Below, in pieces: positions 1 through 46,619 of a DNA stretch of 46,619 nucleotides (position 1 is its first letter; every line of letters begins with the position of its first letter). The position numbers and the translations under genes were made by a program. This DNA is from Sulfurospirillum sp. (GTDB lineage Bacteria > Campylobacterota > Campylobacteria > Campylobacterales > Sulfurospirillaceae), in the NCBI GenBank assembly GCA_045047115.1, contig JASFYR010000018.1:1-46619 (forward strand), read 5' to 3'. The notes under the pieces were generated by a model. The model was not told the DNA's origin. It made no database searches and saw nothing but the letters and a program-made list of their open reading frames with translations.

Positions 1-116
1 GAGAGTTAAAGAAGAACTTGGTTCTTAATCTAAAATACAGCCTAAATGGAAGAGGAAGCAACTTTATAAACCACTCTATACAGGCAAAGTTTAGGTGGAG
101 ATTCTAGGCTTGGGAG

Positions 117-140
117 AATGAGGCACTAATGTGCCTCATT
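117..140. terminator. Hairpin downstream of rplT, probable terminator
   Basis: AATGAGGCAC-taat-GTGCCTCATT, perfect 10-bp stem 7 nt past the rplT stop; U-tract is weak. Confidence 0.6.
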
Positions 141-147
141 TAAAGTT

Positions 148-501
148 TTAAAGTGCGGCTTTAGCTTGTTTTACTACAGCGGTGAATGCTTCTGGGTCAT
201 TCATAGCCATATCTGCTAAAATTTTTCTATCCAGTTGTATATTTGCTTTGTTTAAAGCGTTTATGAAGCGAGAATAGCTTATATCGTTTAATCTACAAGC
301 AGCATTGATTCTTACAATCCAAAGTCTTCTAAAATCTCTCTTTTTAGTTCTTCTGTCTCTATAAGCATAGACTAGACTTCTCTCTAACTGCTCTTTCGCT
401 TTTCTAAAATGTTTTCTTCTACCGCTGTAGAAACCTTTTGCCTGCTTTAGTATCTTCTTGTGTCTTCTTCTTCTGACAACACCAGTTTTTACTCTTGCCA
501 T
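148..501 (-). CDS. rplT: 50S ribosomal protein L20
   Basis: [24 protein letters not shown]...[11 protein letters not shown]; thrS-infC-rpmI-rplT order. Confidence 0.99.
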
Positions 502-605
502 TTATATCTCCTTGACCTTATCTTGGTGTCCCTTTTTGGGGAACTTGCCCTCTAAATTGAGGGGTGAAATCGCAATGATTTTTTATTAACTTTTGTTAAA
601 ACTAT

Positions 606-800
606 CTACTTCTTGCCTAACATCAATTTTACAGATGCTATATCACGACTGTCAACACTTTGCGATTCTTTAAGTCCACGCATTCTCTTTGTAGACTTTT
701 TAGTAAGAATATGACTTCTGTAGGCTGAGCCTCTTTTAATCCTATTTTTACTAGCTTTAAATCGCTTGGCAGCGCCGCGTACCGTTTTCATTTTCGGCAT
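606..800 (-). CDS. rpmI: 50S ribosomal protein L35
   Basis: MPKMKT..GAAKRFK..HILTKK, 64 aa, operon context. Confidence 0.99.
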
Positions 801-859
801 GCATTCTCCTCTTGTTTTTTTGAGCCAAATATTTTAGCTTAATACCACTTAAAATAATA

Positions 860-1375
860 TTATTTTTTTGGAACAGCGAGCATATTTACATAACGACCCT
901 CAAGCATAGGTGGTTTATCTCTATCGGCTAAATCTTCAACCATAGGCCATACTCTCTCTAATACCGCTTTTCCTGCATCAGGATTTGACATCTCTCTACC
1001 TCTTAGAAATACTCTGAATTTCACATGCTTTCCCTCTTCTAAGAATTGTCTTGCATGCTTTATCTTGTAATTTATGTCATTTTGGGCGATTTTTACCGAG
1101 AGTTTTATCTCTTTTACCTCTATGGTTTTTTGTTTTTTCTTTGCCTCTTTTTGTTTTTTGACCTGCTGATACTTAAACTTGCCGTAGTCCATAATCTTAC
1201 AGACGGGTGGCTTTGCATCAGGGGCTATAAGAACTAAGTCCAAACCCAAGCCTTCAGCGATAGATAGGGCTTTGTTTCTGGAAATCACGCCATACTGCGT
1301 ACCATCGTCACCTAAACACCTAACCTCACTTGCTCTAATGTCGTCATTGAGCAGTACTTCTTTGCTTTTACTCAA
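860..1375 (-). CDS. infC: Translation initiation factor IF-3
   Basis: [37 protein letters not shown] motifs. Confidence 0.98.
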
Positions 1376-3189
1376 AAGTGTACCTCACTAAGTTTCTCCT
1401 TCATTTTTGTTATTAATTCGTCTATGCTAAGATTATACTGTTTTCTTTCTCTTCTATCTCTTAAAGCAACACTTTGATTACTAACTTCTTCATCTCCAAC
1501 TACTAAAATCATCGGAACTTTCATCTTTTCAGCATTTCTAATTCTCTTATTTAAACTCTCGTTTTTAGCGGAAATCTCCGCGTCTATACCCTCATCTAAA
1601 AGTCTCTCAAAAAGTTTTTGTGCATACTCGTGATGGGACTCTGAAATCGGTACAATTATGGCTTGAGTAGGGGCTATAAAAAATGGTAATTCCCCAGCAG
1701 TATGCTCTATGAGTATGCCTATAAATCTCTCGAAAGAGCCTAAAATAGCTCGATGAAGCATAACTGGTCTAGTGTGCTCATTGTTGGCATCTACATATGC
1801 CAAATTAAATCTTTCAGGCAGATTAAAATCTACCTGTATAGTTCCGCATTGCCATTTTCGCTTTAATGCGTCTGTTATCTTTATATCAATCTTTGGACCA
1901 TAAAATGCTCCGCCACCCTCATCTATGCCGTACTTTATGCCATTTCCATCGAGTGCATCCATCAAACCCTTTGTAGCAGCTTCCCAGTAAGCATCTTCGC
2001 CTATAGCTTTTTCTGGTTTTGTGGATATTTCCATCTCATAATTAAAATCAAAAGCTTTCATAAGAGTATCGACAAAATCCAAAATCTCTAAAACATTCTC
2101 TTTTATCTGATCAGGCGTACAAAATATATGTGCATCATCTTGGGTAAACTCACGAACTCTAAAAAGCCCATGAAGTACACCACTCATTTCGTGCCTATGT
2201 ACGACCCCATACTCAAAAAATTTCAAAGGAAGGTCTCTGTAACTTCTGACTTCATTTTGAAAAACTTTAATATGACCTAAGCAGTTCATAGGTTTTATGC
2301 CATACTCTGTATCATCTATGGTTGTGAAGTACATATTTTCACCATAGTTATCGTAGTGTCCGCTTACTTTCCATGCGTCGCTTTTGAGTATCTCGGGACC
2401 ACGAACAGGTTGATAGCCTCTTAGTCGGTGGGCTTTAAAGAGTAAGTGTTCAAGTCTGCTTCTCATTCTTGCGCCATTTGGAAGCCAGATAGGAAGACCT
2501 GCTCCTACCTCCTCATCAAAGGTAAATAGCTTAAGTTCAGTTCCTAGTTTTCTATGGTCTCTCTTCTTTGCCTCTTCTATCATGGTTGTATAGTCTTTTA
2601 GGCTTTGCTTGTCGGCAAATGCAGTTCCGTATATACGAGTCAGCATTTCTCTGTTTTCGTCTCCACCGAGATATGCTCCTGCTACTCTAACCAGCTTGAA
2701 AAATCTAAGATATCGGGTATTTGGCACATGAGGGCCACGGCAAAGATCTTCAAAATCTCCCTGTTTGTATGTCGAGACTTCTCCATCAGAGATGCGCTTC
2801 ATCACTTCTAGTTTTAAGTCGTCATTTCCAAAATGCTTGAGAGCTTCATCCTTGGTTGTATAACTCTTTTGTATAGGAAGTTTTCTTTTTGCAATCTCTT
2901 GCATCTTTTTTTCTATCGTCTTTAAATCACTATCGCTAATCTTTTCGCTTACTCGAAAATCGTAGTAAAAACCATCTTCTATGACAGGTCCCACAAAAAA
3001 CTTGGCATCCGGATACAACTCTTTTATAGCTTGAGCCATCATGTGAGCAGTTGAGTGTCTTATAAGCTCTAGTGCATCATCTGAATTGTCAAATAAAATT
3101 TTTTGAAAATTGGTTGAATCTAGTGAAGCAGCAGTTTGTGTGTCAAGAAGTGTTTCGCCATCTCTGTAGGCTATAACTTCATTTTGCAT
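1372..3189 (-). CDS. thrS: Threonine--tRNA ligase
   Basis: [51 protein letters not shown] motifs. Confidence 0.99.
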
Positions 3190-3231
3190 TTTAATCCTTT
3201 TGAACTCTCAAACTCCGAGAGAACAGTAATA

Positions 3232-3307
3232 TGGTGGCCACGATTGGACTTGAACCAACGACCACTACCATGTCAAGGTAGTGCTCTACCAACTGAGCTA
3301 CGCGACC
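3232..3307 (-). tRNA. tRNA-Val (anticodon GAC)
   Basis: Minus strand reads GGTCGCGTAGCTCAGTTGGTAGAGCACTACCTTGACATGGTAGTGGTCGTTGGTTCAAGTCCAATCGTGGCCACCA: cloverleaf, GTTCAA T-loop, encoded CCA. Confidence 0.97.
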
Positions 3308-3371
3308 ACACAGACAGAGTGAAGCTCTGTTTTGGAAATAAGATAATACTTAAAAATGGCATAAAATATAC

Positions 3372-4289
3372 TTAAATGCTTCTTTTGAGCAACTCTTTAT
3401 AGATTAAATTCATATTTTTTACCTCAATTCCTTGTTTTTGTGCCTCTTTGACTATATAACCTGTCAAAGATTCCAATTCTGTTTTATTTCCATTTTCAAA
3501 ATCGATCTGCATCGAAGTTTTTGAGTCATAGGGTACATTTTGTACCTGTTTTATGGTTTTTTGTATCTCTGCGTCTCTTATCTCTACATGTAGAGCATTT
3601 GCAACGGATCTTATCTCTTTTAGCACATCTCTTAAAAGGGGCATCTTTTCCTCAACTATATAACCCATGGGCTTGTCAAAATAGGATGTAAGAGTTGCAA
3701 AAGAGGAGATTAAGAGATACTTACTCCAGCAATCATACTCTATATTTTGGCTCAGTTTTGTTTTTAAGCCACTCTCATTAAATAGGTCAAAAAGCTTTTG
3801 AAGTTTTTCTTGAAATCTGTTTTTTGTATCTCCAAAAATAAGATAAAATGTCAATGCCTTTTTCTCTATAATTCCAGGCTCCCTTATATTTGAGAGTATA
3901 TATACGCACCCATCAAGCACTATGCCTTTTTGAAGGTACGAGTTTATCTCAGCTTTGTGATTTACACCATTTGAAAGAGGGATGATTAGCGTGCCTTCAT
4001 CGCTATGTCTATTTAGGATTTCTGAGATATCTCTGAAGCTGTAGCTTTTTACAGTTATAAAAATCACATCAAACATCTCATCGTCATCATCACTATTGGC
4101 ATCTATCAACTTTTTAGGCTTTACAATAAACTCATCTTTCATATCTTTTATTGTTAGGCCGTTGTTTTTTATAGCCTCAAAGTGCTTGCCTCTTGCGAAA
4201 AGTGTTACATCGCAGAGATCTTTTTGTATCAACTTTGCACCTATATATCCACCAACTCCCCCTAGCCCAATTATCCCGATTTTAAGCAT
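3372..4289 (-). CDS. panE: 2-dehydropantoate 2-reductase (ketopantoate reductase family)
   Basis: GLGGVGG Rossmann motif, ITVKSY, WSKY, TSMQIDFENGNKTELE. Confidence 0.9.
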   Translation of the reverse strand: MLKIGIIGLGGVGGYIGAKLIQKDLCDVTLFARGKHFEAIKNNGLTIKDMKDEFIVKPKKLIDANSDDDDEMFDVIFITVKSYSFRDISEILNRHSDEGTLIIPLSNGVNHKAEINSYLQKGIVLDGCVYILSNIREPGIIEKKALTFYLIFGDTKNRFQEKLQKLFDLFNESGLKTKLSQNIEYDCWSKYLLISSFATLTSYFDKPMGYIVEEKMPLLRDVLKEIRSVANALHVEIRDAEIQKTIKQVQNVPYDSKTSMQIDFENGNKTELESLTGYIVKEAQKQGIEVKNMNLIYKELLKRSI

Positions 4290-4728
4290 TTTCCTTCCTT
4301 AGATAAGAGGCGATTATGATCCAGGCAACTGCAAAGTCGATCATCACATCAGCGAAATTAAATACAGCGAAATCAAACCATTTGTGCCAGTATATATAAT
4401 CCACAACACCACCATATATAAATCTATCGTGTATATTTCCTATGCCTGCTCCATAGAGTATGCCAAGCGGCAGCGAATATCTCATAAAAAGAGTTTTTTC
4501 ATATATAAGGTAGATGCTAATGGCGATAAATATAGCAATTTGGATGTATTTCAAATACTCTTGCAAAAACGCGAACATTGAAAATGCCACACCTTTGTTA
4601 AAAACCAATGTTAAAGATATAAATTCTCCATTCCATCTTAAGCCATTTAAAAATAGGGATTTTAGATTTTGATCAATTAAAAAAATGCCGATAGCAACCA
4701 GCAAAAAAACAAAAAAACTTTTAGTCAT
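4282..4728 (-). CDS. lspA: Lipoprotein signal peptidase II
   Basis: [28 protein letters not shown] motifs; TM helices. Confidence 0.97.
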
Positions 4729-6064
4729 TTAATGTTTTCTTTAAAAAGCTGTAAATTTCACTCATATGCTTCTGCAGGATTTTTTCATCCCTTCCTTCGA
4801 GCAAGATTCTAAGTAGATTTTCCGTACCGGAGTATCTGATAAGAACTCTTATGTCGTCTTTTTCAATATTTTGTATCAACTCTTCATAGCCGTTTATATT
4901 TTGAAGTGGAATTTTGTTTATAACAGAGAGATTTTTTTGAAGTTGAGGATAGAGTTCAAATGGATTGAAAAGCTTGCTTATAGGTTCACTGCTTCTTAAA
5001 AAACATGCCATAACAGCAAGTGAAGATATGAGAGCATCTCCTGTTTTTACATAATCAGAAAGTATTATATGACCGCTTTGTTCACCTCCAAAATTTAAGT
5101 CTTTTTGACTGAGGATTTGAAGTACATATTTATCTCCGACATTTGACCTTAGCAAGGAGACTTCATTTTCACCAAGATAGTCCTCAAGCGCTTTGTTACT
5201 CATCACTGTAGCGCACATAGCACAACCTTTCAGGCGATTTTGTGTGTTGAGATAGGTGGCAAGTTTGCCTAGAAGCTTATCTCCGTCGATAACATTTCCA
5301 TTTTCATCAACAACTACCAGTCTATCGGCATCGCCATCAAATGCAAAACCCACATCGGCTCTGAGTTTTCTCACCTCTTCACCCAGGATTTCGGGGTGCA
5401 TTGCTCCACAGTTTAGATTTATATTGCTTCCATTTGGTTTGTCGTTTATGACAGCAACATCAGCCCCCAATTCACTAAAAATTGTCGGAGCAACTTTGTA
5501 GGCAGCACCGTTTGCCGTATCGAGTACCACTCTTATTCCTTTGAGAGTAAGACCTTTGGGAAATGAATTTTTGATATGGACTATATATCTGCCTATAACA
5601 TCATCCACCCTCTTGGATCTGCCGATACTGAACTCTATCCTTTGATTTTGCTCTATTAGCTCTTCATTGTGATATATCTCTTCTATTTGGGCTTCCGCAT
5701 TTTCATCCAGTTTATTTCCGAATGAATCAAAAAATTTGATACCATTGTCAAAGTATGGATTGTGTGACGCACTTATCATGATGCCGGCATCACATCTCAT
5801 GTCTTCGGTCAAAAATGAGATGGCAGGAGTTGGCATGGGACCTATTTGTCTTACATCATATCCAACAGCAGTTAAGCCTGATACTATGGCATTTTCTATC
5901 ATATAGCCACTTCTTCTTGTGTCTTTTCCTATTAAAAATTTATTTGTAACAGAGCTTTTTCTAAAATATATTCCGGCTGCCATTGCTAAACGCATGGCAG
6001 TTACAGCATTTAATTTTTTGCCGGCTCTTCCTCTGACGCCGTCTGTTCCAAAAAGTTTTTCCAT
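4721..6064 (-). CDS. glmM: Phosphoglucosamine mutase
   Basis: [40 protein letters not shown]. Confidence 0.98.
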
Positions 6065-6296
6065 TTTTATTTCTCCTTTAAAAGAGGCGGAGTCTCTTTT
6101 AAATTCCTCTCACTAAAGCTAAGTCTCTGGCGAGAAGATTTATAATTTTATTGCAAGTCGTGATTATATCCTATTTTATGTTATTATTCCATATCTATAG
6201 CAGAATATTATTTCTAAAAAAAATCTTAAAATAAGTTTAGTTTAATCTAACTTCTTGTATAATCCGTTCCTAAAATTTAAATGTAAAGGCTACAAA

Positions 6297-6569
6297 ATGG
6301 CAGATCATAAATCAGCAGAGAAGAGAATCAGACAGACAAAAAAGAGAACAGAAAGAAATAGATTTTATAAAACAAGAATTAAGAATCTCACAAGAGCTCT
6401 TAGAGAATCAGTTGATGCAGGCGACAAAGAAGCAGCGCTAAAAGCACTAAAAGATGTAAATAAAAACTTTCATTCTTATGTAAACAAGGGTATCTTAAAG
6501 TCAAATACAGCTGCTAGGCGTGTAAGCAGACTTGCACAATTGGTAAACAGACTAAACAGTGATGCATAA
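6297..6569 (+). CDS. rpsT: 30S ribosomal protein S20
   Basis: [27 protein letters not shown]; start moved to ATG 6297, TATAAT at 6258-6263 upstream. Confidence 0.97.
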
Positions 6570-6598
6570 GCATTAAATGTCAAAGATTAAGTATAGCC

Positions 6599-7666
6599 TT
6601 GCTCAAAAATAAACTCCAACCGTTTTTAGACAGATACAACGAGATAAGCAGGCTCTTAAGTGAGCCTGATGTTGGCAATGACATAAAAAAGATGACAGAG
6701 CTCTCAAAGGAGCAGTCTCACCTACAGGCCATCAAAGACAAAGCAGATGAGTATATCACAACAATAGAGTCAATAGAAGAGAATAAAACCTTGCTTGAAG
6801 ACAGTGAATTAGGTGAATTAGCCAAAGAGGAGCTGAAAGAGCTGGAGCCACTCAAAGAGAGACTTGAAGCTGAGATAAAAGTGATACTTTTGCCAACTGA
6901 TCCAAATGATGATAAAAATATTTTTTTAGAGATTAGGGCGGGAACCGGTGGTGATGAAGCTGCTCTTTTTGTTTCCGATCTGTTTAAATCTTACCTTAGA
7001 TACGCAGAAAACAGAGGTTGGAAAGTGGAAGTGGTTAACCTAAGTGAAGGTGTGCTAGATGGCTATAAAGAGGTTGTTGCTCTTGTAAAAGGTGAAAGTG
7101 TTTACTCTAAGTTGAAGTTTGAGGGAGGAGTTCACCGAGTTCAAAGAGTTCCAAAGACAGAATCCCAAGGAAGAGTCCATACTTCTGCTGTTACTGTGGC
7201 AGTTATGCCTGAAGTTGATGATGTTGAGATAGAGATAAATCCAAATGATTTGAAAATTGATGTCATGCGTTCAAGTGGAAACGGGGGACAATCAGTCAAT
7301 ACAACAGACAGTGCTGTGCGAATTACCCACTTGCCAACTGGTTTGGTTGTAACAAACCAAGATGGAAAAAGTCAGCATAAAAACAAAGCAAGTGCTATGA
7401 AGATACTAAAAGCCAGATTGTATGATTTGCAAATGCAAGAGCAAAACAGTGCAGAGAGCCAAAAAAGAAAACTCCAGGTCGGTTCAGGCGACAGAAGTGC
7501 TAGAATACGAACTTATAACTATCCACAAAATCGCATAACAGACCATAGGATAGGGCTAACCCTATACAGACTGGATGCTATCATGGAGGGTGGCCTGTAT
7601 GATGAAATCATCGATCCTTTGACTGCACATTATCAAGCAGAAGCGATAAAAGAAGCAGGATTATAG
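6599..7666 (+). CDS. prfA: Peptide chain release factor 1
   Basis: [14 protein letters not shown] (PxT) motif, [22 protein letters not shown] start. Confidence 0.98.
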
Positions 7667-8395
7667 GGCTGTGGCCTTATAATCATAATAGAGCAGGTTA
7701 TTGCTCGTGATGATAGCATCTAAGAGTTTTACATACTTCTCTTTTCTTTGGGAGTAATTTATCATCGCTTTTGATGCCATCAGGCCATTAAAAATCATCT
7801 TGTTTTTATGTGCATTTTCCCTGAGTTTCCTGAACATTTTGTAGGCTGCATTGCTGTTTAAATTCAATACATATGCATTTACAGAGGCTTGAAGTGTTTT
7901 AAAAATTCTAAGTGTGTGTGTTTTGCCCTCAGCTCTGTCAATTGGGACAAGTCCTTTTCCGGAATATGTCCAGTGACCAAAGATATTGTTGGCTTCAAGT
8001 ACAAATCTACTCTTTCCCCAAGCGCTTTCGACCGCTGCTTGTGCTATAGCCAAAGATGCAGGAACAGCATCGATTTTTCTCAGATATTCATCTTTGTCAA
8101 ATAGGTTTTTTATTTTGTATTTTTTAAAGAGATGGATTAGTTTGGCCAGAGATATTTCATCTAATTCTCTAAAACTGTTTTTACCTGCATTTTCAAAAAA
8201 GTATTTGATAAAATCTCTCTCTTTCTCGATATTTTTATTTGCTCTTTTTATCATGGGCAGTAAGATATTGATAAATGCTTTCTTCTGTCTGTGTGTGTTT
8301 TTGATATCATAATAATAATATGGAAAACCTGCTCCAAAAGAGTTGATTGTAAAAAATAGAAAAACAAAAATTTTAAACAACATCAATAACCGCAT
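7661..8395 (-). CDS. Glucosaminidase-domain (Bax-like) peptidoglycan hydrolase family protein
   Basis: Signal peptide; [41 protein letters not shown]; start trimmed to ATG 8395 (8383 also possible). Confidence 0.85.
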
Positions 8396-9119
8396 CGAAA
8401 ATTTTCGACACCTTTCCTTTGAAATATAACTTTTCGTTCTCAAGGCGAAACTCCAACTCCTCTTTACTGGTCGGATATACTTTTGTAAAATCACCTATTT
8501 TTTTATCTTGATTCGCACTGTAAAAACAAGCCGCCATACCTGTTCCGCAGGCCAAAGTCTCAGACTCAACACCTCTTTCGTAAGTTCTTGTATACAGAAC
8601 ACCGTCTTTAATGGAACAAAAGTTTACATTTGCATTGTGCGCATATCTCATCTTGGTTGCCAAACTCAAATTAAAATCCTCTATATCATCAATAAATGCA
8701 ACCAGGTGGGGAACTCCAGTATTGTAAAAATACCAAAGTATACCCTCCTCTTCAAAAGGTTCACTCAGTTTTACCGGATCAGTTAGCATGGTTTCTACAA
8801 CATAACCTCTAACAGATGAATTTAAGACTCCGGCACCTGTAAGAAAAACCATATCCTCTTTTGCCAGGCCATTTCTAAAAGCGTAGTGAGCACAAGCTCT
8901 AGTACCATTTCCACACATCGCAGCCTCGCTTCCGTCACTGTTATAAAATTGCCATTCAAAGTCAAACTCATTGTGTGGAACAAGTACGATTAAGCCGTCA
9001 GCCCCCACACCTTTTTGGCGATCACACAGTTTGATGGCAAGTCTGCTTCGATCAATTTTTTTAAAAGTGTGAAATATCACAAAATCATTTCCGCTTGCAT
9101 TATATTTTGAAATTTGCAT
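8373..9119 (-). CDS. dapF: Diaminopimelate epimerase
   Basis: GNDF, NSDGSEAAMCGNG, TGVPH, YERGVESETLACGTG. Confidence 0.97.
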   Translation of the reverse strand: MQISKYNASGNDFVIFHTFKKIDRSRLAIKLCDRQKGVGADGLIVLVPHNEFDFEWQFYNSDGSEAAMCGNGTRACAHYAFRNGLAKEDMVFLTGAGVLNSSVRGYVVETMLTDPVKLSEPFEEEGILWYFYNTGVPHLVAFIDDIEDFNLSLATKMRYAHNANVNFCSIKDGVLYTRTYERGVESETLACGTGMAACFYSANQDKKIGDFTKVYPTSKEELEFRLENEKLYFKGKVSKIFDAVIDVV

Positions 9120-9675
9120 CCAAATACCTTATAAATTTATTGGTTTGTCTCAAAAGATTTTCTTTGTCTTTTGAGTTATCTATCACATAATCGGCTTTTC
9201 TTTTCTTTTCTTCTATATCCATTTGGGACTTTACTCTTTTCTCTGCCTCTTCTTTGTTTAGGTTTTCCCTTTGTGCTAACCTTTTGAGTTGCTCTTTTTT
9301 TGGACAGTACACAACACAAACCAAATCAGATTTATAGTGGCCACTCTCAAAATATAGAGGAATATCAACTATATACTTTGAGTTTTTCTCTTCCAGGATT
9401 TTTGCCCTTTTGTATATCTCATTTCTGATTAGCGGATGGATATACTCATTTAATTTCTCTCGCTCTTTGAGATTGTTGAAAATCAACTCACCAAGAGCAA
9501 CTCTGTCAATATCCCCGTCTTTTATAAAGCTCTTACCAAAAAGATTCTCTATAGTCTTGGTATCTATCAACTCTTTTGCAATCAAATCCGCATCTACTAT
9601 CTCATATCCGCTTTCGGATAGAAGCTTGCATGTAGAGCTTTTTCCTGTTGCAATTGAGCCTGTTAGTACTATCAT
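9100..9675 (-). CDS. coaE: Dephospho-CoA kinase
   Basis: LTGSIATGKS P-loop, DADLIA, IHPLI, DIPLYFE, SQM. Confidence 0.96.
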   Translation of the reverse strand: MIVLTGSIATGKSSTCKLLSESGYEIVDADLIAKELIDTKTIENLFGKSFIKDGDIDRVALGELIFNNLKEREKLNEYIHPLIRNEIYKRAKILEEKNSKYIVDIPLYFESGHYKSDLVCVVYCPKKEQLKRLAQRENLNKEEAEKRVKSQMDIEEKKRKADYVIDNSKDKENLLRQTNKFIRYLDANFKI

Positions 9676-9764
9676 CTCCCGTCCTTATAGTGATTTTAAC
9701 ATATATTTTGCTAAAATCCTATAAAAACTGATTTTTGGTCAGTTAAAATTAAAAAAGGCAAGAG

Positions 9765-10760
9765 ATGGGAAGTGTGAGCTATAAGGATGCAGGAGTCGAT
9801 ATAGATGCAGGAGCACAGTTTGTTGAAAATATAAAACCACTTGTAAAATCTACATTTGATTCAAATGTAGTTGGAGGCATAGGTTCATTTGCAGGTGCTT
9901 ATGAATTGCCTTCCGGATACAAAAAGCCTGTGATGCTTGGAGCAACAGATGGAGTCGGTACGAAACTAAAACTTGCTATCGATAGTGGAAGATTCGATAC
10001 AGTCGGGATTGATTTGGTTGCCATGTGTGTAAATGATTTGATATGCAACTTCGGAACACCTCTGTTTTTTTTGGATTATTATGCAACAAGTAAATTAGAG
10101 ATAGGCGAGTCAACTGCAGTTGTCAGTGGTATAGCAGAGGGTTGTCGCCGTTCAGAGTGTTCTTTGATAGGTGGAGAGACTGCCGAGATGCCAGGTATGT
10201 ATGCGCCAAAGGATTTTGATTTAGCCGGATTTGCAGTAGGAATTGCTGAAAAAGATGAGATGAACAGACTCCAACATGTAAAAAATGGGGATATACTCAT
10301 AGCGCTACCGAGTTCAGGCATACACTCAAATGGCTACTCACTTGTAAGAAAACTTTTCTTTGAGAAGCTAGACTATAAGTTTGATACTTTGATTGATGGA
10401 AAGCCTCTTATTGAGATACTTTTAGAGCCTACAAAGATATATGTCAAAATATTTAAAAAGTTAAAATCCAAAATCAATGCACTTGCCCATATAACAGGTG
10501 GCGGAATCATAGAAAATCTTCCCCGTGTTTTACCGGACAATCTCCAAGCAGTTGTCAAAAAAGAGAGTATCAAGACGCTGCGTGTATATGAGCTTATGAG
10601 AGAGCATATCGAAGAGATGGAGATGTATAGGACTTTTAATATGGGAGTAGGAATGGTTTTGGTAGTGAGCCCCCAAAATGTTGATTTTGTACTACAAAAT
10701 AGCGATGGATATATCATAGGCGAGCTGAAAGAGGGTAAAAAAGAGGCGATAATAATCTAA
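9765..10760 (+). CDS. purM: Phosphoribosylformylglycinamidine cyclo-ligase (AIR synthetase)
   Basis: SYKDAGVDI, TDGVGTK, GGETAEMPG, SSGIHSNGYSL, HITGGG, TFNMGVG. Confidence 0.98.
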   Translation: MGSVSYKDAGVDIDAGAQFVENIKPLVKSTFDSNVVGGIGSFAGAYELPSGYKKPVMLGATDGVGTKLKLAIDSGRFDTVGIDLVAMCVNDLICNFGTPLFFLDYYATSKLEIGESTAVVSGIAEGCRRSECSLIGGETAEMPGMYAPKDFDLAGFAVGIAEKDEMNRLQHVKNGDILIALPSSGIHSNGYSLVRKLFFEKLDYKFDTLIDGKPLIEILLEPTKIYVKIFKKLKSKINALAHITGGGIIENLPRVLPDNLQAVVKKESIKTLRVYELMREHIEEMEMYRTFNMGVGMVLVVSPQNVDFVLQNSDGYIIGELKEGKKEAIII

Positions 10761-10762
10761 AA

Positions 10763-11551
10763 ATGAGTACAGTCTATATAGTATCCAAGCTGTTTACCTA
10801 TCTCATTTTGCCACCGGGTATATTTATACTGCTATTTTTCTTAGCAGCATTTTATGCAAAAAAGTTCAAAAGATTTTTTATCTTTTGTGCTTTTTGCTTT
10901 TACCTTTTGAGCAATACCATTGTTGCAAATTTTTTGCTCCAACCATTGGAAAAACCATATGAAAAAGGTTTTTCAAAAGATGTGCAAGCAAACGGTGTTG
11001 TGGTTTTGGGTGGAGGAAATATCATAGGCAGTAAAAATCTCTCTTTAACAAGTGATGCTTACAAAAGAGTGATGTATGGTCTTATGATAGCTAAATCACA
11101 AAATTTACCTCTTGTGTTTAGCGGAGGTGGTTTAGGAAATCAAGAGAGTGAGTCCGCCTCATTTTTGCGGTGTTTAAGAGAGATGAAGAAAAATCTTGCA
11201 TTTGATTTTACATTTTCCAAAAAGATAGAAAAAAGGAAATTTAGCATTCTTGTTGAAGACAAGAGTATAGATTCGTTTCAAAATGCAAAATTTACAAAAG
11301 CAAAATTTAGCAAAATGGGCATAAAAAACCCTATTGTATATTTGGTCACTTCCGCCTATCATATGAGGCGGGCAGTAGAGTTGTACAGACATTTTGGTTT
11401 TAAAGTCATACCAAGTGCTACTGATTTTAAAATAAGCAAAAAAGAGACTATTTTCTGGGACTATTTCCCGCAAATGGATGCATTTTATCATAGTTATGAG
11501 GCACTACATGAATATGCCGGATTGCTAAGTTTAAAACTAAGAGATTTATAG
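10763..11551 (+). CDS. YdcF/ElyC (DUF218) family membrane protein
   Basis: Two N-terminal TM helices, VVLGGG, FSGG, LVTSAYHMRRA, LHEYAG. Confidence 0.88.
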   Translation: MSTVYIVSKLFTYLILPPGIFILLFFLAAFYAKKFKRFFIFCAFCFYLLSNTIVANFLLQPLEKPYEKGFSKDVQANGVVVLGGGNIIGSKNLSLTSDAYKRVMYGLMIAKSQNLPLVFSGGGLGNQESESASFLRCLREMKKNLAFDFTFSKKIEKRKFSILVEDKSIDSFQNAKFTKAKFSKMGIKNPIVYLVTSAYHMRRAVELYRHFGFKVIPSATDFKISKKETIFWDYFPQMDAFYHSYEALHEYAGLLSLKLRDL

Positions 11552-11564
11552 AAGGGGAAAGCAG

Positions 11565-12464
11565 ATGATCATAAAAGAGTTTCAAGAATTTGAAGAATCC
11601 AGAGCACGGGCAAGAGCGTATTTTTGTTATCTTTTCAATAGAAATATTCCTGAAAAATTACCAAATCCTGATATAGAGCAGATAGAAAAGGTGCTAAGCA
11701 AAATTATAAATGAGATAGACGATTTTGAAGCACTTTATATACTTGATCAAAATGGAGTACAGGTATCTAAAAATATCACAAATAAAGATGAGTTTAAGGG
11801 ATGTAAGGGCAAAAATAGAAGTGCTCGAGCATACTTTTACAGAGCAGTTCAGGAGAGAAGATGCGTTCTTACAGACCCTTACCCCTCTTCATTGACAAAT
11901 AAGTTGACTGTTACGGCAGCATATCCTGTTTATGATGAAAATGATGATTTGAGATTTGTAGTTTGTTTAGATATTTACCTTGGGGATTTGTTAAAAATCA
12001 CAAAACCCACGAGTATGCAGTCAACTTTTGGAAGTTTTACAAAGATTGCATATACTATGTTTTCTGTTGCACTTTTGTCTATAGCATTTTTGCTTTTTTA
12101 CAACAGTGTAGAAAATCTTTTAAAAAACGGGATACTGCAAGCTTTGCAAAATATAGACATGATGTTTAAATCAACCATCCTTCTAACACTCTCCCTGGCT
12201 ATATTTGATCTTGTCAAGACGATATTCGAAGAGGAGGTGTTAGGCAGAAACGAAACCAACGAAGCTCATGATATACATAAAACCATGGTTAGATTTTTGG
12301 GTTCCATCGTGATAGCTTTGGCTATAGAAGCGTTGATGCTGGTTTTTAAGTTTGCCATAACAGACCCTAAAAATATTATCTCTGCTATCTATCTCATAGG
12401 AGGAGTCTCGATACTCTTAATTTCTCTTGCATTTTATGTTAAAATGGTATCTGTAAAAAAATAG
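11565..12464 (+). CDS. Cache/PDC sensor domain fused to a PsiE-like four-helix membrane domain
   Basis: NRSARAYF, LTDPYPSSLTNKLTVTAAYPV (Cache-like); four C-terminal hydrophobic helices. Confidence 0.7.
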   Translation: MIIKEFQEFEESRARARAYFCYLFNRNIPEKLPNPDIEQIEKVLSKIINEIDDFEALYILDQNGVQVSKNITNKDEFKGCKGKNRSARAYFYRAVQERRCVLTDPYPSSLTNKLTVTAAYPVYDENDDLRFVVCLDIYLGDLLKITKPTSMQSTFGSFTKIAYTMFSVALLSIAFLLFYNSVENLLKNGILQALQNIDMMFKSTILLTLSLAIFDLVKTIFEEEVLGRNETNEAHDIHKTMVRFLGSIVIALAIEALMLVFKFAITDPKNIISAIYLIGGVSILLISLAFYVKMVSVKK

Positions 12465-12490
12465 GAAGTCTAATAATTTGGAGGTAATAT

Positions 12491-12739
12491 ATGAGTGAAA
12501 TTAAAAAACAAAAAAGAGTAGTTCTGTTTACATCTCCCGGATGTCACTGGTGTACAACTGCTAAAACCTATCTTAAAAGTAACGGGATAAAGTTCAAAGT
12601 TATAGATATCAGTAAAGATGAAAGTGCTGCAAAAGACTGTCAAAAGCACGGTTGCAGAGGAGTGCCGGCTCTTTTAATAGGAAGCAAATGGATATGTGGT
12701 TTTGATAAAGCAAAAATCAACAAAGAATTAGGCATATAA
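12491..12739 (+). CDS. Glutaredoxin (NrdH/YruB-like)
   Basis: FTSPGCHWC, GVP, GFD; SD GGAGG. Confidence 0.88.
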   Translation: MSEIKKQKRVVLFTSPGCHWCTTAKTYLKSNGIKFKVIDISKDESAAKDCQKHGCRGVPALLIGSKWICGFDKAKINKELGI

Positions 12740-12743
12740 AGAC

Positions 12744-13604
12744 CTAATTCTTATACTTAATAGGCACATAAAAATCCAAATCAAATTTTTCGTTTTTATT
12801 TATGAAATGATTCGCACGATAATGTGCTAGCGAGGGTAGATGCATCTTTTCATACCCAGAGTTTGGCAGCCACTTATAGTATATATAGTCCATATATTTC
12901 ATTAAATCTCCATATGCACCTTTTAGGATAAATTTTGCACAAAAGATTTTTGGGATATTCATAATCCCTACTTTGGCAGACGGATAGATTTTTTTATCGC
13001 TCTTTATGCCAAGACATGCCACATAGTGACAATCCCTCTTCTGAACGATATTTGGATTACTGTGGTGGAGTCCGATCATAGGCATATGCTTGGTCTTTAA
13101 GTCAAGATTGTTGCAAAACTCAAACAGTCTCATCCAGGCTTCATTTATACTTCTATCGTAACCTTTGTGTCTGACATATGCTACCCTTGTCTTTTTAAAG
13201 TAGCACACCTCTACATGTAGAGGAGATATTTCTTTGATGTTTTCTTTGATTTGCTTAGATATGTCTACTTCTCTCCATTTTGTGGGAGTAACACCAAAAT
13301 ACTCTTTAAAAGCGTGCGTAAAGGATGAGTTTGATACGAAACCTGAATTTTGTAAAATCTCGGTGATAGAGGAGTCTGGATTGAAGAGTAGAACATTTGC
13401 ACTGTGTTCGAGTCTTACCCGTCTTACATAGGTATGCAGGCTCTCATTTGTAATATTTTTAAAAACGCGATTAAAATGAAATGGAGACATTGAGATTAAT
13501 GATGCGAGAGAGTTTACACTATGCTCCTTTGTTATGTTGAGGTGAATTTGATATAAGACTTCATTTACTCTTTGAAGATGGTCTTTTTTCGTAGTCTTTT
13601 TCAT
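12744..13604 (-). CDS. AraC family regulator with C-terminal GyrI-like effector domain
   Basis: MSPFHFNRVFK, RRVRLE, FKEYFGVTP; VAYVRHKGY and WLPNSGY in the C-terminal domain. Confidence 0.9.
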   Translation of the reverse strand: MKKTTKKDHLQRVNEVLYQIHLNITKEHSVNSLASLISMSPFHFNRVFKNITNESLHTYVRRVRLEHSANVLLFNPDSSITEILQNSGFVSNSSFTHAFKEYFGVTPTKWREVDISKQIKENIKEISPLHVEVCYFKKTRVAYVRHKGYDRSINEAWMRLFEFCNNLDLKTKHMPMIGLHHSNPNIVQKRDCHYVACLGIKSDKKIYPSAKVGIMNIPKIFCAKFILKGAYGDLMKYMDYIYYKWLPNSGYEKMHLPSLAHYRANHFINKNEKFDLDFYVPIKYKN

Positions 13605-13684
13605 AAAATATTATAGCACATTTCGACAAATAAATAATCATTTTTTTTGTAGAGATAAATTTCATACTTCTGTAAAATATAAGT

Positions 13685-14860
13685 ATGAAAAATTTATATG
13701 CAAAAAGAGCACAAAACTATAAAAGGTCATTTACCAGGGAGATACTTGAGTTGACAAGTAGAGCTTCGGTCATATCATTTGCAGGAGGCTTGCCCGATGT
13801 TTCTCTATTCCCTAAAAATGAGATTGAAGAGGAGATAAAAAATGTTGTGAAAAGTTCAGATAATTCACTGTTTCAATACTCTAGTGCAAATGGAGCCAAA
13901 GAGCTTAGAAAGGAGATAGCCAAGAGATATTTTAACACTCAAGTTGATGATATTTTGCTAACATCTGGTTCACAGCAGGGCTTGGATATAGTTTGTAAAA
14001 CTTTTATAGACTCAGGTGATTTGATAGTTGTTGAGTCGCCTAGTTACCTTGTTGCTCTAAATCTTTTCAAGATGTACGGAGCTAAGATTTTAGATGTGAA
14101 GCTCTCTAAAAATGGTGTAGATACACAAGAGCTAGAGAAAATATTTAAAGAAAGAAGACCAAAATTCTTCTATGTAATTCCTATATTTCAAAATCCTACA
14201 GGTTGGACTTGGAATATAGATACAAGAAAAAAAGTAGCAGACTTGGCAAGAGAATACGGAGTTTTGATTATAGAGGACAGCCCGTATGATGCTCTGAACT
14301 ATAATGATGTTAAGATTGTTGGATTTGATAAACTTTTGCCTAAGCAGACGATAACTCTTGGTACATTTTCAAAAGTGTTGGCACCGGATTTTAGAATTGG
14401 CTGGATGAGGGCTAAAAGAGAGTTTGTTGAGATATTTCAAAGCATGAAAGAAAACAGTGATTTGCAAAGTTCAAGATTTTTTCAACTTGTGACAGCAAAT
14501 ATGATAAAAAGTAAGAAGTTAGCTCTGCATATAGAACTTTTAAAAAGAGTTTATAAAGATAAAAGAGATGCAATGGCTATGGCTTTGGACAGGCATTTTG
14601 GAGGCGATATAGAGTTTCAAATCCCAAAAGGGGGTATGTTTTTTTGGATAAAATTTAATGACAAGATTGATACAGTGAGATTATTTGATTTTACTATAAG
14701 ATACGATATTGCTTTTGTTCCGGGAGCTGTTTTTTTCAACAGTCAGAATTCATCATCTTATGCAAGATTAAACTTTACAAATGCAGGCTTTGATGAGATT
14801 GAAGAGGGGATTAAAAGGCTAAAGAGAGGATATATGGACTATATTCAATTTATTTCATAG
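13685..14860 (+). CDS. PLP-dependent aminotransferase class I/II (LysN/ARO8-like)
   Basis: ISFAGGLP, TSGSQQGL, FQNPTG, IIEDSPY, GTFSKVLAPDFRIGW, PKGGMFFW. Confidence 0.92.
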   Translation: MKNLYAKRAQNYKRSFTREILELTSRASVISFAGGLPDVSLFPKNEIEEEIKNVVKSSDNSLFQYSSANGAKELRKEIAKRYFNTQVDDILLTSGSQQGLDIVCKTFIDSGDLIVVESPSYLVALNLFKMYGAKILDVKLSKNGVDTQELEKIFKERRPKFFYVIPIFQNPTGWTWNIDTRKKVADLAREYGVLIIEDSPYDALNYNDVKIVGFDKLLPKQTITLGTFSKVLAPDFRIGWMRAKREFVEIFQSMKENSDLQSSRFFQLVTANMIKSKKLALHIELLKRVYKDKRDAMAMALDRHFGGDIEFQIPKGGMFFWIKFNDKIDTVRLFDFTIRYDIAFVPGAVFFNSQNSSSYARLNFTNAGFDEIEEGIKRLKRGYMDYIQFIS

Positions 14861-16022
14861 CATTTTTTGAAAATCTTAGGATGAGGTAGCCCACAATGCC
14901 CGAAAGAAAAGAGCCTATAAGTATAGCGAGTTTGTCTGCATAGTGGTAAATCTGTGTGTCATTATAGGCTAAAGAGTCGATAAAAAGACTCATGGTAAAA
15001 CCGATACCTGTCAAGACTGCCACACCATAAAGCTGCATCCAATTGCTATCTTGGGGTAAACTTGCAAGTTTAAATTTTATAGCTAACCAACTAAAACCAA
15101 ATACACCGGCTTGTTTGCCTATAAAAAGACCAAGCATAATGCCCATAGGTACGGTTCCTGTCATATCATCAAGGGATATTCCCTTAAGATCAACTCCTGC
15201 GTTTACAAATGCGAATAGTGGTAAAATCATAAAAGCTACCCAGTAGTGCAGGTCATGCTCCATCTCTTTTGCCATGGAGAATTTTTTACCCTTTTTGTCA
15301 ACTGAATTCAAGGGTATCATAAAAGCTAAAGCTACTCCGGCCAGGGTTGCGTGTACACCTGATTTTAAAACACTCACCCAAAGTATCGTACCCACCAGTA
15401 TAAATGCTGTCTTTTTTGTCACCCCTGTTTTATTCATGATAAAAAGTATAACCAGTGATATAAAGGAGATTGTTATAGATATTGTTGATAGATCAGCTGT
15501 GTAAAATAGAGCAATTATGACGATGGCCCCTAAATCATCTATGATTGCGAGTGCCATTAAAAAGAGTTTTAAAGAGACGGGTACCCTATTTCCGAGCAAG
15601 GAGAGTATACCCAGTGCAAATGCTATATCGGTTGCAGTCGGAATCGCCCATCCTTTTATAGCAAAAGAGTGGTCTTGGTTTATCAGGGCAAATATCAATG
15701 CCGGAATCATCATTCCGCCTATGGCTGCTATAGCAGGCAGAGCAACTTGTCTCAAGGATGAGAGGTGTCCTTCAAGAACTTCTCTTTTAACTTCAAGGCC
15801 GATAAGAAAGAAAAAAACAGCCATCATTCCATCATTTACCCAGAGTAAAAAAGGCTTTGCTATTTGTAGATCACCAAATCTTATCTCTACATGAGTGTGC
15901 AAGAAGTTGTTGTATACGGATGAAAAACTACTGTTTTCAAGTAAAATTGCCACAATAGTAACGACAATCAATAAAATACCCGCAGTTGACTCTTTTTTTA
16001 TAAATCCCTCTATCATATTCAT
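14850..16022 (-). CDS. nhaA: Na+/H+ antiporter NhaA
   Basis: WVNDGMM, GWAIPTATDIAF, LAIIDDLGA, SGVHATLAG, GIGFTMSLFI. Confidence 0.98.
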   Translation of the reverse strand: MNMIEGFIKKESTAGILLIVVTIVAILLENSSFSSVYNNFLHTHVEIRFGDLQIAKPFLLWVNDGMMAVFFFLIGLEVKREVLEGHLSSLRQVALPAIAAIGGMMIPALIFALINQDHSFAIKGWAIPTATDIAFALGILSLLGNRVPVSLKLFLMALAIIDDLGAIVIIALFYTADLSTISITISFISLVILFIMNKTGVTKKTAFILVGTILWVSVLKSGVHATLAGVALAFMIPLNSVDKKGKKFSMAKEMEHDLHYWVAFMILPLFAFVNAGVDLKGISLDDMTGTVPMGIMLGLFIGKQAGVFGFSWLAIKFKLASLPQDSNWMQLYGVAVLTGIGFTMSLFIDSLAYNDTQIYHYADKLAILIGSFLSGIVGYLILRFSKNAMK

Positions 16023-16048
16023 CTGTTTACTTTCAAATTTTATTTGGG

Positions 16049-16057
16049 ATTATAGCA
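16049..16057 (-). promoter_or_regulatory. Extended -10 promoter of nhaA
   Basis: TGCTATAAT on the minus strand about 27 nt upstream of the start. Confidence 0.6.
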
Positions 16058-16068
16058 TAAAAATTTTT

Positions 16069-16101
16069 ATCGGAAGAAGCTAGGTTTAAACTTCTTCCGA
16101 T
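16069..16101 (-). terminator. Hairpin after nfnB, probable terminator
   Basis: ATCGGAAGAAG-N11-CTTCTTCCGAT 11-bp stem. Confidence 0.6.
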
Positions 16102-16120
16102 TAGTTTAGGAGGTTATATG

Positions 16121-17512
16121 TTAGTCATCATGTGAGCTGATATATGCATGAATTGATTTTGCTGCATTTTTTCCTTCGCCTAGAGCTTTTATGACTGTAG
16201 CAGCTCCACTTGCCGCATCACCACCTGCGAAAGTGCCTTCTACGCTCGTCATATGGTTTTCATCTACTATGATGACTCCATTTTTATCTCTTTTTATCTC
16301 AGGAGCACGATCAAGAAAGAGTCTGTTTGGTACAGTTCCTAGTGCCTCAATGACCGTATCAATTCCCATATAAAAATTACTGTCCACTATAGGAGTAGGG
16401 CGTAATTTTCCTTTTTTGTCTTCTATGAGTTCCATTTTTACAAGCTCCATGTAGTCTATGAAGCCCTCATCATTTCCATGAAATCTTACGGGATTTACCA
16501 ATTCGTGAAAGATTACTCCCTCTTCGAGCGCATGATGGAGTTCTTCTGCCCGGGCAGGGGCATACTCTTTAGTCCTTCTGTATATTATATGGACTTCTTC
16601 TGCACCTAGCCTAAGAGCTGTTCTAGCTGCATCCATAGCAACATTTCCAGCGCCCAATACGGCCACTTTTTTACCTACATCGATAGGAGTGTCCCACTCC
16701 GGAAATTTATATGCTTTCATCAGATTTGCACGAATTAGAAATTCATTTGAAGAGTAGACACCATCAAGTGGATTTTCTCCGGCAATTCCCATAAATTTTG
16801 GAGCACCTGCTCCCATAGCTAAAAATACCGCGTCATTTTGAGATACCAGTTCATAATAGTATATATTTTGACCGACAGTATGATTGAGTTCGATTTTTAC
16901 ACCCATCTCTTCAAGTTTTTTTACCTCTGCATCGACTATATCTTTGGGAAGCCTAAATTCTGGGATACCGTATTGAAGTACACCACCCGCCTTATGAAGT
17001 GTTTCGTATATAGTCACGGCATATCCGTATTTGCGACACTCTGCAGCACAGGCAAGTCCGGCAGGACCAGAGCCTACTATCGCTACATGCTTATCTTCGT
17101 TGTTGGCTACAGTTTCTTCTACTTCTACCTTGTGTTTTGCTCCCCAATTTGCGATAAATGCTTCGAGTTTTCCTATAGCAATAGGCTCATCAAACTTTTT
17201 CAAGATACAGTCACCCTCGCATTGCTTTTCTTGAGGACATACTCTTCCTGAACAGGCTGGAAAAGAGTTGTCAACTTTAACCAAAAGATATGCCTCTTTG
17301 AATTTTCTTTGAGCTATCAAAAGGTTCATCTCTTTTATGCCAATATTCACAGGACATGCAGGCTCGCACTTTGGTTTTTTGCACTGTATGCATCTGGTTG
17401 CTTCTTCCACTGCTTCATCTTCAGTATAACCATATGGCACTGATTTGAAATTTTTGATTCGTTGCAATGGGGGTTGTTCACCCATCGGAACTCTAGGTTT
17501 TATTTTTGGCAT
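16121..17512 (-). CDS. nfnB: NfnB/SudA-type large subunit (GltD-like flavoprotein with two 4Fe-4S clusters) of ferredoxin:NADP oxidoreductase
   Basis: CIQCKKPKCEPACP, GRVCPQEKQCEGDC, GSGPAG, YGIPEFRLPK, GAGNVAMD, YRRT; adjacent small subunit, no gltB; start ATG 17512 (GTG 17521 possible). Confidence 0.85.
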   Translation of the reverse strand: MPKIKPRVPMGEQPPLQRIKNFKSVPYGYTEDEAVEEATRCIQCKKPKCEPACPVNIGIKEMNLLIAQRKFKEAYLLVKVDNSFPACSGRVCPQEKQCEGDCILKKFDEPIAIGKLEAFIANWGAKHKVEVEETVANNEDKHVAIVGSGPAGLACAAECRKYGYAVTIYETLHKAGGVLQYGIPEFRLPKDIVDAEVKKLEEMGVKIELNHTVGQNIYYYELVSQNDAVFLAMGAGAPKFMGIAGENPLDGVYSSNEFLIRANLMKAYKFPEWDTPIDVGKKVAVLGAGNVAMDAARTALRLGAEEVHIIYRRTKEYAPARAEELHHALEEGVIFHELVNPVRFHGNDEGFIDYMELVKMELIEDKKGKLRPTPIVDSNFYMGIDTVIEALGTVPNRLFLDRAPEIKRDKNGVIIVDENHMTSVEGTFAGGDAASGAATVIKALGEGKNAAKSIHAYISSHDD

Positions 17513-18351
17513 TTTCCACACCCCCCTTTGTGAGCTTCATAGTATTCGTTGGCTTTTTTCTCCTCTTTTTTAAACATACCATACCTTTTCATAGCTCTTG
17601 TCCAGTTAATTTTTCTGCTGTCAAACATAGGACCGTCTATACAAGAGAGTTTCATCTCTCCATCTATGTAGACTCTGCAAGAACCACACATGCCTGAGCC
17701 ATCGACCATCATTTGTCTTGTTGTGAACAGATTGTCTATGTTATTGATGGCTAAAATAGTAGACACAGCTTTCATCGTAGGAAGTTTCCCTCCCCCAAAT
17801 ACATAATCAATCTTTACTCCATTGTCTATCAGTCTTTTAAGGGTAACGAGATAACTACCGTGATCTCCAAAAGAACCATCTTCTGTTGTTATAAAGTGCC
17901 TATCGGCTATCTTTTTTGTAAGATATTCATCAGGATAAACCTCTTTTTTGCTGGGAAATGTTTGAATTGAGATGATATTGTTTCCCTCTATTTTGCCCAA
18001 AGAGTCGCAAATAGCATAATTTTCTGCATGTCCACACACAGCATCAGAAACAACCACAACCGTTCCATATGCTTTTTCTTCGATTCCATTTCCAAGTGGT
18101 CCAATGACATTTTCAAAACTTGTTATTCCATCTCTTAGCTCTTTTGATGTTTTTCCAAGTTTTCTGATAAACATGCTGATCTTTCCGTCATTTACTTTCA
18201 TGACGGACATCGGAATCCTCTCTCCTTCTTTTTTTGTCATAAGCATCACAAATTGCCCCGGATGGAATCTTTCGGCAACTTCAGGTGCTTCGACATCAAC
18301 TAAAAAATCGATGGAGTCCAAATCCATCATCTTTGTTATTTTAAACGACAC
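17500..18351 (-). CDS. nfnA: NfnA/SudB-type small subunit (FAD, 2Fe-2S; PyrK-like), divergent NAD-binding loop
   Basis: PGQFV, GERIPMS, GPLG, TTEDGS, MVDGSGMCGSCR..CIDGPMFD; GTG start at 18351 with AGGAGG SD. Confidence 0.82.
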   Translation of the reverse strand: MSFKITKMMDLDSIDFLVDVEAPEVAERFHPGQFVMLMTKKEGERIPMSVMKVNDGKISMFIRKLGKTSKELRDGITSFENVIGPLGNGIEEKAYGTVVVVSDAVCGHAENYAICDSLGKIEGNNIISIQTFPSKKEVYPDEYLTKKIADRHFITTEDGSFGDHGSYLVTLKRLIDNGVKIDYVFGGGKLPTMKAVSTILAINNIDNLFTTRQMMVDGSGMCGSCRVYIDGEMKLSCIDGPMFDSRKINWTRAMKRYGMFKKEEKKANEYYEAHKGGCGKCQK

Positions 18352-18625
18352 CTCTCTCCTCCTAATATATAATTTACACAATACTATGATAAAAAAATGC
18401 ATAAGTATAGTAAACTACACATCTTATACATAATAATAATTATAATCTAAGATAATGTGTAGAAATGAAACACTTTTAAAAAAGGTAAAAATTGTCTTAA
18501 AGCCCTATCTTTAGGGCTTTTGAAATTGTTTATATAATTTAATTGTTTATTATTTTTTTAAGTTTTAAAATTGCTAATTTATCTGGTTTAAGTCAAAATT
18601 ATAAGTAATCATATATAATATCCCT

Positions 18626-19753
18626 ATGAGTAGTTTTAGTATAAAAGAAGTTGCAGACAAACAGTGCAGTATCAAGATTTGCGATAAACTTGATAAAGAA
18701 AATATAAAAGCACTGTATCCAAAAATTAAAAAATTAAAAATTAAAAAATTTGCCCTTGTAAAGATAGATTGTGCAAAAATGACCGCATTGGATTATGCTG
18801 GTGCTCTTTTGCTTGCTGATTTGAGTGCAACTTTTTGTGAAAACAGAGCTTCAGTTGTGATTGTTGGCATGAACCCGGATTTGAAGAATCTCATGCTTTT
18901 TGCGAGAAAAAATTTGAGACAAAAATCACAAGTGAAAGAAATAAAAGAGAATTTTCTAATTTCACCAATAATCAAAACCGGAAAATATATCATTGATTCA
19001 CTTGAGTCATTTTTGTTCTTCCTCTCTTTTTTAGGTGAGAGTGTATTGCAATTTTTTAGAGTTTTAGTGAAACCATGGCAATTTAGATATAAAGCAACAG
19101 CGGTTCATTTAGAAAAATCAGGAGCCCAGGCATTGCCTATAGTGGCTTTGACATCGTTTTTAGTTGGTTTGGTCATAGCTTATCAAAGCGCTGAACAGTT
19201 GACAAAATTTGGTGCAAGTATCTTTATCGTTGATATGGTTTCAATCTCAATGTTTAGAGAACTTGCCCCTTTGATAGCAGCCATTGTAATAGCTGGAAGA
19301 AGTGCATCTTCGTATACTGCCGAGATAGGTACTATGAAGATAACTGAAGAGATTGACGCTATGCGTTCTATGGGATTTGAGCCCATCGTTTTTCTTGTTT
19401 TGCCTCGTATATTTGCTCTGGTTATTGCTATGCCTTTAATTGTGTTTTTTGCAGATATCGTAGGAGTTTTTGGCGGAATGATAGTTGCAAAAACAAATTT
19501 GGGCATATCATATGCAGAATTTATACAAAGAGGCAGAGATGTGGTAGAGGTGAAGCATATACTTATAGGCTTGTTTAAAGCACCGTTTTTTGGTCTTTTG
19601 ATAGCAACTATTGGCTGTTTTAGAGGTTTTCAGGTTACCGGTAGCACAGAGAGTATAGGTCGCTATACAACTATCAGTGTTGTAAATGCAATATTTTGGG
19701 TGATAGCCTGCAATGCTTTGATTTCAGTAGTTTTAACGGAGATAGGGATTTGA
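18626..19753 (+). CDS. mlaE: MlaE-family lipid ABC permease with N-terminal STAS-like domain
   Basis: LDYAGALL STAS-like segment; RELAPLIAAIVIAGRSASSYTAEIGTMKITEEIDAM. Confidence 0.9.
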   Translation: MSSFSIKEVADKQCSIKICDKLDKENIKALYPKIKKLKIKKFALVKIDCAKMTALDYAGALLLADLSATFCENRASVVIVGMNPDLKNLMLFARKNLRQKSQVKEIKENFLISPIIKTGKYIIDSLESFLFFLSFLGESVLQFFRVLVKPWQFRYKATAVHLEKSGAQALPIVALTSFLVGLVIAYQSAEQLTKFGASIFIVDMVSISMFRELAPLIAAIVIAGRSASSYTAEIGTMKITEEIDAMRSMGFEPIVFLVLPRIFALVIAMPLIVFFADIVGVFGGMIVAKTNLGISYAEFIQRGRDVVEVKHILIGLFKAPFFGLLIATIGCFRGFQVTGSTESIGRYTTISVVNAIFWVIACNALISVVLTEIGI

Positions 19754-20493
19754 GTGAAGCTATCATAAAAGTAAAAGATGTAACAACACAATTTGGAAAA
19801 AAAGTAGTACATGATAAAATTTCAATAGAGATAAAAGAGGGTGAAATTTATGGTATCCTAGGAGGAAGCGGTTCAGGTAAAACAACGCTTTTGCGAGAGA
19901 TTATAATGTTGCAAAAATTCAGATCTGGCTCAATAGAGGTCTTAGGGAAAAAAATAGGAAAGATATCACATGCTCAATCTGTGGAGTTAAAAAAGAATTG
20001 GTCTGTTTTGTTTCAGTTTGGTGCACTTTATTCGTCTTTAAATGTTCTGGAAAATGTATCTATTCCGCTTATAGAATATACAAGCTTACCCAAGGAGTTG
20101 ATAGAAGATATAGCTTTGAGTAAGTTAAAAATGTCAGGACTAAAGAAAGAGGCTACTTATCTTTTTCCCAGTGAGTTGAGTGGAGGCATGAGAAAACGGG
20201 CAGCACTGGCAAGAGCACTTGCTATGGATCCTAAAATTCTTTTTCTAGATGAGCCTACCAGTGGATTGGATCCTGTGGGAGCTGAAAATTTTGACAGACT
20301 CATAAAAGAGTTGGCTGCACTTTTGAAATTGACTGTGATTATAGTGACTCATGATCTTCATACCATAGAAAATGTGCTTGATAGATTTTGTGTGATTTTT
20401 GATAAAAAGATACTTTTTGAAGGAACGCTTGAAGAGGCTAAAAATTTCAAGCATTATGCGATAAAAGAGTTTTTAAAATTGGATATAGAATAA
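19750..20493 (+). CDS. mlaF: MlaF-family ABC ATPase
   Basis: GGSGSGKT, LFQFGALYSSL, LSGGMRKR, DEPTSGLDP; TTG start overlapping mlaE stop. Confidence 0.9.
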   Translation: MSEAIIKVKDVTTQFGKKVVHDKISIEIKEGEIYGILGGSGSGKTTLLREIIMLQKFRSGSIEVLGKKIGKISHAQSVELKKNWSVLFQFGALYSSLNVLENVSIPLIEYTSLPKELIEDIALSKLKMSGLKKEATYLFPSELSGGMRKRAALARALAMDPKILFLDEPTSGLDPVGAENFDRLIKELAALLKLTVIIVTHDLHTIENVLDRFCVIFDKKILFEGTLEEAKNFKHYAIKEFLKLDIE

Positions 20494-20502
20494 GGAAAAT
20501 GT

Positions 20503-21510
20503 ATGGAAAAAAGACTTAGTTATATAGTGGTGGGCTCTTTTGTTATCGTGCTGAGTCTGTCGCTGTTTTCATTTTTGTATTGGTTGGCAAAATATGGAAA
20601 CGAGACGGTAAAACATGACTATTATAATACGTATTTTACAGAGTCGGTTTCAGGGTTAAGTGCTGAATCTCCTGTCAAATATAGAGGTGTTGAAGTGGGT
20701 AGAGTCAAACAAATATCTATAAATAAGAAAAATAGCGAAGAAGTTGAAATATTGCTTGAGATAAAAAAGGGAACACCTGTCAAAAAAGATACATATGCAG
20801 TGCTTGATACACAGGGGATTACAGGCTTGAAGTATGTGGAGCTTAAAGGAGGAAGTAAAAATTCACCTTTAATTGTTAGTAAAAAAGATGAGATAGGAAC
20901 CATAAAATCAAGAAAATCGGTAATGGCATCACTGTTTGATAGCAGTGAAGCTATAACTGCAAAAATTAATGGGGTATTACAAAGGATAGAGACAATTCTA
21001 AGTGATAAAAATATAGATAATTTTAGCAGTATCGTCAATAATTTATCAAGTACAACGAAGTATATAGACAATAATAAGTATAAGATCAATCAAATGTTTG
21101 CTCAAATAGGAGATTTGAAGAAAAATATACAAAAAGATTTGGCTATCATTACTCAGAATATAAGCTCATTTTCAAAAGATGGCAAGAAATTTTTGGAGCA
21201 TACGGAAAATTTTGAGAATACATTGATACCATCATTTGAAAAATTAGGAAAAATGAGTGATAGAGCGGGAGCTGCAAGTAATTCTACAAAAGTATTTTTT
21301 GACAATATGCAAAAAGAGTTAAAAAAAGGTGAGTTTAGTTTTGCAGATATAGTTGAACAAAATATGCAAATTTTAAATGAGACTGCAATTTCACTTAGAA
21401 ATTTATCTTTGAGACTTGATGAAACTGTGAGTGAACTTAAAAACAGCCCAAGCGATTTGCTGTATAAAAGCACAGCAAAAATTCCGGGACCAGGAGAGAG
21501 TAATGAATAA
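20503..21510 (+). CDS. mlaD: MlaD/MCE family protein
   Basis: N-terminal TM, ESVSGLSAESPVKYRGVEVGRV, QGITGLKYVEL, coiled tail. Confidence 0.9.
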   Translation: MEKRLSYIVVGSFVIVLSLSLFSFLYWLAKYGNETVKHDYYNTYFTESVSGLSAESPVKYRGVEVGRVKQISINKKNSEEVEILLEIKKGTPVKKDTYAVLDTQGITGLKYVELKGGSKNSPLIVSKKDEIGTIKSRKSVMASLFDSSEAITAKINGVLQRIETILSDKNIDNFSSIVNNLSSTTKYIDNNKYKINQMFAQIGDLKKNIQKDLAIITQNISSFSKDGKKFLEHTENFENTLIPSFEKLGKMSDRAGAASNSTKVFFDNMQKELKKGEFSFADIVEQNMQILNETAISLRNLSLRLDETVSELKNSPSDLLYKSTAKIPGPGESNE

Positions 21511-22099
21511 AACTATAATATTTGTGATATCAGTATTTTTTATAGCAGGGTGTTCTATAAAAGAAGTCTCAAAACCTGTTGTAAAGTATGATATAAATAC
21601 TCCAATAAAGATATCCTCAAAGACAAAATCAAACAAGATATTAAAAGTATCAAGATTCAAAACCCCTATTTACCTATTTGGTAATAAAATTTGGTATCAA
21701 AGAGACTCTTTCAAAACAAATTCGTATCTATACTCTAGTTGGAATCAAGATTTTTCAAGTATGATTGAACAAAAAGTTGCAAATACACTATATAAAAGCT
21801 CTCTTTTTAAAAGTGTGTTTAGTAAATACTCAAAAGCAAAAGCTGATATAATTTTAGAAGGAGAAATCATATCAGCTCTCCAATATGTTAAAAAAGAGAG
21901 TGCATATGTTGTATTTGAAATTAGACTCTATTTGATAGATTCAAAAAGATCAAAAATCATAGGGTCAAAAGATTTTTCATATAAAAAAAGATGTGATACC
22001 GTAGATGCGCCAGGTGCTGTAAAAGCCTATAACAGGATAATCAAAACATTTAGTAAAGAAGTGGTATTATGGCTAAAGAAATTAGTGAAAGAAGATTAA
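21503..22099 (+). CDS. ABC transport auxiliary lipoprotein (PqiC-like)
   Basis: Lipobox IAGC after ATG 21503; position after the MCE gene. Confidence 0.8.
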   Translation: MNKTIIFVISVFFIAGCSIKEVSKPVVKYDINTPIKISSKTKSNKILKVSRFKTPIYLFGNKIWYQRDSFKTNSYLYSSWNQDFSSMIEQKVANTLYKSSLFKSVFSKYSKAKADIILEGEIISALQYVKKESAYVVFEIRLYLIDSKRSKIIGSKDFSYKKRCDTVDAPGAVKAYNRIIKTFSKEVVLWLKKLVKED

Positions 22100-22575
22100 A
22101 CAGATTATTAGAGTTAAATAAAAAGCTAGCACATGAAAATGATTTCTCAAAAAGAATAAAACTTATATCTGATACAATCAAAGACATACTCAAGGTTGAC
22201 AGATTTACTCTGTTTATACACGATAAAAATAGCAAAAGTATGTGGTCGATACATATAGATGGTGTAAGCTATATAGAAGTTCCAGATGACAAAGGCTTGG
22301 CGGGAGTTGTGTACAGGAAGAAGAAAACCTTGATAATGAATGATGTTCAAAATGATAAAAATTTTAACAGCATCATTGATACCGGCAGTGGCTATACAAC
22401 AAAATCCGTACTTGCAATGCCGATTATCGGCTATGACGGCAAGGTATTGGGTGTTATGCAACTTATAAACAAAGTAGATGGAAGTTCTGGTTTTAGTGAA
22501 GAAGATGAAAAGATACTGGGCTATGTCATAGGACATATCAGTGCATATCTTGAAGTGATGATACAAGAGAGTTAG
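22069..22575 (+). CDS. Stand-alone GAF domain protein
   Basis: DRFTLFIHD, KGLAG, GYTTKSVLAMPI, GVMQLINK, FSEEDE. Confidence 0.9.
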   Translation: MAKEISERRLNRLLELNKKLAHENDFSKRIKLISDTIKDILKVDRFTLFIHDKNSKSMWSIHIDGVSYIEVPDDKGLAGVVYRKKKTLIMNDVQNDKNFNSIIDTGSGYTTKSVLAMPIIGYDGKVLGVMQLINKVDGSSGFSEEDEKILGYVIGHISAYLEVMIQES

Positions 22576-22582
22576 GAAAAAT

Positions 22583-22795
22583 ATGAAAGCGATACTGTTT
22601 ATATTTGTATTGGTTGCAATCTTGTTTGCAAAAGTTGACTATTCAGTCATGAGCACGGAAGAGCTTTTGGCGATGATAGGCTATGTGCCTGCCAAAAACC
22701 AAAAAGCTTTTGAGAAGGAGATTGGCAAGAGAGTTGGCAAGATGAACCAAAAACAAAAAACTATATACATAAAAAATTTAAAGAAAAAGAGATAG
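22583..22795 (+). CDS. Small periplasmic protein, DUF1104-like
   Basis: Signal peptide then DYSVMSTEELLAMIG..KRVGKM pattern. Confidence 0.65.
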   Translation: MKAILFIFVLVAILFAKVDYSVMSTEELLAMIGYVPAKNQKAFEKEIGKRVGKMNQKQKTIYIKNLKKKR

Positions 22796-22797
22796 CA

Positions 22798-23475
22798 ATG
22801 CATCAAAAAGCAAAAATATTTCTTTTAGAAGATGATATAAACCTAAATGAAACCATAGTGGAATTTTTAGAAGATGAGGGTTATAGCGTAGAGTCTGCTT
22901 ATGATGGAGACGAGGCAGAAGAGTTGATGTATGAAAAGAGTTATGATCTCTATCTTTTGGATGTAAATGTTCCGGGTACAAATGGGTTTGAACTCCTAAA
23001 GAGTGTCAGGAAAAATGACGACAGTGTGCCAGCCATCTTTGTAACATCCTTAAGCTCGATAGATGATTTGGAAATTGGATATAGGAGTGGTTGCGATGAT
23101 TATCTTAAAAAACCATTTGAGTTAAAAGAGTTGCTCTTTAGAATTCAAACTTTATTAAAAAGAGAGTTTTCACATATAAATGAAGAGTTGATAAAAATCT
23201 CCGATAAGGTTGAGTATAATATGCTAACAAATGAGCTAATTGTTAGTGGTGAAACAATTAGAATTCAAAACAAAGAAGCTTTGTTGCTAAAGCTATTTTT
23301 ACAAAGAAAAGGGGAGATAATCTCTCACGATGTTATATACAGTACACTCTGGGGTTATGATGAGGTTAGTAGCGATTTGGCTCTTCGGACATATATAAAA
23401 AATTTGCGAAAATTGCTAGGAAAAGAGAGAATTATCAGTGTTAAAAAGCTGGGATACAAATTTACGGCAGAGTGA
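22798..23475 (+). CDS. OmpR-family response regulator (DccR-like)
   Basis: LLEDD, LLDVNVP, DDYLKKPF, LRTYIKNLRK, GYKF. Confidence 0.92.
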   Translation: MHQKAKIFLLEDDINLNETIVEFLEDEGYSVESAYDGDEAEELMYEKSYDLYLLDVNVPGTNGFELLKSVRKNDDSVPAIFVTSLSSIDDLEIGYRSGCDDYLKKPFELKELLFRIQTLLKREFSHINEELIKISDKVEYNMLTNELIVSGETIRIQNKEALLLKLFLQRKGEIISHDVIYSTLWGYDEVSSDLALRTYIKNLRKLLGKERIISVKKLGYKFTAE

Positions 23476-24622
23476 AAAAAAGACACTTTTTTCATTTTTT
23501 ATACTATACTCGTTTTTCATCATACTTCTTTTGTCGTTTATGTCCATAGCCTACTACAATACCCAAAAAGATTTGATGCTAAAAGACAAAAGATTAAAAT
23601 TATCAAAATTTGCAAATGATGAGATAAAGAGACTAAAATATCTACATGTAAACTTTGATACGGTTCCTAGAATCTATCCTAGAGATAAGAGATTTAGGTC
23701 AGCAATTTACGATAGTGTCTATACTAAAATCTTCTCTTTACTGGATAGTGACAAGGTTGATCTAAATGAAGATATATACTTGCAAAATGGAAATATATAC
23801 TATGTCAAAGAGCTAGAGTATTACTATTTGGGAACAAAGTATGTTGTTATAGAAGTTAAAGATAATGGTATTTGGAAAAAAGAGACCTATAAAAATCTTG
23901 CGATATATGGTGGCATAGTTCTGTTTGTTATGCTTTTAATGGGATACTTTCTTCTGTATCTACTGTTAAAACCGATGCGAGAAGCCTTGGCATTGCTTGA
24001 TAGATTTATAAAAGATACAACTCATGAGCTAAATACACCAGTAAGTACAATCCTCTCAAATATAGAGTTAAGCGAAAATGCAGGAGTTAACGAGAGACTT
24101 CAAAAGAGACTAAACAGGATAAAAATCGGAGCAAAAACCATATCAAATCTATATCAGGATTTGGTATTTTTGACACTTGCACAAACAGCAAATAGAAAAA
24201 AAGAGATGATAGATTTAAAAGAGTTAATTCAAGAGAGAGCAGAGTATTTTTCTCTCTTTTTGGAAGCTAAAAAGATAACTTTAAGACTTGATTTAAAAGA
24301 TGATGTGAGTATCTTGGTCGATAGAAACAGGATAATAAAACTCATAGACAATCTTTTTTCAAATGCGATAAAGTATAATAAAATAAGAGGCAGTATAGAG
24401 ATTGTGCTTACAGAGAGTTACTTTTGCATAAAAGATAGTGGACGAGGTATAGAAAAAGAGAAGCTAGAACAGGTTTTTAAAAGATATGAGAGGGCAGATA
24501 GCAGTGTTGGAGGCTTTGGTATAGGACTTAGTATAGTCAGCAAAATTGCAGATGAAGAAAATTTAAAGATAGAGATAGACTCGATCTTTAAAAAATTTAC
24601 CTCTGTAAAGGTTTCATGGTGA
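23438..24622 (+). CDS. Sensor histidine kinase (DccS-like)
   Basis: Two TM helices, DTTHELNTP H-box, NAIKYN, DSGRGI, GGFGIGL. Confidence 0.92.
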   Translation: MLKSWDTNLRQSEKKTLFSFFILYSFFIILLLSFMSIAYYNTQKDLMLKDKRLKLSKFANDEIKRLKYLHVNFDTVPRIYPRDKRFRSAIYDSVYTKIFSLLDSDKVDLNEDIYLQNGNIYYVKELEYYYLGTKYVVIEVKDNGIWKKETYKNLAIYGGIVLFVMLLMGYFLLYLLLKPMREALALLDRFIKDTTHELNTPVSTILSNIELSENAGVNERLQKRLNRIKIGAKTISNLYQDLVFLTLAQTANRKKEMIDLKELIQERAEYFSLFLEAKKITLRLDLKDDVSILVDRNRIIKLIDNLFSNAIKYNKIRGSIEIVLTESYFCIKDSGRGIEKEKLEQVFKRYERADSSVGGFGIGLSIVSKIADEENLKIEIDSIFKKFTSVKVSW

Positions 24623-24945
24623 GAGTTTTTTTAATTTCTATTTTGGTTATTTTGGGTTTAAATGCTTCGGTATATCAGAAAAACTGCGTAAGTTGTCACG
24701 ATAAACTACCTGTTAAGATAGACAAATTTTTCTATCGCTACTTGCTGAAATACAGTAGCGCCATAGAGACAAAATATGCTATGAAACTATATCTGCAAAA
24801 TCCTAAAAAGAAAAATTCTATATTAAACCCGGCTCTATTGAAACGCTTTGGTGTAAAGAAAAAGACAATTCTGAGTGAAAATGAACTAGAAAAAGCAATA
24901 GATGAGTATTGGGAAAAGTACAAAATTTTCGGTAAACTCAGATAG
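24616..24945 (+). CDS. Monoheme c-type cytochrome-like periplasmic protein
   Basis: Signal peptide, CVSCH. Confidence 0.7.
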   Translation: MVRVFLISILVILGLNASVYQKNCVSCHDKLPVKIDKFFYRYLLKYSSAIETKYAMKLYLQNPKKKNSILNPALLKRFGVKKKTILSENELEKAIDEYWEKYKIFGKLR

Positions 24946-24978
24946 CTTCACAATTGTTTCACTTTTTTATTTTAAACT
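24946..24978 (+). promoter_or_regulatory. TTCAC-N6-TTCAC direct repeat (DccR-type box) plus -10 element
   Basis: cTTCAC-aattgt-TTCACt at 24946-24963 at the -35 position; TAAACT at 24973-24978. Confidence 0.65.
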
Positions 24979-25092
24979 TCCATTACAAACAGTTGTTCTC
25001 ACCGATAGGTGAAGCTTTAGTAGAGCGTGAATTGGTGAGGAATTTACTTCCTTGCCAAGATGACAGTTAAATAAAAACAAAAGGAGTTAGAA

Positions 25093-25398
25093 ATGAAAAA
25101 GTTACTTTTAATCGCATTAACAGTTTTTGCTATGAATGCTATGGCGGCAGACGATGGTGCGACACTATTTAAGAAGTGTGCAGGATGTCATGGTGCAAAT
25201 GCCGGAAAGAAAGCACTTGGTAGATCAGAGGTTATAAATGGTTGGAAATCTGACAAGATAGTTTCAGCTCTCAAAGGGTACAAAGATGGAACTTTTGGAG
25301 GGGCGATGAAGGGTATCATGAAAGGTCAAGTTGCAAATCTAAATGATAAGCAAATCAAGGCTTTGGCTGATTATATACCAACTCTTAAGAAGAAGTAA
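25093..25398 (+). CDS. Cytochrome c553 (monoheme class I)
   Basis: Signal peptide, CAGCHG, GGAMKGIMKGQ with distal Met; SD AAGGAG. Confidence 0.93.
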   Translation: MKKLLLIALTVFAMNAMAADDGATLFKKCAGCHGANAGKKALGRSEVINGWKSDKIVSALKGYKDGTFGGAMKGIMKGQVANLNDKQIKALADYIPTLKKK

Positions 25399-26026
25399 GC
25401 ACAACAATCCTCCTGTTGTCGCACTTTATTACTCTGAGCCCACACATATCAGCAAGCACTTCAAATGTTTTTGGAGTGTAAAAGAGTATATGTGTGGGAT
25501 CTCTTCTGTACCACCAATTCAAAAAATTATCTTCGTTATTATCGTGAAAAAGTGTCATTATGGCAATGAGCCCGTTTTTTTTAAGATGTTTTTTTAAGAG
25601 TTTAAGAGTTGAGAGTGGGTTTTGCAGATGCTCAAATACTTCTGTTGAAGTTATCAAATCATATTTTTTGTTTATATAGCTCTTGTTTGGTTGATAAAAC
25701 TTATCGTAGATATCAACTCGAAGAGCCCTGTTTTTGAGTATTTGAGCCAATACAGGACCTGGACCTGAACCAAAATCAAATGCATCTGTTGCATTATTAT
25801 CAAGATCTTGCCAGAAATAATCTAAAAATTTTTCAAACATCTCAACATAGCCTCTGCTTTCAAAGCTATTATTGTGATTTTCATATTGAGCTTTCTCTAG
25901 TGCATCGCTTACTACAAAATTATTCTCTAAGATAATAGCCTGACAGGTTAAACAAAATTTATAAATCTTATTATTATTATAACATTTGATAATTTTTATT
26001 GAACTATTACATATTTTACACTTCAT
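25385..26026 (-). CDS. Class I SAM-dependent methyltransferase with N-terminal zinc ribbon
   Basis: CKIC..CLTC, FDFGSGPG, TEVFEH, WWYRRDPTH. Confidence 0.88.
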   Translation of the reverse strand: MKCKICNSSIKIIKCYNNNKIYKFCLTCQAIILENNFVVSDALEKAQYENHNNSFESRGYVEMFEKFLDYFWQDLDNNATDAFDFGSGPGPVLAQILKNRALRVDIYDKFYQPNKSYINKKYDLITSTEVFEHLQNPLSTLKLLKKHLKKNGLIAIMTLFHDNNEDNFLNWWYRRDPTHILFYTPKTFEVLADMCGLRVIKCDNRRIVVLTSS

Positions 26027-26097
26027 TTTTTACCTTTGTTAAATTTATTTTACAAAATTCAGCTTTTTTATAAAAATTTATTGTTATTATAGCGTTT

Positions 26098-27264
26098 ATG
26101 AATAAAATTTTATCTTTTGCGATAGTTTTTATAATCGCCATATTTTTATTATATAATTATGAAGCCAGATTTAATGGTGATGAGATAAGACTGGGTATGA
26201 GTGCCCCTTTTTCAGGCAATAAAAGAGACCTTGGAGAGGATATGTACATGGGTGCAAATTCCTACTTTCAAAGTATCAATGAAAAAGGTGGTATATATGG
26301 AAAGTTTATCAAGCTTTTAACAAGAGATGATAGATATGAACCCAGGCTTGCAGTTAAAAATGCAGAAGATTTTATAAATAAGGATAAGATATTTGCTTTC
26401 TTTGGAACAGTTGGTACGCCTATATCAAAAGTGATTTTACCCATTGCTATCAAAAATGATATACCATTTTTAGGACCATTTTCCGGTGCAGAGTTTTTAA
26501 GACAAAACAAAAGCCCCCTTATCTTAAATGCCAGGGTTAGCTATAAAGAAGAGACAGAAAAACTAATAAACTACTTTGTTGATAAAAAAGAGTTTACGAG
26601 GATTGCAGTATTTTATCAAAATGATAGCTATGGAAGAAGTGGACTAAGAGGCGTAAGAGCAGCATTGAGCAAGAGAAACTTGAAGATTATCGGGGAAGGA
26701 AGCTATAAAAGAAATACTCTTTCGGTCGAAAATGCGCTATATGAGATAAGCTTAACAAGGCCAGAGGCTATCATCTTGGTTGGGACTACGATGCCAGTTG
26801 CCCAGTTTATAAAAAGAGTCAGAAAAAATAAAAAAATAAAAAAGAGTGTAAATTTTGGTGTACTCTCTTTTGTAAACCCAAAACTACTGCTAAAAACACT
26901 AAAATATAGATCAAAAAATATAATTTTTTCTCAAGTCGTCCCCTCGCCTTGGACATCAAGAAAAGAGCAGGTTATAGAGTATAGAGAGCTTATGAGTAAA
27001 TACTACCCTAAAAAGGATTTTGGCTTTATATCTTTGGAGGGTTATTTCGTGGCAAGGATGACAGTTCATCTTTTTAAAGATGTTGGAGAAAATTTCACAA
27101 AAAGTGAATTTATAAGGCAGATGGAAAAATTATCTGAATTGATAGACAATAGTAAAAGAACAGGTAAAGAGTCCACAGAGTGTCCCTGTCTGCATAGAGT
27201 GCATCTGATGTTATATCAAAACAACAAATTTGAACCTATTTTGGAAAATATTGATGAAAAGTAG
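26098..27264 (+). CDS. Periplasmic binding protein, branched-chain amino acid (Peripla_BP_6) type
   Basis: LGMSAPFSG, DDRYEP, GTVGTP, RVSYKEE, FYQNDSYG, SQVVP, SLEGY. Confidence 0.88.
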   Translation: MNKILSFAIVFIIAIFLLYNYEARFNGDEIRLGMSAPFSGNKRDLGEDMYMGANSYFQSINEKGGIYGKFIKLLTRDDRYEPRLAVKNAEDFINKDKIFAFFGTVGTPISKVILPIAIKNDIPFLGPFSGAEFLRQNKSPLILNARVSYKEETEKLINYFVDKKEFTRIAVFYQNDSYGRSGLRGVRAALSKRNLKIIGEGSYKRNTLSVENALYEISLTRPEAIILVGTTMPVAQFIKRVRKNKKIKKSVNFGVLSFVNPKLLLKTLKYRSKNIIFSQVVPSPWTSRKEQVIEYRELMSKYYPKKDFGFISLEGYFVARMTVHLFKDVGENFTKSEFIRQMEKLSELIDNSKRTGKESTECPCLHRVHLMLYQNNKFEPILENIDEK

Positions 27265-28855
27265 TCCTGCTGTGAAGTTGATAAGAATAATAGACAATAT
27301 GACAATAGCAAGGAAAACAACTCTGCTCTTTTTGGTTATGGTGATAGGTATGCTTTTTATCGGTAGTTTTTCTCATATAGGTTTAAGCAGGATGAGAAAT
27401 AACTTTAACATTCTTTATAGTAAACGAATGCTTCCGGTAATCAGGCTTGAAAAACTCAAAGATCTTTATAGTGTAAATATTCTAGATACCTTGAGGGATA
27501 TTGAAAAAAATAATATAACATTTAAACAGGGAAAAGAGGTTATATTGTTGGCTCAGGATTTGATACGAGATGACTGGAGAGAATATAAGCAGAGTTTTAA
27601 GATAGATGACAGTGATCTTTTAATAAAAATTTTAAAGTCTTGGGGATTTATATCAAATAAAAATAAAAATACACCAGAATACAGTGATGAAAAAGAACTG
27701 GCAGATAAAATAGAACAAAAAATCGATTATGTTGACAGTATATTAAACAGTATGTTTAAGCTGTATAGGCAGAACAAAAACCATAGCGTATATATAATGA
27801 TACAAAATCAACTCTATCCAACGGTTTACTCTATAAATATTGACTTAACACAACTTATAAATATAAATCTTGAAGCATCCAAAAAAGGGAAAGAGAGTAC
27901 AAATAAGGTATATAGTAATACTTTTGAATGGGTGGTTGCCGGTACAATCGGTACTATATCTTTTGCAGCACTCATCGCTTTTGTAATTTTGCAAAATATA
28001 AGATTTTTACATAAAAATTTGGAAAATAGAGTTCAAGAGAAAACAAAAGAGTTGCAAGAATTAAATAGAAATCTTGAAATAAAGATAAAACAGGAGGTTA
28101 AAAAGAGTCGGGAAAAAGATGAAATTATGTTTAGGCAGTCGCGTTTGGCTGCTATGGGAGAGATGATAGGCAATATAGCCCACCAGTGGAGACAGCCTCT
28201 AAATGCTCTTGGCCTGATAATACAGAGTTTTCAAACTAAGAGGATGTTAGGGGTTGAACTTGATGATAAATTTATAGATAACCAGGTGAGAGAGGGTGCA
28301 TTGTTGGCTGAAAATATGTCAAAAACTATTGATGATTTTAGAAACTTTTTCAATCCAAATAAAAAAAGAGAACTTTTTAGTATAAAAAGCAATATAGAAA
28401 AAAGTGCAGAGATACTTAGGGTCTATTTTAAAAAATACAGTATAGATATAGATATAATTTGTGTAGAGGATTTTAAGATTTTAGGCTATCCAAATGAGTT
28501 TTCCCAAGTGATTGTCAATCTGTTTTCCAATTCAAAAGATGCACTAATCGAAAGTAATCCTGATATAAAATTAATCGAGGTAACTATATGCAGTGATAAA
28601 ATGGAAGGCCACATAGAAGTTTGTGACAATGGAGGGGGAATAAAAGAGGATGTGATTGATAGGATATTTGAGCCATATTTTACTACAAAGCACAAATCAG
28701 CTGGTACAGGAATAGGGCTCTATATGTCAGAACAGATAATAGAAAAACAGATGGGTGGTGAGATGGTAGCACAAAACTCTTCGCACTATTTTGAAAAAAT
28801 AGGATTTTATAAAAAGTGTACAAAAATGAAGATAACTTTACCGCTAGGAGGATGA
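27254..28855 (+). CDS. Sensor histidine kinase with four-helix-bundle periplasmic domain
   Basis: Two TM helices, AMGEMIGNIAHQWRQP, DNGGGI, FEPYFTTK, GTGIGL. Confidence 0.92.
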   Translation: MKSSPAVKLIRIIDNMTIARKTTLLFLVMVIGMLFIGSFSHIGLSRMRNNFNILYSKRMLPVIRLEKLKDLYSVNILDTLRDIEKNNITFKQGKEVILLAQDLIRDDWREYKQSFKIDDSDLLIKILKSWGFISNKNKNTPEYSDEKELADKIEQKIDYVDSILNSMFKLYRQNKNHSVYIMIQNQLYPTVYSINIDLTQLININLEASKKGKESTNKVYSNTFEWVVAGTIGTISFAALIAFVILQNIRFLHKNLENRVQEKTKELQELNRNLEIKIKQEVKKSREKDEIMFRQSRLAAMGEMIGNIAHQWRQPLNALGLIIQSFQTKRMLGVELDDKFIDNQVREGALLAENMSKTIDDFRNFFNPNKKRELFSIKSNIEKSAEILRVYFKKYSIDIDIICVEDFKILGYPNEFSQVIVNLFSNSKDALIESNPDIKLIEVTICSDKMEGHIEVCDNGGGIKEDVIDRIFEPYFTTKHKSAGTGIGLYMSEQIIEKQMGGEMVAQNSSHYFEKIGFYKKCTKMKITLPLGG

Positions 28856-28857
28856 GA

Positions 28858-29520
28858 ATGGATTTCGATAGTCTTAAAGACATTGTTGTTTTATATGTAG
28901 AAGATGATTTTTCAGTTCAAAATCAAACAAAGATGATACTGGGTGACTTTGTAAAGGAGATCGTAGTTGCAAATGATGGGCAAGAGGGCTTGGAAATAGC
29001 ACTAAACAGAGATATAGATTTGATTATTGCAGATATTATAATGCCAAACAAAAATGGCATAGAGATGCTTAAAGAGCTAAGGTTTGAGCATAAAAAGGAG
29101 ATTCCTGCTATAATCACTACGGCTTTTACTGAGAGCGAACATCTTATTGATGCTATCAGGCTTAGAGTAGAGGGTTTTATCATGAAGCCTATAAATGTAA
29201 GAGAATTGATAGATACGATTTACAATATTATGTTACCTATTGTTCAAAAAAAAGAGCTGGAAGATTGCTCTTTTATAGTAGAAGGGCTTGCCGCATTGAT
29301 TGGTGGCAAAAAGATAGAGATTTTAAAATATATCATGAATAATCTAGATGAAGAAAATATCTTTCATGGCTCCTACCAAGAGATAATGGATAGTATCGGA
29401 GTGAGTAAACCAACAGTTGTAGGCATGTTTAAGCAGCTTATACAAGCTGGAATACTGGAAAAACTAAAAAATAAAATGTATAAATTTACAAATAAAAAAC
29501 TTATAAAGGGTAGTATATGA
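28858..29520 (+). CDS. Response regulator with atypical C-terminal HTH
   Basis: YVEDD, IADIIMP, MKP; C-terminal GSYQEIMDSIGVSKPTV; AGGAGG SD before 28858. Confidence 0.85.
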   Translation: MDFDSLKDIVVLYVEDDFSVQNQTKMILGDFVKEIVVANDGQEGLEIALNRDIDLIIADIIMPNKNGIEMLKELRFEHKKEIPAIITTAFTESEHLIDAIRLRVEGFIMKPINVRELIDTIYNIMLPIVQKKELEDCSFIVEGLAALIGGKKIEILKYIMNNLDEENIFHGSYQEIMDSIGVSKPTVVGMFKQLIQAGILEKLKNKMYKFTNKKLIKGSI

Positions 29521-30050
29521 TTGGAAAGATGTTAATTGTGTCGGTGATGCTTTCATCGCTTTTATTTGCAAGAAATGATATGATAGTTCTAAAGACCAAT
29601 CAAGGCGATATAGAGTTGCAGCTTTTTCCTAAAATTGCCCCTAAAGCGTGTGAAAATTTTGAAACCCTGGTTAAAAGAGGATACTATGACGGGATAATTT
29701 TTCACAGAGTGATAAAAAACTTTATGATTCAAGGTGGAGACCCGAGCGGTACGGGAAGAGGTGGTGAGTCTATTTGGGGACATCCTTTTAAAGATGAGTT
29801 TAAGCCAAATGTAATATTTGACAAACCTTTTTATTTGGCTATGGCAAACAGAGGAAGAAATACAAATGGAAGTCAGTTTTTCATTACGACAGTACCGACT
29901 CCTTGGCTGAATGGAGGTTATACGATATTTGGCAAGGTTGTAAAAGGCTTTAAGGTTGTAAAAAAAATCGAAAACGTAAAAACTGGAGCTGGTAATAGAC
30001 CAATCAAAAAACAATACATCATAAAAGCTAAAATCCTTAATGAAAAATAG
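29517..30050 (+). CDS. Cyclophilin-type peptidyl-prolyl isomerase, exported
   Basis: [29 protein letters not shown]; signal peptide. Confidence 0.95.
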
Positions 30051-30085
30051 GATACAATAAAAAAGAAAATTTTTTGGAGGAAAAT

Positions 30086-30424
30086 ATGAAAAAAATAGAA
30101 GCTATCATTAAGCCATTTAAACTTGAAGATGTCAAAGATGCTTTGACTGCCATAGATATAACAGGTATGACTATAAGTGAAGTAAAGGGCTATGGAAGAC
30201 AACAAGGTCACTCTGAGCTATATAGAGGTGCTGAATATGTTGTGGATTTTTTACCAAAAATCAAGATGGAAATTATCGTTAAAAATGATGATGTCGACCA
30301 AGCTATTCATGCCATAACAGAGTCTGCAAAAACCGGCAAAATTGGTGATGGAAAGATATTTGTAAGTAGTATAAATAAAATAGTAAGAATTAGAACCGGA
30401 GAAGAAGACGAAGAGGCGATTTAG
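30086..30424 (+). CDS. glnB: Nitrogen regulatory protein P-II
   Basis: [44 protein letters not shown]. Confidence 0.96.
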
Positions 30425-30454
30425 ATCAAAGGGGTTATTATCGACCCCTTTGAT
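30425..30454. terminator. Bidirectional terminator between convergent glnB and rubrerythrin genes
   Basis: ATCAAAGGGGT-N8-ACCCCTTTGAT. Confidence 0.75.
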
Positions 30455-30458
30455 ATGA

Positions 30459-31118
30459 TTATTTTTGCTCTATCAGTCTTGATTGATACTCTTGTGGGTG
30501 TTTGCAAACAGGACAAACTTTTGGTGGCTTTTTACCATAGTGGATGTGTCCACAAACTTCACAGATCCAAGCTTCTTCTCCATCTTCACTCATAAACTCT
30601 TCACCGTTTTCTAATCTGGCAAGAAGCATTCTGTACATCTTTTCATGTTCGACTTCAATCTTGCCTATTCCTTTAAACAGGGTTGCTGCATCTTTATAGC
30701 CTTCTGCTTTTGCAATCGCTTCAAAATCAGGATACATGGTTGTATTTTCATAGCTTTCACCATCAATGGCAGCTTGAAGATTTTCTTTCGTATCTCCAAA
30801 ACCACTCTCTAAGCCATGAAGCATCTTGTTATATAGTTTTAACTCCATTTTTGCATGCTGCTTTTCATTGTTAGCTGCTCTTTGAAAATGTGCAGCTATA
30901 TCTCTCAGGCCCTCTTTCTCCGCTACTTTTGCAAAGTATTCATACTTATTTCTCGCTTGAGATTCTCCGGCAAATGCTTTCATAAGATTTACTGCTGTTA
31001 GATTTTGTGTAACCATCTCCATCTCTTCTCCACAGCAGACAAGAGCTCCGCCACCAACATTTTGCACTTCAACTACATTGCCGCATTTGTTGCATCGGTA
31101 TGTTTCATACTGTCTCAT
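30459..31118 (-). CDS. rrc: Desulforubrerythrin (desulforedoxin + rubrerythrin + rubredoxin domains; Rrc-like)
   Basis: [43 protein letters not shown]. Confidence 0.88.
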
Positions 31119-31224
31119 TTAAAATCCTTTTTAGTTTGATAACCGTAGTATAACTCAATAAAAATAATATGTCAATAGGAAAAATTAGCATTTATAAAAT
31201 ATTAATTAAACCCCTGTGCATAAG

Positions 31225-31250
31225 CATATATTAATATATCTTGATATATG
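31225..31250. promoter_or_regulatory. Putative ArsR operator
   Basis: CATATATTAA-tatatc-TTGATATATG inverted repeat (one mismatch) 31 nt before arsR; near-identical core upstream of arsP. Confidence 0.7.
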
Positions 31251-31281
31251 ATACTAAAAACAATTTATATTAGGAGAACTT

Positions 31282-31593
31282 ATGGATATTTTTTTAAAAA
31301 CAGTTGGTGCCATAAATGATGAAACCAGACTTAAAATTTTGAGATTTATAGATATAAATAAAGAAGTATGTGTCTGCGATATAGAGAGTTCATTTGATAT
31401 GATTCAATCTCGCATATCAAGACACTTGAAAATTTTAAAAGATGCAGGATTTTTAACAGTTGATCGAAGAGGCAGGTGGGCATATTATAGCATCAGAACA
31501 CCATTAGATAGATTTAGGCAAGGTGTGCTTGAAGAGATAAGTTTTTTAGAATTAGATACACCAAAGCTTTGCACAGGATGCAAAAATGAGTAA
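31282..31593 (+). CDS. arsR: ArsR/SmtB family As(III)-responsive repressor
   Basis: EVCVCD, QSRISRHLKILK, RRGRWAYY; C-terminal CTGC. Confidence 0.92.
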   Translation: MDIFLKTVGAINDETRLKILRFIDINKEVCVCDIESSFDMIQSRISRHLKILKDAGFLTVDRRGRWAYYSIRTPLDRFRQGVLEEISFLELDTPKLCTGCKNE

Positions 31594-32026
31594 AAAAGTA
31601 CTGGTGATGTGTACGGGAAACAGTTGTAGAAGCATCATAGGCGAGGCTTTGATAAATGCTTTTTTAGATGAGGTTAGTGCTTATAGTTGCGGTGTAAAAC
31701 CAAACGGAGTTGTAAATTCAAATGCAAAAAAAGTTCTTCAAAATCATAATATTTGGGATGATAGCTATCATCCCAAAAATTTTGATGAGGTATTACACAT
31801 AGATTTTGATTTAGTTGTAACAGTTTGCGACAATGCAAAAGAGACCTGCCCGATGTTTCCAAATGTAGCGAATAGCGGTTCCGAAGGAAACATTCCTCGA
31901 AAACCAGTAAAAAAGATACATATTGGTTTTGTTGATCCGGATGGAAAAGAGTATAGCGAGTTTGAAAAAACATACAAAGAGATAAAAAAAAGGCTTTTGC
32001 CAAGGGTAGAAGAGGCGCTGAATTGA
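31586..32026 (+). CDS. arsC: Thioredoxin-dependent arsenate reductase (LMW-PTPase fold)
   Basis: CTGNSCRS, TVCD, ETCP, DP motifs. Confidence 0.92.
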   Translation: MSKKVLVMCTGNSCRSIIGEALINAFLDEVSAYSCGVKPNGVVNSNAKKVLQNHNIWDDSYHPKNFDEVLHIDFDLVVTVCDNAKETCPMFPNVANSGSEGNIPRKPVKKIHIGFVDPDGKEYSEFEKTYKEIKKRLLPRVEEALN

Positions 32027-33273
32027 TACTTCCGGGCATAATATTTGCACTAACACTACTGTTTGTTATATGGCAACCAAGAGGTTTGCAGATAGGCACG
32101 ACTGCTGTTGCAGGGGCAGTTGTAGCACTTTTGGCGGGCGTGGTTGGTTTGGATGATGTAGAGATTGTCATCTCTATCGTATGGGATGCAACATTGGCAT
32201 TTATCGGTATCATCATACTCTCTTTGGTACTTGATGAGATAGGTTTTTTTGAGTGGAGTGCCATCAAAATGGCAAAACTGAGCCGAGGAGACGGAAGATG
32301 GATGTTTGTAAATATCCTGCTTTTGGGCGCATTAGTCTCTGCATTTTTTGCAAATGACGGAGCAGCACTCATACTCACACCAATAATGTTAGCAAAGATG
32401 AAGTACCTAAAGATGGATAAACTGGCTATCTTTGCTTTTTTGATGGCTGGTGGTTTCATAGGGGATAGTGCATCAAATCCGTTTATTATATCAAATCTGA
32501 CAAATATCCTCACCGCCGACTACTTTAATATAGGTTTTTTAGAGTATCTTAGAAATATGTTTTTGCCAAACTTGCTTTCAATTATAGCTTCCATAACGGT
32601 TTTGTTTATATACTTTAGAAAATCTATACCAAAAAAAGTCGATATAGATTTGCTTCCTGAGGCGTCATCAGTCATAAAAAATCAAACTATGTTTAAGCTT
32701 AGTTGGTATTTTTTAACACTTTTGATGGCAGGGTACTTCATCGGCGATATATATCTTGTGTCAGTTTCCATCTTCGCACTCGGTGGTGCTTTGATATTTT
32801 TGGCGATTGCCACCTATTTTAAAGCAGTAAAACCCATAGAGACCATCAAAACCGCTCCTTGGCAAGTTGTCTGGTTTAGTATAGGTCTATATGTTGTGGT
32901 TTATGGCTTGAAAAACGGGGGCTTAACGGATGATTTAAGCAGACTTCTTTTGAGTATAAAACCCTATGGTGAGCAGGTTTATATCATAGCAACTGGTTTC
33001 ATAAGTGCCTTTTTGAGTGCTGTCATGAACAATATGCCAACTATTATGATCATGGATATAGCCATAGATAAAACAGGAGATACCTTTCTTGCGTATGCAA
33101 ATATACTAGGTTGCAACTTAGGACCAAAGATGACTCCCATAGGCTCACTAGCAACACTTTTATGGTTGCATGTATTGGCAAAAAAGGGTGTGAAAATAGG
33201 TTGGGGGGAGTATATGAGGGTAGGAGTAGTTATTACCATACCCGTTCTCTTTATAGCTTTATTGGGTTTGTAA
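32023..33273 (+). CDS. arsB: Arsenite efflux pump ArsB
   Basis: VIWQPRGL, VWDAT, FANDGAALILTPI, SNLTNI, APWQVV, NNMPT, LGPKMTPIGSLATLLW. Confidence 0.95.
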   Translation: MILPGIIFALTLLFVIWQPRGLQIGTTAVAGAVVALLAGVVGLDDVEIVISIVWDATLAFIGIIILSLVLDEIGFFEWSAIKMAKLSRGDGRWMFVNILLLGALVSAFFANDGAALILTPIMLAKMKYLKMDKLAIFAFLMAGGFIGDSASNPFIISNLTNILTADYFNIGFLEYLRNMFLPNLLSIIASITVLFIYFRKSIPKKVDIDLLPEASSVIKNQTMFKLSWYFLTLLMAGYFIGDIYLVSVSIFALGGALIFLAIATYFKAVKPIETIKTAPWQVVWFSIGLYVVVYGLKNGGLTDDLSRLLLSIKPYGEQVYIIATGFISAFLSAVMNNMPTIMIMDIAIDKTGDTFLAYANILGCNLGPKMTPIGSLATLLWLHVLAKKGVKIGWGEYMRVGVVITIPVLFIALLGL

Positions 33274-33281
33274 TTAGAGGG

Positions 33282-34637
33282 CTAAATAGAAATATTATAC
33301 TTTTGCAGGATCTTTCTAAGTGTGCTTCTTGAGATTTGCAGGTGATTTGCAAGGTGGGTGATGTTGTCGCTCTTTTTTGTAAGTGCCATATAGAACTCTT
33401 TTTCTACCTCTTCGAGCATGCTTTTTGCATTTTCTATACCTCTTGATTCTAACATGTATGAAAAGATGTCATTTAGTGCTATCTCCTTTTTATTCTGTTT
33501 TTCAAATTTTATATTCTCTTCTTGAATTACATCTTCGCGAGCATTCAAGGCTGAGTTGTAAACTATGTTTTTTAGTTCCCGTATGTTTCCTTCGTAGTTT
33601 CTGTTTTTTAGAATCTCCAAGGCACTGCCGGATATGCCTTTTATATTTAGTTTCAGATCTTTATTTGCCTTTTTGATGAAAAAATCAACCAAAATAGGTA
33701 TATCTTTTGTTCTTTGTTTGAGTGTTGGAACCTCAATTTTAATCATAGAGAGTCTAAAGTATAAATCTTGTCTAAAACTCTCTTTTTCTATATTTTTATT
33801 TATGTTGATGTTTGTAGCAGATATTATCCTTCCTTTAAATTTTATGTCGCTGTTTCCGCCGACTCTTTTAAATGTTTTATTTTCTAAAAAACGAAGCAGT
33901 TTGCTCTGTAGTGTAATGTCAAGCTCACCTATTTCATCTAAAAACAGAGTACCCTCTCCAACTGTTTCGGCAAAGCCAATATGTTGTTTATTGGCATCTG
34001 TAAATGAGCCTTTTTCGTGTCCAAAAAGTTGGGATTCAAACAACTCTTTTGGTATGGAGGCACAATTTACAGCTAAAATCTGTGATTTTGAGTTTTTTGA
34101 GTTTTTATGTATGAGCCTGGCTATTAACTCTTTTCCTGTGCCTGTATCTCCCAAAATCATCACGGGCAAGTCATTGTTTGCCGCTATACCGATTTTGCTG
34201 TATATCTCTTTCATAGTCTCAAATGAACCGACAAACTCTTCATTTATCTGATCCATCACCTTTATATAGCTCTCTTTTTTCTCATCATACTTTTTTGCTA
34301 CATCTTTGAGTTCATCCGCCGTAAAAGGTTTTTGGAGTATATCTTTTATGCCTATTTTTGAAGCCTCTATCATGTTTGTGGGAGTCGTGTAGGCAGTCAT
34401 AAGAATCACAGGCAGATTTACACTGTTTTGCCTTAAAGTCTTTACTAGATCAATACCGGAAAAATCATCACTAAGCATGACATCTACTATCAAAAGGTTT
34501 ATCTCACCTTCTCGTATGCGTTTGACTATATCCACCTCAAGTCCACTAAAGAGCAGTGTTTCATACTTCGCTCTTTTTAAGATTTTTGAAACAGAGTATC
34601 TTATCTCATCCTGGTCATCTATAATCGCGATTTTCAT
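33282..34637 (-). CDS. Sigma-54-dependent (NtrC-family) response regulator, AioR/ArxR/ArrR-like by context
   Basis: Receiver IIDD..VDVML..QKP; GDTGTGKE, ESQLFGHEKGSFTDA, LFLDEIG, FRQDLYFRL, GNIREL; Fis-like HTH. Confidence 0.92.
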   Translation of the reverse strand: MKIAIIDDQDEIRYSVSKILKRAKYETLLFSGLEVDIVKRIREGEINLLIVDVMLSDDFSGIDLVKTLRQNSVNLPVILMTAYTTPTNMIEASKIGIKDILQKPFTADELKDVAKKYDEKKESYIKVMDQINEEFVGSFETMKEIYSKIGIAANNDLPVMILGDTGTGKELIARLIHKNSKNSKSQILAVNCASIPKELFESQLFGHEKGSFTDANKQHIGFAETVGEGTLFLDEIGELDITLQSKLLRFLENKTFKRVGGNSDIKFKGRIISATNININKNIEKESFRQDLYFRLSMIKIEVPTLKQRTKDIPILVDFFIKKANKDLKLNIKGISGSALEILKNRNYEGNIRELKNIVYNSALNAREDVIQEENIKFEKQNKKEIALNDIFSYMLESRGIENAKSMLEEVEKEFYMALTKKSDNITHLANHLQISRSTLRKILQKYNISI

Positions 34638-36304
34638 CACCTCTCCTCTAGTGGTAGGTTTATCAAAAATGTTGTCTCTTTTTTATCTGCTAAATTCATC
34701 TGCCCGCCTGAGAGATAAACTATCTTATAAATCGTAAAAAGACCGAGTCCGGAACCATTTGGTTTTGTAGTAAAAAATGGCTTAAAAATCTTTTTTCTAA
34801 GGGCTTTCGGTATGCCACTGCCACTGTCTTTGATTTTTAAAAGGCTCATATTGTTAGAGCTTTTACTCCAGTCTATATCTATCTCACCGCCATTTTTTAT
34901 GGCCTCTATGGAGTTGTTAATCAGGTTCATAAATATCATCTCAAATGAGCTATGGCTTATCTTGACTTTCAGATTCTCTTCTACTCTATATGTTAGAGTG
35001 ATGTTTTTCTCTTCCAGTTTTGGTTTTATAATCTCTATCAAATCTTCTAATGAGTTTTTGACATTAAGCACCGTTGCATCTCTTTTGTCTATAGGTTTTC
35101 CAAGTGACAAAAAGTCAACAACTTGAGCATCCATTCTGTTTAGTGTGTTGTTTATGATTTGTAAATCTTCCGCATCCAAATCCTCTCCGTCTTGCAGTAA
35201 AAGTTTTAAGGGTTGCAAAAGATTTTTTATCTCGTGTGCGAAGAGTGAGCTTATCTCCCCTAAAGTTTTTAAAGAGTGCAAAATCTTCTCATTCTCTTCC
35301 AGTTTTGAGAGTTGGGTTATATCTGAAAATGATATGACCAGATACTCATTTACCAACCTTATCTGATAGTACAAAGAGAGGTCTTCTCCTAAATCATTTG
35401 TGATTTTTTGTTTGCAAAATGTACAGGAGTTGTCTTGGTAGCATTTGATCAGCTCTTTTATGTAGGAGCTTTTAAATTTACCGTTTTTTAGTAAAAGCTT
35501 TCTCATTTGGTGCTCATTTTGGTACATTATATTTAGATTTTCATCGCAAATAACGATAAATATATCAACTGAAGCCAAAATCTGTTGATAGAATTTTTTG
35601 AGCTGCTCCTCTTTTTCAACAGAGTCCTTTATCTCTCTCATAAGGTATGTCGTAGTCTTAACCAGATCAGTAATCTCATCATTTTCAACGCTCTGTATCT
35701 CCTGTATATCGCCCCATCTTTTTTGAGAGATTGCTTTTGCATTTTCTCTTAGTATATTTAGTCTGTCAAGCAGGTTTTTCATAAAATATATAGCAAAAAG
35801 AAAGGAGAAGAGAGCGGCAAAAATCATAATCAAAAAATTTGTTGAAAAACTTTTTTCAAGCATATTTTTAATCGAGTTTTTTTCGATGTCCAGCGTAAAA
35901 TATCCAAGCAAAACCCCATCTTTTTTAAATGGTAAAATTGTATGCCTCTCTTTATCGTCCAAAATCGTTCCGATTCTGTGTTTTTTTGTGTCCGTATGTG
36001 CTAAAACGATAAAGTTTGTATCGACAATCCCGGCATCTTTGATAGTTCTGTTCTTGGAGAAGGATTTTAAAAACTTAAAAAGTGCCCAGTTGTCATTTGC
36101 CAAAATCGCACTTGTTAAAAAATCCTTGTTTGATTGGATGTTGCTGTCTATCATTTCGCTTATGATTTCATTTGTCTGTTTTTTGGATGTATCAATCGCA
36201 AGCATAACTATAACAGTTGAGAAAGTAGCAATGATGATGAAGATTAACACGGCTAGTTTGGTATATATGGATAGAGAGTGTAATTTTTGTATCAGTTTTC
36301 TCAT
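34637..36304 (-). CDS. Sensor histidine kinase, AioS/ArxS/ArrS-like by context
   Basis: Two TM helices, HAMP-like linker, FAHEIKNLL, DSGSGI, FKPFFTTK, GSGLGL. Confidence 0.9.
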   Translation of the reverse strand: MRKLIQKLHSLSIYTKLAVLIFIIIATFSTVIVMLAIDTSKKQTNEIISEMIDSNIQSNKDFLTSAILANDNWALFKFLKSFSKNRTIKDAGIVDTNFIVLAHTDTKKHRIGTILDDKERHTILPFKKDGVLLGYFTLDIEKNSIKNMLEKSFSTNFLIMIFAALFSFLFAIYFMKNLLDRLNILRENAKAISQKRWGDIQEIQSVENDEITDLVKTTTYLMREIKDSVEKEEQLKKFYQQILASVDIFIVICDENLNIMYQNEHQMRKLLLKNGKFKSSYIKELIKCYQDNSCTFCKQKITNDLGEDLSLYYQIRLVNEYLVISFSDITQLSKLEENEKILHSLKTLGEISSLFAHEIKNLLQPLKLLLQDGEDLDAEDLQIINNTLNRMDAQVVDFLSLGKPIDKRDATVLNVKNSLEDLIEIIKPKLEEKNITLTYRVEENLKVKISHSSFEMIFMNLINNSIEAIKNGGEIDIDWSKSSNNMSLLKIKDSGSGIPKALRKKIFKPFFTTKPNGSGLGLFTIYKIVYLSGGQMNLADKKETTFLINLPLEER

Positions 36305-37167
36305 TTTTTATCTTTGAGGAAATTTAACATAGTATATATCTTGTCATAAGTTTGATTTGTTGGTTTCTCAAATCTGTCTATATTTAGATGATTGAGTATC
36401 TCTTTGCCAATTTTCGTTTTGTACATATTTAAAAAAAGCTTTTGGAGTTTTTGAAACTCTTTTGGATTTAGGTTGGATCTTGCTACGATGGGAGAGATGG
36501 TGAAAGGGCCAAGTTTTTGCACAACTCTTAGTTTTTTTATATCTTTCGGGTGTTTATTTGCATATTGGGTAAGCACCAGACTATCCACACTTGCACCGTC
36601 AACAAAACCTTCAAGAACAGCATTTATAGACTCTCCATGGTCATATGTATATATAAGATGGTGAAAAAATTTTCCTATTTTATATCCATTCTTTTCTATG
36701 TTATAAGTAGGAGCGATTGAGCCTGATGTTGAGTCAGGATCGGTAAAGGCATAGATTTTTTCTTTAAAATCAAGAATATTCTTGTATTTTGTGTCTTTTA
36801 AGGCTATGACATCCGAGTAGTATTTGTCATTACCGTTTATGATGGGTATCGCCAGAAGTCTTGCATTTTGTTTGTCTTTTAGCAGTGTATATGTAGAACT
36901 ACAAACATATGCAATGTCAGATTTTGAGTCTTTTATATTTGATACAACCTCTGCATAAGTTCTTGCAAATTTTATATCTATTTTAAATTTTGAATTACTT
37001 TCTAGATATTTTTTCCACTGAAGATATGTTTTGAGATCCTCTTTTAAAGTGGTGCCTGTAAATGAAAAAGTAATATCTTGTGCGTTTAATGATGAAAAAA
37101 ATATAGAAACTAAGATTAAACTGGTAAAAATTTTACCGCCAATGGAAATTTTTTTATCATTTTCCAT
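36301..37167 (-). CDS. Periplasmic oxyanion-binding protein of PhnD fold, AioX/ArxX/ArrT-like
   Basis: Signal peptide; DIAYVCSSTY with the single Cys, YYS, AFTDPDSTSG, TYDHGESINAV, DGASVDS; coupled to kinase and regulator, no ABC permease nearby. Confidence 0.82.
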   Translation of the reverse strand: MENDKKISIGGKIFTSLILVSIFFSSLNAQDITFSFTGTTLKEDLKTYLQWKKYLESNSKFKIDIKFARTYAEVVSNIKDSKSDIAYVCSSTYTLLKDKQNARLLAIPIINGNDKYYSDVIALKDTKYKNILDFKEKIYAFTDPDSTSGSIAPTYNIEKNGYKIGKFFHHLIYTYDHGESINAVLEGFVDGASVDSLVLTQYANKHPKDIKKLRVVQKLGPFTISPIVARSNLNPKEFQKLQKLFLNMYKTKIGKEILNHLNIDRFEKPTNQTYDKIYTMLNFLKDKK

Positions 37168-37220
37168 AATATTTCCTCTTGAAAAATTTGCAAATCCCTA
37201 AATTTTGGGATTCTAAAAAG

Positions 37221-37236
37221 TTGGAACAGTAATTGC
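37221..37236 (+). promoter_or_regulatory. Sigma-54 (-24/-12) promoter of the molybdoenzyme operon
   Basis: TTGGAACAGTAATTGC: GG-N10-GC, matching the Campylobacter/Helicobacter RpoN consensus; divergent from an enhancer-binding protein operon. Confidence 0.85.
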
Positions 37237-37308
37237 GCCTATATGTATACAAAATCTGTGAGCGAATTATATACAGATATTTTGAAAAACAACTTTAAAG
37301 GAGTTGCT

Positions 37309-38265
37309 ATGAGCAAAGAAGAGCTTTCGAGAGTTGATGAAAAATTAACTTTGGAAACAGATGAATCTAGAAGAGGTTTTCTAGATAAGTTTTCAAAAGG
37401 TATCTTTGGGGGATTGATTGCAAGTGGTGTTGTAAATGCGCTTGCTCCTGTTCAAGCCAAAGCAAATATGGATGGCAGTAATTTAAATTTTTCTGAGCCG
37501 TTTAAACCTTTTGATTTACCACCTGAGCAACCGGGTGAAGATGGTATTCTTAGAATGATGAGAGACATACAAAGAGCACTAAAAAAACCAATAGAACAAA
37601 GACATTGGAAAATGGTGATTGATTTAAGAAAATGTGTCGGTTGTGATGCATGTTCAGTATCATGTGCTGCTGAGAACAAATTGCCGCCGGGAGTGATATA
37701 TAGACCTGTAATTCAACAAGAGATAGGAACATATCCAAATGTTGGACATGTAACACTTCCTCGCCCTTGTATGCAGTGTGATGAGCCTCCTTGTGTTCCT
37801 GTCTGTCCGGCTGAAGCTACATGGAAAAGACCGGATGGTATCGTAGTAGTTGATTATGATCAATGTATAGGTTGTAGATACTGCTTAAATGCCTGCCCTT
37901 ATGATGCAAGAACATTTGACTTTGGGCTGGAGTATATAGATGGCACAGCAGACGCACCAAAGGTATTTTTAGGAAAAGATAAAGCAGGAAAATACGAGAC
38001 TGAAGCCTCATTTGAGTACTCAAAAGAGTGGAAAAGAGAGGGAGAAAAATCTCCTATCGGAAATGCAAGAAAATGTCACTTCTGTATCCCTAGAATTGAA
38101 AAAGGTATGCTTCCTGAATGTGTGGTTACATGTATAGGCAGGGCTACATATTTTGGTGACGGTAGTGATCCGCAAAGTCTAGTGGCTGAGCTTATAGCTC
38201 TACCAAATGCTTTTAGACTAAAAGAAGAAGTAGGCACACACCCTAGTGTGTACTACATCAAGTAG
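37309..38265 (+). CDS. Tat-exported iron-sulfur subunit with four 4Fe-4S clusters (TtrB-like)
   Basis: SRRGFL Tat motif; [54 protein letters not shown] before ATG 37309. Confidence 0.9.
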
Positions 38266-38274
38266 GAGGATGAA

Positions 38275-39444
38275 ATGACAAGAGAAAAGATGGGAAACAT
38301 CCTTGTTTGGATTTTGATAATTGGTTTTGGAGCATGGGGGCTTCCGGGCTTGATGGATAGATTTGCAAATGGTCATGTAAATACGGCCTATGGCTCATAT
38401 ATTCCTTGGGGACTCTGGATTTCAGCATATATCTGGTTGATTGGTTTGTCAGCTGGAGCTTTGATGATCTCTGTTATGACTTATGTGTTCAATGTTGAAG
38501 CTGTAAAAAAAGTGGGAAAAATGGCATTGTTGGTGGCGATTGCTACTCTGGTTGGAGCTATGATTTCCGTTGGATTAGACCTCGGTCATCCACTAAGAGC
38601 TTTCAGTTTGATATTTGACCCAAATCTAAGTTCTATGATGGGTTGGATGGCAGTATTGTACTCAGCCTATTTCATAACTCTTTGTGCGGAGTTGTTTTAT
38701 GCGATTAGAAAAGAGCAGGTACAAGGCGCAAGACAAAAGAGTATAAAGAGAATTTTAACTGTTTTGGGTATATGGAGTATCCCTTTGGCATTTGCATTCC
38801 ACGGAGGTGTTGGTGGAGTTTTTGCCAATGTTATAGCAAAACCATACTGGCACGGACCGATGACGCCCATTGTATTTTTAGCAGGTGCATTTTTGAGTGG
38901 AGGAGCACTGTTCGCCATAGTAGCTTATGTGTGGAGACCAAGCGAAAACAAAGATGAGTTTTTAAAGATGATGATTTTCCTTGGAAAAACAACTTTGGCA
39001 CTTTTGATTTTAGATGAGATTTTAGAACTATCAGAAGTATATGTAGGAACTTTTTACTCTCAGTTTGGAGAGGGACACCTTTGGCAGCAAGTTCTATTTG
39101 GTCAGTATTGGTACACATTTTGGATAGTTCATATCCTAATCGGTGTTTTGATACCATTATTTTTATTGACAGCAAAGTCAAAATCCCCGGGTGCGATCGC
39201 ACTGGCAGGACTTTTGATAGCAGGTAGTTTTTTGGCTGTAAGATTAAATATCGTGATTCCAGGTATGCTAGATCCTGAGTTAAAAGGTATAGCAGATGCA
39301 TGGGTGCATAGCAAACTAACATTCTCATACTTACCATCCATTATGGAGTGGCAGGTACTGTTTTTTATAGTAGCAGTTGTAATGGCGGTATTTATGATAG
39401 GAAAAAAAGTCTTACCAATATATCAAACAGAGGGAGAAGAGTAA
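38275..39444 (+). CDS. NrfD/PsrC/TtrC-family membrane anchor (quinol oxidoreductase subunit)
   Basis: PWGLWISAYIWLIGLSAG, LDLGHPLR, SSMMGW, RLNIVIPG; about 10 TM helices. Confidence 0.92.
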   Translation: MTREKMGNILVWILIIGFGAWGLPGLMDRFANGHVNTAYGSYIPWGLWISAYIWLIGLSAGALMISVMTYVFNVEAVKKVGKMALLVAIATLVGAMISVGLDLGHPLRAFSLIFDPNLSSMMGWMAVLYSAYFITLCAELFYAIRKEQVQGARQKSIKRILTVLGIWSIPLAFAFHGGVGGVFANVIAKPYWHGPMTPIVFLAGAFLSGGALFAIVAYVWRPSENKDEFLKMMIFLGKTTLALLILDEILELSEVYVGTFYSQFGEGHLWQQVLFGQYWYTFWIVHILIGVLIPLFLLTAKSKSPGAIALAGLLIAGSFLAVRLNIVIPGMLDPELKGIADAWVHSKLTFSYLPSIMEWQVLFFIVAVVMAVFMIGKKVLPIYQTEGEE

Positions 39445-42400
39445 TGAAAAACGAAATGATAAAAAATAAACCAATGGACAGAAGAGGCTTTTTAAAGACT
39501 TCAGCTCTGCTTGGTGGATCAGCAACATGTTTGAGTGCAGTTGAAAAGATAAACAGTGATGGTTTTGGCAGAAGTAAGATTGACTATCCTTTGAATGATG
39601 CCGAAAATGTGATCTATTCTGTATGTTTGCAGTGTCATACAGCATGTCCAATTAAAGTGAAGATTGAAGATGGAGTTGCTGTTAAGATAGATGGTAATCC
39701 ATACTCAATTCAAAATATGAACAGTCCAATTCCAACTTCAACAGATATTCAAGTCGGTGCAAAGATAGATGCCGGAATCTGTCCAAAAGGGCAAGCTGGA
39801 ATACAAACCATATATGATCCTTATCGTGTTGTAAAAGTATTAAAAAGAGATGGTAAAAGAGGTGAAAACAAATGGAAAGTTATACCATTTGATCAAGCAG
39901 TACAAGAGGTTGTTGAAGGAGGAAAGCTTTTTGCAAGTATTCCAGGCGAAGAAAATAGAGTAGTAGAAGGACTTCGTCAAGTAAGAGTGCTTACAGATGA
40001 AAAAATAGCAAAAGCTATGGCTGGGGATGCTATGAATGTTGGAAAAGGCAAAATGAGCTTAGCAGACTTCAAAACAAAATATGCTGCTCATTTGGATGTG
40101 CTGATAGATCCGGATCAGCCAGATCTTGGACCAAAAAATAATCAATTTCTAATGCTTGCAGGAAGAATGGAGCATGGCAGAAAAGAGTTGGCTAAAAGAT
40201 GGCAAAGAGGAGCCTATGGAAGCAATAACTTTATGGAACATACAACAGTATGTGAGCAATCCCACCATATAGCATATAAGCAGGTAACAAGCCAATATGT
40301 AGATGGTGGAAAATGGAAGATTGTTACAGAGCACATGAAGCCTGATTTTAGAAATGCAAGATTTGTAATCTTTTTTGGAACAGGTTTTGTTGAAGCAAAC
40401 TTTGGACCTCCGATAATGGCAAACCTTGTTACAAATGCAGTAACTAATGAAGGATGTAAAGTTGCCGTTGTAGATCCAAGATTTTCAAAAAGTGCAGCAA
40501 AGGCATGGCAATGGGTTCCCGTAAGACCTGGTGGTGACGCAGCTTTGATATATGGTATGATCAGATGGATGTTTGAAAATAACAAGATAAACAAAGAGTT
40601 TTTGGTAAATGCAAATAAAGCAGCTGCCAAAAAAGCAAAAGAGGAGAGTTGGACAAGTGCAACGCATTTGGTGGCGTATGACAAAGAGGGACCAGCTAAA
40701 AAACTAAGAGCCAGTGACTTGGGTATAGGTACAAGTGACCAATTTGTAATAACAATAGACGGAAAACCAGTTGCTGTAAATACAAATGACAAGTTAAATC
40801 CTGTTGTTGGAGATCTCTATTTCAAAGGCGAATTAAACGGCATCAAAGTTAAATCAGAATTGTACATGGTTAAAGAGTATGCAATGAATAAGTCCATGGA
40901 AGATTGGGCTAAAGAGGCAGGACTCAGTGTAAAAGAGATTGTAAAATTAGTTAGAGAATATACAAAATATGGCAGACAGGCCGGTGCAGAGATGTATAGA
41001 GGACCAGTTCAGCATACAAATGGATATTTTAATGGTATGGCAGTTATCTATCTAAATATGTTGGTTGGAAATATAGACTACAATGGAGGTCTTATCAAGG
41101 GCGGTGGGCACTACCATGAAGATGGAAGCAAAGGTGGACCATTTAACCTTAAGAAAGATCTGTTTGCCGGCAAGACCAAAGCTTTTGGACATAAAATAAC
41201 GAGAGAAGGTTCATACTATGAGAACAGTTCTTACTTCCAGAAAAATGGCTATCCCGCAAAAAGACCTTGGTTTCCTCATACAGGAAATGTTTATCAAGAA
41301 GCTATACCGTCTATGGATGATGCTTATCCATACGGTGTAAAAATTTTAATGACAATCATGGGCACACCATTGCTGTCAAACCCGGCAGCTCAAATGTCAA
41401 TGAAGACTATACTCAATCTTAAAAAAACACCTCTTTATATCGCAAATGATGTAGCAATTGGTGAGACAAGTATGTTTGCAGATTATATTTTTCCTGATTA
41501 TGCTATTTGGGAGAGATGGGGAACACCGCATGTTCCGCCATCAGCAGTTACCAAGATGTCTAAATTTAGACAGCCGACTATTGAGCCTTTAACAGATGTT
41601 GTTACTGTATTTGGTGAAAAACAGCATATAGGTTTTGAATCAATGCTTTTAGCTTTTGCCGAGAGACTAGGACTTCCTGGGTTTGGTGATGATGGTTTTG
41701 GTAAAAGAGTGCCCTTTAAAAGAGTGGAGGATTGGTATCTTAAGCTAGCAGCAAATATAGCTGCAGGTGATCACAAAGGTGATGATTTGCCCGAAGCTGA
41801 TGATAGAGAGATAGAGATATTTAAAAAAGCAAGAAGACATATGACTTCTGCTACATATGAATATGATAGATGGGAAAAAGCCTGTACGGATGCAGGTGGT
41901 AAAAGTTGGTTTAAAAAGACTATATATCTTCTAAATCGTGGTGTTAGAGGTGAAGATTATACAAATTACACCAAAAATGTAGAAAACAGTGATAAGATAC
42001 TGCATAAATTTGGAAAAATGTTTAATTTTTACTGTGAAAAGGTTGCAAATACAAGACACAGCTATACCGGGAAGAAGTTTAGTGGTATAAGTCAATACAA
42101 CCATGCTATAGACTATGCCGGTAAAGAGGTTGTAGGAAGTTCGGCATATCCTTTAAAATCTATAACCTACAAGCCAATAACCGGCGGTCAGGCCAGAACT
42201 CAGGCAGTTGACTATTGGTTGCAGGCAATCATGCCGGAAAACACTATAGATCTAAATACTCAAACTGCACTGGAGATGGGTTTTAAAGACGGTGATATGG
42301 CAAAGATTGTTTCGGCTGATAATCCTGAGGGTGTTTGGGATTTGGGACCATCTGGCAAGAAGCCTATGATTGGAAAAATCAGAACCGTTGAAGGTTTGAA

Positions 42401-42626
42401 GCCAGGTGTTGTGTGTACCTCTTGGAGCTTTGGTCACTGGGCATATTGTGCTAGAGATATTATTGTTGACGGCAAGATTATCAAGGGTGAAAAATCAAGA
42501 GAAGCCGGTATTTGCTCAAATGCTGCCTTAACAGTTGACAGTGGATTGAAAAACTCTACTCTTGAGGATATGGTTGGTGGCTCTGCAGTCTTCTATGATT
42601 CGTTTGTAGGACTCGTAAAAGCTTAG
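39444..42626 (+). CDS. Tat-exported bis-MGD molybdoenzyme catalytic subunit, TtrA/SrdA-like (1060 aa); putative arsenic oxyanion oxidoreductase
   Basis: DRRGFLK; C-X2-C-X3-C-X44-C FS0 motif; HTTVCEQSHH; VVDPRFS, ETSMFADYIFPD, SFGHW; ATG overlaps the upstream TAA. Confidence 0.9.
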   Translation: MKNEMIKNKPMDRRGFLKTSALLGGSATCLSAVEKINSDGFGRSKIDYPLNDAENVIYSVCLQCHTACPIKVKIEDGVAVKIDGNPYSIQNMNSPIPTSTDIQVGAKIDAGICPKGQAGIQTIYDPYRVVKVLKRDGKRGENKWKVIPFDQAVQEVVEGGKLFASIPGEENRVVEGLRQVRVLTDEKIAKAMAGDAMNVGKGKMSLADFKTKYAAHLDVLIDPDQPDLGPKNNQFLMLAGRMEHGRKELAKRWQRGAYGSNNFMEHTTVCEQSHHIAYKQVTSQYVDGGKWKIVTEHMKPDFRNARFVIFFGTGFVEANFGPPIMANLVTNAVTNEGCKVAVVDPRFSKSAAKAWQWVPVRPGGDAALIYGMIRWMFENNKINKEFLVNANKAAAKKAKEESWTSATHLVAYDKEGPAKKLRASDLGIGTSDQFVITIDGKPVAVNTNDKLNPVVGDLYFKGELNGIKVKSELYMVKEYAMNKSMEDWAKEAGLSVKEIVKLVREYTKYGRQAGAEMYRGPVQHTNGYFNGMAVIYLNMLVGNIDYNGGLIKGGGHYHEDGSKGGPFNLKKDLFAGKTKAFGHKITREGSYYENSSYFQKNGYPAKRPWFPHTGNVYQEAIPSMDDAYPYGVKILMTIMGTPLLSNPAAQMSMKTILNLKKTPLYIANDVAIGETSMFADYIFPDYAIWERWGTPHVPPSAVTKMSKFRQPTIEPLTDVVTVFGEKQHIGFESMLLAFAERLGLPGFGDDGFGKRVPFKRVEDWYLKLAANIAAGDHKGDDLPEADDREIEIFKKARRHMTSATYEYDRWEKACTDAGGKSWFKKTIYLLNRGVRGEDYTNYTKNVENSDKILHKFGKMFNFYCEKVANTRHSYTGKKFSGISQYNHAIDYAGKEVVGSSAYPLKSITYKPITGGQARTQAVDYWLQAIMPENTIDLNTQTALEMGFKDGDMAKIVSADNPEGVWDLGPSGKKPMIGKIRTVEGLKPGVVCTSWSFGHWAYCARDIIVDGKIIKGEKSREAGICSNAALTVDSGLKNSTLEDMVGGSAVFYDSFVGLVKA

Positions 42627-42633
42627 ATATATC

Positions 42634-42669
42634 GTGCCTGCCAATCTCTATCCTATATTTGGCAGGCAC
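42634..42669 (+). terminator. GC-rich hairpin after the catalytic subunit (stabiliser or weak terminator)
   Basis: GTGCCTGCCAA-N14-TTGGCAGGCAC, no U-tract. Confidence 0.55.
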
Positions 42670-42692
42670 ACCAGAGATACAGGAGAAGTCTT

Positions 42693-42980
42693 ATGTATAT
42701 GATGTTTATCAAGCGTTTGTTTTTTGTAGTTTTGTTGGTTTTCGCAAGTTCTGCTTCTGCATATGATTATGCTTTGTTGCCAGAGATTGTTAAAACAAAT
42801 ATCGCAAAACAGTATGAAGGTGAAGATATAAAAATCCTATCAGTGAGAAAAATGGGAGCAAAATTTAGGATTATCATAAAAACTGAATCAGGTAAGGATA
42901 AAGTCGTTGTTACTAAAAAAGGAAAGATTCTAAGTATAAGTGATTATCTAGCAGGCATGGAACCATCAGGAGGATGTTGA
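42693..42980 (+). CDS. Small secreted protein, possibly PepSY-like, ending GGC
   Basis: SD AGGAG, signal peptide ASA/Y; paralogue of the next gene (TKKGKILSI). Confidence 0.75.
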   Translation: MYMMFIKRLFFVVLLVFASSASAYDYALLPEIVKTNIAKQYEGEDIKILSVRKMGAKFRIIIKTESGKDKVVVTKKGKILSISDYLAGMEPSGGC

Positions 42981-43246
42981 AGTACATACTTGTTATTTGC
43001 ATAAGTTGCACTATAGTACTTATGGCAAATGAACAAGATATGCAAAGAGTAAAAAACAGTATCAAGATATACTTCAAAAATCAAAATATTATCTTTTTGC
43101 ATATAAAAGAGATGACAAATAAAAACTATTTTGTTATCATAAGAAACAACAATATGCAAGAAAGAATCGAAACTACCAAACATGGAAAGATTTTAAGTAT
43201 AATTGATGACTTAAGTGTGGTTGATGAAGCAGAAGAGGGGTGCTGA
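42974..43246 (+). CDS. Small secreted protein, possibly PepSY-like, ending EGC
   Basis: Signal peptide; TKHGKILSI; overlaps upstream stop. Confidence 0.72.
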   Translation: MLKYILVICISCTIVLMANEQDMQRVKNSIKIYFKNQNIIFLHIKEMTNKNYFVIIRNNNMQERIETTKHGKILSIIDDLSVVDEAEEGC

Positions 43247-43407
43247 GTGTATAAATCCATAGCAGATTAAGCAAATAGCAAATGTATTTGGAAAATAAAA
43301 AATTAGCCAACAATTCCCATTAGTATGAAATCTAAGTATTTTTTTAGATATAATAAAATTTTATATCTAAAACTAATGAAAATATTACTTTTAAGGGGCG
43401 GACTAAC

Positions 43408-44199
43408 ATGAAAAAAAAGTTATTTACAGGATTGATTTTAACAGTTATATCTTTTAGTCTGTTTGGAGCTAAAGTAACTCAAAAACAGTGCAATGTAAAA
43501 ACAGATGGAAGTTATATTTTTGCAGGCGGGGAGTGTATTCAATATGCAGTGTTTAAAGGCGATAAAAAAGGATTTCTAAATATCATAGTACACGGGACTT
43601 GGAAGGAGGGAACTAATATCTTGGCTAGATATGCTCCTTTTGCACAAACCATAAATATAAATACAGATATAACTACTTTAGCAGTTGCACTTCCAGGGTA
43701 TTCAAAATCATCTACAAACTATTTTTCGGCTTTGTCTCACGATAAAACCAAAAATCTTGCTACTGACAAAAAATATATCGAGTTTTTAGGAAAGTTAATA
43801 GAAAAACTAAAAGAAAAATACAAAGCCAAAATTGTAACCTATATCGGACATTCAGCCGGTGCCGCTATGGGAGCAACTTTGAGCGGAATGAGACCTTTGC
43901 TTGCAAATAATTATGTATTGGCCGGTGGTAAGTATAAATCTGGAAAAAAGGGAACAGTACATATATCCGAATACCTAGACAAATTAAATAAAAATACAAA
44001 ATACATCTTGGTATATGGTACAAAAGATAGGATATCGAAGCCAAAAATTACACTTGATTTTTATAAAATAGCAAAAAAACAGGGGTTAAATGTTGAGCTT
44101 GTAAGAGTTAAGGGTGCGAAACATCTAGATCTTGATATGAGCGATCCCTCTGTAGAAGCTATAACCCGTATGCTAGACAATTATAACTCCATAATGTAA
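43408..44199 (+). CDS. Secreted alpha/beta hydrolase
   Basis: Signal peptide; VHG, GHSAG nucleophile elbow, GTKD, AKH triad candidates. Confidence 0.8.
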   Translation: MKKKLFTGLILTVISFSLFGAKVTQKQCNVKTDGSYIFAGGECIQYAVFKGDKKGFLNIIVHGTWKEGTNILARYAPFAQTININTDITTLAVALPGYSKSSTNYFSALSHDKTKNLATDKKYIEFLGKLIEKLKEKYKAKIVTYIGHSAGAAMGATLSGMRPLLANNYVLAGGKYKSGKKGTVHISEYLDKLNKNTKYILVYGTKDRISKPKITLDFYKIAKKQGLNVELVRVKGAKHLDLDMSDPSVEAITRMLDNYNSIM

Positions 44200-44224
44200 T
44201 AATAACATTAATAATATTTTATAG

Positions 44225-44276
44225 TCACAATAATATTAATATATCAATATATATTGATATATTAATATTATTGTGA
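44225..44276. promoter_or_regulatory. 52-bp perfect palindrome containing a putative ArsR operator
   Basis: TCACAATAATATTAATATATCAATAT|ATATTGATATATTAATATTATTGTGA upstream of arsP. Confidence 0.75.
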
Positions 44277-44310
44277 TATACTTCGGCTACTAAAGATAAT
44301 TAGGATAATC

Positions 44311-45261
44311 ATGTGGAAAGATACAGTAGATTTTATAACAGTTAATGTCTTGGGTTTAAGTGGTCGTATAAATGATACTATCAACTTTTTTATATATGAC
44401 ACATTTAAGATTTGGTTCTTACTTATTAGTATCATATTCGTGGTTTCATATCTGAGAACGCATTTTAATACAGAGTATGTCAGAGCACATCTACAGGGAA
44501 AATCACAATTTTACGGCAATATTTTAGCTGCACTTTTTGGGATAATCACACCATTTTGCAGTTGTAGTGCCATACCTTTGTTTTTAGGTTTTATACAGGC
44601 TAGGATTCCTTTAGGGGTGACTTTTAGCTTTTTAATTTCAAGTCCTATGAATAATGAGATAGCAATAGCGCTTCTTTTTGGACTTTTTGGCTGGAAAATA
44701 ACTGCTATATATATCGGCTTTGGTCTATTTGTAGCGATATTAGGTGGATATATTATCGGTAAAATGGGCATGGAAAAATACATACTCTTAGATGTAAAAC
44801 CTATGGAAGGCGAACTAGATGAGGTCGTTATAAAGCTCACATTTAAGCAAAGAATCAAAGAAGCTTGGGCATATACGGCAGACATATTTAAAAAGATTTG
44901 GTTTTATGTTTTGATCGGTGTCGGAGTCGGTGCATTTATACATGGTTATGTGCCGGCAGATTTGATAGTGAAGTATGCCGGACCAAATAATCCGTTTGCG
45001 CCGTTAGTGGCAGTTATGGCTGGAATTCCGATGTATAGCAATGCAGCCGGTGTAATGCCTTTGATTGAAGTTCTAACTTCAAAAGGTATGGCTTTAGGAA
45101 CAGCTCTTAGTTTTATGATGGCTATAACCGCACTTAGTCTGCCTGAAGCTATGATTTTAAAAAGAATTTTACATATAAGATTGATAGGGGTCTTTTTCGG
45201 TATAGTAGGTTTAGGGATAATATGCATAGGGTATTTATTTAATTTTATATTAAGTACCTAA
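44311..45261 (+). CDS. arsP: ArsP (DUF318) permease, organoarsenical efflux family
   Basis: ITPFCSCSAIPLF, FSFLISSP, GIPMYSN, GTALSFMMAITALSLPE. Confidence 0.88.
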   Translation: MWKDTVDFITVNVLGLSGRINDTINFFIYDTFKIWFLLISIIFVVSYLRTHFNTEYVRAHLQGKSQFYGNILAALFGIITPFCSCSAIPLFLGFIQARIPLGVTFSFLISSPMNNEIAIALLFGLFGWKITAIYIGFGLFVAILGGYIIGKMGMEKYILLDVKPMEGELDEVVIKLTFKQRIKEAWAYTADIFKKIWFYVLIGVGVGAFIHGYVPADLIVKYAGPNNPFAPLVAVMAGIPMYSNAAGVMPLIEVLTSKGMALGTALSFMMAITALSLPEAMILKRILHIRLIGVFFGIVGLGIICIGYLFNFILST

Positions 45262-45321
45262 CTACAAGGAACACGCCGATAGTTGGTATTCCTTGTGTCT
45301 AAGTAATTATAGGAGATAGAC

Positions 45322-45558
45322 ATGAAAATAGAGATTTTAGGAACAGGTTGTGCAAAATGCAAAGCACTTGAAGAGGTTGTGAAACAAGCCACCGCAAAAA
45401 TCGGTGGATTTCACAGTGTTGAAAAAGTAGAAGACATTATGAAGATTATGGAATATGGAGTAGTAAGTACCCCCGGTCTTGTGGTTGATGGCAAAGTTGT
45501 TAGCACAGGAAAACTTTTAAGTGTAAATGAAGTTATAGATATATTAAAAGGCTTGTGA
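45322..45558 (+). CDS. Small redox-active disulfide protein (thioredoxin-like, usual arsP partner)
   Basis: MKIEILGTGCAKC, YGVVSTPGLVVDG. Confidence 0.9.
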   Translation: MKIEILGTGCAKCKALEEVVKQATAKIGGFHSVEKVEDIMKIMEYGVVSTPGLVVDGKVVSTGKLLSVNEVIDILKGL

Positions 45559-45559
45559 T

Positions 45560-46453
45560 ATGTCAGAACATCACCACCATGAGGTAAAAGGGAAAAATCT
45601 TTTCATAACCATCATCTTAAATATAATCATAACTTTAGCGCAGATTACAGGTGGCATTATGTCTGGTTCACTTGCGCTTTTGAGTGATGCTATGCATAAT
45701 TTTAGTGATGTTTTAGCTTTGCTTATAGCATGGTGGGCAGCCAAACTCTCAAGCAGACCAAAAAGCGAACAAAAAACTTTCGGATACAAAAGAGCCCAGA
45801 TTATAGCTGCACTTTTTAACTCTTCAGCACTGTTTGGGATAGCTATATTTCTAATTATAGAGGCTATAAACAAGCTAATGAATCCTCATACTATAGACTC
45901 TTTGTTAGTCATATGGTTGGGAGTTTTAAGTATAGTATTGAATTTTGCCAGTGTCTTGCTTATTAAGGATGATGTCCATGACAATATGAATATGAAAGCT
46001 GCATACCTACATCTTTTGACAGATGTTATGACAAGTGTTGCTGTGGTGGTTGGTGGAATTTTGATGTTTTATTTTAATCTCTTTTGGATAGATTCGTTAG
46101 TTACGATTTTGATAGCTATATATCTTTTGAGTGCTTCATATTCTTTGATAAAACAGTCCATAGAGATACTTATGCAAAGTGCGCCAAACAGTGTTGACAT
46201 GGATAAGCTAAAAAGTGAAGTAGAAAATATAAAAGAGATAAAAAACATACATCACCTTCACTTATGGAGGCTTGATGACCACGATATACATCTTGAAGCC
46301 CATGTAGACTTTGAAGAAAATCTAAATCTAAGAGATGTCACAAAAACAGTAGACAAAGTGATCTTATACTTGAAAGAGAAGTATCATATAGCCCATATAA
46401 CTCTACAAGCAGAGTATGATAAAGATGACGATAAAGAGCTGTTTTGCTCTTAA
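45560..46453 (+). CDS. czcD: Cation diffusion facilitator (CzcD/ZitB-like)
   Basis: His-rich N-terminus, SLALLSDAMHNFSD, TFGYKR, NMKAAYLHLLTD, HHLHLW, HITLQ. Confidence 0.9.
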   Translation: MSEHHHHEVKGKNLFITIILNIIITLAQITGGIMSGSLALLSDAMHNFSDVLALLIAWWAAKLSSRPKSEQKTFGYKRAQIIAALFNSSALFGIAIFLIIEAINKLMNPHTIDSLLVIWLGVLSIVLNFASVLLIKDDVHDNMNMKAAYLHLLTDVMTSVAVVVGGILMFYFNLFWIDSLVTILIAIYLLSASYSLIKQSIEILMQSAPNSVDMDKLKSEVENIKEIKNIHHLHLWRLDDHDIHLEAHVDFEENLNLRDVTKTVDKVILYLKEKYHIAHITLQAEYDKDDDKELFCS

Positions 46454-46494
46454 ATTAGTAGTAAAAGTTTATAAGTAATTAAGAATTAAAGTTT

Positions 46495-46518
46495 TATAAT
46501 TAACTATCTAGTCGGTTA
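46495..46518 (+). promoter_or_regulatory. -10 box and putative TetR autoregulatory operator
   Basis: TATAAT 46495-46500 followed by the imperfect palindrome TAACTATCTAGTCGGTTA. Confidence 0.5.
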
Positions 46519-46532
46519 GTAAGGAGAAAAAC

Positions 46533-46619
46533 ATGACAAAGCCCATAAAAAGAAGAAATGCCCAAAAGTCAAAAAGGCTTATATTGGAAAGTGCAACCAA
46601 ACTTTTTTCAGAAAAAGGA
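46533..46619 (+). CDS. TetR/AcrR family regulator (5' part, truncated by window end)
   Basis: SD AAGGAG; MTKPIKRRNAQKSKRLILESATKLFSEKG. Confidence 0.8.
   Translation, partial: MTKPIKRRNAQKSKRLILESATKLFSEKG

Follow-up and report, generated by a model that had tools for sequence, protein, structure and literature searches.

The window is the whole 46,619-nucleotide stretch of Sulfurospirillum sp. DNA that was analysed, and it contains six intact genes in two divergent groups. The reverse strand encodes R (33282–34640), an NtrC/AtoC-type sigma-54 activator, and S (34637–36304), a sensor histidine kinase, both assigned by Pfam, together with X (36301–37167), whose PDB match and pocket residues make it a putative periplasmic binding protein for arsenic oxyanions in the AioX/ArxX/ArrX subfamily. 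The forward strand encodes B (37309–38265), a predicted Tat-exported subunit of 318 residues with four [4Fe-4S] clusters (Pfam, NCBIfam), C (38275–39444), a predicted NrfD/PsrC-type quinol-reacting membrane anchor (Pfam), and A (39444–42626, ATG at 39444), a predicted Tat-exported Mo/W-bisPGD catalytic subunit (NCBIfam, fold match and trees). The 16 Cys residues of B form four cluster motifs, and C has 9 predicted transmembrane helices. A preliminary description of this DNA had listed the six genes, their divergent layout, the B-C-A order with an NrfD-type anchor and a Tat motif on B, all of which were borne out, the last as a Tat-like motif. Its exclusion of Aio also stands; there is no Rieske gene inside the block and no aioA match in the genome. 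The block has no permease or ATPase genes, and X is found with a kinase and a regulator rather than an ABC transporter. No ArxB2-type gene is present, and the operon contains no TorD-type chaperone gene.

The block had been placed between arsRCB and arsP. The arsRCB genes do abut R, but arsP begins 1.7 kb past A. On the forward strand, arsR (31282–31593) matches Pfam HTH_5 and scores above the NF033788 cut-off; arsC (31586–32026; Pfam LMWPc) is a cytoplasmic arsenate reductase of the LMW-phosphatase (thioredoxin-type) class whose best NCBIfam match is arsenate reductase, at a score under its cut-off; and arsB (32023–33273) is an arsenite efflux pump (NF011980, 591 bits; cut-off 457). The arsP-family permease (Pfam) is at 44311–45261 on the same strand. 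A second arsP copy is located on contig C33 with no ars context. A palindromic candidate ArsR operator lies upstream of arsR (31234–31249), and a near-identical box upstream of arsP is a second candidate (44239–44262); neither is assigned a strand. The box has 5 matches in the window compared to 0.23 expected, with the query site counted twice, and it is AT-rich, so the operator evidence is weak. The interval from A to arsP, left out of the preliminary description, holds a pair of small conserved genes, the remains of a cytochrome c gene and a gene for a hydrolase.

Sensor module and promoter region

The pocket of X contains 7/7 of the arsenic residues of AioX/ArxX/ArrX (Y71, C89, Y116, S146, S148, H177 and D195), a set published in AioX numbering as Tyr88, Cys106, Tyr131, Ser161, Ser163, His192 and Asp210 (PMC5908839). 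C89 is the only Cys in the protein, as first described. The TtrS sensor domain has 0/7 of these residues, and PhnD has 4/7 without the Cys or the Asp. The best PDB match of X is ArrX (E 1.5e-35). X is 46–52% identical to the X proteins adjoining arrCAB and groups with them, the tree placing it with Arr-linked rather than Aio-linked X at moderate support (SH-aLRT 93), and its signalling loop has a polar TT at the AioX VF position. These comparisons place X among the AioX/ArxX/ArrX proteins as a predicted arsenic sensor. AioX, ArxX and ArrX did not bind tetrathionate, thiosulfate, selenate, antimonite or sulfate, and the pocket residues neither define which ligand X takes nor distinguish As(III) from As(V) (PMC5908839). 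S has two transmembrane helices (residues 17–35 and 157–175) and an intact His box. R retains the receiver Asp, Walker A/B and arginine-finger motifs, its GAFTGA loop reads GSFTDA, and it is 55–59% identical to the regulators adjoining arrCAB within Sulfurospirillaceae. An arrXSR with an AtoC-type regulator has already been reported in Epsilonproteobacteria (PMC5908839).

The sigma-54 (-24/-12) promoter of B-C-A is at 37222–37236 on the forward strand. Its TGG and TTG are invariant in 14/14 aligned upstream regions (10 BCA, 4 arr), whereas scanning within the window alone did not raise the site above chance. The genome contains rpoN. An inverted repeat (37193–37212, unstranded) is kept upstream of both the BCA and the arrCAB operons and is a candidate activator site. 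The most likely start of B is ATG 37309, which has a ribosome-binding site and agrees with the alignment of relatives. The start of the longer ORF, at 37243, would be just 7 nt beyond the -12 element.

The catalytic subunit

The FS0 ligands of A are C61, C64, C68 and C113, A also has G240-R241 and H266, and the predicted metal ligand is C270. The best fold match of A is ArrA (PDB 6cz7), and G240-R241 aligns with the ArrA Gly-Arg (ArrA R165). Two positions with reported pocket roles in ArrA are altered in the alignment, Tyr to M242 and Lys to H275. Gly-Arg is invariant in 29/29 aligned relatives of A and present in 80/80 metagenome relatives. PMC12949373 reports the pair in all arsenic-converting enzymes and its absence from true Ttr, and in section 4.2 its authors themselves ask for mutagenesis on this criterion. 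A has the 1060 residues, the Tat motif, the FS0 spacer of 44 residues (from the third Cys to the fourth) and the HTTVCEQSHH segment (266–275) noted earlier. The proposal that this spacer is a Ttr trait fails: the two canonical-type TtrA measured have 55–56 residues, and ArrA/ArxA/Psr have 26–27. The ArrA segment, first given as HSSICAE, is HSSVCAE in PDB 6cz7 and HSAICAE in Sulfurospirillaceae ArrA. The active-site loop of A is unlike those of ArrA and the Anaeromyxobacter-type subgroup.

A DMSO-reductase family tree was among the checks proposed in the preliminary description, with nesting of A inside bona fide TtrA as one result that would count against it. A falls outside that clade. The AU test rejects grouping A with canonical TtrA (p-AU 2e-11) or with Arr/Arx (p-AU 1e-35). 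Its length and spacer, along with the AU test, exclude an ArrA/ArxA (about 830–940 residues, spacer 26–27). The best NCBIfam matches are TtrA for A and TtrB for B, and A is 27–30% identical to annotated TtrA. A scores 447 bits with the TtrA model compared to 961 for the other Ttr of the genome, both below the 1750 cut-off, and 118 bits with the ArrA model compared to about 1070–1140 for full-length Sulfurospirillaceae ArrA. These data assign A to the TtrA/SrdA family, outside the true TtrA clade. The second Ttr of this genome is without Gly-Arg, groups with Klebsiella TtrA, and has its own kinase and regulator. Neither arrA nor aioA was found in this genome.

Distribution and gene linkage

Co-occurrence was scored in 61 Sulfurospirillaceae genomes. 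X is present in 27, which are exactly the 12 with the BCA enzyme and the 15 with arrA, and 0/61 have both enzymes. The pattern largely tracks genus; therefore, the genomes are not independent. A gene for aioA accompanies 6/12 BCA-enzyme genomes and 6/15 arrA genomes. A Cys-pocket X is near 20/28 distant clusters with enough flank compared to 0/21 canonical Ttr loci; the flank of the other 8/28 contains no X, and in one genome (G421) a 45% identical member adjoins a Cache-type kinase. Core ars genes are near 1/14 close loci and 5/28 distant clusters, so the survey of homologues called for earlier did not find a conserved ars linkage. These data identify X, and not ars, as the conserved partner of the enzyme. 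The best reading of arsRCB and arsP is a separately regulated detoxification add-on of some strains. In several loci of the clade, B is preceded by a porin-like gene. The cultured Sulfurospirillum sp. 1612 and 1307 have A subunits that are 85–88% identical, and Sulfurospirillum quinones are MK/MMK. The arsenate entry for strain 1612 is listed as not determined.

Secreted proteins with a Gly-Cys terminus

Downstream of A on the forward strand are genes for a secreted 95-residue PepSY-like protein with an acidic tail and a C-terminal Gly-Cys (42693–42980; a tentative fold, score 0.80) and a secreted 90-residue paralogue with the same Gly-Cys tail (42974–43246). They are followed by what is left of a monoheme cytochrome c gene (43247–43298), a start and the final ten codons; most relatives have the gene intact at the same place. 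In 14/14 close loci and 13/80 metagenome loci, the operon adjoins a same-strand ORF with a Gly-Cys end, 2 of the latter loci repeating the close set and 1 appearing spurious. Such a neighbor was found in 0/21 canonical Ttr loci and 0/11 arr/aio loci of Sulfurospirillaceae. Of the distant loci with enough downstream flank, 11/51 have a Gly-Cys gene, and there the tail is mostly on rhodanese domains, with TPR-like carriers as well. Genome-wide, only 4/3406 ORFs end in Gly-Cys; the remaining two are next to a Psr/Phs-like operon that includes a rhodanese gene and YeeE/YedE genes for sulfur transport. The recurrence of the tail on unrelated folds hints at thioarsenate or sulfur handling.

Discussion

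Gene anatomy, residue conservation, tree position and co-occurrence are direct observations, and they suggest that B-C-A is probably an arsenic-inducible, periplasmic respiratory enzyme that reduces arsenate with menaquinol and belongs with the Ttr-like, non-Arr reductases. The preliminary description had an X-S-R module driving such an enzyme; sequence, tree and distribution support this mechanism, whereas the linkage to ars and the claim of a new kind of system do not hold. In the mechanism that we infer, from the ligand of X and induction through substrate and direction to energy conservation, X would bind a periplasmic arsenic oxyanion, most likely As(V), and activate kinase S. S would phosphorylate R, opening the sigma-54 promoter of B-C-A. 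C would oxidize menaquinol and pass electrons through the four B clusters to FS0 of A and on to the Cys270-ligated Mo/W center, where Arg241 and His266 may hold arsenate, and As(III) would be released. B-C-A would thus take the role of ArrCAB behind the same sensor, which sister genera pair with ArrCAB.

The 14/14 close loci with a Gly-Cys ORF, set against none in the canonical Ttr and arr/aio loci, could point to a different substrate. The enzyme could be a thioarsenate reductase or desulfurase acting on As-S oxyanions in sulfidic water, with the Gly-Cys proteins taking the released sulfur or As(III) on their terminal Cys. The rhodanese carriers of the tail, the Psr/Phs-like and YeeE/YedE neighbors of the other two tails in the genome, and the distinctive active-site loop favor this reading. 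We consider it rather unlikely: just 11/51 distant loci have the gene, the clade also occurs in lineages without sulfidic ties, the tail could instead help a plain arsenate reductase by capturing As(III) or maturing its cofactor, and no published test of thioarsenate binding by X was found in the literature searched. A correspondingly doubtful extension is that the CEQSHH subgroup performs periplasmic thioarsenate respiration, Gly-Cys-armed carriers accepting S or As(III), and that the dominance of As-S species in sulfidic water led to the replacement of Arr in one lineage of Sulfurospirillaceae. A shift of both the arsenic-type sensor and the enzyme to sulfite, antimonate or selenate is improbable. 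The Ttr/Srd family shows catalytic versatility (PMC10100899), core ars genes are mostly not adjacent, and a Dissulfuribacter porin-ttrBCA, which may belong to another clade, rose on sulfite/H2 (PMC13490349); a porin-like gene also precedes B in several clade loci. However, the arsenic pocket of X is intact, Cys included, the complementarity with arrA is exact, and the three X proteins assayed bound no selenate, antimonite or sulfate (PMC5908839). Arsenate, but not selenate, supports growth of a Limisphaera strain whose Ttr-like complex may belong to another clade (PMC13608581).

An Arx-like anaerobic arsenite oxidase feeding the quinone pool would fit the pocket, the AtoC-type regulators and the sigma-54 promoters that AioX and ArxX share, and it would not be redundant in the genome of the window, which is without aioA. 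This direction is very improbable given that aioA is already in 6/12 carriers and arrA in 0/12, that X groups with Arr-linked X and has TT instead of the AioX VF, that an ArxB2-type gene is missing, and that MK, at -74 mV, is poorly suited to take electrons from As(III), at +139 mV (values cited in PMC13490349). An ordinary tetrathionate reductase that sits among arsenic genes by chance would explain the TtrA/TtrB matches, the B-C-A order and the Tat motifs on A and B. It is largely refuted by the AU test, the presence of Gly-Arg, the low identity to annotated TtrA, the canonical-type Ttr already in the genome with its own kinase and regulator, and the X link kept across phyla.

Several known systems resemble B-C-A and its sensor module. 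The ArrXSR-arrCAB loci of Sulfurospirillaceae have orthologous X (46–52%), S and R (55–59%), the divergent layout, and the shared sigma-54 site and inverted repeat, but their ArrA has 839–865 residues and about 23% identity to A, and the order is C-A-B. TtrBCA of Enterobacteriaceae and Shewanella and, by description, SrdBCA of Bacillus selenatarsenatis resemble B-C-A in gene order, NrfD-type anchor and a Cys-ligated subunit of about 1000–1060 residues. TtrBCA/TtrSR differ in that true TtrA is without Gly-Arg and forms a separate clade, and in the TtrS sensor. AioXSR-aioBA and ArxXSR-arxB2ABCD share the X pocket, AtoC-type R and RpoN promoter; they oxidize As(III), whereas the system of A has no Rieske or ArxB2 and A lies outside Arr/Arx. 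PMC11462812 and PMC12949373 describe periplasmic, non-Arr arsenate respiration by Ttr-family enzymes with Gly-Arg in Anaeromyxobacter sp. PSR-1, Geobacter sp. OR-1 and Pyrobaculum aerophilum, and by these descriptions such enzymes resemble A. Primers for Anaeromyxobacter-assigned soil ttrA fit a CQGSLYF subgroup (WGRLK / CQGSLYF), not the CEQSHH of A; this subgroup is 47–49% identical to A, inside the same supported clade. These data suggest that the Anaeromyxobacter-type enzymes form a sister subgroup whose active-site loop differs, and therefore their activity is not directly transferable to A.

The closest published layout is Melioribacter roseus MROS_1063-1076, described in 2017 as arsRPCB with ArrTSR and ttr (PMC5492636). 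It shares the ars genes, phosphonate-binding-fold protein, kinase, regulator and Ttr-like molybdoenzyme without Arr, and differs in its phylum, in a triad that is upstream and not shown as divergent, and in having no Gly-Cys-tail genes described. Its enzyme was compared with A through primer peptides only; these are clade-like and 41 codons apart, as in A, compared to 29 in canonical TtrA. Primer peptides place the M. roseus and Anaeromyxobacter-type genes in one broad clade with A. M. roseus ttrA rose under arsenate, but not by a statistically distinguishable margin, and its authors favored a Psr/Phs enzyme as the main reductase with ttr as auxiliary (PMC5492636). Ttr-like arsenate reductases are also an already recognized, if sparsely studied, group (PMC12949373, PMC11462812). 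The novelty was overstated in the preliminary description; for Campylobacterota, no description of this enzyme type was found in the literature searched. New here are the Arr-for-Ttr swap in Sulfurospirillaceae, the named cultured carriers and the two secreted Gly-Cys-tailed proteins, which suggest a thiol carrier of the periplasm that has yet to be described.

The swap is a natural experiment in which, inside a single family, one sensor and promoter precede ArrCAB in some genomes and B-C-A in others. If the assignment is true, arrA surveys overlook arsenate respirers among such Campylobacterota. Ttr-like arsenate reductases and true tetrathionate reductases are not yet confidently separable (PMC11462812, PMC12949373). 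The Cys-pocket X gene is a second, independent marker that accompanies the Gly-Arg clade across phyla, and the genome of the window has both a canonical Ttr and the B-C-A enzyme.

Organization of the locus

Contig C18, the window, belongs to a 2.14-Mb genome. Its nearest relatives are Campylobacterota, and two of these carry the label Sulfurospirillum. The arsR, arsC, and arsB genes (31282–33273, plus strand) precede the genes for an NtrC/AtoC-type regulator (R), a histidine kinase (S), and a periplasmic arsenic-oxyanion binding protein (X) on the minus strand (33282–37167). A 141-bp gap separates X from the plus-strand operon (37309–42626) that encodes the four-[4Fe-4S] subunit (B), the NrfD-type anchor (C), and the 1060-residue Mo/W catalytic subunit (A). 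The reading frames of these last six genes are open, and the sequence details given for this block in the preliminary description were confirmed with refinements. Two small genes 3′ of A (42693–43246) had been overlooked there and are added here. They are followed by a cytochrome c remnant, a secreted alpha/beta-hydrolase-fold gene (43408–44199), and arsP at the right end of the block. Elsewhere, the hydrolase-fold gene lies 3′ of the operon in only two compared loci, L004 and L005. A scan of 42500–44400 for sigma-70 promoters and terminators revealed nothing that exceeds chance. A candidate ArsR box is common to arsRCB and arsP, which would form a detoxification unit separate from B-C-A. At the junction between rubrerythrin and R, ars genes are present in one compared genome (G409) and absent from three (G402, G403, and G075).

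Classification of subunit A

The TtrA model gave subunit A a score of 447 bits, and the ArrA model gave 118 bits. The NCBIfam cut-offs were not used alone to assign membership because the ArrA and Ttr proteins of the Sulfurospirillaceae also score under them. The best fold match to the predicted structure of A (mean pLDDT 79.5, with segment 267–270 and other cofactor loops below 50) is ArrA (6cz7), and its ESM Atlas matches are unnamed molybdopterin clusters only. Trees were calculated without bootstraps using FastTree on 73 rows and IQ-TREE (LG+G4) on 30 of those rows, which leave out SrdA and the enzymes of PSR-1, OR-1, Pyrobaculum, and M. roseus. A falls in a supported clade (100 FastTree, 99 IQ-TREE) apart from TtrA and from Arr/Arx. 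Members of the clade, at 45–66% identity, carry labels such as Ignavibacteria, Calditrichaeota, Deferrisoma, and Chloroflexi. Nesting of A within bona fide TtrA, the case raised against an arsenic enzyme in the preliminary description, was rejected by the AU test when the group of A was forced together with canonical Ttr rows (five or more, six in all; p-AU 2e-11). Grouping with three Arr/Arx rows was also rejected (p-AU 1e-35).

Alignment with ArrA places G240-R241 at the Gly-Arg pair, H266 at the His, and C270 at the metal-ligand Cys. Gly-Arg is described as present in all arsenic-converting enzymes and absent from true Ttr, with mutagenesis still required (PMC12949373). The pair is invariant in a 29-row alignment and present in 80/80 metagenome relatives, for which other motifs were the selection criterion. 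Against this evidence for arsenic conversion by A, we counted the replacement of the ArrA-pocket Tyr beside Gly-Arg by M242 and of the ArrA-pocket Lys by H275. The roles of that Tyr and Lys in the ArrA pocket were reportedly defined by Glasser in 2018. The same genome has a second B-C-A operon on contig C2 (C2:14037–19030; L021:6038–11031), the catalytic subunit of which has no Gly-Arg pair. With a score of 961 on the TtrA model and a tree position alongside Klebsiella TtrA, this canonical-type ttrBCA serves as a control for the window enzyme within one genome. It carries its own Cache-domain kinase and regulator, not TtrSR. Searches of this genome, which is rated 100% complete, found neither arrA nor aioA.

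The sensor, regulator, and promoter

Comparison of X with solved structures gave ArrX as the best match (E 1.5e-35), followed by AioX (1e-26) and PhnD (2e-16). Seven pocket residues are common to AioX, ArxX, and ArrX (PMC5908839). Using NT-26 AioX as the reference, with its sequence taken from the plasmid record, these residues are kept at 7/7 positions in X, 4/7 in PhnD, and 0/7 in the TtrS sensor domain. S has a His box and two TM helices. R contains the receiver Asp, Walker A/B, and the R-finger, and it has GSFTDA in place of GAFTGA; an Arr-linked regulator similarly has GSFTSA. A −24/−12 site is located at 37222–37236. The window scan found two such sites compared with 1.9 expected, which is chance level, so only the conservation of the site counts. 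Its TGG and TTG are invariant in 14/14 aligned upstream regions, of which 10 precede B-C-A and 4 precede arrCAB, and the same regions have an inverted repeat just upstream of the site. The genome encodes rpoN. At one compared locus (L005:3842–7721), stops or frameshifts disrupt all of X, S, and R but none of B-C-A or the small genes, reflecting either sensor loss or an assembly error.

X, not ars, is linked to the operon

The neighborhoods of homologs were surveyed in 14 close loci (thirteen records at 80–94% identity plus G075), 80 metagenome loci, and the 28 clusters obtained by merging, at 90% identity, the metagenome loci with enough upstream flank. Named records and genome loci partly overlap, and counts were not summed. 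Core ars genes are near 1/14 close loci, 10/80 metagenome loci, and 5/28 clusters. The ars linkage on which the preliminary description drew is thus not general, and these counts rule it out as support. X is found in 13/14 close loci; one of the 13 is a paralogue, and the missing case has no upstream DNA. At least 7 kb of upstream sequence is available for 34 metagenome loci, 24 of which have a Cys-pocket X. Twenty of the 28 clusters have X, compared with 0/21 canonical-type Ttr loci from Campylobacterota, an interrelated control set that also lacks core ars genes. These data show that the X link holds and the ars test fails.

Of 61 Sulfurospirillaceae genomes, 12 have window-type A (80% or more) and 15 have arrA, with no overlap. 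X occurs in exactly these 27. X is divergent from arrCAB, aioBA, or B-C-A in 20 regions around X matches, except for three that reach a contig end or have no enzyme in view. The pattern tracks genus, with 11/12 carriers (this genome included) in one genus and both states in genus g3, which points to few events rather than 27. An exception is G421, where a 45% clade member lies beside a Cache-type kinase with no X. In a 401-genome sample of the phylum, the window-type enzyme occurs only in this genome and G075, and the remaining matches are at 30–34%.

Small Gly-Cys-tail proteins

The products of the two small genes are secreted paralogues that have an acidic tail and a C-terminal Gly-Cys. A PepSY-like fold is a lead only (ESM Atlas score below 0.9). 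The paralogues occur in the same 12/61 genomes as window-type A. A same-strand ORF ending in Gly-Cys is located by the operon in 14/14 close loci and 13/80 metagenome loci (two repeat the close set and one is probably spurious), and in 0/21 canonical Ttr controls and 0/11 arr/aio loci. Rhodanese domains carry most of the tails at distant loci. Genome-wide, only 4/3406 ORFs end in Gly-Cys. The two further proteins are secreted (C9:25804–26163 and C9:157866–158195); one is encoded within a Psr/Phs-like operon that also has rhodanese, chaperone, and Rieske genes, and the other 3′ of YeeE/YedE genes. A search for a family name for these two found none. Selenocysteine read-through past the tails was ruled out because the stop is TAA, TAG, or TGA across relatives. 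SoxY and DsrC carry terminal Cys arms, and by analogy the Gly-Cys tail would be a periplasmic thiol carrier arm that may take sulfur, take As(III), or serve maturation. A monoheme cytochrome c gene is next in most relatives, and only a remnant is left in the window.

Proposed function

The locus is real and is probably an arsenate-respiration module. The system would work like Arr without being Arr, using a Ttr-family enzyme that is not a true Ttr. B-C-A is likely to be an arsenate reductase placed behind an arsenic sensor. Beyond gene anatomy and distribution, we infer that As(V) would bind X, that S and R would activate the sigma-54 promoter, and that B-C-A would couple menaquinol oxidation to arsenate reduction in the periplasm. 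The quinones of Sulfurospirillum are MK and MMK (PMC11406935, PMC13209400), and the As(V)/As(III) couple at +139 mV is well above MK at −74 mV (cited in PMC13490349). The aioA gene co-occurs with window-type A in 6/12 genomes and with arrA in 6/15, a distribution consistent with a reductase that takes the place of Arr.

A thioarsenate reductase served by the Gly-Cys proteins as carriers is an unlikely alternative; these proteins are at every close locus, and metagenome relatives with Gly-Arg mostly lack them. Reduction of another oxyanion is more doubtful still. A porin-ttrBCA raised on sulfite (PMC13490349) would, as a member of the clade of A, speak against arsenic exclusivity, and a Ttr-like complex was tied to growth on arsenate, not selenate (PMC13608581). 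When ten oxyanions were assayed, AioX and ArxX bound As(III) only and ArrX bound As(V) and phosphate, and the authors caution that the pocket residues cannot discriminate As(III) from As(V) (PMC5908839). An arsenite oxidase is a very improbable reading. A true Ttr, suggested by the profile score, is scarcely credible given the Gly-Arg pair and the AU test. The arsenate reductase assignment has precedents. M. roseus has arsRPCB, an 'ArrTSR' triad, and a ttr locus; its ttrA transcripts were up on arsenate, with statistical clarity for psr/phs only, and Ttr was called auxiliary (PMC5492636). The peptides encoded by the M. roseus ttrA primers match the clade; the spacing between them is 41 codons, the value seen in A and its nearest relatives, compared with 29 in canonical TtrA. 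Among the arsenate-reductase transcripts of paddy soils, such ttrA is the main one, according to a report that cites PSR-1 and OR-1 activity (PMC11462812). Its Anaeromyxobacter primers fit the CQGSLYF active-site subgroup (L202–L206, L209), not the CEQSHH loop of the window; therefore, the best-studied members may differ from A at the active site. In the available text of two Sulfurospirillum papers, 'ttr' is mentioned only as sulfur metabolism, and arsenate is listed as not determined for strain 1612 (PMC11406935, PMC13209400). Our literature search, which most subscription papers lay outside, revealed no description of an Arr/Ttr swap, of Gly-Cys-tail proteins, or of such an enzyme in Campylobacterota. 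The earlier claim of novelty is narrowed accordingly: the layout and enzyme group were already published, and no publication within reach of this search covers the lineage, the exchange of enzymes behind a common sensor, or the accessory proteins.

Related loci

In three genomes from the genus of the window (L117, L120, and L121 of G410, G407, and G412), a third X-S-R triad lies divergent to aioBA; the available text of PMC5908839 places aioXSR only in Alpha- and Betaproteobacteria. The G407 regulator lacks the sigma-54 motifs that were searched for. In a sister genus (L111, L113), one X-S-R triad is common to aioBA and arrCAB on either side. In G402 (L119:196–4491), an X with a 7/7 pocket precedes genes for a PAS kinase and an HD-GYP-type regulator, and the contig ends upstream; this arrangement could feed arsenic sensing into second-messenger signalling. 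A binding protein and chemoreceptor (MCP) pair lies 3′ of the B-C-A operon in one locus (L001:7378–9881) and 3′ of arrCAB in two (L111:14316–16819, L113:15215–16909), making chemotaxis towards arsenate possible. Two haloarchaeal plasmids (L059, L063) carry B-C-A-TorD operons, regulated by a Bat-domain gene, that branch beside the Gly-Arg clade and lack the pair. G031 encodes a 1155-residue Ttr-family protein with an N-terminal Fe-S domain fusion and Gly-Arg (L057:8269–11736), near selenium-metabolism-like genes with no B or C adjacent. On a plasmid of Citrobacter arsenatis LY-1 (L058:10019–15414), a B-C-A operon on a separate branch, with Gly-Arg and an HTNICELSHH loop, is divergent from arsR within an ars island. 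It is likely an ArsR-controlled arsenate reductase, and near-identical copies are found on several enterobacterial plasmids.
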